In this document: piece by piece, positions 1 through 45,260 of the stretch
Layout: every line of letters starts with the position of its first letter
Numbering within the stretch: the stretch's first letter is position 1
Notes under the pieces: model-generated
Databases searched by the model: none
What the model saw: the letters and a program-made list of their open reading frames with translations, nothing else
What the model was told of the DNA's origin: nothing
NCBI GenBank assembly: GCA_964624815.1
Contig: CAZUZH010000002.1
Location: 10,049 to 55,308 of the forward strand
Reading direction: 5' to 3'
DNA: 45,260 nt
Source of the DNA: an uncultured Candidatus Saccharibacteria bacterium
Lineage (GTDB): Bacteria; Patescibacteriota; Minisyncoccia; Minisyncoccales; CAZUZH01
Position numbers and translations under genes: made by a program

Positions 1-42
1 AAAATTTCTTTGAAATTTTCCATTCGAAATTCTTCTACAGGG

Positions 43-71
43 TTGACAAGTTTTTCATAATTTGCTAATAT
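43..71 (+). promoter_or_regulatory. sigma70-type promoter TTGACA (43-48), 17-nt spacer, TAATAT (66-71)
   Basis: Near-consensus hexamers and spacing read directly; it precedes a short hairpin-plus-terminator unit. Confidence 0.4.
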
Positions 72-77
72 AAGGAT

Positions 78-165
78 AGTGAGTGTGATTTATTCACTTC
101 GGTGAATAACTCCATTCTTTGTCGGCAAAAGACCTTTCTCTCGAGTAAGGTCTTTTGCTTTTATT
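78..165 (+). ncRNA. candidate ~90-nt small RNA, family unknown
   Basis: 8-bp stem capped by a UUCG loop (90-109). A 12-bp stem (125-136/147-158) is followed by TTTTATT. No SD-led ORF. Confidence 0.3.
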
Positions 166-312
166 AAAAAATTATTATAAATAAAAATAAAAAATAAGAA
201 GAATAAAAAATAGATAAGAGATCAAAAAAACTAGAATACAAGAACATAAAACGTAAGAATGTAAGAATGAATACAGCTTTACTTATTTTTTATAATGGTT
301 TAGAATAAAATT

Positions 313-418
313 GGGTCGGGAGGATAGCACTCACAAAAGACTTAGAATTGGGGTAACTCTCCCGGCCCATTAAAGATCCGTCCCGCCAATGGCGGAACGG
401 CAGATGCTTTCGGCGTCT
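313..418. ncRNA. unidentified structured RNA or murB leader (three tandem hairpins)
   Basis: 10-bp stems 313-322/359-368 and 378-387/391-400, plus a 6-bp stem 402-407/413-418. Locally GC-rich in an AT-rich context. The overlapping 70-aa antisense ORF looks spurious. Confidence 0.3.
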
Positions 419-450
419 TACTTCTAACGGGCCAATGCCAATTTTTAATA

Positions 451-1392
451 ATGAAAATAGAGAAACTATTACCAGGAGTTCAAAAAAATATTCCTTTGGC
501 ACAATACACTAGTTTTAATATCGGCGGGCCAGCAGATTATTTCTTCCAAGCTCAAACAAAAAGGGACTTAATTAAAGCGGTTGAAGCGGCAATTGCAATA
601 AAGTTGCCTTTTTTTATTTTAGGCAAAGGAAGTAATGTTTTGGCAAGCGATGAAAGTTATAGAGGACTAGTAATAAAAGTCAAAAGCAAAAAGTCAAAAG
701 TCAAAAGTTATGATTCAGGTATTGAAATAGTTTATGAAGCTGGAGCTTTGTTAAAAGATTTAGTTGCGAAGACAGCTGAATTGAATTTGGCTGGTCTGCA
801 ATGGGCTGCAGGGATTCCGGGGACAATAGGAGGAGCTCTTAGGGGAAATGCCGGCGCTTTTGCTAAATCAATAGGAGACTCAGTCAAAGAAGTAGAAGTG
901 CTGGAGATTTTAGATAATAAAACAGAAATTAAAAAATATTCTAAAAAAGAATGCAATTTCAGTTATCGCAACAGCATTTTCAAGAAAAAAAGAAACCTAA
1001 TAATTCTTTCAGTTGTTTTTCAGCTTAGAAAAGGAGATAATGAAAAAATAGAAAAACAAACTAAAGAGAACTTAGACCACAGAAGAATAAATCACCCGCT
1101 CAATTTTCCATCGGCTGGAAGCGTTTTTAAAAACCCTGCCCCAGTTCGCCGAAAAGAACTAGGGCGTGGCAAGCCGCACTTCATACAAGCCGCTCAATTA
1201 ATTGAAAAATGCGGACTTAAGGGAAAGAAAATTGGTCAGGCTCAGATTTCAGAAAAACACTGCAATTTTATAATCAATCTTGGAGGAGCAAAAGCTGAAG
1301 ATGTTAAAAAATTAATAAATTTAGCAAGGGAAAAAGTAAAACAAAAATTTAAAATTAACTTAGAAAAAGAAATAGTATATCTGAATTTTTAA
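451..1392 (+). CDS. murB: UDP-N-acetylenolpyruvoylglucosamine reductase
   Basis: 313-aa ORF with an FAD-binding N-terminal half and AGSVFKNP and EKHCNFIIN-type motifs typical of MurB. Confidence 0.9.
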   Translation: MKIEKLLPGVQKNIPLAQYTSFNIGGPADYFFQAQTKRDLIKAVEAAIAIKLPFFILGKGSNVLASDESYRGLVIKVKSKKSKVKSYDSGIEIVYEAGALLKDLVAKTAELNLAGLQWAAGIPGTIGGALRGNAGAFAKSIGDSVKEVEVLEILDNKTEIKKYSKKECNFSYRNSIFKKKRNLIILSVVFQLRKGDNEKIEKQTKENLDHRRINHPLNFPSAGSVFKNPAPVRRKELGRGKPHFIQAAQLIEKCGLKGKKIGQAQISEKHCNFIINLGGAKAEDVKKLINLAREKVKQKFKINLEKEIVYLNF

Positions 1393-1677
1393 GAATAATT
1401 ATTGTTTGACCTCTGCGCATCTATGTATATTGGTCGTTTTTACTGCTTTATATCTGTCTAACGGCGCATAGTTGCAAACTGGTTAGTGATGAAAATAATT
1501 TAATTGTGGATAATTAACAATCAAGAGACTTGACAACAATTTTTTAAAGTGAAAAAATTAAATAATATAGATAAAAAAAATTCAGCAGATAGCGGTCGAC
1601 TATTTGTGAGTATAATTTATCTTTAACTGATTTGTTTTAATAAGCTCACGTAGAGTTTATTAAAACAATAATTTAAA

Positions 1678-1743
1678 ATGGTCAAGAAAAAGAAAATAAC
1701 AAAAAAGAAAAAAACAACCAAGAAGAGAAAGAAAAAGAAATAA
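1678..1743 (+). CDS. 21-aa lysine-rich micro-ORF (MVKKKKITKKKKTTKKRKKKK)
   Basis: ATG to TAA read directly, followed by a clean intrinsic terminator. No clear SD, and A-rich sequence can mimic this by chance. Confidence 0.25.
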   Translation: MVKKKKITKKKKTTKKRKKKK

Positions 1744-1768
1744 TTATTATCTATTCTTTCTCAAGGAA

Positions 1769-1810
1769 GAACTCCAGCTTTTGAAGAGGAATCAGAGGCT
1801 GGAGTTTTTT
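1769..1810 (+). terminator. intrinsic terminator
   Basis: Stem aactccagc / gctggagtt followed by TTTTTT. Confidence 0.6.
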
Positions 1811-1828
1811 ACTAATAACCAATGATGT

Positions 1829-1849
1829 CAACGAGGTCGGACCTCGTTG
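1829..1849. repeat. REP-like 21-nt palindrome CAACGAGGTC[G]GACCTCGTTG
   Basis: Same 21-mer as the copies flanking the RAYT-like gene at 5.0-5.9 kb. Confidence 0.85.
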
Positions 1850-1902
1850 ATATATGTCCGGTTTATTGCCTTTTTCTCTATTTCTGGTAAAATCTTAATG
1901 TA

Positions 1903-1917
1903 TGCCGGGTGGTGCAA
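1903..1917 (+). other. 15-nt fragment identical to the 5' end of tRNA-Gln
   Basis: tgccgggtggtgcaa equals 25309-25323 exactly, then diverges. No remainder of a tRNA follows. Confidence 0.6.
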
Positions 1918-1952
1918 CTTTAATTTTTCCATAAAAAATAAAGTTATATCAC

Positions 1953-4451
1953 ATGGCCGTACTACATAGCATGTCTTTATTGAATAAAATTTTCGGAGAT
2001 GCTAATGAAAAGTATTTAAAGAAAATTCAGTCATTAGTTGATAAAATAAATAGCCTGGAAAAGGAATTTCAGGGTTTTTCTAATGAACAGTTAAAGGAAA
2101 AAACCAAAGAATTAAAACAGGAGATAAAAAATGGAAGAAGTTTAGATGATTTTCTTCCAGATGCTTTTGCTTTGGTTCGAGAAGCATCCAAAAGAACCTT
2201 GAGTCAGCGACACTTTGATGTTCAACTTCTTGGCGGTATTGCTTTGCATCAAGGCAAAATCGCTGAAATGAAAACAGGAGAGGGGAAAACTTTAGCAGCT
2301 ACTCTGCCTGCATTTCTAAATGCTTTAAGCGGGAAAGGTGTTCATATTATTACGGTTAATGATTATTTGGCTAAAAGAGACACGGTCTGGATGGGACAAA
2401 TATACCAGGCGCTTGGTTTATCGGTGGGGTGTATAGTACATGAAGCAGCCTTTATTTATGACCCGGAATACAATCAAGAAAATACAAATCTCAAAAACGA
2501 TGATATGGATGAATTTCGAGATACCGTCGGTGGATTTAAGATAGTTGAATCTTTTCTTCAGCCTTGTTCCAGAAAACAAGCTTATAGCGCTGACATTACT
2601 TACGGCACTAATCATGAGTTTGGTTTTGATTATCTGCGGGACAATATGGTTTATGATTTAAAAGCAATGGTCCAAAGGGGTTTCAATTATGTAATTATTG
2701 ATGAAGTTGACTCTGTTTTAATTGATGAGGCTAGAACACCTTTGATTATTTCTGCGCCTGATGTTGAAGCGCCTAAAATGTATCATGAGTTTGCTAAAAT
2801 TACCCCGCACTTAAAAGAGAAAGGAGATTACGAGATTGACGAGAAGGCAAGAGCGGTCACTTTAACAGAGCAGGGGATTAATAAAATTGAAAAGATTTTA
2901 AAAGTAGAAAATATCTATGAAGATAAAGGCATTAAATATCTCCATCATTTAGAACAGGCATTGAGAGCCGAAACATTATTTAAAAAAGACAGGGATTATG
3001 TAGTAATCGTTCCAAAAGGTGAGTCTCGCCAGGGACGGAAAGAAGGAAAGATTGTTATTATTGATGAGTTTACAGGCAGATTAATGCCTGGAAGGCGTTG
3101 GTCAAGCGGCTTGCATCAAGCAGTTGAGGCAAAAGAAGGAGTAGATGTTCAGCCCGAGTCAATGACTCTTGCAACAATTTCTTTTCAGAATTATTTTAGG
3201 AAGTATAAGAAGCTTGCCGGCATGACTGGAACAGCAGCTACTTCAGCAGAAGAATTTCATAAGGTTTATGGCTTGGATGTAGTAATAGTGCCAACCAATT
3301 TACCGATGAATCGTCACAATCTAACAGACTTTGTTTACAAAAACAATGAAGGGAAACTCAAAGCTATAGTTGAGGAAATTAAAAAAAGGCATACTAAGGG
3401 CCAGCCGATTCTTATTGGAACCAGGTCGGTGGAAAAAAATGAGCATCTTGGAAGGTCATTGAATAAAGAAGGAATTACTTATCAGATTTTAAATGCTAAG
3501 AACCATGCTCAGGAAGGAGAAATTATTGCGCAGGCAGGCAAACTCGGCAAGGTAACAGTAGCTACCAATATGGCTGGCAGGGGAGTAGATATAATTTTAG
3601 GGGGTAATCCCTTAAACACTGTTGATGCTCAAAAAGTTAAGGAATTAGGCGGTCTGCATGTGATTGGCACAGAAAGGCATGAGGCGCGCAGGATTGATGA
3701 TCAGCTTCGCGGCAGGTCTGGCCGTCAAGGCGACCCTGGTTCTTCCCAATTCTTTGTTTCTTTGGAAGATGATTTAATGCGGATTTTTGGCGGCGATAAA
3801 GTTAAATCTGTGATGGAAACATTAAAATTGCCAGAAGACCAGCCGATACAAGCCAAAATTATTTCAGGGATAATTGAAAAAGCTCAGGCAAATATTGAAG
3901 GAATGAACTTTGATGTAAGAAAGCATCTTTTAGATTATGATGATGTGATGAGCCTCCATCGAGAGACTTTTTACAAAAAGAAGAAAGATATTCTGAAAAA
4001 AGCAGAGGCTGGTCAGCTACGAGATTATGTTTTGGAGATTATAAAGAAATCCGGATCTTCCGAAAAAGATTATGAGAAAAAAGAAAAAGAATTGGGTACT
4101 GAAAATATGCGTCAGCTTGAAAAGATTGGTTGTTTGCGGGTTTTAGACAGTTTATGGATTGAACATTTGGAGAATATGGAATATTTACGGGATAGTGTTC
4201 GTTTGCGCGCTTACGGACAGAAAGATCCTTTGGTTGAGTATAAAAAAGAAGGATATCAGATGTTTCAGAAATTTTTAGCAACCTTTGAAATATCTGTTGT
4301 TCAGGCGATTTTTCGCGCGCGTTTGGCGCCGGATGCCCCAGCCCCGCTGGCGGTTGGGCTGAGCACAAAACCCGGCAAAAAACCAGGCCGCAACGATCCC
4401 TGCCCCTGCGGCAGCGGAAAAAAGTTTAAAAAGTGCTGTATGCTTAAATAA
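1953..4451 (+). CDS. secA: preprotein translocase ATPase SecA
   Basis: 832-aa ORF with motor motifs MKTGEGKTL and IIDEVDS and a C-terminal zinc finger CPCGSGKKFKKCC. The true start may be the Met at 1971 (MSLLNKIFG). Confidence 0.95.
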   Translation: MAVLHSMSLLNKIFGDANEKYLKKIQSLVDKINSLEKEFQGFSNEQLKEKTKELKQEIKNGRSLDDFLPDAFALVREASKRTLSQRHFDVQLLGGIALHQGKIAEMKTGEGKTLAATLPAFLNALSGKGVHIITVNDYLAKRDTVWMGQIYQALGLSVGCIVHEAAFIYDPEYNQENTNLKNDDMDEFRDTVGGFKIVESFLQPCSRKQAYSADITYGTNHEFGFDYLRDNMVYDLKAMVQRGFNYVIIDEVDSVLIDEARTPLIISAPDVEAPKMYHEFAKITPHLKEKGDYEIDEKARAVTLTEQGINKIEKILKVENIYEDKGIKYLHHLEQALRAETLFKKDRDYVVIVPKGESRQGRKEGKIVIIDEFTGRLMPGRRWSSGLHQAVEAKEGVDVQPESMTLATISFQNYFRKYKKLAGMTGTAATSAEEFHKVYGLDVVIVPTNLPMNRHNLTDFVYKNNEGKLKAIVEEIKKRHTKGQPILIGTRSVEKNEHLGRSLNKEGITYQILNAKNHAQEGEIIAQAGKLGKVTVATNMAGRGVDIILGGNPLNTVDAQKVKELGGLHVIGTERHEARRIDDQLRGRSGRQGDPGSSQFFVSLEDDLMRIFGGDKVKSVMETLKLPEDQPIQAKIISGIIEKAQANIEGMNFDVRKHLLDYDDVMSLHRETFYKKKKDILKKAEAGQLRDYVLEIIKKSGSSEKDYEKKEKELGTENMRQLEKIGCLRVLDSLWIEHLENMEYLRDSVRLRAYGQKDPLVEYKKEGYQMFQKFLATFEISVVQAIFRARLAPDAPAPLAVGLSTKPGKKPGRNDPCPCGSGKKFKKCCMLK

Positions 4452-4474
4452 AAAAAGAGCCTGGGTTCTAAAAT

Positions 4475-4493
4475 AACGAGGTCGGACCTCGTT
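4475..4493. repeat. REP-like palindrome copy
   Basis: aacgaggtcggacctcgtt sits just downstream of the secA stop. Confidence 0.8.
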
Positions 4494-4539
4494 GTAATAA
4501 AAATGTCCCAAGAACGTTTCTCGGGACATTCGCTTTGTT

Positions 4540-4914
4540 TTATTCGTTATCGCTTAAGGGTTGAGTTAAAACCTCCTTTACGGCTGATACTATTTCTTTT
4601 ATATTGGAAAACGGCTTTGTTAGAACCTTGTTGAATTTACTTAATGTATCAGAATTCCAGTCAAGGATATTTCCAGTCATAGCAATGACCGGCATTGTTT
4701 TTTCTAATTTTTGTATTGCCTCAAAAAGTTCTATGCCATTCATCTCCGGCATAGCAAGATCAGTAATAACCAAGTCAAAGTCCTTTTCTTTAATTTGCTC
4801 TAATGCGATTTTTGCATTATATATGCTTATTGCTTCGTATCCTTCGGCATCTAAGACATCGTGAACAAGGTTTGCAATTTCTTTCTCTTCATCCACTACC
4901 AGTATCCTTGACAT
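4540..4914 (-). CDS. single-domain response regulator receiver (CheY-like)
   Basis: MSRILVVDEE..DLVITDLAMPEMNG..VIAMTG..LTKPF receiver signature. The start at 4914 is preceded by AGGAGGA, which I prefer over the longer ORF start at 4962. Confidence 0.85.
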   Translation of the reverse strand: MSRILVVDEEKEIANLVHDVLDAEGYEAISIYNAKIALEQIKEKDFDLVITDLAMPEMNGIELFEAIQKLEKTMPVIAMTGNILDWNSDTLSKFNKVLTKPFSNIKEIVSAVKEVLTQPLSDNE

Positions 4915-5023
4915 CTTTCTTCCTCCTTTTTTGTTTTTTTTGAACCACCTTATATAAATCAAACACTATCATACTCGAAAAATCCTGTCAATATTATGTG
5001 TACATTATTTAACCAATAATTTT

Positions 5024-5098
5024 CAACGAGGTCGGACCTCGTTGAAGTTCTAGGCGACGATTTTGCTCTAAATCCCACAACGAGGTCCGACCTCGTTG
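5024..5098. repeat. REP doublet (5024-5044 G-centre, 5078-5098 C-centre) with 33-nt linker
   Basis: The 75-nt block is identical to 5867-5941. It is followed by degenerate 13-nt tandem units (5094-5132). Confidence 0.9.
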
Positions 5099-5159
5099 TG
5101 GAACATGGTTGTGGAACCTCGCCGTGGAATTTATTGGTGAATGATGATATAATTTTATA

Positions 5160-5861
5160 ATGTCCTCAAAAAATCCACAATTAATAAACGACGAATTCTA
5201 TCATATCATAAAAAGAGGAATTGAAAAAAGAGACATTTTTTTAGACGATGAAGATCGTTTCCGTTTTGTAAATAGTTTACTAGTTTTTAATGATAAAAAG
5301 CCCGCGCCTTGGCACATGCGTGCTTTTTGGTCTCAACGAGGTCCGACCTCGTTGCAAGACTATGTGCAGGAAGATCCTTTTGTTGAAATTCATGCCTTTT
5401 CTTTGATGAGAAATCACTTTCATATTTTAGTTCGTCAATTAAGAGATAATGGAATAAGTAATTTTATTAAAAAACTTGGTGGTTATTCTTATTATTTTAA
5501 TAAAAAACATAAAAGAATCGGACCATTATTCCAAGGAAAATTTAAGGCGGTTTTGGTGAAAACTGATCAGCAATTAAGACATAATTTTGTATATGTTCAT
5601 ACTAATCCACTTGAGATAATAGAATTTAACTGGAAAGAACAGGGGATTAAAAACCCCCAAAAAGCAGTTAAATTTTTAGAAAATGAATATAAATGGTCGA
5701 GCTATCCTGATTATTTGGGAAAAGAAAATTTTCCAAACGTTACAAAGAGAGATTTTTTCCTTAAAGTTTTTGGAGATAAAATTGGTTGCAAAAGAGAAGT
5801 AAATTCTTGGATTAAATATAAAGAAGAAATAGCTAAAATAAAAGATATTATGTTAGAATAA
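5160..5861 (+). mobile_element. REP-associated tyrosine transposase-like (IS200/IS605 TnpA-type HUH/Y1) gene
   Basis: 233-aa ORF with HUH motif (NHFHILV) and a downstream catalytic-Tyr-like motif (FVYVHTNPLE). It is flanked on both sides by identical REP doublets. Confidence 0.8.
5334..5354. repeat. REP-like palindrome inside the RAYT-like coding sequence
   Basis: caacgaggtccgacctcgttg read in frame as QRGPTSL. Confidence 0.85.
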
Positions 5862-5866
5862 TCTAT

Positions 5867-5988
5867 CAACGAGGTCGGACCTCGTTGAAGTTCTAGGCGA
5901 CGATTTTGCTCTAAATCCCACAACGAGGTCCGACCTCGTTGTAGAATCGGGTTGTGGAACATGGTTGTGGAACCTGGTTGTGGAACCT
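5867..5988. repeat. REP doublet (5867-5887, 5921-5941) plus 3 x 13-nt tandem repeat GGTTGTGGAACMT (5950-5988)
   Basis: Direct repeat of 5024-5098; tandem units read directly. Confidence 0.9.
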
Positions 5989-6060
5989 CGTTGATAATGG
6001 ATTTGTTGATAAAAAAAAAGAGCCTGGGCTGTGAATCCGCAGGCTTTTTGTTTTTGGGCT

Positions 6061-6351
6061 TTAAAGAAGGCCCAAACCTCTCAACAGAAGAAATATCCCA
6101 AAAAGAGTCATAAAACCCCCTAAAAATATTGCCGAAAATAGACTACTAAATCTAATTTCAGGACGCTTGATATATTGAACCCACTTTTTACTGGGTGCGT
6201 AGACAGTCTTACCGATAAGATATGCAGGTCCCAAAATTATTAGTAGCACTCCAACCATAAGAGCTTCTTCTCTTTCGGATGCCTTGCCTTCTCCATATGC
6301 AGAAGTTGAAAAAAATAATATCATTCCCACAGCAAGCATTAATGTTTTCAT
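6061..6351 (-). CDS. small secreted/membrane protein, unknown function
   Basis: Start at 6351 (MKTLMLAVGMILFF, signal-peptide-like) is preceded by AGGGGGA. C-terminal hydrophobic segments. Confidence 0.6.
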   Translation of the reverse strand: MKTLMLAVGMILFFSTSAYGEGKASEREEALMVGVLLIILGPAYLIGKTVYAPSKKWVQYIKRPEIRFSSLFSAIFLGGFMTLFGIFLLLRGLGLL

Positions 6352-6449
6352 TTTGTTCCCCCTTATCTCTTTAGTTTTTCTTCTTTTTTCTACCGTCAGA
6401 ATTCTGTCAATCTTTACAAAAGTTTTTTTATTTTGTATAGTAAACAAAT

Positions 6450-7802
6450 ATGCCAAAGAACACGCTTTTTACTTTGGTCTTCATAATAATCCTGGCGTTT
6501 TTCAGTATTAATTTTGCTTACCCAAAGTATTTTAATCATGGGGTGGATTTTTTGAATTCAAAATTTTCCCTGCATCTGCCACAGTTTTGGGAAAAACCAT
6601 TTAAATTAGGATTAGACCTTAGAGGAGGAAGCCATTTGGTTTATGAAGCTGATTTATTAGAAATAGAAAATAAGAATTACAGCCAGGCAATGCAGGGCTT
6701 ACGGGATGTTATTGAAAGAAGGGTTAATATTTTCGGCGTAACAGAGCCGGTCGTTCAGGTTCAGGAAAACCCGCCTAACTATCGCTTAATTGTGGAATTA
6801 GCCGGCGTCAAAGATATTAATCAGGCAATAAAAATGATAGGCGAGACTCCATTTTTGGAATTCAGAGAAGTAAAAGAAAATTATCAGGAGATTATTGAGA
6901 ACAATCAGAAAGTTGCCGAAACTGGAGAAGGGGAATATCAGGACCCTTTTGAATATACTGGTTTGACTGGAAAATATTTAAAAAAATCAGAAATGAGTTT
7001 TGACCAAACAACCAACAAACCTATAATTCTTCTTCAATTTAATGATCAGGGTTCAGATATTTTTAAAGACTTAACCAGCCGAAATATTGGCAAAGCTTTG
7101 CCAATATTCATTGACGGTCTGCCAATTTCCAGTCCTGTTGTTCAGAATGAAATTCCAGGAGGCAGGGCTCAGATTACCGGAGATTTTACTATTGATTCGG
7201 CCAGAGAATTAGTTAGAAACCTTAATGCCGGCGCTCTTCCAGTTCCTATTAATTTAATTTCCCAGAAAACTATTGGTCCGATTTTAGGAAAGATTTCTTT
7301 AGAAAAATCCCTTAAAGCAGGAATAATTGGTTTTTTAGCAGTAATTATATTTTTAATCTTGTTCTATCGTTTACCAGGATTATGGGCTGCTTTTTCCTTG
7401 GGAATCTATGTGAGCATAATTTTATCTTTGTTCAAACTTATTCCAGTGACATTGAGCTTAGCTGGTATTGGCGGTTTTGTTTTGTCTCTTGGTATGGCTG
7501 TTGACGCTAATATCCTTATTTTTTCCAGAATGAAAGAAGAATTAAAACAAGGCAAGAGTCTTTCAGCCAGCATTACTGAAGGATTTCAAAGAGCCTGGCC
7601 TTCAATTAGAGACGGAAATCTAACAACTTTGATTGTTGCCTTTATTTTGTTCAGTTTTGGAACCAGCTTTGTTAAGGGGTTTGCCATGACCTTGGGATTA
7701 GGTATTATTTTCAGCATGTTTTCAGCAATTATAATTACCAAAACCTTTTTACAGTTGTTTGAAAATACGAGATTGGCGCGATTGCGCTGGCTGTGGAGAT
7801 AA
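6450..7802 (+). CDS. secD: protein translocase subunit SecD
   Basis: 450-aa ORF with an N-terminal TM, a periplasmic domain, then a multi-TM C-terminus (LGMAVDANILIFSRMKEE). It is followed by secF. Confidence 0.9.
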   Translation: MPKNTLFTLVFIIILAFFSINFAYPKYFNHGVDFLNSKFSLHLPQFWEKPFKLGLDLRGGSHLVYEADLLEIENKNYSQAMQGLRDVIERRVNIFGVTEPVVQVQENPPNYRLIVELAGVKDINQAIKMIGETPFLEFREVKENYQEIIENNQKVAETGEGEYQDPFEYTGLTGKYLKKSEMSFDQTTNKPIILLQFNDQGSDIFKDLTSRNIGKALPIFIDGLPISSPVVQNEIPGGRAQITGDFTIDSARELVRNLNAGALPVPINLISQKTIGPILGKISLEKSLKAGIIGFLAVIIFLILFYRLPGLWAAFSLGIYVSIILSLFKLIPVTLSLAGIGGFVLSLGMAVDANILIFSRMKEELKQGKSLSASITEGFQRAWPSIRDGNLTTLIVAFILFSFGTSFVKGFAMTLGLGIIFSMFSAIIITKTFLQLFENTRLARLRWLWR

Positions 7803-7917
7803 AAAAGAAAAGTCAAAAGTCCAAAGTTAAAAGTCAAAAGTTACAGTATTAAATAGAAAGTATTTTACTTTTAACTTTATACTGGTGCTTTTAATTTTTG
7901 ACTTTTAATTTTTAACT
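7803..7917. repeat. AT-rich self-complementary word-repeat spacer (A-rich arm / T-rich arm)
   Basis: Arms are built from AAAGTCAAAAG-type words and their complements, e.g. 7824-7834 pairs with 7867-7877 (11 bp). Confidence 0.7.
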
Positions 7918-8811
7918 ATGACAAATTTTACTCGCTACAGAAAAACATATTTTATATTCTCAGGTGTTCTAATCATCGCAAGTATTGCTGCTATCATTAT
8001 TTTCGGTCTGAATCCCGGCATTGATTTTACTGGCGGCAGTCTTTTAGAAATAGGGTATAAAGACGAAAGACCATCGATTGAAACAGTAAAAGAAAAACTG
8101 TCTTCTTTTGAATTTAAGGAAATGTATATTCAGCCAGTTGGGGAAAAGGGAATTATTATGCGAATTAAAGAAAAAGACCTTGATATTGATACCCAGGAAA
8201 AAGTTCTTGAAAAACTTAAAGAGGGTGGTGAAATAGAAGAAAAATCAGCCGGATTTGAAGCAATTAGTCCTATAATTGGTGGAGAGTTAAAAAAGAAAAC
8301 CAGAATCGCAATCTTTTTAGCCCTACTGGCAATAGTCTTGTATATTGCCTGGGCATTTCGCAAGGTTTCGCAGCCGGTTCGGTCTTGGCAGTACGGTATA
8401 GCGTCTTTAATAGCCTTGGGTCATGATGTTCTAATCCCTTTGGGAGTTTTTTCCGTATTAGGCCATTTTTATGGGGTCCAGCTTACTGTTCCTATTGTTG
8501 CGGCGCTTTTAACAATTCTTGGTTATTCAATTAATAACACTGTGGTGGTTTTTGATAGAATTAGGGAGAATCTAATTAGGGGCCGCGGAGCTGATTATGA
8601 GGAAACAGTAAACATCAGTATCAGACAAACCCTCTCTCGTTCCATCAACACGTCTTTAACAACCCTTTTGGTATTATTTGCTATTTTCTTTTTCGGCGGT
8701 GAAACCTTGAAATATTTTTCTTTAACTTTAATCTTAGGAATATCTTTTGGCACTTATTCATCTCTGTTTTTGGCAAGTCCTATTATAGTGAGCTGGATTA
8801 AGAGAAAATAG
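7918..8811 (+). CDS. secF: protein translocase subunit SecF
   Basis: 297-aa ORF with GIDFTGGS and YSINNTVVVFDRIREN motifs. Confidence 0.9.
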   Translation: MTNFTRYRKTYFIFSGVLIIASIAAIIIFGLNPGIDFTGGSLLEIGYKDERPSIETVKEKLSSFEFKEMYIQPVGEKGIIMRIKEKDLDIDTQEKVLEKLKEGGEIEEKSAGFEAISPIIGGELKKKTRIAIFLALLAIVLYIAWAFRKVSQPVRSWQYGIASLIALGHDVLIPLGVFSVLGHFYGVQLTVPIVAALLTILGYSINNTVVVFDRIRENLIRGRGADYEETVNISIRQTLSRSINTSLTTLLVLFAIFFFGGETLKYFSLTLILGISFGTYSSLFLASPIIVSWIKRK

Positions 8812-8831
8812 TATGAACAGGAGAGAGAGAC

Positions 8832-8851
8832 GGGAAGGGGACGGGACGGGG
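8832..8851 (+). other. G-quadruplex-type motif GGGaaGGGGacGGGacGGGG
   Basis: Four G3+ tracts with 2-nt loops, read directly. It lies in a purine-rich block just after the secF stop. Confidence 0.4.
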
Positions 8852-9087
8852 AACAGGTGCGTTCCTGTCCCTAAGGGGTCGTGACAGGACGGACAGCATG
8901 GATTAGCACAGAGAGAATAGGGTTTGAGTTTTTTCACAGCTTATCCTTGCCCCAGTTAGAGATTTTGATGAGGTTAGAATAATAATAACAGGAAGAATGT
9001 TTAATAAATTAATTAAGAATTTCATCTGTGGGTAAATATCTCTAACAAGGTTGACAAATATTTATCGGTATGATATAAAGACATAAT

Positions 9088-10122
9088 ATGCCCTATAACT
9101 ACAAACAAATTTGTTTGGATTTGGTTAAAGATCTTAGTCCTAGAACTAGAGATATTGTTTCTCGGCGTTTTGGTTTAAAAAAGGAAAACCTGGAGACTCT
9201 TCAAACCATTGGAAACAGTTATAATATAACAAGGGAGAGGGTTCGTCAGATTGAGTCTGATGGTTTTAGAAAAATAAAGCCTATTTTAGCAAACTACGAG
9301 AATGCGCTAAATCATTTTCAAAATCATATTAAAGACTGGGGAGGGGTGAAAAAAGAGGACAGGCTGCTTTCAGATTTAGGCGGAGAAAAATTAAAGAATC
9401 AGGTTTTCTTTTTGTTGTCTGCGAGCGATATGTTTGAAAGGTGTTTAGAATGTAATGATTACCATACTTTATGGTCTATTGAAGAAAGTTCTTTGGCTTC
9501 AGCAGAGAAAATTATCAATTCTTTGTTAGATAAATTAAAGAAAATAAAGAGCCCGCTCTCAAAACAAGAACTTTTTGATATTTTACAAAAGGAGGGCGCT
9601 GTTTCAGAGACAAATAATTTTACTATTAAGGCCTTGTCTTCTTTTCTTGATGTTTCAAAAAACATCTGGCAGAGCCCTAATGGTTTTTGGGGTTTGCCAG
9701 ACTGGCCGGAGATTAATCCAAGGGGCATAAGAGATAAAGCTTACATAGTTTTTAAAGACCAGAAAAAACCTCTTCATTTTAGAGATGTAGCGGATTTTAT
9801 TACTGAATTGAAGCAAAACAATAATAAGGCCCTGCCGCAGACTGTTCATAATGAACTTATTCGCGACACCAGATTTATTTTGGTTGGCCGTGGAATTTAC
9901 GCCTTGAAAGAGTGGGGGTATGAGCCAGGAGTGGTTAAGGACATAGTTTCAAAAGTTTTAAAACAAAGCAAAAAGCCTTTGACCAGAAAAGAGATAGTAA
10001 ATCAGGTTCTTATCCAGCGCTTGGTTAGGCCGAGTACGGTTTTGGCTAATTTGCAGGATAGGGATTTGTTTATCAGAGATTTAGATGGAAGATACAAAAT
10101 AAAAACCAAAAATAAAATATAA
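9088..10122 (+). CDS. sigma-70 region-4-like HTH protein with HARE-HTH-like C-terminal modules
   Basis: The N-terminal segment TLQTIGNSYNITRERVRQIESDGFRKIK resembles sigma70 r4. FILVGRGIYALKEWGY resembles HARE-HTH. A TTGACA-17-TATAAA promoter lies at 9052-9080. Confidence 0.55.
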   Translation: MPYNYKQICLDLVKDLSPRTRDIVSRRFGLKKENLETLQTIGNSYNITRERVRQIESDGFRKIKPILANYENALNHFQNHIKDWGGVKKEDRLLSDLGGEKLKNQVFFLLSASDMFERCLECNDYHTLWSIEESSLASAEKIINSLLDKLKKIKSPLSKQELFDILQKEGAVSETNNFTIKALSSFLDVSKNIWQSPNGFWGLPDWPEINPRGIRDKAYIVFKDQKKPLHFRDVADFITELKQNNNKALPQTVHNELIRDTRFILVGRGIYALKEWGYEPGVVKDIVSKVLKQSKKPLTRKEIVNQVLIQRLVRPSTVLANLQDRDLFIRDLDGRYKIKTKNKI

Positions 10123-10279
10123 AAAATAAAAAACAAAGACGCAAAAATGTAAAAACCTTTGATTAGTTGTGATGTTTTGAATTTGTTCGTTTTTATATAT
10201 TTGTTTTTTATCTTTTATCTTTAATATTTTATATTGACTCAAGCCCGAGCTAAGTAAAACGAGTGAGGGCGAAAAGAAT

Positions 10280-11611
10280 GTGACTCCTCCAGAAATAGTC
10301 ATTGAGTTCGTTAAAAAAATAGGCATTCCTTTAGAACAAGGGGCTTTTGTTATAATTCTGGCAGTAATTTGGAGCGTTATTAAGAACTGGTGGTGGCTTT
10401 TGCTGCCTTTTTTACTTTACAAGTCCTTTTTGTTTTTCTGGCGCTGGTGGCGAATGGAGATTTGGGACAAAAAGCAGGAAAGAATACTCTTAGAAGTTCA
10501 GATGCCAAAAGAAGTTTTAAAACCAATTCAGGCTATGGAAAATGTTTTTTATGGTTTTTGGGCGATTTATGACGCGCCGAACTGGAAAGAGAAATGGTTT
10601 TTGGGAAAATTCCTTCTTTCTTTTTCTTGTGAGATTGTTTCTATTGGCGGATATGCTCATTTTTTTATCAGAATTCCGAAAGCTCTCCGCAATCTTTTTG
10701 AATCAAGTATTTATTCTCAGTATTCAGAGGCAGAGATTTTTGAGGCAGAAGATTATACCAAGAGAATTCCTTTAAATATTCCAAATAAAGACTGGGAGAT
10801 TTGGGGAACGGATTACCAGCAATTCAAGGAAGATATTTATCCAATAAGAACCCATAAAGAGTTTGAGGAAAAGAGCGAAGCAAAAGAAGAAAAAAGAGTA
10901 GACCCCTTAGCCAGTTTGCTGGAAGGTATGGCAAAAATTAAGGACGGAGAACAGCTTTGGGTTCAGTTTGTTATTAAACCAATCAGCCCGGCAGAGAATG
11001 ATTGGGTAGAACAGGGGAAGAAAGAGATAGATAAACTGGTTAAGAGAAATAAAAAGCCAGCGCCAAAGTCGATAATTCAGGAGGCAGCCAATATTGTAAT
11101 CAGCGGAAAGCCGGCCGGCGGAATGCCAGAAGAAGAACCAAAGATGTTTTATCCAGAAATGATGCTTACATCCGGCGAAAGAGAAGTAGTTTCTGGAATT
11201 GAAAATAAAATTAAGAAATTTGGATTTGAAACAAACATTAGATTTCTTTATTTAGCCAAAAGGGATATTTTCTTTAAGCCGAATGTAAAAATACCTTTGG
11301 GCTTTTTTAATCAATTCAGCACTCTTAATCTTAATGGGTTAAAGCCGTGGTCAAAAACCAAAACCACCGTTCATTACCCGCCATTTATGAAAAGAAGGCT
11401 TTACTTAAAGAAAAGGAAGATTTTCAGCAGATATATTCATAGGGTAAGTCCATTATTTCCAAGTTCTGGCGGAACTTTTGTTTTAAACACCGAAGAATTA
11501 GCTTCTTTTTTCCATTTCCCAGGCAGGGCAGTGGCTCCGGCTCCGAACGTTCCAAGAGTAGAAGCCAAGAAAGTGGAGGCGCCGCCAGGTTTGCCTACGG
11601 AGCAATCCTAA
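10280..11611 (+). CDS. membrane protein, unknown function (partner of downstream P-loop ATPase)
   Basis: 443-aa ORF with a GTG start and two N-terminal hydrophobic/Trp-rich segments. No motif I recognise. Confidence 0.6.
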   Translation: MTPPEIVIEFVKKIGIPLEQGAFVIILAVIWSVIKNWWWLLLPFLLYKSFLFFWRWWRMEIWDKKQERILLEVQMPKEVLKPIQAMENVFYGFWAIYDAPNWKEKWFLGKFLLSFSCEIVSIGGYAHFFIRIPKALRNLFESSIYSQYSEAEIFEAEDYTKRIPLNIPNKDWEIWGTDYQQFKEDIYPIRTHKEFEEKSEAKEEKRVDPLASLLEGMAKIKDGEQLWVQFVIKPISPAENDWVEQGKKEIDKLVKRNKKPAPKSIIQEAANIVISGKPAGGMPEEEPKMFYPEMMLTSGEREVVSGIENKIKKFGFETNIRFLYLAKRDIFFKPNVKIPLGFFNQFSTLNLNGLKPWSKTKTTVHYPPFMKRRLYLKKRKIFSRYIHRVSPLFPSSGGTFVLNTEELASFFHFPGRAVAPAPNVPRVEAKKVEAPPGLPTEQS

Positions 11612-11712
11612 GATAAAAAAACCAAAGATAAAAAACAAAAACATAAAAATCAAGGTTCTTGAGGAGCGAAGCGACGAAAGGTTCTTATTTTTAATATTTT
11701 ATATTAATATCT

Positions 11713-13365
11713 ATGAACGATATAACATTATTTGCAGAAACTACATATAGAAATATCCGAAAGCGGTTTGGCATAAAAACCGATGACAGACGCCGGCATA
11801 TGTATGTTGTGGGAAAAACCGGCATGGGAAAAACAGTTCTTCTTGAGAATATGGCTATTCAGGACATTCAAAATGGCCACGGCATTGGTTTTGTTGATCC
11901 TCATGGAGAAGCGGCAGAACATCTTCTTGATTTTATCCCGGCAGAACGGATTAATGATGTTATATATATTAACCCGGCCGATTTAGATTATCCTATTTCT
12001 TTTAACATAATGGAAAAAGTGGATGTTGAGCATCGGCATTTGGTGGCAGGCGGATTGATGGGCGTGTTTAAGAAAATATGGCCTGATGTTTGGTCTGCCA
12101 GAATGGAGTATATTTTAAATAATTGTATTTTGGCTTTGTTGGAATATCCTGGCTCCACTCTTTTAGGCGTTAATAGGATGCTTGCTGATATTGAATATAG
12201 GAAAAAAGTTGTTGATAAAATTACCGATCCAGTAATTAAGACTTTTTGGACGCAGGAATTTGCCCGATATACGCAGCGCTATGAAGTTGAAGCTACCGCT
12301 GCTATTCAAAACAAAGTGGGTCAGTTTATCTCTGTTCCTTTGGTAAGAAATATTATTGGTCAGGTCAGGTCATCCATTGATATGCGGGAAGTAATGGACG
12401 AGAAAAAAATCTTGATTATCAATTTGTCAAAAGGAAAAATGGGAGAAGATAATTCTCGTCTTTTGGGAGCTCTTCTGATAACTAAGATTCAGCTGGCTGC
12501 GATGCAAAGAGTTGATATACCGGAAGAAAAAAGGAAAGATTTCTTTCTTTACGTTGACGAATTCCAGAACTTTGCTACCGAATCATTTACTAATATTCTT
12601 TCTGAAGCCAGAAAATACCGATTGGCCCTTATTTTGACTCATCAGTATATTGCTCAAATGGAAGAAACAGTCAGGGATTCGGTTTTCGGCAACGTAGGCA
12701 CATTAGTTTCTTTTAGGGTAGGGGCAGAAGACGCTGAATTTTTGGAAAAAGAATTTTCTCCGGAATTTTATGCAACCGATATTGTTAATCTTGGCAAATA
12801 CAATATTTATTTAAAGTTGCTAATTGACGGCATAGCCGGCAGGCCATTTTCAGCTAAAACGCTTCTGCCTATGGTTAAGTCTGAATCTTCAAGCCGTGAA
12901 AAGATTATTAGTGTTTCTAGGGAAAGATACAGTACTCCCAGGAAAATTGTTGAAGAAAAGATATCCCGTTGGACAGGAGTATTAGAGCAGACAGAATCAG
13001 CTCAGAAAATAGAACAAACCCTTCTGCATGATGCCAGATGCTCTAATTGCGGAAAAGATATTAAAGTGGTTTTTGAACCAGATCCCAAAAGGCCAATTTA
13101 TTGCAAGTCCTGCCTTAAAAAAATTAAAACAGGGGACAGGGAAAAGATTCCATCGCCTACAAATCATAGTGAGGAGGTTCCCTCGTTTGCTTCTTCGTCA
13201 GAAATTTCTTTAAAAGAGGCTATCGGAAAAGAACCAGTCCCTTTTTCTAATTCAAAACACCAGCGTGAGAGAAAATCAGTTGATGTTGGAAATCTACGGA
13301 AGGTACTTCAGGAGGCGCTCGTCAAAAAGGAATTTGACGAAAAATCAGAAACAGAGTCGAATTAA
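11713..13365 (+). CDS. VirD4/TraD/HerA-like P-loop NTPase with C-terminal CxxC..CxxC zinc ribbon
   Basis: Walker A VVGKTGMGKT, Walker B FFLYVDEFQNF, LILTHQYIAQ, and a C-terminal CSNCGKDIKVVFEPDPKRPIYCKSC. Confidence 0.7.
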   Translation: MNDITLFAETTYRNIRKRFGIKTDDRRRHMYVVGKTGMGKTVLLENMAIQDIQNGHGIGFVDPHGEAAEHLLDFIPAERINDVIYINPADLDYPISFNIMEKVDVEHRHLVAGGLMGVFKKIWPDVWSARMEYILNNCILALLEYPGSTLLGVNRMLADIEYRKKVVDKITDPVIKTFWTQEFARYTQRYEVEATAAIQNKVGQFISVPLVRNIIGQVRSSIDMREVMDEKKILIINLSKGKMGEDNSRLLGALLITKIQLAAMQRVDIPEEKRKDFFLYVDEFQNFATESFTNILSEARKYRLALILTHQYIAQMEETVRDSVFGNVGTLVSFRVGAEDAEFLEKEFSPEFYATDIVNLGKYNIYLKLLIDGIAGRPFSAKTLLPMVKSESSSREKIISVSRERYSTPRKIVEEKISRWTGVLEQTESAQKIEQTLLHDARCSNCGKDIKVVFEPDPKRPIYCKSCLKKIKTGDREKIPSPTNHSEEVPSFASSSEISLKEAIGKEPVPFSNSKHQRERKSVDVGNLRKVLQEALVKKEFDEKSETESN

Positions 13366-13407
13366 ATGCATGGGCGAGGTTCTCTTGTCCTATAAATCAA
13401 TCAGTTT

Positions 13408-14481
13408 ATGAAAACCATCCGCGATTTAGATATCAAAAACAAAAGAATTTTAGTTCGCTGTGATTTCAATGTTCCCCTGAACAAAAAAGGGGAAATTTTA
13501 AATGATTTTCGGATAAGGGCTGGCTTGCCCACTATTAAATATTTAATTGAAAATAAAGCAACGGTAATTTTAATTAGCCATTTAGGCAATCCACAGACGC
13601 AGTCCCCACTTTTCGAGCGAAAAGTGGGGACTGCGTCTTGGCTTAGTTTAAAACCAATTGCGAAAAAATTAGAAAGATTTCTAAAGCAAAAAGTTAAATT
13701 TTTGCCAGATTGTATTGGAAAGGAAATAAAAAAAGAAATTAAGAAAATGAAATCCAGTGAAGTAATCCTTTTGGAAAATCTGCGGTTTCATGAAGGAGAA
13801 AAAGAAAACAATGAACAATTTGTCAGGCAATTAGCTAGCTTATCTGATATTTATATTAATAATGCTTTTGGAGTTTGCCATCGCAAGCATGCTTCAGTTA
13901 TTGGTATTCCGAAAATTCTGCCATCAGGGGCAGGATTTTTGTTGGAAAAAGAGATTAATATCCTTTCCCGGAGCTTAGAAGAGCCGGAAAGACCTTTGAC
14001 AGCAGTTATTGGCGGAGCTAAAATTGAAACAAAGACAAAAGCAATTGATGCTTTTTTAAAAAAAGCTGACTATTTGCTTATTGGCGGAAAAATAGCCTAT
14101 GACCCAAAACTTCAATGTGCCTCCGCAAAGAGGAGTCACATTGAAAAACTGCTGCTTCCTGAAGACAATATAAAGAATTTTGACATTGGACCAAAAGCTA
14201 TTAAAGAGTTTGTTAAAATTATTAAAAAATCGAGAACAATTATCTGGAATGGTCCAATTGGTATGTTTGAAGATAAAAGATTTGAAAAAGGAACAAAAAA
14301 AATTGCAAAGGCAATAGCTGAAAATAAAATAGCATTTAAGGTTGCTGGCGGGGGAGAAACCATTGAGGCAATTTATAAATATGGATTGGAGAAAAAATTC
14401 AACCATATTTCAACCGGCGGCGGAGCAATGTTAGCCTTTTTGTCCGGAGAGAAACTGCCGGGGATAGAAGCTTTAAAATAA
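13408..14481 (+). CDS. pgk: phosphoglycerate kinase
   Basis: 357-aa ORF with VRCDFNVPL, ISHLG and GGGAMLAFL motifs. Confidence 0.9.
   Translation: MKTIRDLDIKNKRILVRCDFNVPLNKKGEILNDFRIRAGLPTIKYLIENKATVILISHLGNPQTQSPLFERKVGTASWLSLKPIAKKLERFLKQKVKFLPDCIGKEIKKEIKKMKSSEVILLENLRFHEGEKENNEQFVRQLASLSDIYINNAFGVCHRKHASVIGIPKILPSGAGFLLEKEINILSRSLEEPERPLTAVIGGAKIETKTKAIDAFLKKADYLLIGGKIAYDPKLQCASAKRSHIEKLLLPEDNIKNFDIGPKAIKEFVKIIKKSRTIIWNGPIGMFEDKRFEKGTKKIAKAIAENKIAFKVAGGGETIEAIYKYGLEKKFNHISTGGGAMLAFLSGEKLPGIEALK
13595..13638. repeat. 44-nt palindrome (19-bp perfect arms, 6-nt loop) inside pgk
   Basis: agacgcagtccccactttt cgagcg aaaagtggggactgcgtct, read in frame as QTQSPLFERKVGTAS. Confidence 0.85.
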
Positions 14482-14482
14482 A

Positions 14483-15631
14483 ATGCAAATCAAAAACTTA
14501 AAAAAAGTTTCTAAAAGAATTAAAAAAGCAGTTGAAAATAAAGAGAAAATAATCCTTTTTGGAGATGTTGACATGGATGGTGTTAGCTCGGTTATTATTT
14601 TGAAAGAAACTTTAATGAATTTGGGCGCTGAAGGTATTATTTGCTATTTTCCAGACAGGAACAAAGATGGTTACGGAATAAATAAAAAAGCCCTGGAGCG
14701 TATTTCAGAATACGGAAAAGCTTTATTGATTGTCATGGATTGCGGAATAACTAATTTTGACGAAATAAAGCTTGCTAAAAAATTTGGTTTTGAAGTAATA
14801 ATTATTGACCATCACCAGATATTGGGAGGCAAACTGCCCCAAGCCTCAATTATTATTGACCCATTGCAAAAAGGAGATAAATATCCGTTTAAGAAATTAG
14901 CTACAGTTGGTATAGCTTACAAGCTGTCGCAGGAAATATTAGGGGAAAAGCTTTCCAAGGCGCTTAATAATAATTTTCTTGAACTTGTTGCATTGGCAAC
15001 TATTGCTGATATGATGCCAAGAGAAGAAGATAATCAGGAGTTTATTATCAAGGGCTTGGCTTCTCTCCAAACAACTTTACGACCCGGATTGAAAGTATTT
15101 TTTGAAATGGACTGGGCAAAAAACGCCTCTATTAATGAAATAGCGCAGAGAATTATCTCTACTATTAATATATCAGAACCAACTAAAGATAACTTAAATC
15201 AAGCCTATTTAATTTTAACTAGTATAGACAAACAAAAAGCTGATGTTTTGATTGAAAAACTTTTAGAACAGGGGCGGCAGAAGGGCTTTAGAATTAAGGA
15301 AATAACAGAAGAAGTTGAAGGGCGAATTTTCAAAAACCCAGAAGAGCCCGTTATTTTTGAGGGAGATTCTTCGTGGCAGCCGTTTTTGGTGGGAGCAATT
15401 GCTTCAAGGATTTACAATAAACACTCAAAACCAATTTTTATTTATTGCAGAATGGAAAATGAGAGCCAGGGTTCGGTTCGGACACCGAAAAATGTAGACG
15501 CAGTAAAACTTATGACTAAATGCAAGAAATATTTAATAACATATGGGGGCCATGCCCCTGCTGCCGGTTTTAGATTAAAGAATGAAAATTTAGAGAAATT
15601 TAAACAATGCTTAATTAAAAACTTAAAATGA
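14483..15631 (+). CDS. DHH-family phosphoesterase, RecJ-like
   Basis: GDVDMDGVSS, IIIDHHQ and GGHAPAAGF (DHHA1) motifs. Confidence 0.8.
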   Translation: MQIKNLKKVSKRIKKAVENKEKIILFGDVDMDGVSSVIILKETLMNLGAEGIICYFPDRNKDGYGINKKALERISEYGKALLIVMDCGITNFDEIKLAKKFGFEVIIIDHHQILGGKLPQASIIIDPLQKGDKYPFKKLATVGIAYKLSQEILGEKLSKALNNNFLELVALATIADMMPREEDNQEFIIKGLASLQTTLRPGLKVFFEMDWAKNASINEIAQRIISTINISEPTKDNLNQAYLILTSIDKQKADVLIEKLLEQGRQKGFRIKEITEEVEGRIFKNPEEPVIFEGDSSWQPFLVGAIASRIYNKHSKPIFIYCRMENESQGSVRTPKNVDAVKLMTKCKKYLITYGGHAPAAGFRLKNENLEKFKQCLIKNLK

Positions 15632-16083
15632 CAACAAAAAATGAAAACAAATTAATAGTTTATACTGATGGCGGTTCTAGAGGAAATCCTGGTCCGGCAG
15701 GTATCGGTGTGGTTATTAGTAATCAAAAAGGCGAAGAAATTAAAGGATATAGTGAGACAATAGGTGAGGCAACTAATAATCAGGCTGAATATCAGGCTGT
15801 TATTTGGGCGTTGAAAAAGATTAAGGCTTTGTTTGGTAAAAAGAAAGCTCAAGACATGGAAATTGAAATTAGAACAGATTCAGAATTAGTAGTAAAACAC
15901 CTTAATCACGAGTACCAAATAAAAGAAGAAAATCTCCAACTTTTGTTTTTAAAAATATGGAACTTAATGCTTAATTTCAAAAAAGTAAAGTTTACATCTG
16001 TGCCTCGTGAATACAATAAACAGGCTGATAAATTAGTTAATCAGGCATTGGACAACGAGGAAAAAAACCAATCTCTTTTCTAA
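15628..16083 (+). CDS. rnhA: ribonuclease HI
   Basis: VYTDGGSRGNPGPAGIGVV, NNQAEYQAVIWAL, TDSELVV and NKQADKLVNQAL motifs. The start overlaps the upstream stop (ATGA). Confidence 0.9.
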   Translation: MTTKNENKLIVYTDGGSRGNPGPAGIGVVISNQKGEEIKGYSETIGEATNNQAEYQAVIWALKKIKALFGKKKAQDMEIEIRTDSELVVKHLNHEYQIKEENLQLLFLKIWNLMLNFKKVKFTSVPREYNKQADKLVNQALDNEEKNQSLF

Positions 16084-16126
16084 GTTTTCAAGAGGGTTTC
16101 ATTCTATTATGGAACCCCTATTTTAT

Positions 16127-16155
16127 TTGACAAAGTCTTTTTGTTTTGCTATACT
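16127..16155 (+). promoter_or_regulatory. sigma70-type promoter TTGACA-17-TATACT for rnpB
   Basis: The hexamers place the transcription start at about 16162, matching the RNase P RNA P1 5' end. Confidence 0.55.
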
Positions 16156-16162
16156 TATAATA

Positions 16163-16560
16163 GCTCGGATAGAGAGATGGTCGCCCTACTAAAAATATGA
16201 AATTTTTGGCGGGGAGGAAAGTCCGGACACTCATTCCGAAAATATTTTCGGTCTAAAAAAGTAGCGGCTAACGGCCGTCCTCGCCAAAAATTTCATATTT
16301 AGGCGGGCGAGGTGCGAACAGAGACGCCGAGGCGCGAAAGCGCAAGGGTCCCGTTGAATGACGGGGCATTCCTACAGTAATGCAGGATTGAAACGGCTAA
16401 ATCCTTACTGAGTGCAAGATCAAACCTAAAAGGCAGAAAGCTTGTGTCTTTTAGGAAAAAGTGGATCGCTTGAGCTAAGAAGCAATTCTTAGCCTAGATA
16501 GATGACCATTACCAATTGCTTCGCAGTTGGCTACAGAATCCGGCTTATTATTTGTTCGAG
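16163..16560 (+). ncRNA. rnpB: RNase P RNA, bacterial type A
   Basis: P4 strands GAGGAAAGTCCGGAC (16214-16228) and ACAGAATCCGGCTTA near the 3' end. P1 pairing is ctcggata / tatttgttcgag. P2 pairing is gatggtc / gaccatt. Confidence 0.9.
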
Positions 16561-16570
16561 TTATTAATAA

Positions 16571-16591
16571 CAACGAGGTCCGACCTCGTTG
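16571..16591. repeat. REP-like palindrome copy (extended by AT arms)
   Basis: caacgaggtccgacctcgttg lies directly after rnpB and probably doubles as its terminator hairpin. Confidence 0.85.
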
Positions 16592-16689
16592 TTATTAATT
16601 TGTAAAATGTTTATAAAGATATTAAAATTAAGTAGACCTCTCAAAAAGTCATTTTTCGTATAAATTATTATTTTGAGAGAGGTCTTAAA

Positions 16690-18348
16690 ATGAACTTAGA
16701 AAAATTTTTCAATTCGCAAACAAAAAGTATTGGCTGGGCAGCTGTTTTAATTGGAATCTCTGTTTTAATCAGCCGGCTTTTAGGTTTAATAAGAGACCGG
16801 CTTTTAGCTGGCCAATTTGGAGCAGGGGAGAGCCTTGATGTTTATTTTGCCGCTTTTAGAATTCCTGATTTTGTTTTTGGCATTTTAATTGTCGGAGGTA
16901 TTACAGCTTCTTTTTTGCCGGTCTTTGCAGAATATTTTAACAAAGACCGAGAAAAAGCATGGCAATTAACAAGTAATGTTTTAAATTCTTTCTTAATTCT
17001 CTTGATTTTGACCTGCGGAGTATTGGCGATTTTTACACCCCAGCTTATTAAAATTATTGCCCCTGGTTTTAATCAAGCTAATAAAGCTTTAACAGTTGGT
17101 CTAACCCGAATAATGTTTTTAAGCCCGGTCTTGTTTGGTCTTTCCAGCATCTTTTCCAGCATATTGCATTATTTCAACAGATTCTTGGCTTACAGCTTGG
17201 CACCGATTTTATACAATCTCGGCATTATTATCGGGATTTTGTTTTTTGTTCCTATTTTTGGAATCTTTGGCTTGGCTTACGGAGTAATTTTAGGCGCTTT
17301 AATGCATTTGTTAATTCAGGTGCCGGCCGCGATTAATTCCGGCTTTATATACAAAACCATTTTTAATTTAAAAATGCCTGGTTTAAAAAAGATATTTGTT
17401 CTAATGGTTCCCAGAACAATCAGCCAAGCATCTTACCATGTTAATCTCGTGGTAATTACTGCCATTGCTTCAACTTTAAGCATTGGCAGTATTTCTATTT
17501 TTAATTTTTCTAATAATCTTCAGTGGTTTCCAATTGGCCTGATTGGCGTTTCTTTTGCAATTGCTTCATTTCCTATTCTTTCTAAAACTTGGGCTAACGG
17601 ACAAAAAAAAGAATTTTTAAATAATTTTTCAGCAACTTTTAGAAAAATCCTTTTCTTTATAATCCCAGCTAGTGTTTTAATTTTTTTATTACGGGCCCAG
17701 CTAGTTCGTTTAGTTTTGGGGACTGGTAAATTCGGTTGGCGGGAGACAAGGTTGACCGCTGCCTCTCTCGGGTTTTTTTCTTTGGGTATTTTTGCTGCTG
17801 CCTTAATACCTCTTTTAGCCAGAGCCTTTTTCTCTTTTCAGGATACCAAAACGCCAACTATTATTAGTATAAGTTCAATGGTTTTAAATATTGTTTTAGC
17901 TTTTTTCTTTGTTTGGCTCTTTAGTTTTAGTAATATTTTTCAAAAATTTGCCGTAGAATTACTAAAACTTAAATCTATTTTTGACATTCGAGTTGTTGGT
18001 CTTGCCTTGGCTTTATCTTTGTCCGCTATATTCCAATTCATTCTGCTTTATTTAATTTTGAAAAAGAAAATACAAGAGTTTTGGCCCGGCAAAGAAATAT
18101 GCCAGTCTTTGAAGAAAATAATTATTGCTTCTATTTTAATGGGAATTTTTGCTTATTTAATCCGTCAGTTCATTGCTCCATTTGTGAATATGCAGACTTT
18201 TAGCGGGGTTTTTATCCAAACAGCAATCGCTGGTATCGTTGGCGTTGCTGTTTATCTTGTTTTAGCTCATTTTTTGGGTTTATCAGAAGTTAAATCTATT
18301 AAGCGTATCCTTCTGGGCAACTTTTATGGAACAAGAAAAAATCCGTAA
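16690..18348 (+). CDS. murJ: lipid II flippase MurJ (MviN family)
   Basis: 552-aa polytopic ORF with the N-terminal SRLLGLIRDRLLAGQFGAG..FRIPDF signature. Confidence 0.85.
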   Translation: MNLEKFFNSQTKSIGWAAVLIGISVLISRLLGLIRDRLLAGQFGAGESLDVYFAAFRIPDFVFGILIVGGITASFLPVFAEYFNKDREKAWQLTSNVLNSFLILLILTCGVLAIFTPQLIKIIAPGFNQANKALTVGLTRIMFLSPVLFGLSSIFSSILHYFNRFLAYSLAPILYNLGIIIGILFFVPIFGIFGLAYGVILGALMHLLIQVPAAINSGFIYKTIFNLKMPGLKKIFVLMVPRTISQASYHVNLVVITAIASTLSIGSISIFNFSNNLQWFPIGLIGVSFAIASFPILSKTWANGQKKEFLNNFSATFRKILFFIIPASVLIFLLRAQLVRLVLGTGKFGWRETRLTAASLGFFSLGIFAAALIPLLARAFFSFQDTKTPTIISISSMVLNIVLAFFFVWLFSFSNIFQKFAVELLKLKSIFDIRVVGLALALSLSAIFQFILLYLILKKKIQEFWPGKEICQSLKKIIIASILMGIFAYLIRQFIAPFVNMQTFSGVFIQTAIAGIVGVAVYLVLAHFLGLSEVKSIKRILLGNFYGTRKNP

Positions 18349-20113
18349 TTTCTCAATTATAAGCCATATTGATGCAGGGAAGTCAACCTTGGCTGACCGT
18401 TTTTTGGAATTAACTGGTACAGTTGAAAAGAAAAAAATGCATGCTCAATATCTGGATATGATGGACTTGGAGCAGGAAAAGGGGATTACTATCAAACTCC
18501 AACCCGTTAGAATGGAATACAATGATTATGTTTTAAATCTAATTGACACGCCAGGCCATGTGGATTTTTCTTATGAAGTTTCGCGGAGTTTGGCTGCTGT
18601 TGAGGGGGCGGTTCTTTTGGTTGACGCCAGTCAGGGAGTTCAAGCCCAAACTTTGGCTAATTTGCATTTGGCTTTGGAGCAGAATTTAAAAATTATCCCG
18701 GTTATTAATAAAATTGACTTAGCAACTGCCCAAGTTGATGAAACCGAAAAAGAAATAAGGGATATTCTCCACGATAACGGAGTTCTACTCAAAGTTTCAG
18801 CCAAAACAGGAGAAAATGTTGAAAAAGTTTTGGGGCAAATAATTAAGAAAATTCCTTCACCTTCTGGCATGTTAGATTCTCCTTTTCGAGCTCTAATTTT
18901 TGATTCAATTTATGATCTTTATAAAGGAGTTATTCTTTTTGTAAGAGTAGTTGATGGAAAGATTAAAAAGGGAGATGAAATTTTGGCAATAGCTTCAAAA
19001 GCCAAATCAGAAGTTTTACAAGTAGGCGTTTTCAACCCCCAATTATTTAAAAAAGAGGCTTTACAGGCAGGCGAAATTGGTTATGTTGCTACTGGCTTGA
19101 AAGATGTGAGTTTGTGCCGCGTTGGGGACACTATTACAACTTCAAATGTCCACGCTTTGCCTGGGTACAAAGAACCACAACCAATGGTATGGGCTAGTTT
19201 ATACACATCCAAGGATGCTGATTTTAACAAATTAAAAGATTCACTAAATAAATTAAAACTAAACGATGCTTCTTTAATTTTTGAAGTTGAGAGCTCTTCT
19301 GCCTTAGGCATGGGATTTAAAACAGGTTTTTTAGGAATGCTTCACATGGAAATTGTGGTTGAAAGATTAAAAAGAGAATATAATATAGAATTGATAATAA
19401 CCAGTCCAAATGTTGTCTATAAACTAAAGGGAAGGGGAAAAAAAGAAAAAGAAATTTATAAAGCTGAGGATCTATTGGACAAAAACCTATTTGAATGGAT
19501 TAAAGAACCATGGACAAAGATAGAAGTCGTTACTCCGAACAAATATCTTGGTTCAATAATGAAACTTTTAGAACAAATAGGAGGTGTTTACAAAAACACA
19601 CGGGTTTTAGGCGTTGACAGAACGGTAATAGAATACCAGGCCCCATTAAGAGAAATTATAATAAAAAAACCAAATCAGACAGGTCCTTTTTACGATTTAT
19701 TAAAAAATGTTAGTTCTGGATTTGCCTCAATGAATTACGAAGTTTCAGGTTGGCAGAAAGCTGATTTAATAAAGCTTGATATTCTTGTGGCTGGAGAAAA
19801 AGTTGAAGCTTTTTCCAAAATTATTCCAAAAGATAGAGCACAAGAAGAAGGAAGAGCGTTAGTTAAAAAATTAAAGTATATTATTCCGCCACAGCTTTTT
19901 ACTGTTGCCTTACAAGCAGTAATTGGCGGAAAAATAATTGCCAGGGAGAATATTTGCGCCAAAAGAAAAGATGTTACTGGTCATTTATACGGCGGAGATT
20001 ATACTCGCAAAAGAAAACTTTTGGAAAAACAGAAAAAAGGCAAAAAGAAATTAAAAAGCCTCGGCAAAGTCAATATCCCTGCTGAGGCATTTCTCAGGGT
20101 GTTTAGGAAATAA
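18326..20113 (+). CDS. lepA: elongation factor 4 (LepA)
   Basis: IRNFSIISHIDAGKSTLADR, DTPGHVDF and NKIDL GTPase motifs, with a LepA-type C-terminus. Confidence 0.95.
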   Translation: MEQEKIRNFSIISHIDAGKSTLADRFLELTGTVEKKKMHAQYLDMMDLEQEKGITIKLQPVRMEYNDYVLNLIDTPGHVDFSYEVSRSLAAVEGAVLLVDASQGVQAQTLANLHLALEQNLKIIPVINKIDLATAQVDETEKEIRDILHDNGVLLKVSAKTGENVEKVLGQIIKKIPSPSGMLDSPFRALIFDSIYDLYKGVILFVRVVDGKIKKGDEILAIASKAKSEVLQVGVFNPQLFKKEALQAGEIGYVATGLKDVSLCRVGDTITTSNVHALPGYKEPQPMVWASLYTSKDADFNKLKDSLNKLKLNDASLIFEVESSSALGMGFKTGFLGMLHMEIVVERLKREYNIELIITSPNVVYKLKGRGKKEKEIYKAEDLLDKNLFEWIKEPWTKIEVVTPNKYLGSIMKLLEQIGGVYKNTRVLGVDRTVIEYQAPLREIIIKKPNQTGPFYDLLKNVSSGFASMNYEVSGWQKADLIKLDILVAGEKVEAFSKIIPKDRAQEEGRALVKKLKYIIPPQLFTVALQAVIGGKIIARENICAKRKDVTGHLYGGDYTRKRKLLEKQKKGKKKLKSLGKVNIPAEAFLRVFRK

Positions 20114-20294
20114 TTAAAACATTGCAAAAAGGAAGGGATTTTCTTATTATCTGAAGAGAGGAGCCAAAGAGAGAACAAGCATACTAACAACAACCATAGA
20201 GATTAAAACAATCCAGATAATTTTTGCGATTTTCTTTGGGTTGAATTTTGACATATTTTTAGATACCAATATCTATTATACAATATCCAATTTA

Positions 20295-20684
20295 ATGATA
20301 GCAAAACTTAAGAAAATTAAAAAGAGGAAAAAATCAGGAAGATTATTTTTTTATATTTTTTTATTAGTTTTAACAATTTTTTCAATAACTACTTTTTCTG
20401 TTTCTAATTGGAAAATCCGGAAAAAGCGTTCAGATATTAAAAAACAAATGGAGCAATTAAAAGAAGAGGTTGAGAGAATTGAAAAAAGAAATCAGGAGCT
20501 TCGCGCAGGAGTTTCCCAAGCCTTAACAGAGGTTTCTTTAGAAAGAGAAGCCAGGGAGAAATTTAATTTAAAGAAGCCAGAGGAGCAAGTTGTTACAGTT
20601 TTACCGCCAGAAGAGGAATTGGGAGAAGTAGAAGAAAAAAAAGGTTTTTGGAAGAAGATCTGGGAGAAAATACGATTTTGGTAA
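20295..20684 (+). CDS. FtsB/DivIC-like septum formation initiator
   Basis: Short basic N-terminus, one TM, then a coiled coil (QMEQLKEEVERIEKRNQELR). I prefer the ATG at 20295 over the TTG at 20241. Confidence 0.6.
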   Translation: MIAKLKKIKKRKKSGRLFFYIFLLVLTIFSITTFSVSNWKIRKKRSDIKKQMEQLKEEVERIEKRNQELRAGVSQALTEVSLEREAREKFNLKKPEEQVVTVLPPEEELGEVEEKKGFWKKIWEKIRFW

Positions 20685-20690
20685 TTTTCT

Positions 20691-20740
20691 ACGATGGCAG
20701 TTCAGTGGTAGAACGTCTGCTTCCAAATCCACGCAGCAAA
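20691..20740 (+). pseudogene. truncated tRNA-like 5' portion (acceptor, D-arm GTTC/GAAC, loop TTCCAAA)
   Basis: It has a D-arm and an anticodon-loop-like segment with CCA. There is no proper anticodon stem closure, no T-arm and no 3' acceptor before tRNA-Gly starts. Confidence 0.4.
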
Positions 20741-20744
20741 TTCT

Positions 20745-20815
20745 GCGAGAGTAGTTTAGTGGTAAAACAGTTCCTTCCCAAGGAACAAACGGGGGTTCGA
20801 TTCCCCTCTCTCGCT
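20745..20815 (+). tRNA. tRNA-Gly (CCC)
   Basis: Manual cloverleaf: acceptor GCGAGAG/CTCTCGC, D GTTT/AAAC, anticodon stem GTTCC/GGAAC with loop TTCCCAA, and T arm GGGGG-TTCGATT-CCCCT. Confidence 0.9.
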
Positions 20816-20828
20816 TTTAATAATTTTG

Positions 20829-20874
20829 CTACGGGGCAAGAAGAAGATCACGGATTCGAGTCCGGTCCGCCGCT
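20829..20874 (+). pseudogene. degenerate tRNA-like 3' portion (GGATTCGAGTCC T-loop-like, then CCGCCGC)
   Basis: T-loop-like motif with an imperfect stem. No upstream partner arms. Confidence 0.3.
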
Positions 20875-20887
20875 TATAAAAAAAACA

Positions 20888-20925
20888 CCCTGTTTTGGTT
20901 TGTCCAAAACAGGGCTTTTGTTTTT
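20888..20925 (+). terminator. intrinsic terminator of the tRNA cluster
   Basis: ccctgttttgg / ccaaaacaggg (11 bp) followed by CTTTTGTTTTT. Confidence 0.7.
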
Positions 20926-21067
20926 ATTTTCTCCACATAGGTATTAAATGACTCCATGGGTTTTCGAGATTTGGGTTTGGTCCGACAGAGAGACTTCCTT
21001 TTTCTAATTTCGTAGGTTCTGGATCGGTGCGAGGAGTGATTTTTTTATTTTCTTCACCCTTCTCCAT
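20924..21067 (-). CDS. 47-aa micro-ORF (MEKGEENKKITPRTDPEPTKLEKGS...)
   Basis: ATG preceded by AAAGGAG. It is third in a minus-strand string of small ORFs. Confidence 0.25.
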   Translation of the reverse strand: MEKGEENKKITPRTDPEPTKLEKGSLSVGPNPNLENPWSHLIPMWRK

Positions 21068-21079
21068 TTTTTCTCCTTT

Positions 21080-21250
21080 TTATTCCGTTAATATTCTGTC
21101 TATTGCTATAACACCAGCAATGATTCCAGAAATCATTAGTCCGATAAAAGAGAAACAAAAAACAAATAAAGAAAAAATTTTAAAGTCCCATTCTCCTAAA
21201 TCAAACAAACTTTCATGAATCCGCTTACATATCAGTCGCCAAACTTTCAC
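21080..21250 (-). CDS. 56-aa small membrane protein candidate
   Basis: GTG start 4 nt after GGAGG. One long hydrophobic segment (FKIFSLFVFCFSFIGLMISGIIAGVIAI). Confidence 0.3.
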   Translation of the reverse strand: MKVWRLICKRIHESLFDLGEWDFKIFSLFVFCFSFIGLMISGIIAGVIAIDRILTE

Positions 21251-21285
21251 ACTTGCCTCCGGAAATTAGTTTGATGATTATTTTT

Positions 21286-21393
21286 TTAATTCTTTGTTAC
21301 GGGGTGGTTATTTAGGATTCTTCTTTTAGCTCCTTTTCTTGCTTGCGTATTTTTCTTATTTGGTTTTTTTGTCCTAATTGCCCTTTTGTCCAT
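21286..21393 (-). CDS. 35-aa basic micro-ORF (MDKRAIRTKKPNKKNTQARKGAKRRILNNHPVTKN)
   Basis: ATG preceded by AAGGAGGT. A candidate minus-strand promoter (TTGATC-17-TATATT) lies upstream at about 21440-21475. Confidence 0.3.
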   Translation of the reverse strand: MDKRAIRTKKPNKKNTQARKGAKRRILNNHPVTKN

Positions 21394-21792
21394 TTTACCT
21401 CCTTTTTTTATTTAATAACGAAAGAAAGATCTATTGTAAATATAATCTATTTTTGAAATTTGATCAAGGATATTAACAAATCGGTTGGTGTTAGACCGTT
21501 CTTCCCTGTTAGAACTTATTCTCCAGCCTTCTTTCAGGTCTTTGACAGGTATTAAGTCCAAAACACAGAGAGCGATATATCAAACCAAGATTAGCTTGGT
21601 TATTTTTCTTTATTCAATTCTATTTGTTCAGGTTTTTTCTCTTTCACTCTCTTTATCCTTATAGTTTGTTGTTAAGGGGCAGTTTTTTCTTATTTCCTCA
21701 AAACATTATTTCTCTAAGGGAAACTAATTAAATTGTAGCTAATGTTCTTAAGCTTGTAAGGCAAGAATGGTTATGGTAAGATTTAAACATAG

Positions 21793-21863
21793 GCCGAAAT
21801 AGTTCAGTGGCAGAACACTACTTTCGTAAAGTAGGAACGTGGGTTCGATTCCCACCTTCGGCT
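21793..21863 (+). tRNA. tRNA-Thr (CGU)
   Basis: Manual cloverleaf: acceptor GCCGAAA/CTTCGGC (one A-C mismatch), D GTTC/GAAC, anticodon stem CTACT/AGTAG with loop TTCGTAA, and T arm GTGGG-TTCGATT-CCCAC. Confidence 0.85.
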
Positions 21864-21870
21864 CAAGCAA

Positions 21871-21920
21871 GTGGCGGGCTGGCAAAGGGTAGGTCTTCTG
21901 AGTTCAACTCTCACCATCGG
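21871..21920 (+). pseudogene. tRNA-like fragment (T-loop-like TGAG-TTCAACT-CTCA then CCATCGG)
   Basis: Only a T-arm-like hairpin and flanks are present; no foldable cloverleaf. Confidence 0.3.
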
Positions 21921-21963
21921 ATCAGTGGCTTTTAGTAAAAAAATAAGTTAAACTAAGAATATT

Positions 21964-23071
21964 ATGAAGGAAATGACAGAAAAAATCAAATATTTACAAA
22001 ATAGACTCCTCAAAATTGAGGACTGTCTTTGAATTAGACGACAAACAGAAAAAATTAAAGGAATTGGAAAAGGAGGTCCAGAAGCCGAATTTTTGGGATG
22101 ATAAAGAAAAAGCTTCTGGAATAACACAGAAATTGAGTGATATAAAAGAAAATTTAGAAAAATTTGACAAGCTCAAACAGGAATTAAAAGATTTAAAAGA
22201 GATCAGCATCTTATCAGAAAAAGATGAAAAATTAGAAGAGGAATTAGAGAAAAAAGAGAAGGACTTAGAAAAGAAAATAGAAAAAGAAGAATTTCGGATT
22301 TTTCTTTCAGGAAAATATGATAAAGCATCAGCATTGATTACTATTTATTCTGGAGCAGGCGGAGTTGATGCTCAGGACTGGACAACAATGCTTCTGCGCA
22401 TGTATGAAAGGTACTGTCAGGAGCAGGGTTTTAAAACAAAGATTCTTCATCAGTCTTTTGGCGAGCCGGGCGGTCCGGATGGAAGAATTGGAATAAAGCA
22501 GGCAACTTTTGAGGCTAATGGTATGTATGCATATGGCTTTTTAAAAAAAGAATCAGGTATTCATAGGTTGGTCAGGATTTCTCCTTTTTCCAGCCAGAAA
22601 CTGCGGCATACATCGTTTGCTTTAGTAGAAGTTCTTCCTATTTTACCAAGGGAAATTGAAAAAGAAATTAAAATTGATTCCAAAGATTTAAAAATAGACA
22701 CTTTTCGGGCTTCTGGTCCTGGCGGTCAATATGTAAATAAGAGAGAGTCTGCAATAAGAATCACCCACTTGCCAACAGGCATTGTAGTAGCTTGTCAGGC
22801 GGAAAGGCTTCAGGGATTGAACAAGGAAAAAGCAATGAAAATGCTTTATGCCAAGATTTATCAAAAAAAATTAGAGGAACAGAAAAAAACCGTTTCAAAG
22901 ATAAAAGGAGAAACAGTTTCAGTTGGCTGGGGAAATCAAATCAGGTCGTATGTGCTTCATCCTTACAAGATGGTTAAAGATCTCCGCACCAAGGTTGAGA
23001 CTTCGGATGTGGAGGCGGTCTTGGATGGTGAATTAGACGAATTTATAGAAGCAGAGATTAAGCTTAAATAA
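21964..23071 (+). CDS. prfB: peptide chain release factor 2, expressed via programmed +1 frameshift (21964..22029 joined to 22031..23071)
   Basis: Frame 0 is MKEMTEKIKYLQNRLLKIEDCL, then in-frame TGA. The +1 frame continues ELDDKQKK... and carries SPF and GGQ motifs. Confidence 0.9.
22018..22033 (+). promoter_or_regulatory. prfB frameshift site: SD-like GAGG, then CTT TGA A
   Basis: Classic CUU-UGA slippery/stop context with an upstream internal SD-like element. Confidence 0.85.
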
Positions 23072-23085
23072 TCGCAATTCGTAGG

Positions 23086-23781
23086 ATGATAAAATTTCAG
23101 AATATTACTAAAACATATCCTGAACACTCGGATAGCGGAGATATAATTGCTTTAGACAATGTTTCTTTTGATATCCAGGAAAAAGAATTTGTTTCTGTTG
23201 TCGGCCGGTCAGGAGCTGGAAAGACAACTCTGCTTAAGCTTCTTTTGGTTCAGGAGCATCCTACCAAAGGCAGGATTTTTTTTGAAGAAACTGATATTCA
23301 TAGAATAAAATCAAGATATTTGCCTGATTTCCGTAAGGAAATTGGAGCAATTTTTCAGGACTATAAACTTCTTTCATCTAAGACTGTTTATGAAAATATC
23401 GCATATATAATGGAAGTAATGTGCGCCAGACCAGAGGATATTTGTCGTGATGTTAAACAGGTTTTAGAGATTGTACGTATGAATGATCGTTCTGATAATT
23501 TCCCGGAAGAGCTTTCCGGCGGAGAAAAGCAGAGGGTGGCAATTGCGAGAGCCTTGATTCACAGACCTAAACTAATTATAGCTGACGAGCCGACGGGCAA
23601 TTTAGATCCTTATCACACTCAGGACATTATTAAACTTTTATTAAAGATTCATGGGTTGGGAACAACAATTATTCTTGCTACCCATGATAAAAATATAATT
23701 AATAATTTAGGAAAAAGAGTAGTAACCCTGGATGAAGGGAAAGTGATAAGAGATGAGGAAGAAGGGAAGTTTATACTGTAA
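23086..23781 (+). CDS. ftsE: cell division ABC ATPase FtsE
   Basis: Walker A GRSGAGKTT, signature LSGGEKQRVAIARAL and Walker B LIIADEPTGNLD, followed by ftsX. Confidence 0.9.
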   Translation: MIKFQNITKTYPEHSDSGDIIALDNVSFDIQEKEFVSVVGRSGAGKTTLLKLLLVQEHPTKGRIFFEETDIHRIKSRYLPDFRKEIGAIFQDYKLLSSKTVYENIAYIMEVMCARPEDICRDVKQVLEIVRMNDRSDNFPEELSGGEKQRVAIARALIHRPKLIIADEPTGNLDPYHTQDIIKLLLKIHGLGTTIILATHDKNIINNLGKRVVTLDEGKVIRDEEEGKFIL

Positions 23782-23970
23782 TTATTCTAATTATTCTAAT
23801 TAACCTAATTGACCTAATCAATAGCCAAATCCCAATACCCAATGGCTAAAAACTATTTAGACATTAGACATTTAATCATTGGGATTCTTACCCCGTTAGA
23901 AAATCAAAGATTTCTAACGGGGTGAAATTAGACTAATTAGAATAATTAGGTTAATTGGTCATTTTCTTTC
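23782..23970. repeat. AT-rich word-repeat spacer with a CCCCGTTAGA/TCTAACGGGG hairpin at its centre (23890-23923)
   Basis: Arms are built from TAATTATTCTAATTAACCTAATT words and complements. The central hairpin is a 13-bp perfect palindrome. Confidence 0.7.
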
Positions 23971-24879
23971 ATGTCTATTTCGTTTAATCGCATTCTCAAA
24001 TCCGGATGGAGAAATTTCTCCCGCAATAATGGTTTCACTTGGGCAACAGTTTTTATTCTTATAATAACCATTTCTTTAGTTACCGGGCTTTTTCTTTTCA
24101 GAAAATCAAGCAATTCTCTGGTTGAATCTTTAAAGGAAAGAGTTGATATCAGCGTTTATTTTAAAAAAGACACTGAGGAGGAGGATATTTACTTTGTAAA
24201 GGATAATCTTGAAGATTTAGCCGAGGTTAAAAAGGTTGAATATATTTCCAGAAATGACGCTTTGGATAATTTTACGGAGAGATACAAAGACGATCTTTTG
24301 ATAATGGAATCCCTAGCTGAGGTAGGGGATAATCCCTTGACGGCTCATTTGAATGTAAAAGCTTGGCAGGCTTCCCAATATGAAGCAGTAGCTAATTTTT
24401 TGGAAAATAGCCCTTTCAAAAAATCAATCAGCAAGGTCGCCTATCATCAGAGAAAGGACGCGATTGACAGATTATTTTCTCTGACATCAAACATAAATAC
24501 AGGAGCAATTCTTCTTATTTTGATTTTTGCGCTCCTGGCGGTTCTGTTGGTTTTTAATACTGTGCGTTTAGCTATTTCCAACTCTAAAGAAGAAATCTCT
24601 ATAATGCGCTTGGTCGGCGCTTCCAACTGGTTTATCAAGGGACCCTTTCTCGTTCAGGCAGTAGTTGCCGGCTTGATTGCCAGCCTGGTGAGCCTTTTGA
24701 TTTTTATTCCTCTTTGCGCTATAATTGGCCCGAGATTAGGAGTTTTATCTCCAAGCCTGAATATTTTTATCTATTTGAAGAGCAGTTTCTTTATTATTAT
24801 TTTGATTCAATTATTGACCGGAATTGGTCTTAGTATTTTTTCCAGCTTGATTGCAATGAGAAAGTATTTGAAGGTTTAA
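23971..24879 (+). CDS. ftsX: cell division permease-like protein FtsX
   Basis: 302-aa ORF after ftsE with an N-terminal TM, a periplasmic domain and three C-terminal TMs. Confidence 0.85.
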   Translation: MSISFNRILKSGWRNFSRNNGFTWATVFILIITISLVTGLFLFRKSSNSLVESLKERVDISVYFKKDTEEEDIYFVKDNLEDLAEVKKVEYISRNDALDNFTERYKDDLLIMESLAEVGDNPLTAHLNVKAWQASQYEAVANFLENSPFKKSISKVAYHQRKDAIDRLFSLTSNINTGAILLILIFALLAVLLVFNTVRLAISNSKEEISIMRLVGASNWFIKGPFLVQAVVAGLIASLVSLLIFIPLCAIIGPRLGVLSPSLNIFIYLKSSFFIIILIQLLTGIGLSIFSSLIAMRKYLKV

Positions 24880-24880
24880 T

Positions 24881-24901
24881 TGCCGGGTCGTCTAATGGTA
24901 G
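24881..24901 (+). pseudogene. tRNA 5' fragment (acceptor plus D-arm start), 18/21 identical to the tRNA-Gln 5' end
   Basis: tgccgggtcgtctaatggtag versus tgccgggtggtgcaatggtag at 25309. No anticodon or T arm follows. Confidence 0.6.
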
Positions 24902-25302
24902 AAAAGATATTCGAAAAACAACCTTATTCAAAAATAAGAAATGATTCGAACTGTGTTAAAATAAGTATTTATCAAAAGAACATAAGCAAAAGGTTGGGTA
25001 TTCCAACAGGAGATAGGAAAGATATCGTTGTAAAAATACCTAAGTGGATTCGGAGCAACAAAAATTATCTTAAAAGATATCTTAGAGGATTGTATGAGGC
25101 GGAGGGTTGTTTTTGTGTTCATAAGCCAACCTATACCCATAAATTTTTATTTAGTAATAGAAATAAATCACTCCTTGATAATGTTTATAATGGATTAAAG
25201 ACCTTAGGGTTTCATCCTCATAGAAGCAAGCATCAAATTCAAATTTCGAAGAAAGAAGAGGTTTATAAAGCAAAATCTGTACTACAGTTTAGAGAATATT
25301 AG
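24895..25302 (+). CDS. LAGLIDADG homing endonuclease, apparently N-terminally truncated
   Basis: Only one LAGLIDADG-type motif (YLRGLYEAEGCF), preceded by the tail of what looks like a first domain. It is wedged between a tRNA fragment and intact tRNA-Gln. Confidence 0.65.
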   Translation: MVEKIFEKQPYSKIRNDSNCVKISIYQKNISKRLGIPTGDRKDIVVKIPKWIRSNKNYLKRYLRGLYEAEGCFCVHKPTYTHKFLFSNRNKSLLDNVYNGLKTLGFHPHRSKHQIQISKKEEVYKAKSVLQFREY

Positions 25303-25308
25303 TCATTT

Positions 25309-25381
25309 TGCCGGGTGGTGCAATGGTAGTTCACACCACGCTCTGGACGTGGAAATCTAGGTTCGAATCCTAGCCCGGCAG
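25309..25381 (+). tRNA. tRNA-Gln (CUG)
   Basis: Acceptor TGCCGGG/CCCGGCA with U1-A72, which is typical of bacterial tRNA-Gln. Anticodon stem CCACG/CGTGG with loop CTCTGGA, T arm CTAGG-TTCGAAT-CCTAG. The D stem is weak. Confidence 0.85.
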
Positions 25382-25480
25382 CAGTCTAGTGCTCGGTATC
25401 GAGAGACCGAGCCACCTAGAAAATCGCCAAAAATGGCGATTTCTGATAAAATAAAAGAAGATTATTAATCTAAAATAATT

Positions 25481-26500
25481 ATGCAAAATAAAGCTTTTTC
25501 TACAATCGGGATTGTAATTATTCTTATCATCATTATCGGTGGAGGATACTTTGGTTGGCATTATTTTGGGTCATCAAAAGAGGCAATAAAAAATTTAACA
25601 CCAGAACAAGAAGAAGCGCTACAAAAAAATATAGAACAGGCCGGAATAAGAGAACGTGACGCTAAACGAGCTGGCGACATAGCAATGATTCAAACTGCCC
25701 TGCAATTATATTCAGATGATCATCAGGATTACTACCCCGTAGTCATTTATGGTGAGATGGCAAATTTATTCTTGGGATATTTAGGAAATAAAGATCTTCT
25801 CGATCCTTCCACAAATGAACCCTATTTTTACTACAGTTGTCCTCCTCAGGGGAGAGATTATCACTTAGGCGCTAAATTGGAGGATAAAAATAGTTCCTAT
25901 CTTGTACAAGATGCTGATGCCTCTAAATGCGGGCCTGCAGATTTTTCTGGCGAAGATCCAGTTTATGATGTATCAACATTACAAGCCACGCCCACAGCGG
26001 AAGGGCCGGGAGAGGTGATTGGAGATGAAACTGCTGGCTGGAAAACCTATAGGAATGAGGAGTATGGATACGAGGTAAAATATCCAGAAGATTGGATAAA
26101 TTTTGGAGAGCTATTAGGTGGATTTAATATAACCTCTCCAATCATAGACGGAAGAGCAGATAATAGAATTCAAGTTATACCCAACAAAAGAGAAGGCCCT
26201 GAATCAAATCGGGAATATATAGATAACATGATTGAGGGGAATACTATACCTGGTTACAATGAATTAAATAGGAAAAAAGAGATTACCATCAATGGGATAA
26301 AAGGCTATGAAATTATTTGGAATATGTTGGATTCTGAAACAAAACAGCTAGAGGAAGGATCATTATATATTTGGCTCGAAGCACCAGATACTAATGAAGC
26401 TCGATTTATCGTATTACGGTTTGATGGGAAAGGTTCGCAATATCCAGTAAGATTTCAAACTTTCAACCAAATGCTTTCTACTTTTAAGTTTTTGGAGTAA
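25481..26500 (+). CDS. pilin-like (type II secretion/type IV pilin fold) secreted protein with unknown C-terminal domain
   Basis: N-terminal hydrophobic helix, then RDAKRAGDIAMIQTALQLYSDDHQDYYP, which resembles GspG/pilin-like domains. Confidence 0.55.
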   Translation: MQNKAFSTIGIVIILIIIIGGGYFGWHYFGSSKEAIKNLTPEQEEALQKNIEQAGIRERDAKRAGDIAMIQTALQLYSDDHQDYYPVVIYGEMANLFLGYLGNKDLLDPSTNEPYFYYSCPPQGRDYHLGAKLEDKNSSYLVQDADASKCGPADFSGEDPVYDVSTLQATPTAEGPGEVIGDETAGWKTYRNEEYGYEVKYPEDWINFGELLGGFNITSPIIDGRADNRIQVIPNKREGPESNREYIDNMIEGNTIPGYNELNRKKEITINGIKGYEIIWNMLDSETKQLEEGSLYIWLEAPDTNEARFIVLRFDGKGSQYPVRFQTFNQMLSTFKFLE

Positions 26501-26825
26501 AACACCCCGACCGAGACTCTCCTTCATTAAGATTTCGGAAGGGCGCAGCGCGTCGGTGAGACATCCCGAAAAGCCCTGAATTATCCCTTAAAATCTCGGT
26601 TCAAGACCGAGGATGCCAGCACGAGTCAGCGCAGTATCGAGGCCGACCGAGAGGCCTATTTTGAAGCTATTTTTATGACGGGTCCAGGACGCTCTAAACC
26701 CACACCCCTCTAGGACATCGAACTTTTAAGAATAAAACGATTTCATTAGAATCCAGAGAATATACAAAAAATACGAGATGATTATACCTCGCGTTTTTTT
26801 CTAATAGAATTTTAAATTTTCAAGC

Positions 26826-26853
26826 TTGACTTTTTTTGACAGTTTACTATAAT
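26826..26853 (+). promoter_or_regulatory. sigma70-type promoter TTGACT-16-TATAAT
   Basis: Consensus-like hexamers about 170 nt upstream of the GC-rich ORF. Confidence 0.5.
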
Positions 26854-26908
26854 AATGGTGTTGTAAATAGTTCTTTTTAAATGTGGCAATATGACTCATG
26901 ATAATACT

Positions 26909-26963
26909 ATGAGATGAGCATTTTGGACGTCAGTTAAGCTGGTTTCTGAAATGCTCATCTCAT
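26909..26963 (+). promoter_or_regulatory. 15-bp perfect leader hairpin with 25-nt loop
   Basis: atgagatgagcattt (26909-26923) pairs with aaatgctcatctcat (26949-26963), between the promoter and the SD GGAGGTGA. Confidence 0.5.
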
Positions 26964-27024
26964 GAAGATGTAAGCCGTTAGCCCGAGCGATTCGGGTAAA
27001 AAAACTATATGGAGGTGATAGACG

Positions 27025-27891
27025 ATGACGACACAATCGATCACGTCAGGACAGACAAAGCAGTTTAAGAGGTTTGTCGAGGACGCCGCTGACAAGGCAC
27101 TCGCCGAAGTCGGTCTCGACAAGAATGGGCTTCAGAAGCTCATCGAGAATGGTGACGAGTTCCAAGCTCGCATCATCGCTGGCATCAGGGAGCTCTCCGT
27201 GAGTAACCAGTTCGCCGACGAGGAAGTGGAATCCAGCTACGGATACCTGTCGGGCTACAAGCCCAAAGGCATCACCGAGCAGACCAACATCCTGCGTCAG
27301 CTTTTCCCTGGCATCAGCTATGCCGATGAGAAGCTCGTCGAGCAACCGCTTCCCGCCAATGCCGAAGGATGGTTCGCCATCCCGAAGTGGCAGTCGGTCG
27401 CCAAGACCTACGAGGAAGCAGTGAAGAAGGTGCTGGAGCTGATTAAGCAACAGCGCAAGGGCAAATTCTACAACTACCGTGAAGGTAAGATCGGAGCGAG
27501 ATATCTCCGACAGCACGAGCGTACGGTGAAGAGGCTCGAAGCGCTGGCTGAACAGCAGAAGGGTCACGACATTCTGGTCGTGGCAGCTCAGTTCGGTCTC
27601 CGTCATCGGGGTCGCAGCGATCGTCGATCTCGTGAAGTCTTCACGGTCAACGAGTTCGGACTCGGCACATTCGAAATCGGGTGCATGATACTGACGCATC
27701 CCGAGCGACTCCAGCATTATGACGATCTCTGGATCGACTGTGCTGGCGACGAGTACGCACCTGGTGCTGGTGGTGGTTTCTCGGGCGTTCCCTGCTTCGG
27801 GTTCTTCGACGGTAGGGTCGGGTTCGGCGCGGGCTGGGTTGGCGGCCCGCGCGCCCGCTATGGTTCGGTGTCTGGTTTCCTTCCGCAGTAA
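27025..27891 (+). CDS. hypothetical protein, GC-rich foreign-looking gene
   Basis: 288-aa ORF with a strong SD and codons ending mostly in G/C, unlike all its neighbours. Glycine-rich C-terminus. I recognise no domain. Confidence 0.75.
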   Translation: MTTQSITSGQTKQFKRFVEDAADKALAEVGLDKNGLQKLIENGDEFQARIIAGIRELSVSNQFADEEVESSYGYLSGYKPKGITEQTNILRQLFPGISYADEKLVEQPLPANAEGWFAIPKWQSVAKTYEEAVKKVLELIKQQRKGKFYNYREGKIGARYLRQHERTVKRLEALAEQQKGHDILVVAAQFGLRHRGRSDRRSREVFTVNEFGLGTFEIGCMILTHPERLQHYDDLWIDCAGDEYAPGAGGGFSGVPCFGFFDGRVGFGAGWVGGPRARYGSVSGFLPQ

Positions 27892-27957
27892 GTAGAGCCT
27901 TGAAAACTTGGATGCTTGAGCCTTTTGAGACTTTGAATTCTTGCATCCGCCACATCA

Positions 27958-27995
27958 GGGGTTATTCACATCAGTGAGTAACCCCTTCTTTTTTT
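27958..27995 (+). terminator. intrinsic terminator
   Basis: ggggttattcac / gtgagtaacccc followed by TTCTTTTTTT. Confidence 0.7.
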
Positions 27996-28391
27996 CTGAA
28001 AACGTATTTTAAATAAAATCTTCATTGCGGATTATTTACGCCTATTATCAGACAAAGCAAAGAATTGAGTTTATAGAGTTATATTTTAAGAGTGACAAAG
28101 AAAGAGAGGATATTGGAAGAATTAAAAATTATTTAAAAACTATAGATGCATAATGCAGACTCTTTAATAAAAAATCTTTTAATCCTGTTAAATAATTTTG
28201 CATTCAGCAAAATTGCCGCAAATCGGCATTTAGCGAGGTAGGGTAGGCAATGAATTAGAAAGTACTTTTAGGGAAGGACACTTTGCTGCGATAGACATTT
28301 TACTGGACTTGACAAGCCATTTTGTGCTATAAAGAAAATAGAGCAGTTCTTTAGGGGGATCTTTTACAACAAAAAAGAGGAGGCGAGACCA

Positions 28392-28946
28392 ATGAAAAGA
28401 GAAGTGAAAAAGCTTTTGGAACCGTTTATCAAGTGGAAGCCAAAACTTCAACCAGCTTTGCCCGACTTGACCGAACGGGTCATTGAAGCCATTTTTTGGC
28501 AGGAGGTGTCAGATGTAATTGCAGTTTCGGATAACCTGATTCTTTTTTGGCCATCCATGCGAGTTCCTTTTTGGCAAAGTTTAACATCAAACCTTGCCAA
28601 TAGTCTTAACGGGAAACTGGACCAGGGAGAATTAGAAAGTTTGCAGGATGACTTGGAGAAAAAATTAGGCTTTGGCCTGAAAGGAGGACTGCGTATTGAG
28701 AATAGTCTTTGGCGCGCTCTAAAGAAGCATTGGTACGGTTTGGACACCATAGAACGTCAGACAAAGCTGAGGGGAGAGATGCAGCAAAATTTGAAACAGA
28801 CAGTGTTCCTGGCAGCTGGGTTCTGCTTGGCAGGGGACAAGGATAAGAACTTTCAACCATTGTTTGACCTGTGGCTGAAAGGTAATCTTCCTCTTTGGTT
28901 TGACAGCCAAGGAAAGTTGGTTATTCTCTGTGGCAGACCCTTCTGA
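28392..28946 (+). CDS. hypothetical Trp-rich protein
   Basis: 184-aa ORF preceded by AGAGGAGG. GC is intermediate between the island gene and the backbone. No recognised domain. Confidence 0.7.
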   Translation: MKREVKKLLEPFIKWKPKLQPALPDLTERVIEAIFWQEVSDVIAVSDNLILFWPSMRVPFWQSLTSNLANSLNGKLDQGELESLQDDLEKKLGFGLKGGLRIENSLWRALKKHWYGLDTIERQTKLRGEMQQNLKQTVFLAAGFCLAGDKDKNFQPLFDLWLKGNLPLWFDSQGKLVILCGRPF

Positions 28947-29040
28947 TACCCGTCGTTTTCCAAAGGGAAAGGGCGGGTTTTTATTTGGATAGATATGGAC
29001 TTGCCATGTAGAGAAAATTTGAGAAGCGCTTTTAGCGTAA

Positions 29041-29353
29041 AGAGTGCGGGATTCGAACCAAAGTCAGCTTTAGAAGCCAAAAAATGAGATGATTTCAAGG
29101 CGCGACGACGAAATTGTAGTATAATATACTACATTGAGGAGGAGCAACACAGAAATCAGCCATTTTTTGGCTTCCCTTCGGGCGGGCGAATTCGGGTAAT
29201 CTTCTTCGTTGCTCGCCCCGTTAGAGATTTAAGAACTAAATCCCTAACGGGGCTCGTCGCTTATGTATCCTATGGATACACTACGCTCCTCGCGCCTCGA
29301 ATCTTGCCCGAATTCGCTCCGCTAAATTGACTCTGGTTCGAATCCCGCACTCT
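29041..29353. repeat. nested inverted-repeat element with tRNA T-arm-like termini
   Basis: Outer arms are 29041-29066 / 29328-29353 (25/26). The second layer is 29073-29086 / 29161-29174 (14/14). Inner arms are 29182-29196 / 29307-29322. The core is a CCCCGTTAGA hairpin at 29215-29253. Confidence 0.8.
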
Positions 29354-29436
29354 AAGTGAAAACTTTAAAAAGTTTTCAACTCAAATTTCTTCTATAGGGC
29401 TTGATTTATTATTCTAATTTATTGTAGAATAAGATA

Positions 29437-31140
29437 ATGATAAAAAAGGGAATTAAAAGTAAAAAACCCATAAAGAAAAAAAGGAATAAGACTTCCCGGA
29501 AAATAAAAAAGCTAGAGATTTTCCAGACAATTCATAAGCCAAAGATTAGGGTAATCGGAATCGGCGGAGGCGGAGGTTCAATTATTAATGAAATCGCTTT
29601 GACAATGAAAAAGATAGATTTTATTGCCGCTAATACTGATATTCAGGCCTTGAAGAAGTTAAACAAGAAAACCAAAAAGTTTTCTTTTGGTAAAAGCCTA
29701 ACCTATGGACTGGGAACAGGAATGAATCCAAAACTTGGTGAGCTTGCTGCTCAAAACGAGAAAGATAAAATAAAAAGGCTAATGGAGGATCAGGACCTTT
29801 GTATTTTAGTTTCATGCTTAGGAGGTGGAACAGGGTCCGGAGCTGCCCCTCTTTTTGCTGAGGTTGCCAAAGAAGTAGATATTTTAACTTTTGGAATTTT
29901 CACAATGCCGTTTAAATTTGAAGGAAGCAAAAAAATGAAGATTGCCAAAAGAACTTTAAAGGCTTTGACAAGCAGTCTAAATGCTGTATGTGTTATTCCC
30001 AACCAAAGAATTTTCCAGATTATTAACCAAAAAACTCCTTTAAGAAAAGCTCTTTCCGCTTTAAACAAAATTTTGGCTGAAGACTTGAAAGGTTTAATAG
30101 AATTTATTTACTGGCCAGGTTTGATTAATATTGATTTTGCCGACCTTAAAGCGATTTTAGAGGGAAGGGGAAAGAGGGCTTATCTTAACAGCGCCAAGTC
30201 TCAAGGGAAAAATATGGTAGAGGATGTGGTGGAAAAGGTTTTGAATAGCTCTCTTTATCAATATGGCATTTCCGGGACTGACAGAATTTTATTCAATATT
30301 GAAGGCGGCAAAGATCTTAAAATGAGCGAGGTTGAACAGATTTCAAAAAATATTTACAGCTTTAATCCCAGGGCAAAAATTATCTTTGGTGTTGCGCAAT
30401 ATCCAAAGTATAAAAACAAAATAAAGATTACTCTTTTAGCTGTTACTCCCGGGAAAAAGAAAGAAAAAAGAAAAAAGAAAAAACCTATTTCGGCTATAGA
30501 GCCCAAAAAAGAGTTAATTGAAGAAAAATTGGATATGCCTCTGGAAAAAATTGAGTCGTCTTCGTCTGGTTTAATTCATGAAGTTAAGCTTCGGAAAGCA
30601 AAGAAAATTAAAATAACAACAAAGAAAAAAATCAAGAAAAAAATCAAGAAAAAAAGAAAGCCAAAGGTTAAAAAACAATCAGGGGAAAAAGTAGAAGGAA
30701 GAAAAGAAGCAAAAAGAACAAAAAAACAGAAAGGGAAAAAGAAAGCGAAATCAAAAGAAAGAAAAATTACCATTTCAAAGTCGGCCAAAACTATTCACAA
30801 AAAGAAAATTAACTCTCCTTTGTCTCCGCCTTCGTCAAGGCTTAGACGGCCAAGAAACATGCAGAAGTCAAGAAAAGCCAAGAAGACAAAGAAGTCCATA
30901 AAAAAAACAACTGTTCCAAAGAAAAAATCAGTAATCAAGGCAGTTAAGGAAGAAGAAGCAAAACCGGAGCAAATATCTCCTTATAATGAGATTTTGAACA
31001 CGCAAACACAGACTGAGAAAATCAGAAAAAATGCTCTAGATTTGCAAAGAGAAGCTCAAGAAGTAAAGAAAGAAATGGAAAAAAGAGAAAAAAGATGGGA
31101 TATTCCAGCCTTTCTCCGCCGCAAAAAACCAGAGTTGTAA
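29437..31140 (+). CDS. ftsZ: cell division GTPase FtsZ with long lysine-rich linker
   Basis: GGGTGSGAAP tubulin signature and a C-terminal DIPAFLRRK peptide. About 200 aa of K-rich low complexity lies between them. Confidence 0.9.
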   Translation: MIKKGIKSKKPIKKKRNKTSRKIKKLEIFQTIHKPKIRVIGIGGGGGSIINEIALTMKKIDFIAANTDIQALKKLNKKTKKFSFGKSLTYGLGTGMNPKLGELAAQNEKDKIKRLMEDQDLCILVSCLGGGTGSGAAPLFAEVAKEVDILTFGIFTMPFKFEGSKKMKIAKRTLKALTSSLNAVCVIPNQRIFQIINQKTPLRKALSALNKILAEDLKGLIEFIYWPGLINIDFADLKAILEGRGKRAYLNSAKSQGKNMVEDVVEKVLNSSLYQYGISGTDRILFNIEGGKDLKMSEVEQISKNIYSFNPRAKIIFGVAQYPKYKNKIKITLLAVTPGKKKEKRKKKKPISAIEPKKELIEEKLDMPLEKIESSSSGLIHEVKLRKAKKIKITTKKKIKKKIKKKRKPKVKKQSGEKVEGRKEAKRTKKQKGKKKAKSKERKITISKSAKTIHKKKINSPLSPPSSRLRRPRNMQKSRKAKKTKKSIKKTTVPKKKSVIKAVKEEEAKPEQISPYNEILNTQTQTEKIRKNALDLQREAQEVKKEMEKREKRWDIPAFLRRKKPEL

Positions 31141-31237
31141 AATATGTTTGAAAAGTAAGATTAAACAGTTAAATATTTTTAAATCGTATTGACTTTCGAA
31201 TTTAAATTTATTAAAATGAAATTGATTAATATAATTT

Positions 31238-31480
31238 ATGAGTGGTCAAATTACAAAAGTTAAAAATGGAAGTATAACTTTACCAAAAAAACTCTGGAAA
31301 ACATGGAAAGGTGCAGAGGTTTTTGTTTTTCCTAACGAAGACAGTTTGGTAGTGAAAAAAGTTGAGAAGCCTCTTTCTCGGCTTTCTGATTTAGCTTCAA
31401 GAATTTCCTCTCCCAAAATGAGCCAAAAAGAAATTAGCAAGGAAGTTCAATCTTATCGCAAAAATATGAAAAATAAATGA
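31238..31480 (+). CDS. AbrB/SpoVT-type antitoxin
   Basis: 80-aa ORF with SITLPKKLWKTWKG (a swapped-hairpin-like motif). It overlaps the downstream PIN gene by 4 nt. A TTGACT-17-TAAAAT promoter lies at 31189-31217. Confidence 0.6.
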   Translation: MSGQITKVKNGSITLPKKLWKTWKGAEVFVFPNEDSLVVKKVEKPLSRLSDLASRISSPKMSQKEISKEVQSYRKNMKNK

Positions 31481-31893
31481 TAGTTGTTTTAGACAACAAT
31501 GTTTTTATTTCTGGAATTTTTTGGAAAGGAGCTACTCATAGAATTATTGAACTTGCCGAAAAAGGTAAAATTGAAATTTTCACGACTTTAGAAATTTTAG
31601 AAGAATTATCTAATGTTCTCAGAAGAGAAAAATTTAATTTTTTATTTAAAGAAGGAAAAACAAATATAGAAGAAGTTTTCAAAAAAGTATTAGAATTAGT
31701 TAAAGTTTGCGTCGTTAGAAAAAAAGTGAAAGTTATAAAAGAAGATCCTTCCGATGATAAATTTTTAGCTTGTGCCTTGGCGTCACAAGCCTCTTTTATT
31801 ATTTCCGGAGACAAACATTTACTTTCACTCAAGAAGTTTCAAGATATTTTTATCGTCTCTCCTAATGAATTTCTAAGAAATTTTCAGATGTGA
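31477..31893 (+). CDS. PIN-domain toxin (VapC-like)
   Basis: 138-aa ORF with VVLDNNVFISG at the N-terminus and DDKFLACALASQASFIISGDKHLL, typical of PIN family toxins. Confidence 0.75.
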   Translation: MIVVLDNNVFISGIFWKGATHRIIELAEKGKIEIFTTLEILEELSNVLRREKFNFLFKEGKTNIEEVFKKVLELVKVCVVRKKVKVIKEDPSDDKFLACALASQASFIISGDKHLLSLKKFQDIFIVSPNEFLRNFQM

Positions 31894-32174
31894 TTTTTTC
31901 TTTTAAATAAAGAAATAAACTGTTATAATAACTTAATGAAGCAAAAATTCAAGAATTAAAAGCTAAAATTCTTGAACTCCAGCAAAAAATCGCTCAGCTT
32001 TTGACTTTACTTATTCAACTTTTACAACAAAAATTGTAAGGAATTGTAAGTGCTGACTTTTCTCGCATATGCAAGGAAAGTCAGCCCCGTGCCCGCGCGC
32101 CTATCTACCGACAGGCAGGAAGCGCGGGCAGGGAGAGACAAACTGTTTGAAGTTTCTTTTCAAATAGTTCTAAA

Positions 32175-32306
32175 CCCGGTTAGAAACTTTGTTTCTAACC
32201 GGGCAAAAAAGGTCGGAGTAATTGATAAAATTAAACTTATGAATCCCGTTAGAAATTAAAGTTTCTAATAACTTTCTACGGGGTTCGTAATAAGATTTCT
32301 AACGGG
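32175..32306. repeat. cluster of CCCGTTAGA/TCTAACGGG-family hairpin elements
   Basis: A perfect 13-bp palindrome at 32175-32203, then one left arm (32244-32256) with three right-arm-like copies ending at 32306. Confidence 0.75.
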
Positions 32307-32999
32307 ATGAATAATCAAAATCAAACTAATCTTAAAAAAGGAATATCTACTCCCGTAGGGATTCTGATTATTGTTATCTGCCTTCTTTTAGCTGGCGGAA
32401 TTTTAGCTTGGCAGTATTTGAAGGTCCAAAAAGAAGAAATAAAACCGCCAGAAGAAAAATACATCATTTCACCAGGAGAGTCAACCACAGAGAAACCAGT
32501 CAACTGGGAAAGTTTGATTCCGGATATTCGGCTAGTTCTAAAACAAGAATTTTCAGACATTAGTGCTGAAGGGTCGCACCCTATAAGAATTTCCGAAAAA
32601 ACAGATATTACTGGCGATGGTGTTTCAGAAGTGCTGGTATATTTGGGTGTCGGCGGAGCAACCACAGACTTCTTTACCCTGTTGAGAATAGAAAATGATA
32701 AACCCGTTGTGGCATATTTTAAGCAAAAAGATGGAAAAATTTCTTCCCTTATGTTTACCGCGGGAGCAGGAGGCGCAGGGCGCTACGGGAGTACTGTGAA
32801 GATGTTAGCGGATAAAAATGCAATTTATTCGGCTAGTTATTCCGCATATGGTGATAAAAGTGACTATTGTCGCGCTGAAGTATATCAGTGGAATGCTCAA
32901 ACTAAAATCTTTGAGTTTAATACAGGATTGAGTAACGAAATTCAACAAGATTTTTGTCGTAAAACGGGACCCGAATCTGAACCCCCTCTCTCTCCCTGA
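32307..32999 (+). CDS. membrane-anchored hypothetical protein
   Basis: 230-aa ORF with one N-terminal TM (VGILIIVICLLLAGGILAW). No recognised domain. Confidence 0.65.
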   Translation: MNNQNQTNLKKGISTPVGILIIVICLLLAGGILAWQYLKVQKEEIKPPEEKYIISPGESTTEKPVNWESLIPDIRLVLKQEFSDISAEGSHPIRISEKTDITGDGVSEVLVYLGVGGATTDFFTLLRIENDKPVVAYFKQKDGKISSLMFTAGAGGAGRYGSTVKMLADKNAIYSASYSAYGDKSDYCRAEVYQWNAQTKIFEFNTGLSNEIQQDFCRKTGPESEPPLSP

Positions 33000-33186
33000 A
33001 AAAGATGAGATACATAGGTAACAGGATCTGGTTTCTGATTTTTTTACTCGGGGTAATGTCCTGAATAATCGAGTGATTTGATTCTCCTGCCATCGTGGAA
33101 CGCGGACAGGGTTGTTTTATTTTTCAAACTTTTGTGATAATATTAAAAAAGAGGCCAAAATTATTTGTATTAATTTAAAGAATTAT

Positions 33187-34137
33187 ATGGAACAAGAATT
33201 AATTAAACCAACAGAGAGCTCTAATTTTCTCGCAAAAGAGAGCAAAAAAGTTACTAAAGCTATTATTCCAATTGCTGGTTTGGGCACAAGGTTTTTACCA
33301 ATTACTAAGATTGTTCCAAAAGAATTTCTGCCTTTGGTTGACAAGCCAATGATTCAATATATTGTTGAAGAAGCGGAGAGGGCGGGAATAGAAAAAGTTA
33401 TTTTTATTACTAAGCCTGGTGAAAAAAATATTTTAAAATATTTTAAAAAATCACAGAAATTAGAAAAAAACTTAAAAGAGCAGAAAAAAGAAAGTCTTTT
33501 ACCCTCTCTTAAAAAATTAAATAATCTTTCCAAAAAAATATCTTTTTCTGCGGTTGTTCAGGATAAACCATTGGGAGACGGACATGCTGTTTTACAGGCT
33601 AAAAAATTTATGGGCAAAGAATCAGTCGCTGTTTTGTTTGTTGATGATATTTTTGATTCAAAAATTCCCTGCATTTCCCAGCTTTTACAGGTTTTTAAAA
33701 CCTGCCAAAAGCCTGTGATTGGTTTAAAAAGAGTGGCTGAAGACAAACTCTATCATTATGGAATAGTGGGAGTAGAAAAGATTTCGCATAGGCTTTATAA
33801 AATTAAAAAAATTATTGAGAAGCCTTCCCAGGAGCAGGCTCCTTTTTACCCCGTTAGAGGCTTTGGCTCTAACGGGGCAGGTTTAGCAATTGTCGGAAGA
33901 TATATTTTAACTCCGGAAGTTTTTGAATATTTGAGAAAAGCCAAACCTGTTTTTAGGGGAGAGATAATTTTAGCTGATATTTTTTCAAAAATGATAGACG
34001 ACGGCAAAGTGATTTACGGATATGAAATAGAGGGCAAGTGGTTGGAGTGCGGAGACAAGGCTCGCTGGTTGAAGTCCAGCTTGCAACTTTCTTTAAATCA
34101 TCCTGAGTATGGTCCGGAATTGAAAAATATATTTTAA
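33187..34137 (+). CDS. galU: UTP--glucose-1-phosphate uridylyltransferase
   Basis: AIIPIAGLGTRFLPITKIVPKEFLPLVDKP and LAIVGRYIL motifs. I prefer the ATG at 33187 over the TTG at 33112. Confidence 0.85.
   Translation: MEQELIKPTESSNFLAKESKKVTKAIIPIAGLGTRFLPITKIVPKEFLPLVDKPMIQYIVEEAERAGIEKVIFITKPGEKNILKYFKKSQKLEKNLKEQKKESLLPSLKKLNNLSKKISFSAVVQDKPLGDGHAVLQAKKFMGKESVAVLFVDDIFDSKIPCISQLLQVFKTCQKPVIGLKRVAEDKLYHYGIVGVEKISHRLYKIKKIIEKPSQEQAPFYPVRGFGSNGAGLAIVGRYILTPEVFEYLRKAKPVFRGEIILADIFSKMIDDGKVIYGYEIEGKWLECGDKARWLKSSLQLSLNHPEYGPELKNIF
33849..33877. repeat. CCCCGTTAGAG/CTCTAACGGGG hairpin inside galU
   Basis: 11-bp perfect arms with a 7-nt loop, translated as PVRGFGSNG. Confidence 0.85.
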
Positions 34138-34230
34138 AAATTTGTAGAAGGCCTAAGCCGCCACTACTGCGCTTTTATACGATAGACGATTAAGGGCGTT
34201 GTAAAGGCGTTTAATGGCTTCTATTTAATC

Positions 34231-35223
34231 ATGTACGATTTAATAATTATTGGCGCTGGGCCAGCCGGACTTTCTGCCTGTGTCTATTCTTCTAGGCAAA
34301 AAGTTAAAACACTTTTAATTACCAAAGATTACGGGGGCCAGATTGGCAGAAAAGCCGTATCTATTGAAAATTATCTTGGTTTTTCTAATATTTCCAGCAC
34401 TGAATTAATAAAGAAGTTTAGGGATCACCTGGCGCCAATGGAAAGCATTGAAACGGTTATTGATGAAGTGATTCAGCTTGATAAAAAGGGAGGAGTTTTT
34501 TTAATTTCCACTAAGAATAAAAAGAATTTTGAAGCGGAGGCTGTAATTATTGCTTCCGGCGCTGACCCGCGGCTATTGGAAGTTCCGGGAGAAAAAAAGT
34601 TTTTGGGTCGCGGCGTGAGCTACTGCGCTGTTTGCGACGGAGCAATGTTCGCTGATAAAACTGTGGTTGTTGTTGGCGGAGGCAATTCTGGTTTTGAAAC
34701 AGCAATTTTCCTCAATAACTATGTAAAGAAGATTTATCTTTTGGAATATGGTTTAAAAGTTAAAGCCGATGAAGAGAATCAAACCTTAGTTAAAAAATTA
34801 GGAAAAACAGAAATAATTACTCAGGCAGTAGTTAAAAAAATTGAAGGAGATAAGTTCGTGAAATCACTCACATATCAGGATTTGAACCCGGTTAGAGATT
34901 CTAAGGGCGAGAAGAAAATGCAAAACAAACAAATCTCTAACGGGGCAAAAACCAAGAAAATGAAAAAATTAGCAGTTGAAGGTGTTTTTGTTGAAGTTGG
35001 TAATCAGCCGGCAACATCTTTTGTCAAGGATTTAGTTGATTTTAATGAAAGAGATGAAATAATGGTTGAATTTGAAACCTGCCAAACAAAGACTCCAGGA
35101 CTTTTTGCCGCCGGAGATGTTAATATTGGCAAATACAAGCAAATAATTTCAGCGGCTGGCGAAGGAGCTAAATCGGCTTTAGCTGCCTACGATTATATAC
35201 AACGTAAGAGGCTTAAGAAATAA
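34231..35223 (+). CDS. trxB: thioredoxin-disulfide reductase
   Basis: GAGPAG, CAVCDG redox centre and GGGNSG motifs. Confidence 0.9.
   Translation: MYDLIIIGAGPAGLSACVYSSRQKVKTLLITKDYGGQIGRKAVSIENYLGFSNISSTELIKKFRDHLAPMESIETVIDEVIQLDKKGGVFLISTKNKKNFEAEAVIIASGADPRLLEVPGEKKFLGRGVSYCAVCDGAMFADKTVVVVGGGNSGFETAIFLNNYVKKIYLLEYGLKVKADEENQTLVKKLGKTEIITQAVVKKIEGDKFVKSLTYQDLNPVRDSKGEKKMQNKQISNGAKTKKMKKLAVEGVFVEVGNQPATSFVKDLVDFNERDEIMVEFETCQTKTPGLFAAGDVNIGKYKQIISAAGEGAKSALAAYDYIQRKRLKK
34887..34945. repeat. CCCGGTTAGAGATT / AATCTCTAACGGGG element inside trxB
   Basis: 14-nt arms (13/14 complementary) with a 31-nt loop, translated as PVRDSKGEKKMQNKQISNG. Confidence 0.8.
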
Positions 35224-35269
35224 AATTGGTCGGAGAATCGTTCTTGACCAATTTGCTTTGATTTGTGTT

Positions 35270-36490
35270 ATGAAATCCAAGATTAAATCAATAAAAGCTC
35301 ATGAGATTTTGGATTCGCGAAGGAATCCTACAATTGAAGTAGAATTAGCCACTAATGATAGTGTTTTTTTTGCTTCAGTTCCGTCTGGCTCTTCGCGCGG
35401 AAAATATGAGGCAAAGGAAATGAGAGATAAAAATGGTGGAGTGTCAAAAGCAATAAAAAATATTGAAGAGATAATTGGTCCAAAAATTATTGGCAAAGAC
35501 CCGACTGAACAAAAGAAAATAGACCGATTAATGATTAAGCTGGATGGAACCAAAAATAAATCAAAACTTGGAGCCAATGCCATTTTAGCAGTTTCAATGG
35601 CTGTTTGCCGAGCCGGCACTGATAGCAAAAACGTTCCTTTATGGAAATACATATCACAGTGGAATGAGAACCGCTCTCGTTCTATTGGGATGCCAATGCC
35701 CTGTTTTAATTTAATTGAAGGCGGGGTTCATGCAAAGAACAAGCTGGCTTTTCAGGAATTTATGGTTTGTCCAAAAACAAAAAGTTTCAAGCAAAACTTA
35801 GAAATAGGCATTAAAATATATAATCAATTAAGAAAAGATATTAAAAAAAAATATGGAAAAATTGTTTATGGAGACGAAGGTGGTTTTGCTCCATTGTTAA
35901 ATGATGCTCCAGAAGCATTAGATTTTCTTTTGTCTTGCGCAAAAAAAGCGAATTGTGAAAAGAAAATTAATATTATATTAGATATAGCAGCCACTCAACT
36001 TTACAAAAAAGGAAAATACAAAGTAAATAACGGATTTTTTAACAGAAAAGAGTTATTGGGTTATTATTCGGAATTACTAAAGAATTATCCTATTGTAGGG
36101 TTTGAAGATCCTTTTGCCGAATCTGATTATCAGGCGTTTCAAGAGATTGCTAAGAAACTTGGCAGAAAAATATCTATAATAGGAGATGATTTATTGGCGA
36201 CAAATCCAAGAATAATAAGACAGGCTCAGAAGAAAAAAGCTTGTAATGCTTGTATTATTAAATTAAATCAAATCGGCACGGTGAGCGAAGCCGCGGAAGC
36301 TGTTAAATTAGCTAAATCTTTTGGTTGGAAAACAATGGTTTCTCACCGCTCAGGAGAGACAATGGACGATTTCATTGCTGATTTTGCCGTTGGAATTAGG
36401 GCAGATTTTATTAAGTCTGGCGCTCCATTTCCAAAAGAGAGGATGGCGAAGTATAAAAGATTGGCGGAGATTCAGAAGGAAATAAGTTAA
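35270..36490 (+). CDS. eno: enolase
   Basis: HEILDSRRNPTIEVEL and SHRSGETMD motifs. I prefer the ATG at 35270 over the TTG at 35258. Confidence 0.9.
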   Translation: MKSKIKSIKAHEILDSRRNPTIEVELATNDSVFFASVPSGSSRGKYEAKEMRDKNGGVSKAIKNIEEIIGPKIIGKDPTEQKKIDRLMIKLDGTKNKSKLGANAILAVSMAVCRAGTDSKNVPLWKYISQWNENRSRSIGMPMPCFNLIEGGVHAKNKLAFQEFMVCPKTKSFKQNLEIGIKIYNQLRKDIKKKYGKIVYGDEGGFAPLLNDAPEALDFLLSCAKKANCEKKINIILDIAATQLYKKGKYKVNNGFFNRKELLGYYSELLKNYPIVGFEDPFAESDYQAFQEIAKKLGRKISIIGDDLLATNPRIIRQAQKKKACNACIIKLNQIGTVSEAAEAVKLAKSFGWKTMVSHRSGETMDDFIADFAVGIRADFIKSGAPFPKERMAKYKRLAEIQKEIS

Positions 36491-36623
36491 AAATCCAAAA
36501 TACAAAGCTCAAATGACAAATCAAATCCAAAATCCAAATGACTAAAAATATTTAATAAATAGTTTTGGATTTTGAGCTTTGAGCTTGATTTGACATTTGG
36601 ATTTTGACATTTGGATTTAATTA
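36491..36623. repeat. AT-rich word-repeat spacer (AAATCCAAA words / TTTGGATTT words)
   Basis: An A-rich arm at 36490-36542 and a T-rich arm at 36562-36618 are broadly complementary. Confidence 0.7.
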
Positions 36624-37871
36624 ATGAACATTCTTTTTATTGTCATAGACGGTTTAAGTGAAAAGCCAATAAGAGCATTAGGCAACCGTACGCCGTTGGA
36701 GGCGGCTAAGACCCCTAATTTAGATTGGCTGGCGGAAAACGGAGTTTGTGGTTTGCTTGAACCTGTTTTTACTCAAGCCATGCCCACTTCAGAGGAGGGG
36801 CACTTTGCTTTGTTTGGTTATAATCCTAAGAAATACCATATTAGGAGGGGAATTTTTACTGCCTTAGGCGCTGGTTTAAAAATAAGAAAGGGAGACGTTG
36901 CGTTGCGCGGAAATTTTGCTACTGTTGATAATAAAAAAAGAATTATAGACAGAAGAGCGGGAAGGATAAAAAAAACCAAATTTCTAATTAAAGCTTTGCA
37001 AGGCATAAAAATTAAAGGAGTAAAGTTTTTAATAGCGTCTGCCGGGCAACATAGACTGGGCATTATTATGCGGGGCAGGGGATTGAGTTCACAGATAACT
37101 GACGGCGACCCCCATTATTCAAAAATGGGCAAAAGAGCAAGAAAAATTAATTCTTTTAGAAAAACAAAACACGCAGATTTCACTGCACAAGTTCTTAATA
37201 AGTTTTTAGAAAAGGCTCATCAGATTCTAAAAGAGCATCCTTTAAATAAAAAAAGAGAGAAAAAAGGGCTTTTTCCAGCCAATTATGTTTTAATAAGAGG
37301 CGCCAGCTCATTGGAAAGCTTTACTCCTTTTGAGAAAAAATACAGATTGAAAGCCTGCTGTATTGCCGGAAAGCTTCTTTATAAACAAATTGGAAAATTC
37401 TTGGGAATGGATTTAATAAAAGTTAGAGGGGCTAATGGGCTCCCGACGACCAATCTTCGGGGAAAATTTTTAGCTGCTAAAAAGGTGCTTTGTCCGCGAA
37501 AAGTTTCTTCGAAATTTGGACGGGTGAAAAAATATAATTTTGTTTTTCTTCATATAAAAGCCACTGATAGCTTGGCTGAAGACGGTAAGTTTGAGGAAAA
37601 GAAAAAGTTTATTGAAAAAATTGACAAAAGATTAAAGATTTGCAGAAAACTTAAAAATATTTTGGTTGTGGTAACGGCTGACCATTCTACTTGTTGTTCT
37701 TTGAAAAGACATTGTTCAGAGCTGATACCGGTTTTGATTTATCTTTCTTCTTTCCAAGCCGCAAAGATGCGGAAAGGCGGGGGATTTAGCGAAAAATCCT
37801 GCGCCAAAGGAGAACTCGGAAAAATAGAACAGACTCAGTTAATGTCAAAAATTTTAAAATACGCGAAATAA
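36624..37871 (+). CDS. apgM: cofactor-independent phosphoglycerate mutase, archaeal ApgM type
   Basis: N-terminal ILFIVIDGLSE..TPLEAAKTPNLDWLA and VTADHST motifs. Confidence 0.8.
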   Translation: MNILFIVIDGLSEKPIRALGNRTPLEAAKTPNLDWLAENGVCGLLEPVFTQAMPTSEEGHFALFGYNPKKYHIRRGIFTALGAGLKIRKGDVALRGNFATVDNKKRIIDRRAGRIKKTKFLIKALQGIKIKGVKFLIASAGQHRLGIIMRGRGLSSQITDGDPHYSKMGKRARKINSFRKTKHADFTAQVLNKFLEKAHQILKEHPLNKKREKKGLFPANYVLIRGASSLESFTPFEKKYRLKACCIAGKLLYKQIGKFLGMDLIKVRGANGLPTTNLRGKFLAAKKVLCPRKVSSKFGRVKKYNFVFLHIKATDSLAEDGKFEEKKKFIEKIDKRLKICRKLKNILVVVTADHSTCCSLKRHCSELIPVLIYLSSFQAAKMRKGGGFSEKSCAKGELGKIEQTQLMSKILKYAK

Positions 37872-37963
37872 CTAATTGCGCGAAAAAGGAAAGAATGTTA
37901 TTATTTTGAATACAGAAAAGTTTGTTCGTTCAAAACTCAATACTTAAAACAAAGGAGACAGAA

Positions 37964-38686
37964 ATGGGGATTCTGCAAAATGTTGGCAGACATAAGATTT
38001 TAGCAATTATGCATGGGCAGGCTATGGAAAACTCTCTGAAATTAATTGAATTGGCTGGCAGGACCGCTTATCAAAGCCGGGGAAGAATCAGCGATAGTTC
38101 AGCAGAAAGATTTGTGGAAATGTTAAGAGAAAGAGGGCACGAGAGTGTTTTAGAACATTCAGCCATGACGGTTGAATTTAATAATGTTTCCAGGGGGTTT
38201 ACCCATGAACTTGTTCGTCATCGATTAGCCTCTTATACTCAGGAGTCAACGAGGTATGTTGACGAGAGCGATTTTCTTGTGGTAGTTCCTCCGGACAAAG
38301 ACCCTGATGAGAAAGTGATAAAAATAGAAATAAGTAAAAGAATAGAAAAAGATTTTCCGGGCGCCGCTTGTCAGGTCCAGCGGTTCAGATTATCTTTCAA
38401 AGAGTGGATGGAAATAAACGAACAGGCGTATAGAAGCTTAAGAAAAGCTGGTTGGCCTCCTCAAGATGCAAGACAGGTTTTGCCTATAGGTACAAAAGCT
38501 CAAATTGTTGTCACTGCTAATTTCAGAGAGTGGCGGCATATATTAAAATTAAGAACAGCTCTATCTGCCCATTGGGAGATTAGGCGAGTGATGACAAACC
38601 TTTTAAAGGATGTTCAACGGAGAGTGCCAGTTATGTTTGATGATTTTGTAATTTCTCCAGATGGTAAAAGCGCCAAGCTTACTTAA
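37964..38686 (+). CDS. thyX: FAD-dependent thymidylate synthase ThyX
   Basis: ThyX signature RHRLASYTQESTRY. The ATG at 37964 is preceded by AAAGGAG. Confidence 0.9.
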   Translation: MGILQNVGRHKILAIMHGQAMENSLKLIELAGRTAYQSRGRISDSSAERFVEMLRERGHESVLEHSAMTVEFNNVSRGFTHELVRHRLASYTQESTRYVDESDFLVVVPPDKDPDEKVIKIEISKRIEKDFPGAACQVQRFRLSFKEWMEINEQAYRSLRKAGWPPQDARQVLPIGTKAQIVVTANFREWRHILKLRTALSAHWEIRRVMTNLLKDVQRRVPVMFDDFVISPDGKSAKLT

Positions 38687-38795
38687 AGCCCTTAATCCAA
38701 GCCCCGCAGGATTGCGTCTAGGTCTATGCTGCGGGGCAAGGGCTTTTTTCTTTTCCTTGCCGCGCTCAGTGCGGCGTGGGGACTTCTTTTTTTAA
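38687..38795 (+). terminator. two GC-rich hairpins with T-tracts downstream of thyX
   Basis: ccccgcag / ctgcgggg nested in gccctt / aagggc, then TTTTTT. The second hairpin is gccgc gctcagt gcggc, then a T-tract. Confidence 0.6.
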
Positions 38796-38820
38796 AAAGA
38801 TTATGATAAAATAAAATAAT

Positions 38821-39477
38821 ATGAAAAACCCAGCTAAAATTATTGACCACACAAACATAAATAAAGGAGCAAAAGCTAATGATATTATTAAAACTTGTGA
38901 TGAGGCAAAGGAACATAGATTCCGAGGCATTTGTGTTAATCCTGAGTGGGTGAAATTAGTCAGGAAAGAACTTAAAGGAACGAAAATCAAAGTCGTTGTT
39001 TTAATTGACCCGCCAATGGGACAGAGTTCTCATCAGGAAAGAATAAAGATGTGCCAGAAAGCAAAAAAAGACGGGGCTGATAATTTGGATATTGTAATGA
39101 ATATTATTGATTTAAAATATGATAGATATGACAAAGTATTCAAAGACTTGAAAGAAATTTGTAAAATTGGATCAAGCAAAGTAATTATCGGTTCGGGTTA
39201 TTTAACCGACGAAGAGATAAAAAAAGCATCAGAGATTGTTAAAAGGGCTGGAGCGATTTGCGTTAAAACTTCAACCTTTAAAGATCCGCTGGACCATTTT
39301 GAGTTAAAGGAGAAAGCCAGGCATTTAAAGATTATGAGAAAATCTGCGCCCGGTTTGGAAATTAAGGCAGCCGGTAAAATTAGAACTTTGGCTGATTTGA
39401 AAATGATGGTTCGGGCTGGAGCGGATATTATTGGCACGAGCTCCGGGGTAGAGATTATGAAAGAGCTGCGTTCTTAA
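38821..39477 (+). CDS. deoC: deoxyribose-phosphate aldolase-like class I aldolase
   Basis: IDHTNI..., GICVNPEWV, CVKTSTF (Schiff-base Lys context) and IGTSSG motifs. Confidence 0.75.
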   Translation: MKNPAKIIDHTNINKGAKANDIIKTCDEAKEHRFRGICVNPEWVKLVRKELKGTKIKVVVLIDPPMGQSSHQERIKMCQKAKKDGADNLDIVMNIIDLKYDRYDKVFKDLKEICKIGSSKVIIGSGYLTDEEIKKASEIVKRAGAICVKTSTFKDPLDHFELKEKARHLKIMRKSAPGLEIKAAGKIRTLADLKMMVRAGADIIGTSSGVEIMKELRS

Positions 39478-39608
39478 TTTTCAATTTTCAATTTCTAATT
39501 TTCACTGAATAGATCAATTTTCAATTTTCAAAGCCTTGCTTATAAGAAAAGTTTGAAAATTGATTCATTGAAAATTAATTGTAAATTGAAAATTGTAAAT
39601 TAAAAATT
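39478..39608. repeat. AT-rich word-repeat spacer (TTTTCAATTTT words / AAAATTGAAAA words)
   Basis: Core 11-bp perfect stem 39522-39532 / 39552-39562, with longer imperfect arms. Confidence 0.7.
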
Positions 39609-41072
39609 ATGTATAAATCAACAATCGGCCTTGAAATTCACGCGGAATTGAATACCCGGTCAAAAATGTTTTGCAGGTGTTTAAACGACCCCGAAGAACA
39701 AAAAGCTAATGTTAATGTTTGTCCAATATGTATGGGTCATCCAGGAACTCTGCCCGTAATAAACAAAGAAGCGGTCCGAAAAGTTGTTAAAACCGGACTG
39801 GCTTTAAATTGCCAGATTCCCGAATATTCTAAGTTTGATAGGAAAAATTATTTCTATCCCGATTTGCCGAAAGGTTATCAAATTTCTCAATACGATTTAC
39901 CTCTTTGTAAAAAGGGTTTTTTAGATATTAACGGAAGAAAAATTAATATTACCAGAGTCCATTTGGAAGAGGATACCGGAAAGCTTTTACATCCAAAAGG
40001 AAAAAGATATTCTTTAATTGATTTTAATCGGGCAGGCGTTCCTTTGATGGAATTGGTAACAGAGCCGGATATAACTTCAGGGAGAGAAGCAAGAAAGTTC
40101 GCCGAGGAGCTGCAAATAATTTTGAGATATCTTGGAGTTTCCAACGCTAATATGGAAAAAGGACAGCTCCGGGTTGAAGTGAACATATCTCTTTCAAAAA
40201 ACAGCAAGCTGGGAACAAAGGTTGAAATAAAGAATTTAAATTCTTTTCGCATAGTTGAAAAAGCCATTGATTATGAGATTAAAAGGCAGTATAAAGTTTT
40301 AGAATCGGGTGAAAAGGTTATTCAGGAAACTCGGGGCTGGGATGAAAAGAAATCAGCAACCGTGAGCCAGAGAAAAAAGGAAGAAGCTCATGATTACAGA
40401 TATTTTCCCGAACCAGACTTGCCGCCGATGAAAGTTGGAATTTCGGAATATTTAAAAGAAATAAAATCTGAAATTCCAGAACTGCCGCAACAGAGAAGGG
40501 AGCGTTTTAAAAAAGAGTATAATCTTTCAGAAAAAGAAATTGAGGTTTTTGTTTTTAATAAAAACTTGGGAGAATATTATGAGAAGATGGCTTCAGAATT
40601 GAAAAACTGGCTTAATTCCTTGAAGAAGAAGCCAGATAAAGAAGAAAAGGATAAAATAGTAAAAATAGCAGCTAATTATTTATTGACTGATGCTCTCGGA
40701 CTGCTCAAAGGAGTTTCAGTTTCCAATGAAAACTTTTTAATAACCCCGGAGAACTTTGCTGAATTTATTACTTTAATTTATAAAGGGGATATTTCTAGCA
40801 AGATTGCTAAAGCTGTTCTTTCTGAAATGTTTAAAAGTGGGGCTGATCCCTCCCAAATTATTGAGAAAAAAGGATTATCCCAGATTACTGATGAGTTGGA
40901 GATAGTAAAAGTTGTACAAGGGGTAATTTTAAAAAATGAAAAAGCAGTTGAAGATTATAAAAAAGGAAAACAAACTGTACTTCAGTTTTTAGTGGGCCGA
41001 GTTATGGCAAAAACCAAAGGCAAGGCAAAACCTGACATAATTATCAAAATTTTGAAAAAAGAATTATCCTAA
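39609..41072 (+). CDS. gatB: Asp/Glu-tRNA(Asn/Gln) amidotransferase subunit B
   Basis: IGLEIHAELNTRSKMFCRC, NRAGVPLMELVTEPD and a C-terminal YqeY-like tail. Confidence 0.9.
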   Translation: MYKSTIGLEIHAELNTRSKMFCRCLNDPEEQKANVNVCPICMGHPGTLPVINKEAVRKVVKTGLALNCQIPEYSKFDRKNYFYPDLPKGYQISQYDLPLCKKGFLDINGRKINITRVHLEEDTGKLLHPKGKRYSLIDFNRAGVPLMELVTEPDITSGREARKFAEELQIILRYLGVSNANMEKGQLRVEVNISLSKNSKLGTKVEIKNLNSFRIVEKAIDYEIKRQYKVLESGEKVIQETRGWDEKKSATVSQRKKEEAHDYRYFPEPDLPPMKVGISEYLKEIKSEIPELPQQRRERFKKEYNLSEKEIEVFVFNKNLGEYYEKMASELKNWLNSLKKKPDKEEKDKIVKIAANYLLTDALGLLKGVSVSNENFLITPENFAEFITLIYKGDISSKIAKAVLSEMFKSGADPSQIIEKKGLSQITDELEIVKVVQGVILKNEKAVEDYKKGKQTVLQFLVGRVMAKTKGKAKPDIIIKILKKELS

Positions 41073-41096
41073 CAACGAGAACAGGGCTTGTTGGTT

Positions 41097-42083
41097 TTAA
41101 TTTAGAAATTTTTTCACTAATTTTTCTGCTTCGCGGTACTTTCTGATCCATTTAGTTCTTTTATCTTTTTTGAACCAAGTCATCTGCCGCTTAGCGAATT
41201 GCTCACTTTGTTTTTGTATTTTTTCTAACATTTGATGATAGGAAATTTTGTTCTGTAAATATCGGGCAAGCCAACGGTATTCCAACCCAAATTCTTCAAG
41301 CCGTTTCCAGGAAACTCCATCTTTGTGGAGTTTTTTAACTTCTGCGATCATTCCTTGCTTGCCCCGTAGCCCCCGCCGCGCTCCGTGCGGCGGGGTGGTT
41401 CGGGGTTTAATTCTTTTAAATAATCTTTTAGTAATTAATTTTTCTAATTCATCTTTTGTTTTTTTAATTCCGATTATTAAAAGAGCAAAATCAGATTTTT
41501 CTTTTTTCAATGTCGGTACTGGTTTGTTGGTTTTAATCACAATTTCCAATGCCCTAATTAATCTTCTTTTATTTTTTGGTTCAATTGTTTTGGCTCTTCT
41601 CGGGTCCATTTTTTTTAGTTCTTCAAAAAGTTCTTTTATGGTTTTCTTTTCTAATTTTTTTCTCAATTTCCAATCTGGTTCTACTTTTGGAATTATTAAT
41701 TTATCAACCACAGCTTGAATATAGAAGCCGGTCCCTCCGCAGATAATAGGGACTTTACCCATTTTATGGATTTTTTTAATTGCTTTTAGAGCCTCTTTCT
41801 TAAACCGGGCAACAGTATATTTTCTTTTTGGACTAGCAACATCAATGCAATAATGAGGAATTCCTTTGTGTGTAAAAATATATTTCTTTTTTACTTGCCC
41901 CGTACTAAAATTCGAAGAATTTTTAGTATCGGGGGTGATTTTACCTGTTCCAATATCCATACCTTTATAAACCTGTCTTGAATCAGCCGAAACCACCTCA
42001 CAATTGAATTTTCGAGCGAGTTTCACTGCTAACTCTGATTTTCCGCTTGCCGTCGGCCCCAAAATAACAATTAATTTATCCAT
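41097..42083 (-). CDS. miaA: tRNA dimethylallyltransferase
   Basis: P-loop GPTASGKSELAV and DSRQVYKGMDIGTGK motifs. Confidence 0.9.
   Translation of the reverse strand: MDKLIVILGPTASGKSELAVKLARKFNCEVVSADSRQVYKGMDIGTGKITPDTKNSSNFSTGQVKKKYIFTHKGIPHYCIDVASPKRKYTVARFKKEALKAIKKIHKMGKVPIICGGTGFYIQAVVDKLIIPKVEPDWKLRKKLEKKTIKELFEELKKMDPRRAKTIEPKNKRRLIRALEIVIKTNKPVPTLKKEKSDFALLIIGIKKTKDELEKLITKRLFKRIKPRTTPPHGARRGLRGKQGMIAEVKKLHKDGVSWKRLEEFGLEYRWLARYLQNKISYHQMLEKIQKQSEQFAKRQMTWFKKDKRTKWIRKYREAEKLVKKFLN
41371..41395. repeat. GC-rich hairpin CCCCGCCGC-GCTCCGT-GCGGCGGGG inside miaA
   Basis: 9-bp perfect arms. The 18-nt core (41375-41392) is 17/18 identical to 38759-38776. Confidence 0.8.
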
Positions 42084-42090
42084 GATATTT

Positions 42091-43497
42091 TTATTTTAAC
42101 ATTTTCCCTTTTAATCCAAAAGAATCAGCTTTGAAGATTTTGACAGTATCTATATTACCAATATCTATTTTTTGTTCTTTGTTCTTTATTCTTTGTTTAA
42201 TTTTCACCGTCTTAAAACTCCTTGTTTTGCCCAAAACAAAGCCATCTTTGATTTTCTCAATCAAGACTTTCACAGTTTTACCAATATATTTTTTATTTTT
42301 TTCAAGGGCGGTTTTTTTGAGAATGTCAGTGAGAATTTTCTCCCCGCGCTTTTTCTCTTGGGAAGAAATATTGTCTTTCATTTTGAAAGCGACAGTGTCG
42401 GGCCGGGGTGAATAGCGGGCGATATATGCCATATCAAATTTTATTTCTCTCATCAATTTAACGGTATTTTCAAACTGCTTTTTTGTTTCTCCGGGAAACC
42501 CGACAATAATATCAGTTGAAATAGCTACCGGTAAACTTTTTGGCCGATATTTTTTGAAAGCAGTTCTGATTTTTTTAATTAAGTTTTTGTAATGAGCAAC
42601 CGTATAATGCCGGTTCATTTTTTTAAGGATTATATTATCGCCGCTTTGAATGGGCAAATGGACATATTCGCAAACTTTTTTACATTTTGCCATTGTCTCA
42701 ATCAATTCATCAGACATATCTTTGGGATGGGACGAAGTAAACCTGATCCAAAAATCTCCGGGAATATCATTTACCATCCTTAAAAGTTTAGCAAAATTAA
42801 TTTTTCGCGTCTGTTTCGCGCTTGCCCCGTTAGATACGAAGTTATCTAACGTGGTGAATTTTGCGTCTGTTTTGCGGTGAACTCCGTAGGAGTTAACATT
42901 TTGACCGAGCAGCCAGATTTCTTTATATCCTTTTTTGATTAAATTTTTGACTTCGGCTAAAACTTCATCAACTGACCGGCAAACTTCCGGTCCCCTAGTA
43001 TAAGGAACAACACAATAAGCGCAGGAATTATTACATCCGTTAGAAATGGGAATAAAAGCGCTAAAAGAATTTTTATATTTCGGTTCAATTTTGAAGCAAT
43101 TATTAAGTCCGTCTTTATTATAACGCTTATTTAGCAAGCGGCCGCATGTTAAATGAGTGTTTCTCAATTTTTCCGTCCAGTTTGGCAGATCGCGGATGTC
43201 TAAAATTAAATCAAAATCTTGGGCGAATTTTTTTATATCTTTTTTTAATATACAACCCGTAAGTATAGTTTTCAGTTTTGAGTTTTGAGTTTTGAGTTTG
43301 GCAAAATCTTTGATTTTGCCGTAAACCCTATCAACGGCTGATTGGCGTACCGAACACATATTAACTACGATTAAATCAGCTTCATTCATTCTTGAGGTTT
43401 TTTTGTATCCAATTTTTTCCAAAAGCCCTGCAATCCGTTCGCTATCACTCTTATTCATCTGACATCCGTATGTGATTATTGTGTATTGTTTAGCCAT
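42091..43497 (-). CDS. miaB: tRNA-i6A37 methylthiotransferase MiaB
   Basis: N-terminal TYGCQMNKSDSE, radical-SAM CNNSCAYCVVP and a C-terminal TRAM-like region. It is adjacent to miaA. Confidence 0.9.
   Translation of the reverse strand: MAKQYTIITYGCQMNKSDSERIAGLLEKIGYKKTSRMNEADLIVVNMCSVRQSAVDRVYGKIKDFAKLKTQNSKLKTILTGCILKKDIKKFAQDFDLILDIRDLPNWTEKLRNTHLTCGRLLNKRYNKDGLNNCFKIEPKYKNSFSAFIPISNGCNNSCAYCVVPYTRGPEVCRSVDEVLAEVKNLIKKGYKEIWLLGQNVNSYGVHRKTDAKFTTLDNFVSNGASAKQTRKINFAKLLRMVNDIPGDFWIRFTSSHPKDMSDELIETMAKCKKVCEYVHLPIQSGDNIILKKMNRHYTVAHYKNLIKKIRTAFKKYRPKSLPVAISTDIIVGFPGETKKQFENTVKLMREIKFDMAYIARYSPRPDTVAFKMKDNISSQEKKRGEKILTDILKKTALEKNKKYIGKTVKVLIEKIKDGFVLGKTRSFKTVKIKQRIKNKEQKIDIGNIDTVKIFKADSFGLKGKMLK
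42825..42854. repeat. CCCCGTTAGATA / TATCTAACGTGG hairpin inside miaB
   Basis: 12-nt arms (11/12) with a 6-nt loop, translated on the minus strand as TLDNFVSNG. Confidence 0.8.
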
Positions 43498-43504
43498 TTA
43501 TTCA

Positions 43505-43760
43505 TCCTTACCCCGCATCAATTTTGCCACCGCAAACAGAACAGAGCAAGATAATAATTAATTAACCGTAAAACTCTCGCAGTCCGCGTGTGCCGAATAG
43601 GTAGATCCTTATCCGCCGAAGGCGGATTGGGCGAAGCGGGCTGCCATAGAATATCACGCAAAATTTGGTGCGGGGTGACACCCATATGTAATGATATAGT
43701 ATTTCATAAGCAAGTAGAGGCCCGTCCTCTACCTAAAATGTACAGACACCGGGTCTCTGT
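43505..43760 (-). ncRNA. unidentified structured RNA / long miaB leader
   Basis: The long-range stem 43511-43526 / 43659-43675 encloses a C(UUCG)G-capped hairpin (43611-43627 read on the minus strand). A further hairpin is at 43712-43730. Locally GC-rich, with no credible ORF. Confidence 0.35.
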
Positions 43761-43775
43761 GAATTTATTTTACAA

Positions 43776-43810
43776 CAAAAAAACAGGCTTCGCAATGAGC
43801 CTGTTTTTTT
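43776..43810. terminator. bidirectional intrinsic terminator
   Basis: An A-run, the stem caggct / agcctg, then a T-run. Confidence 0.7.
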
Positions 43811-43828
43811 GTTATAACTTCAAAATTT

Positions 43829-44803
43829 TTATTCAGTTTTTTTTCTTTCTTCTAATCTTTTTTCTATTCTTTCTTTTGCCTTTATAATCTTTTCTTTAAG
43901 TTCAAGCGCTTTAGGAGTTTCAGGAACTTTTTCTATCTCAAGCTTAAAGTCTCTTAAAATCTCAATATGTTTTTCTTTAACTCCGCCGATTTTGTCCAGA
44001 TAATCTTTAAATTTTTCTTGGTCTTCTGAAGACATTTTTTCCAAATCTCCCTTTAACCTTTTTAAACTATTTTCCTGAGCTTTTTGGATTGCTTCTTTGG
44101 CTTGCTCTGGAACTTTTTCCGCTAATTCCAGTAAAATCTCCAAGTTCTTAAAATTTTTATATTTACTTCCTTCAACTTTTTCCAAATTAGTTTCTAATCT
44201 TTCTGGCAATTTATCCGTATCCTCAAGTTTCAGCATAACATCTTTAAATTTCTCCAAATGTTCTTCCCTGGCTTGTTTAATTTTCTCAAAAGCTTCTATT
44301 GGAACTTGGTTTTCCAGTTTTTCCAAGATCCGGTTATGCAGAACTTGATGCTGGATAAATTTATTCAGGAATTTTTCCACCTCTGGATTCTCTTCTGCTT
44401 TTTTCTTTATTTTATCAACAGCCTCTTTCATCTCGTCTAGTTCTTGTTGGTAATTTTCAATTGCCTCTTCAATAATTTCAGCCCTTATTGTTTTTCGGCT
44501 CAATTTTTGGAGTTCCATTAATTTTTCGTTAGTAAATCTTTCTCTGAGTTCAGCTTTGGCAATTGGACTAAAAGCAAAGAAAAGCCGAATTTTCCTGCCC
44601 CAATTTTTCAAAAAGTAAAGAGGATTGTCTGGCAAAAGCTTCGGTTCTTTTGTATCTAAATCCTCTGACTCAACTTCTTCGTCAAGAGCCACATCTTCAT
44701 TAACGTCTGTGGCTGATTCTTCTTGAGATAGAACTGTAAATCCAGTGCTTAATAGTAACCCCCCCACAATTAGAATGAGAGATAATTTTATTGATTTTTT
44801 CAT
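43829..44803 (-). CDS. secreted coiled-coil protein, DUF5667-like
   Basis: Signal/TM MKKSIKLSLILIVGGLLL, then the LLPDNPLYFLKNWGRKI motif recalled from DUF5667-type Patescibacteria proteins, then a long E/K-rich coiled coil. Confidence 0.65.
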   Translation of the reverse strand: MKKSIKLSLILIVGGLLLSTGFTVLSQEESATDVNEDVALDEEVESEDLDTKEPKLLPDNPLYFLKNWGRKIRLFFAFSPIAKAELRERFTNEKLMELQKLSRKTIRAEIIEEAIENYQQELDEMKEAVDKIKKKAEENPEVEKFLNKFIQHQVLHNRILEKLENQVPIEAFEKIKQAREEHLEKFKDVMLKLEDTDKLPERLETNLEKVEGSKYKNFKNLEILLELAEKVPEQAKEAIQKAQENSLKRLKGDLEKMSSEDQEKFKDYLDKIGGVKEKHIEILRDFKLEIEKVPETPKALELKEKIIKAKERIEKRLEERKKTE

Positions 44804-44926
44804 TTTTTGGCTACGAAATACGAAAATTTTACGAATATACGAAATTAGACAATCACACATATATTGCTATCGCCATATATGTATGATCGGGCGGTATTAC
44901 TGTTAATAGTCTTTGTGTATTCGTAA

Positions 44927-45260
44927 TTATTCGTAGTTCGTAGAGATATTATTTTTTTTAAATTCTATTTCTCTTTTAACTTTCTCTAAAAATTTCTCCA
45001 GTTTCATCATCCCCAAGTCCTTGTTTTTGGAGCGGAGCCGGACGGAATTGGATTTCATTTCTTTGTCGCCGACTACTAAGATATAGGGGATTTTTTGGAG
45101 TTCGGCTTCGCGCACTCTTTTAGAAACCGTTTCGTTTTCGTCTTTCACTTCTACTCTAAAGGAGCTAAGCTCCTTTTTAACTTGTTGGGCGAATTTTTTA
45201 TGGCTGGAGCCGAGCGGAATAATCCAGACCTGAACCGGAGCCAGCCACAAAGGCAGGGCA
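44927..45260 (-). CDS. thrS: threonyl-tRNA synthetase, C-terminal anticodon-binding domain (partial, runs off the window)
   Basis: WLAPVQVWIIP..., IPYILVVGDKE and VRLRSK match the class II HGTP anticodon-binding domain as in ThrS. Confidence 0.75.
   Translation of the reverse strand, partial: ALPLWLAPVQVWIIPLGSSHKKFAQQVKKELSSFRVEVKDENETVSKRVREAELQKIPYILVVGDKEMKSNSVRLRSKNKDLGMMKLEKFLEKVKREIEFKKNNISTNYE

Follow-up and report, generated by a model that had tools for sequence, protein, structure and literature searches.

CPR DGRs were reported in earlier work, cited by Roux et al. 2021 as refs 12 and 13 (PMC8144416), and Roux et al. describe a CPR-restricted group ('DGR clade 2') whose targets are without recognizable domains (PMC8144416). 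Remote or orphan DGR targets, as well as degenerate DGRs, have been described by Wu et al. 2018 (PMC5758913). [quoted passage not shown] Overwriting of this kind could recode ~20 codons, for ~4e17 peptides on a conserved C-terminal beta scaffold.

Here we consider a GC-rich, 288-aa ORF (Table 1) within a stretch of 45,260 nucleotides, the whole of the DNA analyzed and hereafter the window. Very probably this ORF is a DGR target gene of the Patescibacteria type, stand-alone and probably frozen, whose allele has been exchanged between lineages. Its membership among the DGR targets follows from homology and from a TR in another genome, with TR, RT and Avd all absent from the window. In the window copy the target alone would be left, with its own promoter, leader RNA, SD and terminator. 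What appeared to be an orphan "foreign" gene becomes interpretable as the gene of a DGR variable protein.

The window derives from a genome of ~0.36 GC with Patescibacteria-type content, including ftsE/ftsX, a LAGLIDADG ORF, tRNA-Gln, ftsZ and RNase P RNA. Measured over 1-kb intervals, GC reaches 0.554 at 27001-28000 against ~0.35 elsewhere, a rise confined to ~27.0-28.0 kb. The ORF itself has a GC content of 0.576 (GC1 0.63, GC2 0.41, GC3 0.69), compared with GC3 values of 0.29-0.48 in the neighboring genes, and tRNA-Gln and a homing-endonuclease ORF lie upstream of it. A sequence-only reading of this DNA had described a compositionally anomalous gene furnished with an AT-rich promoter, a ~165-nt structured leader, an SD and a terminator, and had noted a 223-codon antisense ORF opposite the 288-aa sense frame; every one of these features is present. 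The same reading had joined the gene with ORF 28392-28946 into a two-gene cassette, a proposal that we rule out: homologues of the second ORF are missing from all 91 related loci, and it is therefore not a partner gene of the target. Two interpretations of the GC-rich non-coding stretch at 26500-26730 were likewise rejected, one as a structured RNA (fold z = -0.42, not significant) and the other as an RT or avd remnant (no protein similarity). Part of this stretch is found again, in another position, in the distant relative L012.

Table 1. Features of the target locus and their positions in the window.
Feature	Position	Strand	Basis or remark
Common block of window and distant relative L012: promoter, leader, gene, terminator	26704..28026	+	blastn
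Sigma-70-type promoter, TTGACT-16-TATAAT	26826..26853	+	11/12 match; region kept in L004, L024 and L012
Structured 5' leader RNA of DGR targets	26863..27033	+	covariance model R1: 101 bits, E 1e-19
Leader box GTTCTTT..AAA	26870-26881	+	specific to these leaders
P1, long hairpin	~26909-26963	+	92% paired, 20/25 compensatory pairs
P3 hairpin CCCGAGCGATTCGGG, just before the SD	~26990-27004	+	81% paired
SD GGAGGTGA	27011-27018	+	upstream of the 288-aa ORF
GC-rich gene of 288 aa for a probable DGR target (variable protein)	27025..27891	+	homologues, purifying selection, AF2 model
Antisense ORF, 223 codons	27046..27717	-	codon-opposed frame; by-product of the avoidance of TTA/CTA/TCA codons, not a gene
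VR, last 43 codons, PGAGGGFSGVPCFGFFDGRVGFGAGWVGGPRARYGSVSGFLPQ	27760..27888	+	hypervariable columns; TR-adenine differences
Constant, IMH-like 3' part of the VR, A-free	~27858-27885	+	retained relative to the L001 TR
Intrinsic terminator, 13-bp stem plus T run	27957..27986	+	conserved in L012, L015 and L007/L020

Searches of Pfam and NCBIfam found no domain in the 288-aa protein and a PDB sequence search was equally empty, which agrees with the sequence-only reading in that nothing recognizable is present; no signal peptide or TM segment was detected in the protein. The family to which it belongs is large, with 1780 homologues in a 90%-clustered database, the best 120 of which are 59-88% identical and nearly all ~288 aa long, and with 2002 matching clusters at 50% identity, length being conserved in ~2000 clusters. 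Every named match among the best 120 of the 1780 comes from a Patescibacteria-type MAG, as do nearly all of the 80 species loci discussed below. Across 26 loci the non-VR part of the gene has a pN of 0.23 and a pS of 0.65 (for comparison, the RT gives 0.30 and 0.87), and a pN so far below pS marks the target as a real protein under purifying selection.

Given 39 close sequences, AF2 yielded a poor first model (pLDDT 64) with meaningless Foldseek matches. With a diverse alignment of 107 sequences the pLDDT rose to 96, and the predicted fold has helices bundled at the N-terminus, a core of alpha/beta type and, at the C-terminus, beta hairpins that bear the VR. Foldseek searches with this second model gave no significant match in either PDB or BFVD; weak, non-significant local matches (E 3-5) to TvpA (2y3c), to C-type lectins (BDCA2, rhodocetin), whose fold is the usual one for VRs, and to CarF/PvdO, which we take to be FGE-like, are suggestive at most. 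The conserved C-terminal beta scaffold probably forms a ligand-binding surface, and the target is a small, probably cytoplasmic protein encoded by an accessory gene, probably of the ligand- or host-interaction type. The sequence-only reading had spoken of an undescribed accessory module; the accessory character holds, and probably the role in ligand or host interaction, but the module is of a described kind, namely a DGR target. The DGR targets thereby gain a large Patescibacteria family that had been without annotation (~2000 clusters at 50% identity, no Pfam domain, a confident fold without PDB match).

The assignment is carried by the C-terminus. In the family alignment the N-terminal ~245 residues are strongly conserved and the C-terminal 43 are hypervariable. 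Within these 43 residues a fixed scaffold (F, P, F, G, V, F, W, GS.SGF) alternates with hypervariable positions, which is the signature of a DGR variable region, and the hypervariable columns of the family fall exactly at positions of the TR-adenine type. Downstream of the gene in L001, whose protein is 86% identical to that of the window, a repeat at a distance of 0.4 kb matches the last 130 nt with 17 mismatches, and all 17 lie at adenines of the repeat. The corresponding figure for L007, where an RVT_1 reverse transcriptase and a bAvd gene adjoin, is 20 of 22, and TRs with essentially adenine-only mismatches (14/14, 19/19 and 26/26, for example) occur in ~36 of the 80 species loci. When the window VR is tested by proxy, with the TR taken from another genome, L001, it differs at 26 of 31 A sites against 14 of 100 other sites (p = 1e-12), the latter proportion being the level of divergence seen across the gene as a whole. 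A-to-G accounts for 20 of the 26 changes at TR-adenine sites. The TR of the nearest relative encodes PDADGDFSNAPYFNFNDGKVKFDTNWFDNANDNYGSVSGFLPK, and the window VR encodes PGAGGGFSGVPCFGFFDGRVGFGAGWVGGPRARYGSVSGFLPQ; the Gly-rich tail that the sequence-only reading had singled out does exist, but as a mutagenized VR of the A-to-G type, a read-out of the D, N and K codons of a TR that encodes PDADGDFSNAPYFNFNDGK... Twenty codons with 30 adenines yield the ~4e17 possible peptides given above. The constant, GC-rich 3' end of the VR (TATGGYTCGGTGTCTGG.TT.C..CCG) is the same in the TR and VR of L001 and is retained in the window VR. The cognate TR of the window VR is expected to read as the VR with A at the TR-adenine sites, ending in ...TTCCTTCCGAAG.

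We surveyed 80 species-representative loci for RT, Avd and TR. Homologues of DGR-type RT and Avd lie within 1-2 kb of the target in 39 of the 80, with avd on the opposite strand between TR and RT. Over its full length, the RT of these loci has its best solved-structure match in a 328-aa RT (8ub7-8ube, E 3e-46) that, judging by its length, we take to be the Bordetella DGR bRT. Within the RT of these loci lies IGNLTSQ, a motif that is typical of RTs from DGRs. The L007 Avd passes the NCBIfam model NF033474 DivGenRetAVD, scoring 83.7 against a cutoff of 80. With the adenine pattern between TR and VR, and with RT and Avd in the family, the gene is no longer the orphan of unknown kind for which it had been taken.

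Within the window, a scan at up to 35% mismatch and a blastn search found no TR-like repeat anywhere in the 45 kb, and tblastn found no RT or Avd, in the flanks even at E = 50. L008 and L010, both with 99.9% identity to the window, extend the contig via its edge proteins by 4.4 kb and 9.6 kb; neither extension has a called RT gene, so that ~59 kb were covered in all for the RT. A metagenome scan for a lineage-specific TR by way of the VR 3' end gave 0 matches and, having missed even the window's own contig, carries no information. L012, which shares its contig with L002, matches the window in gene order (ftsE-ftsX-tRNA-target...ftsZ) and keeps a TR and a truncated avd (a 53-aa remnant) without an RT, and is therefore a decaying element; its homology with the window ends at ~28026, ahead of the TR. 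L084 has the same synteny and is also without RT and TR.

These comparisons bear on whether the gene could still be an active target, diversified in trans by a DGR (RT, Avd and TR) elsewhere in the genome. DGRs with remote targets have been described (PMC5758913), the window VR has kept its constant 3' end intact, and the stand-alone state, with no RT nearby, is found in 24 of 50 well-flanked species loci in which the gene is intact and the GC excess equal, all of which would suit such a mechanism. However, wherever a TR has been found in this family it lies within ~0.5 kb of its target, the 45-kb scan found none near the window copy and ~59 kb hold no RT, and decay in the syntenic relative L012 is local. 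Moreover, the window protein recurs identically, VR included, on contigs from other samples, which argues for a stand-alone and probably frozen variant. We therefore consider diversification in trans a real but rather unlikely alternative. In all likelihood, then, what the window carries is a frozen variant standing by itself, one that has lost, or sits apart from, its mutagenesis machinery but is still expressed and kept under purifying selection.

The history of this copy is best read against that of its neighbors. Between the window and L012, eight flanking orthologues show 49-67% protein identity with saturated pS values of 0.69-0.81, and the flanking genes are 66-70% identical in nucleotides. 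The non-VR part of the target, in contrast, is 90% identical between window and L012 with a pS of 0.255, and the leader and terminator are 77-80% identical in nucleotides; blastn against L001/L012 gives 85.8% over 26822-28026 and 93% over 26704-26747. L084 serves as an internal control: its flanks are equally distant and its synteny is the same, and its target is 59% identical with a pS of 0.62. Target homologues thus stand at the same ftsX...ftsZ locus in both L012 and L084, and synteny and divergence together indicate that the locus is old in the clade, whereas the allele (Table 1) came to be shared with L012 long after the genomes had diverged. On this comparison of sequences, a 1.3-kb allele appears to have been exchanged between the window and L012 lineages, or to have come to them from a third donor. 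Most probably the exchange replaced an allele already resident at an ancestral locus and did not insert a new island, and the donor pool is other Patescibacteria and not a GC-rich organism. Seen as a candidate for a recent genomic island, the gene has an atypical composition and an allele pS of 0.25 versus ~0.75 for the backbone, but it is present in relatives and has no integrase. The claim of recent acquisition made in the sequence-only reading is thus correct for the allele, which is younger than the backbone (pS 0.25 versus 0.69-0.81), and incorrect for the locus, which is ancestral and has a GC content found family-wide.

The high GC content is likewise shared by the family. The target has a median GC of 0.584, compared with medians of 0.409 (flanks), 0.408 (RT) and 0.387 (Avd), and in 73 of 75 loci it lies more than 0.05 above its flanks. 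RT GC tracks that of the host (slope 0.86, intercept 0.03), and target GC follows it weakly (slope 0.39, intercept 0.415). At conserved residues, codon identity among homologues at 50% amino acid divergence is 0.447, against 0.436 predicted by family usage; synonymous sites have thus reached saturation, with no constraint at particular sites, and GC3 is still high. The GC-richness thus survives saturated synonymous divergence beside an RT that tracks the host, and so is not the footprint of a GC-rich donor or host. From these patterns we read the GC-rich composition as a family trait that appears to be actively maintained irrespective of host GC.

Several simple explanations for this trait were tried and rejected. 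The excess does not depend on a nearby RT (0.166 versus 0.182, p = 0.42), and it is not the codon usage of high expression, as ribosomal protein genes of the same genome have a GC3 of 0.36-0.39. A bias that serves to keep the antisense frame open is contradicted by stop-producing codons in 42 of 66 homologues; CTA and TCA are not rarer than other A-ending codons in the target family. Avoidance of adenine as the sole cause of the high GC3 is a weak explanation, since T is depleted at third positions along with A and the most enriched base is C. Conserved mRNA structure, or any other site-specific nucleotide constraint in the coding region, was set aside because codon identity drops to the family-usage expectation. 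Candidate causes would be selection that acts on the mRNA or on the coding sequence itself, and gene conversion with a GC bias that is linked to recurrent recombination at the target gene.

Three further readings of the GC island deserve consideration beside that of a DGR target. The sequence-only reading had seen a foreign gene, a recent gain from some GC-rich donor, conceivably a host, and the sharpness of the island, the youth of the allele relative to the backbone and the tRNA-Gln and homing-endonuclease ORF upstream could all be cited in its favor. We judge this origin very unlikely: the named matches among the best 120 homologues, and nearly all of the 80 loci, are of Patescibacteria type, the same excess recurs in 73 of 75 loci from AT-rich genomes, homologues of the same composition occupy the same locus in L012 and L084 (an outcome that the sequence-only reading had itself named as refuting its view), codon identity has decayed to saturation with GC3 still high, and the RT and Avd alongside have host-like GC. 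More improbable again is that the stretch encodes an antisense protein or a long structured RNA, with the sense ORF incidental. The 223-codon antisense ORF and an mRNA that folds somewhat better than its shuffles (z = -2.5, 20 shuffles) could be so explained, but the openness of the antisense strand, to which the sequence-only reading had attached meaning, is not conserved, the frame being broken by stops in 42 of 66 homologues. The sense frame, for its part, keeps pN well below pS and its length in ~2000 clusters, is free of site-specific synonymous constraint and yields an AF2 model with pLDDT 96. Finally, it is scarcely conceivable that the island is an assembly chimera, a reading that would account for the abrupt change in composition and for nothing further. 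Contig L092, independent and from a different sample, runs continuously through window positions 25558-28108 with 1 mismatch in 2551 nt, and relatives show the same gene-plus-flank arrangement; the GC island is therefore not a product of assembly, which settles the doubt about continuity raised in the sequence-only reading.

Upstream of the DGR target gene, a segment of 170 nt can be aligned across lineages. RNAalifold predicts a hairpin of 25 bp with compensatory changes in 20 pairs, and the covariation score of P1 and P3 together is 0.555, compared with 0.08-0.15 for slid controls. A short alternative helix, P2 (88% paired), is formed with the same 3' arm that P1 uses; alignment columns 71, 140 and 155 covary three ways, which points to mutually exclusive pairings. 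G-U pairs are frequent and scores on the minus strand are much weaker, both of which favor a structure formed by the RNA. Searched for with the covariance model, the motif turns up in 45 loci, in each case directly before the start of the target, and the remainder of the 1.29 Mb has none. It is also present ahead of a second family of GC-rich genes (L022 11696-12451, L073 5789-6577), which likewise has S.(K/R)RARE...N.FG and a C-terminus that is variable and rich in Gly. The leader box, GTTCTTTNAAA, close to the start of transcription, is confined to these leaders too. Rfam 15 has no match to the leader at the gathering threshold, and at E <= 1 a spurious match to a miRNA hairpin is all that appears; nor did Rfam find anything upstream of the targets in 22 related loci. 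The most economical reading of these sequence patterns is that the leader acts as a cis-regulatory switch.

It is possible, and we advance it tentatively, that the Patescibacteria DGR targets form a superfamily characterized by a riboregulatory leader (25-bp P1, P2, P3) that would control expression of the variable protein, and by maintained GC-rich codons ~17 points above host and RT. In the DGR literature searched we found no description of GC enrichment limited to the target, of a covarying leader RNA or of allele exchange between lineages. If the proposal is correct, the GC bias, the leader and the allele replacement would point to a constraint or bias specific to DGR targets, for which recombination-driven GC-biased conversion, or a property of the mRNA or DNA needed for expression or retrohoming, are candidates. 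These leads are relevant to the regulation and sharing of hypervariable binding proteins in ultra-small bacteria that depend on a host.

Set against the described systems, the homologous loci agree with the CPR DGRs (PMC8144416) in having RT, Avd, TR, a C-terminal VR and mismatches at adenines only, and in targets that here too show no recognizable domain, signal peptide or TM segment; the window copy differs in having no TR or Avd in the 45-kb window and no RT in ~59 kb. With the DGR of Bordetella phage BPP-1 (mtd-avd-TR-brt) they share a related RT, a member of the Avd family, A-to-N differences between TR and VR, and a constant, GC-rich VR 3' end. Unlike the BPP-1 element, however, the Patescibacteria element is cellular and not phage-borne, its avd is placed between TR and RT but on the other strand, and its target is small, probably cytoplasmic and no tail fibre, with no significant fold match in the PDB. 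The Treponema denticola protein TvpA and other CLec-fold variable proteins likewise carry their VR at the extreme C-terminus on a beta-hairpin scaffold, although the window target has no significant structural or sequence similarity to them (E ~3). Closest in state are the remote or orphan targets (PMC5758913), which are also VR genes without an adjacent RT, and the partial cassette of a relative fits this comparison; the difference is that the stand-alone state is frequent here (24/50) and that the gene is intact and under purifying selection. The window gene is thus an element of a known kind, a stand-alone DGR target of the Patescibacteria clade.

The leader RNA that precedes the DGR target gene of the window recurs in front of DGR target genes in 45 related loci and matches no family in Rfam 15. 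It contains a covarying hairpin of 25 bp, an alternative pairing that takes up the 3' arm of this hairpin again, a second hairpin 5' of the SD, and the GTTCTTTNAAA box as part of the motif. The same leader RNA is common to a second family of GC-rich genes, whose products of ~250 aa have an S.(K/R)RARE..N.FG motif in common with the target family and end in a Gly-rich, variable C-terminus, with a GC3 of 0.68-0.78 against a genome GC of 0.36-0.40. No TR was seen for these genes within 10 kb; they are probably a distant paralogous family of DGR targets.

Within the DGR clade, avd lies between TR and RT on the strand opposite to both (TR> <avd RT>; L020, L030 and 37 other loci), and the whole module is found either 3' of the target or 5' of it and inverted. 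Of the 22 loci scanned, six have a further RNA near the DGR target gene, at a distance of 150-450 nt: the sRNA motif LOOT (Rfam RF03000), which was not found in the window. In all six, its strand is opposite to that of the TR/RT module and the target gene lies between the two, suggesting a possible, unrecognised link between LOOT RNA and the DGRs of Patescibacteria.

Upstream of the target, a GC-rich non-coding segment that is a single piece in the window is divided into two in L012, the window's syntenic relative, where imperfect direct repeats of ~23-30 nt stand on both sides of a 2.8-kb block comprising the promoter, target, TR, an avd remnant and a hydrolase gene. The split segment and its flanking repeats may be the trace of a rearrangement or of cassette mobility.

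Positions of the RNA motifs, gene-family members and other elements in the window and in related loci (L-numbers)
Feature	Locus	Position	Remark
Leader RNA	window	26863-27033	upstream of DGR target gene
Leader RNA	L071	2617-2757	
Leader RNA	L015	1334-1481	
Second GC-rich family	L022	11696-12451	
Second GC-rich family	L073	5789-6577	(-)
Second GC-rich family	L074	6184-6825	
LOOT RNA	L020	11051-11170	
LOOT RNA	L029	11041-11169	
LOOT RNA	L031	5639-5762	
LOOT RNA	L021	3618-3738 + 4295-4412	two inverted copies
LOOT RNA	L037	9558-9687	
LOOT RNA	L039	1622-1751	
GC-rich non-coding segment	window	26617-26747	
Its counterpart	L012	12486-12595 + 9756-9799	
LAGLIDADG-type homing-endonuclease ORF	window	24880-25302	
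Nested palindrome	window	29036-29360	325 nt; just 5' of ftsZ
Palindrome CAACGAGGTCSGACCTCGTTG	window	1826, 4471, 5021, 5864, 16568, 41070	six copies

The LAGLIDADG ORF, which follows directly on the stop codon of ftsX and is separated at its 3' end by 6 nt from tRNA-Gln (25309-25382), is missing from L012. The nested palindrome has a closing stem of ~20-26 bp, which consists of sequence resembling a tRNA T-arm/acceptor in both orientations; its RNA folds at -155 kcal/mol (z = -13), with no tRNA call, no Rfam match and no homologue among 91 related loci. Several copies of CAACGAGGTCSGACCTCGTTG are grouped around the ORF at 5160-5861, a weak match to Y1 transposases (IS200/IS605-type), and together with this ORF they resemble a REP/RAYT-like system.
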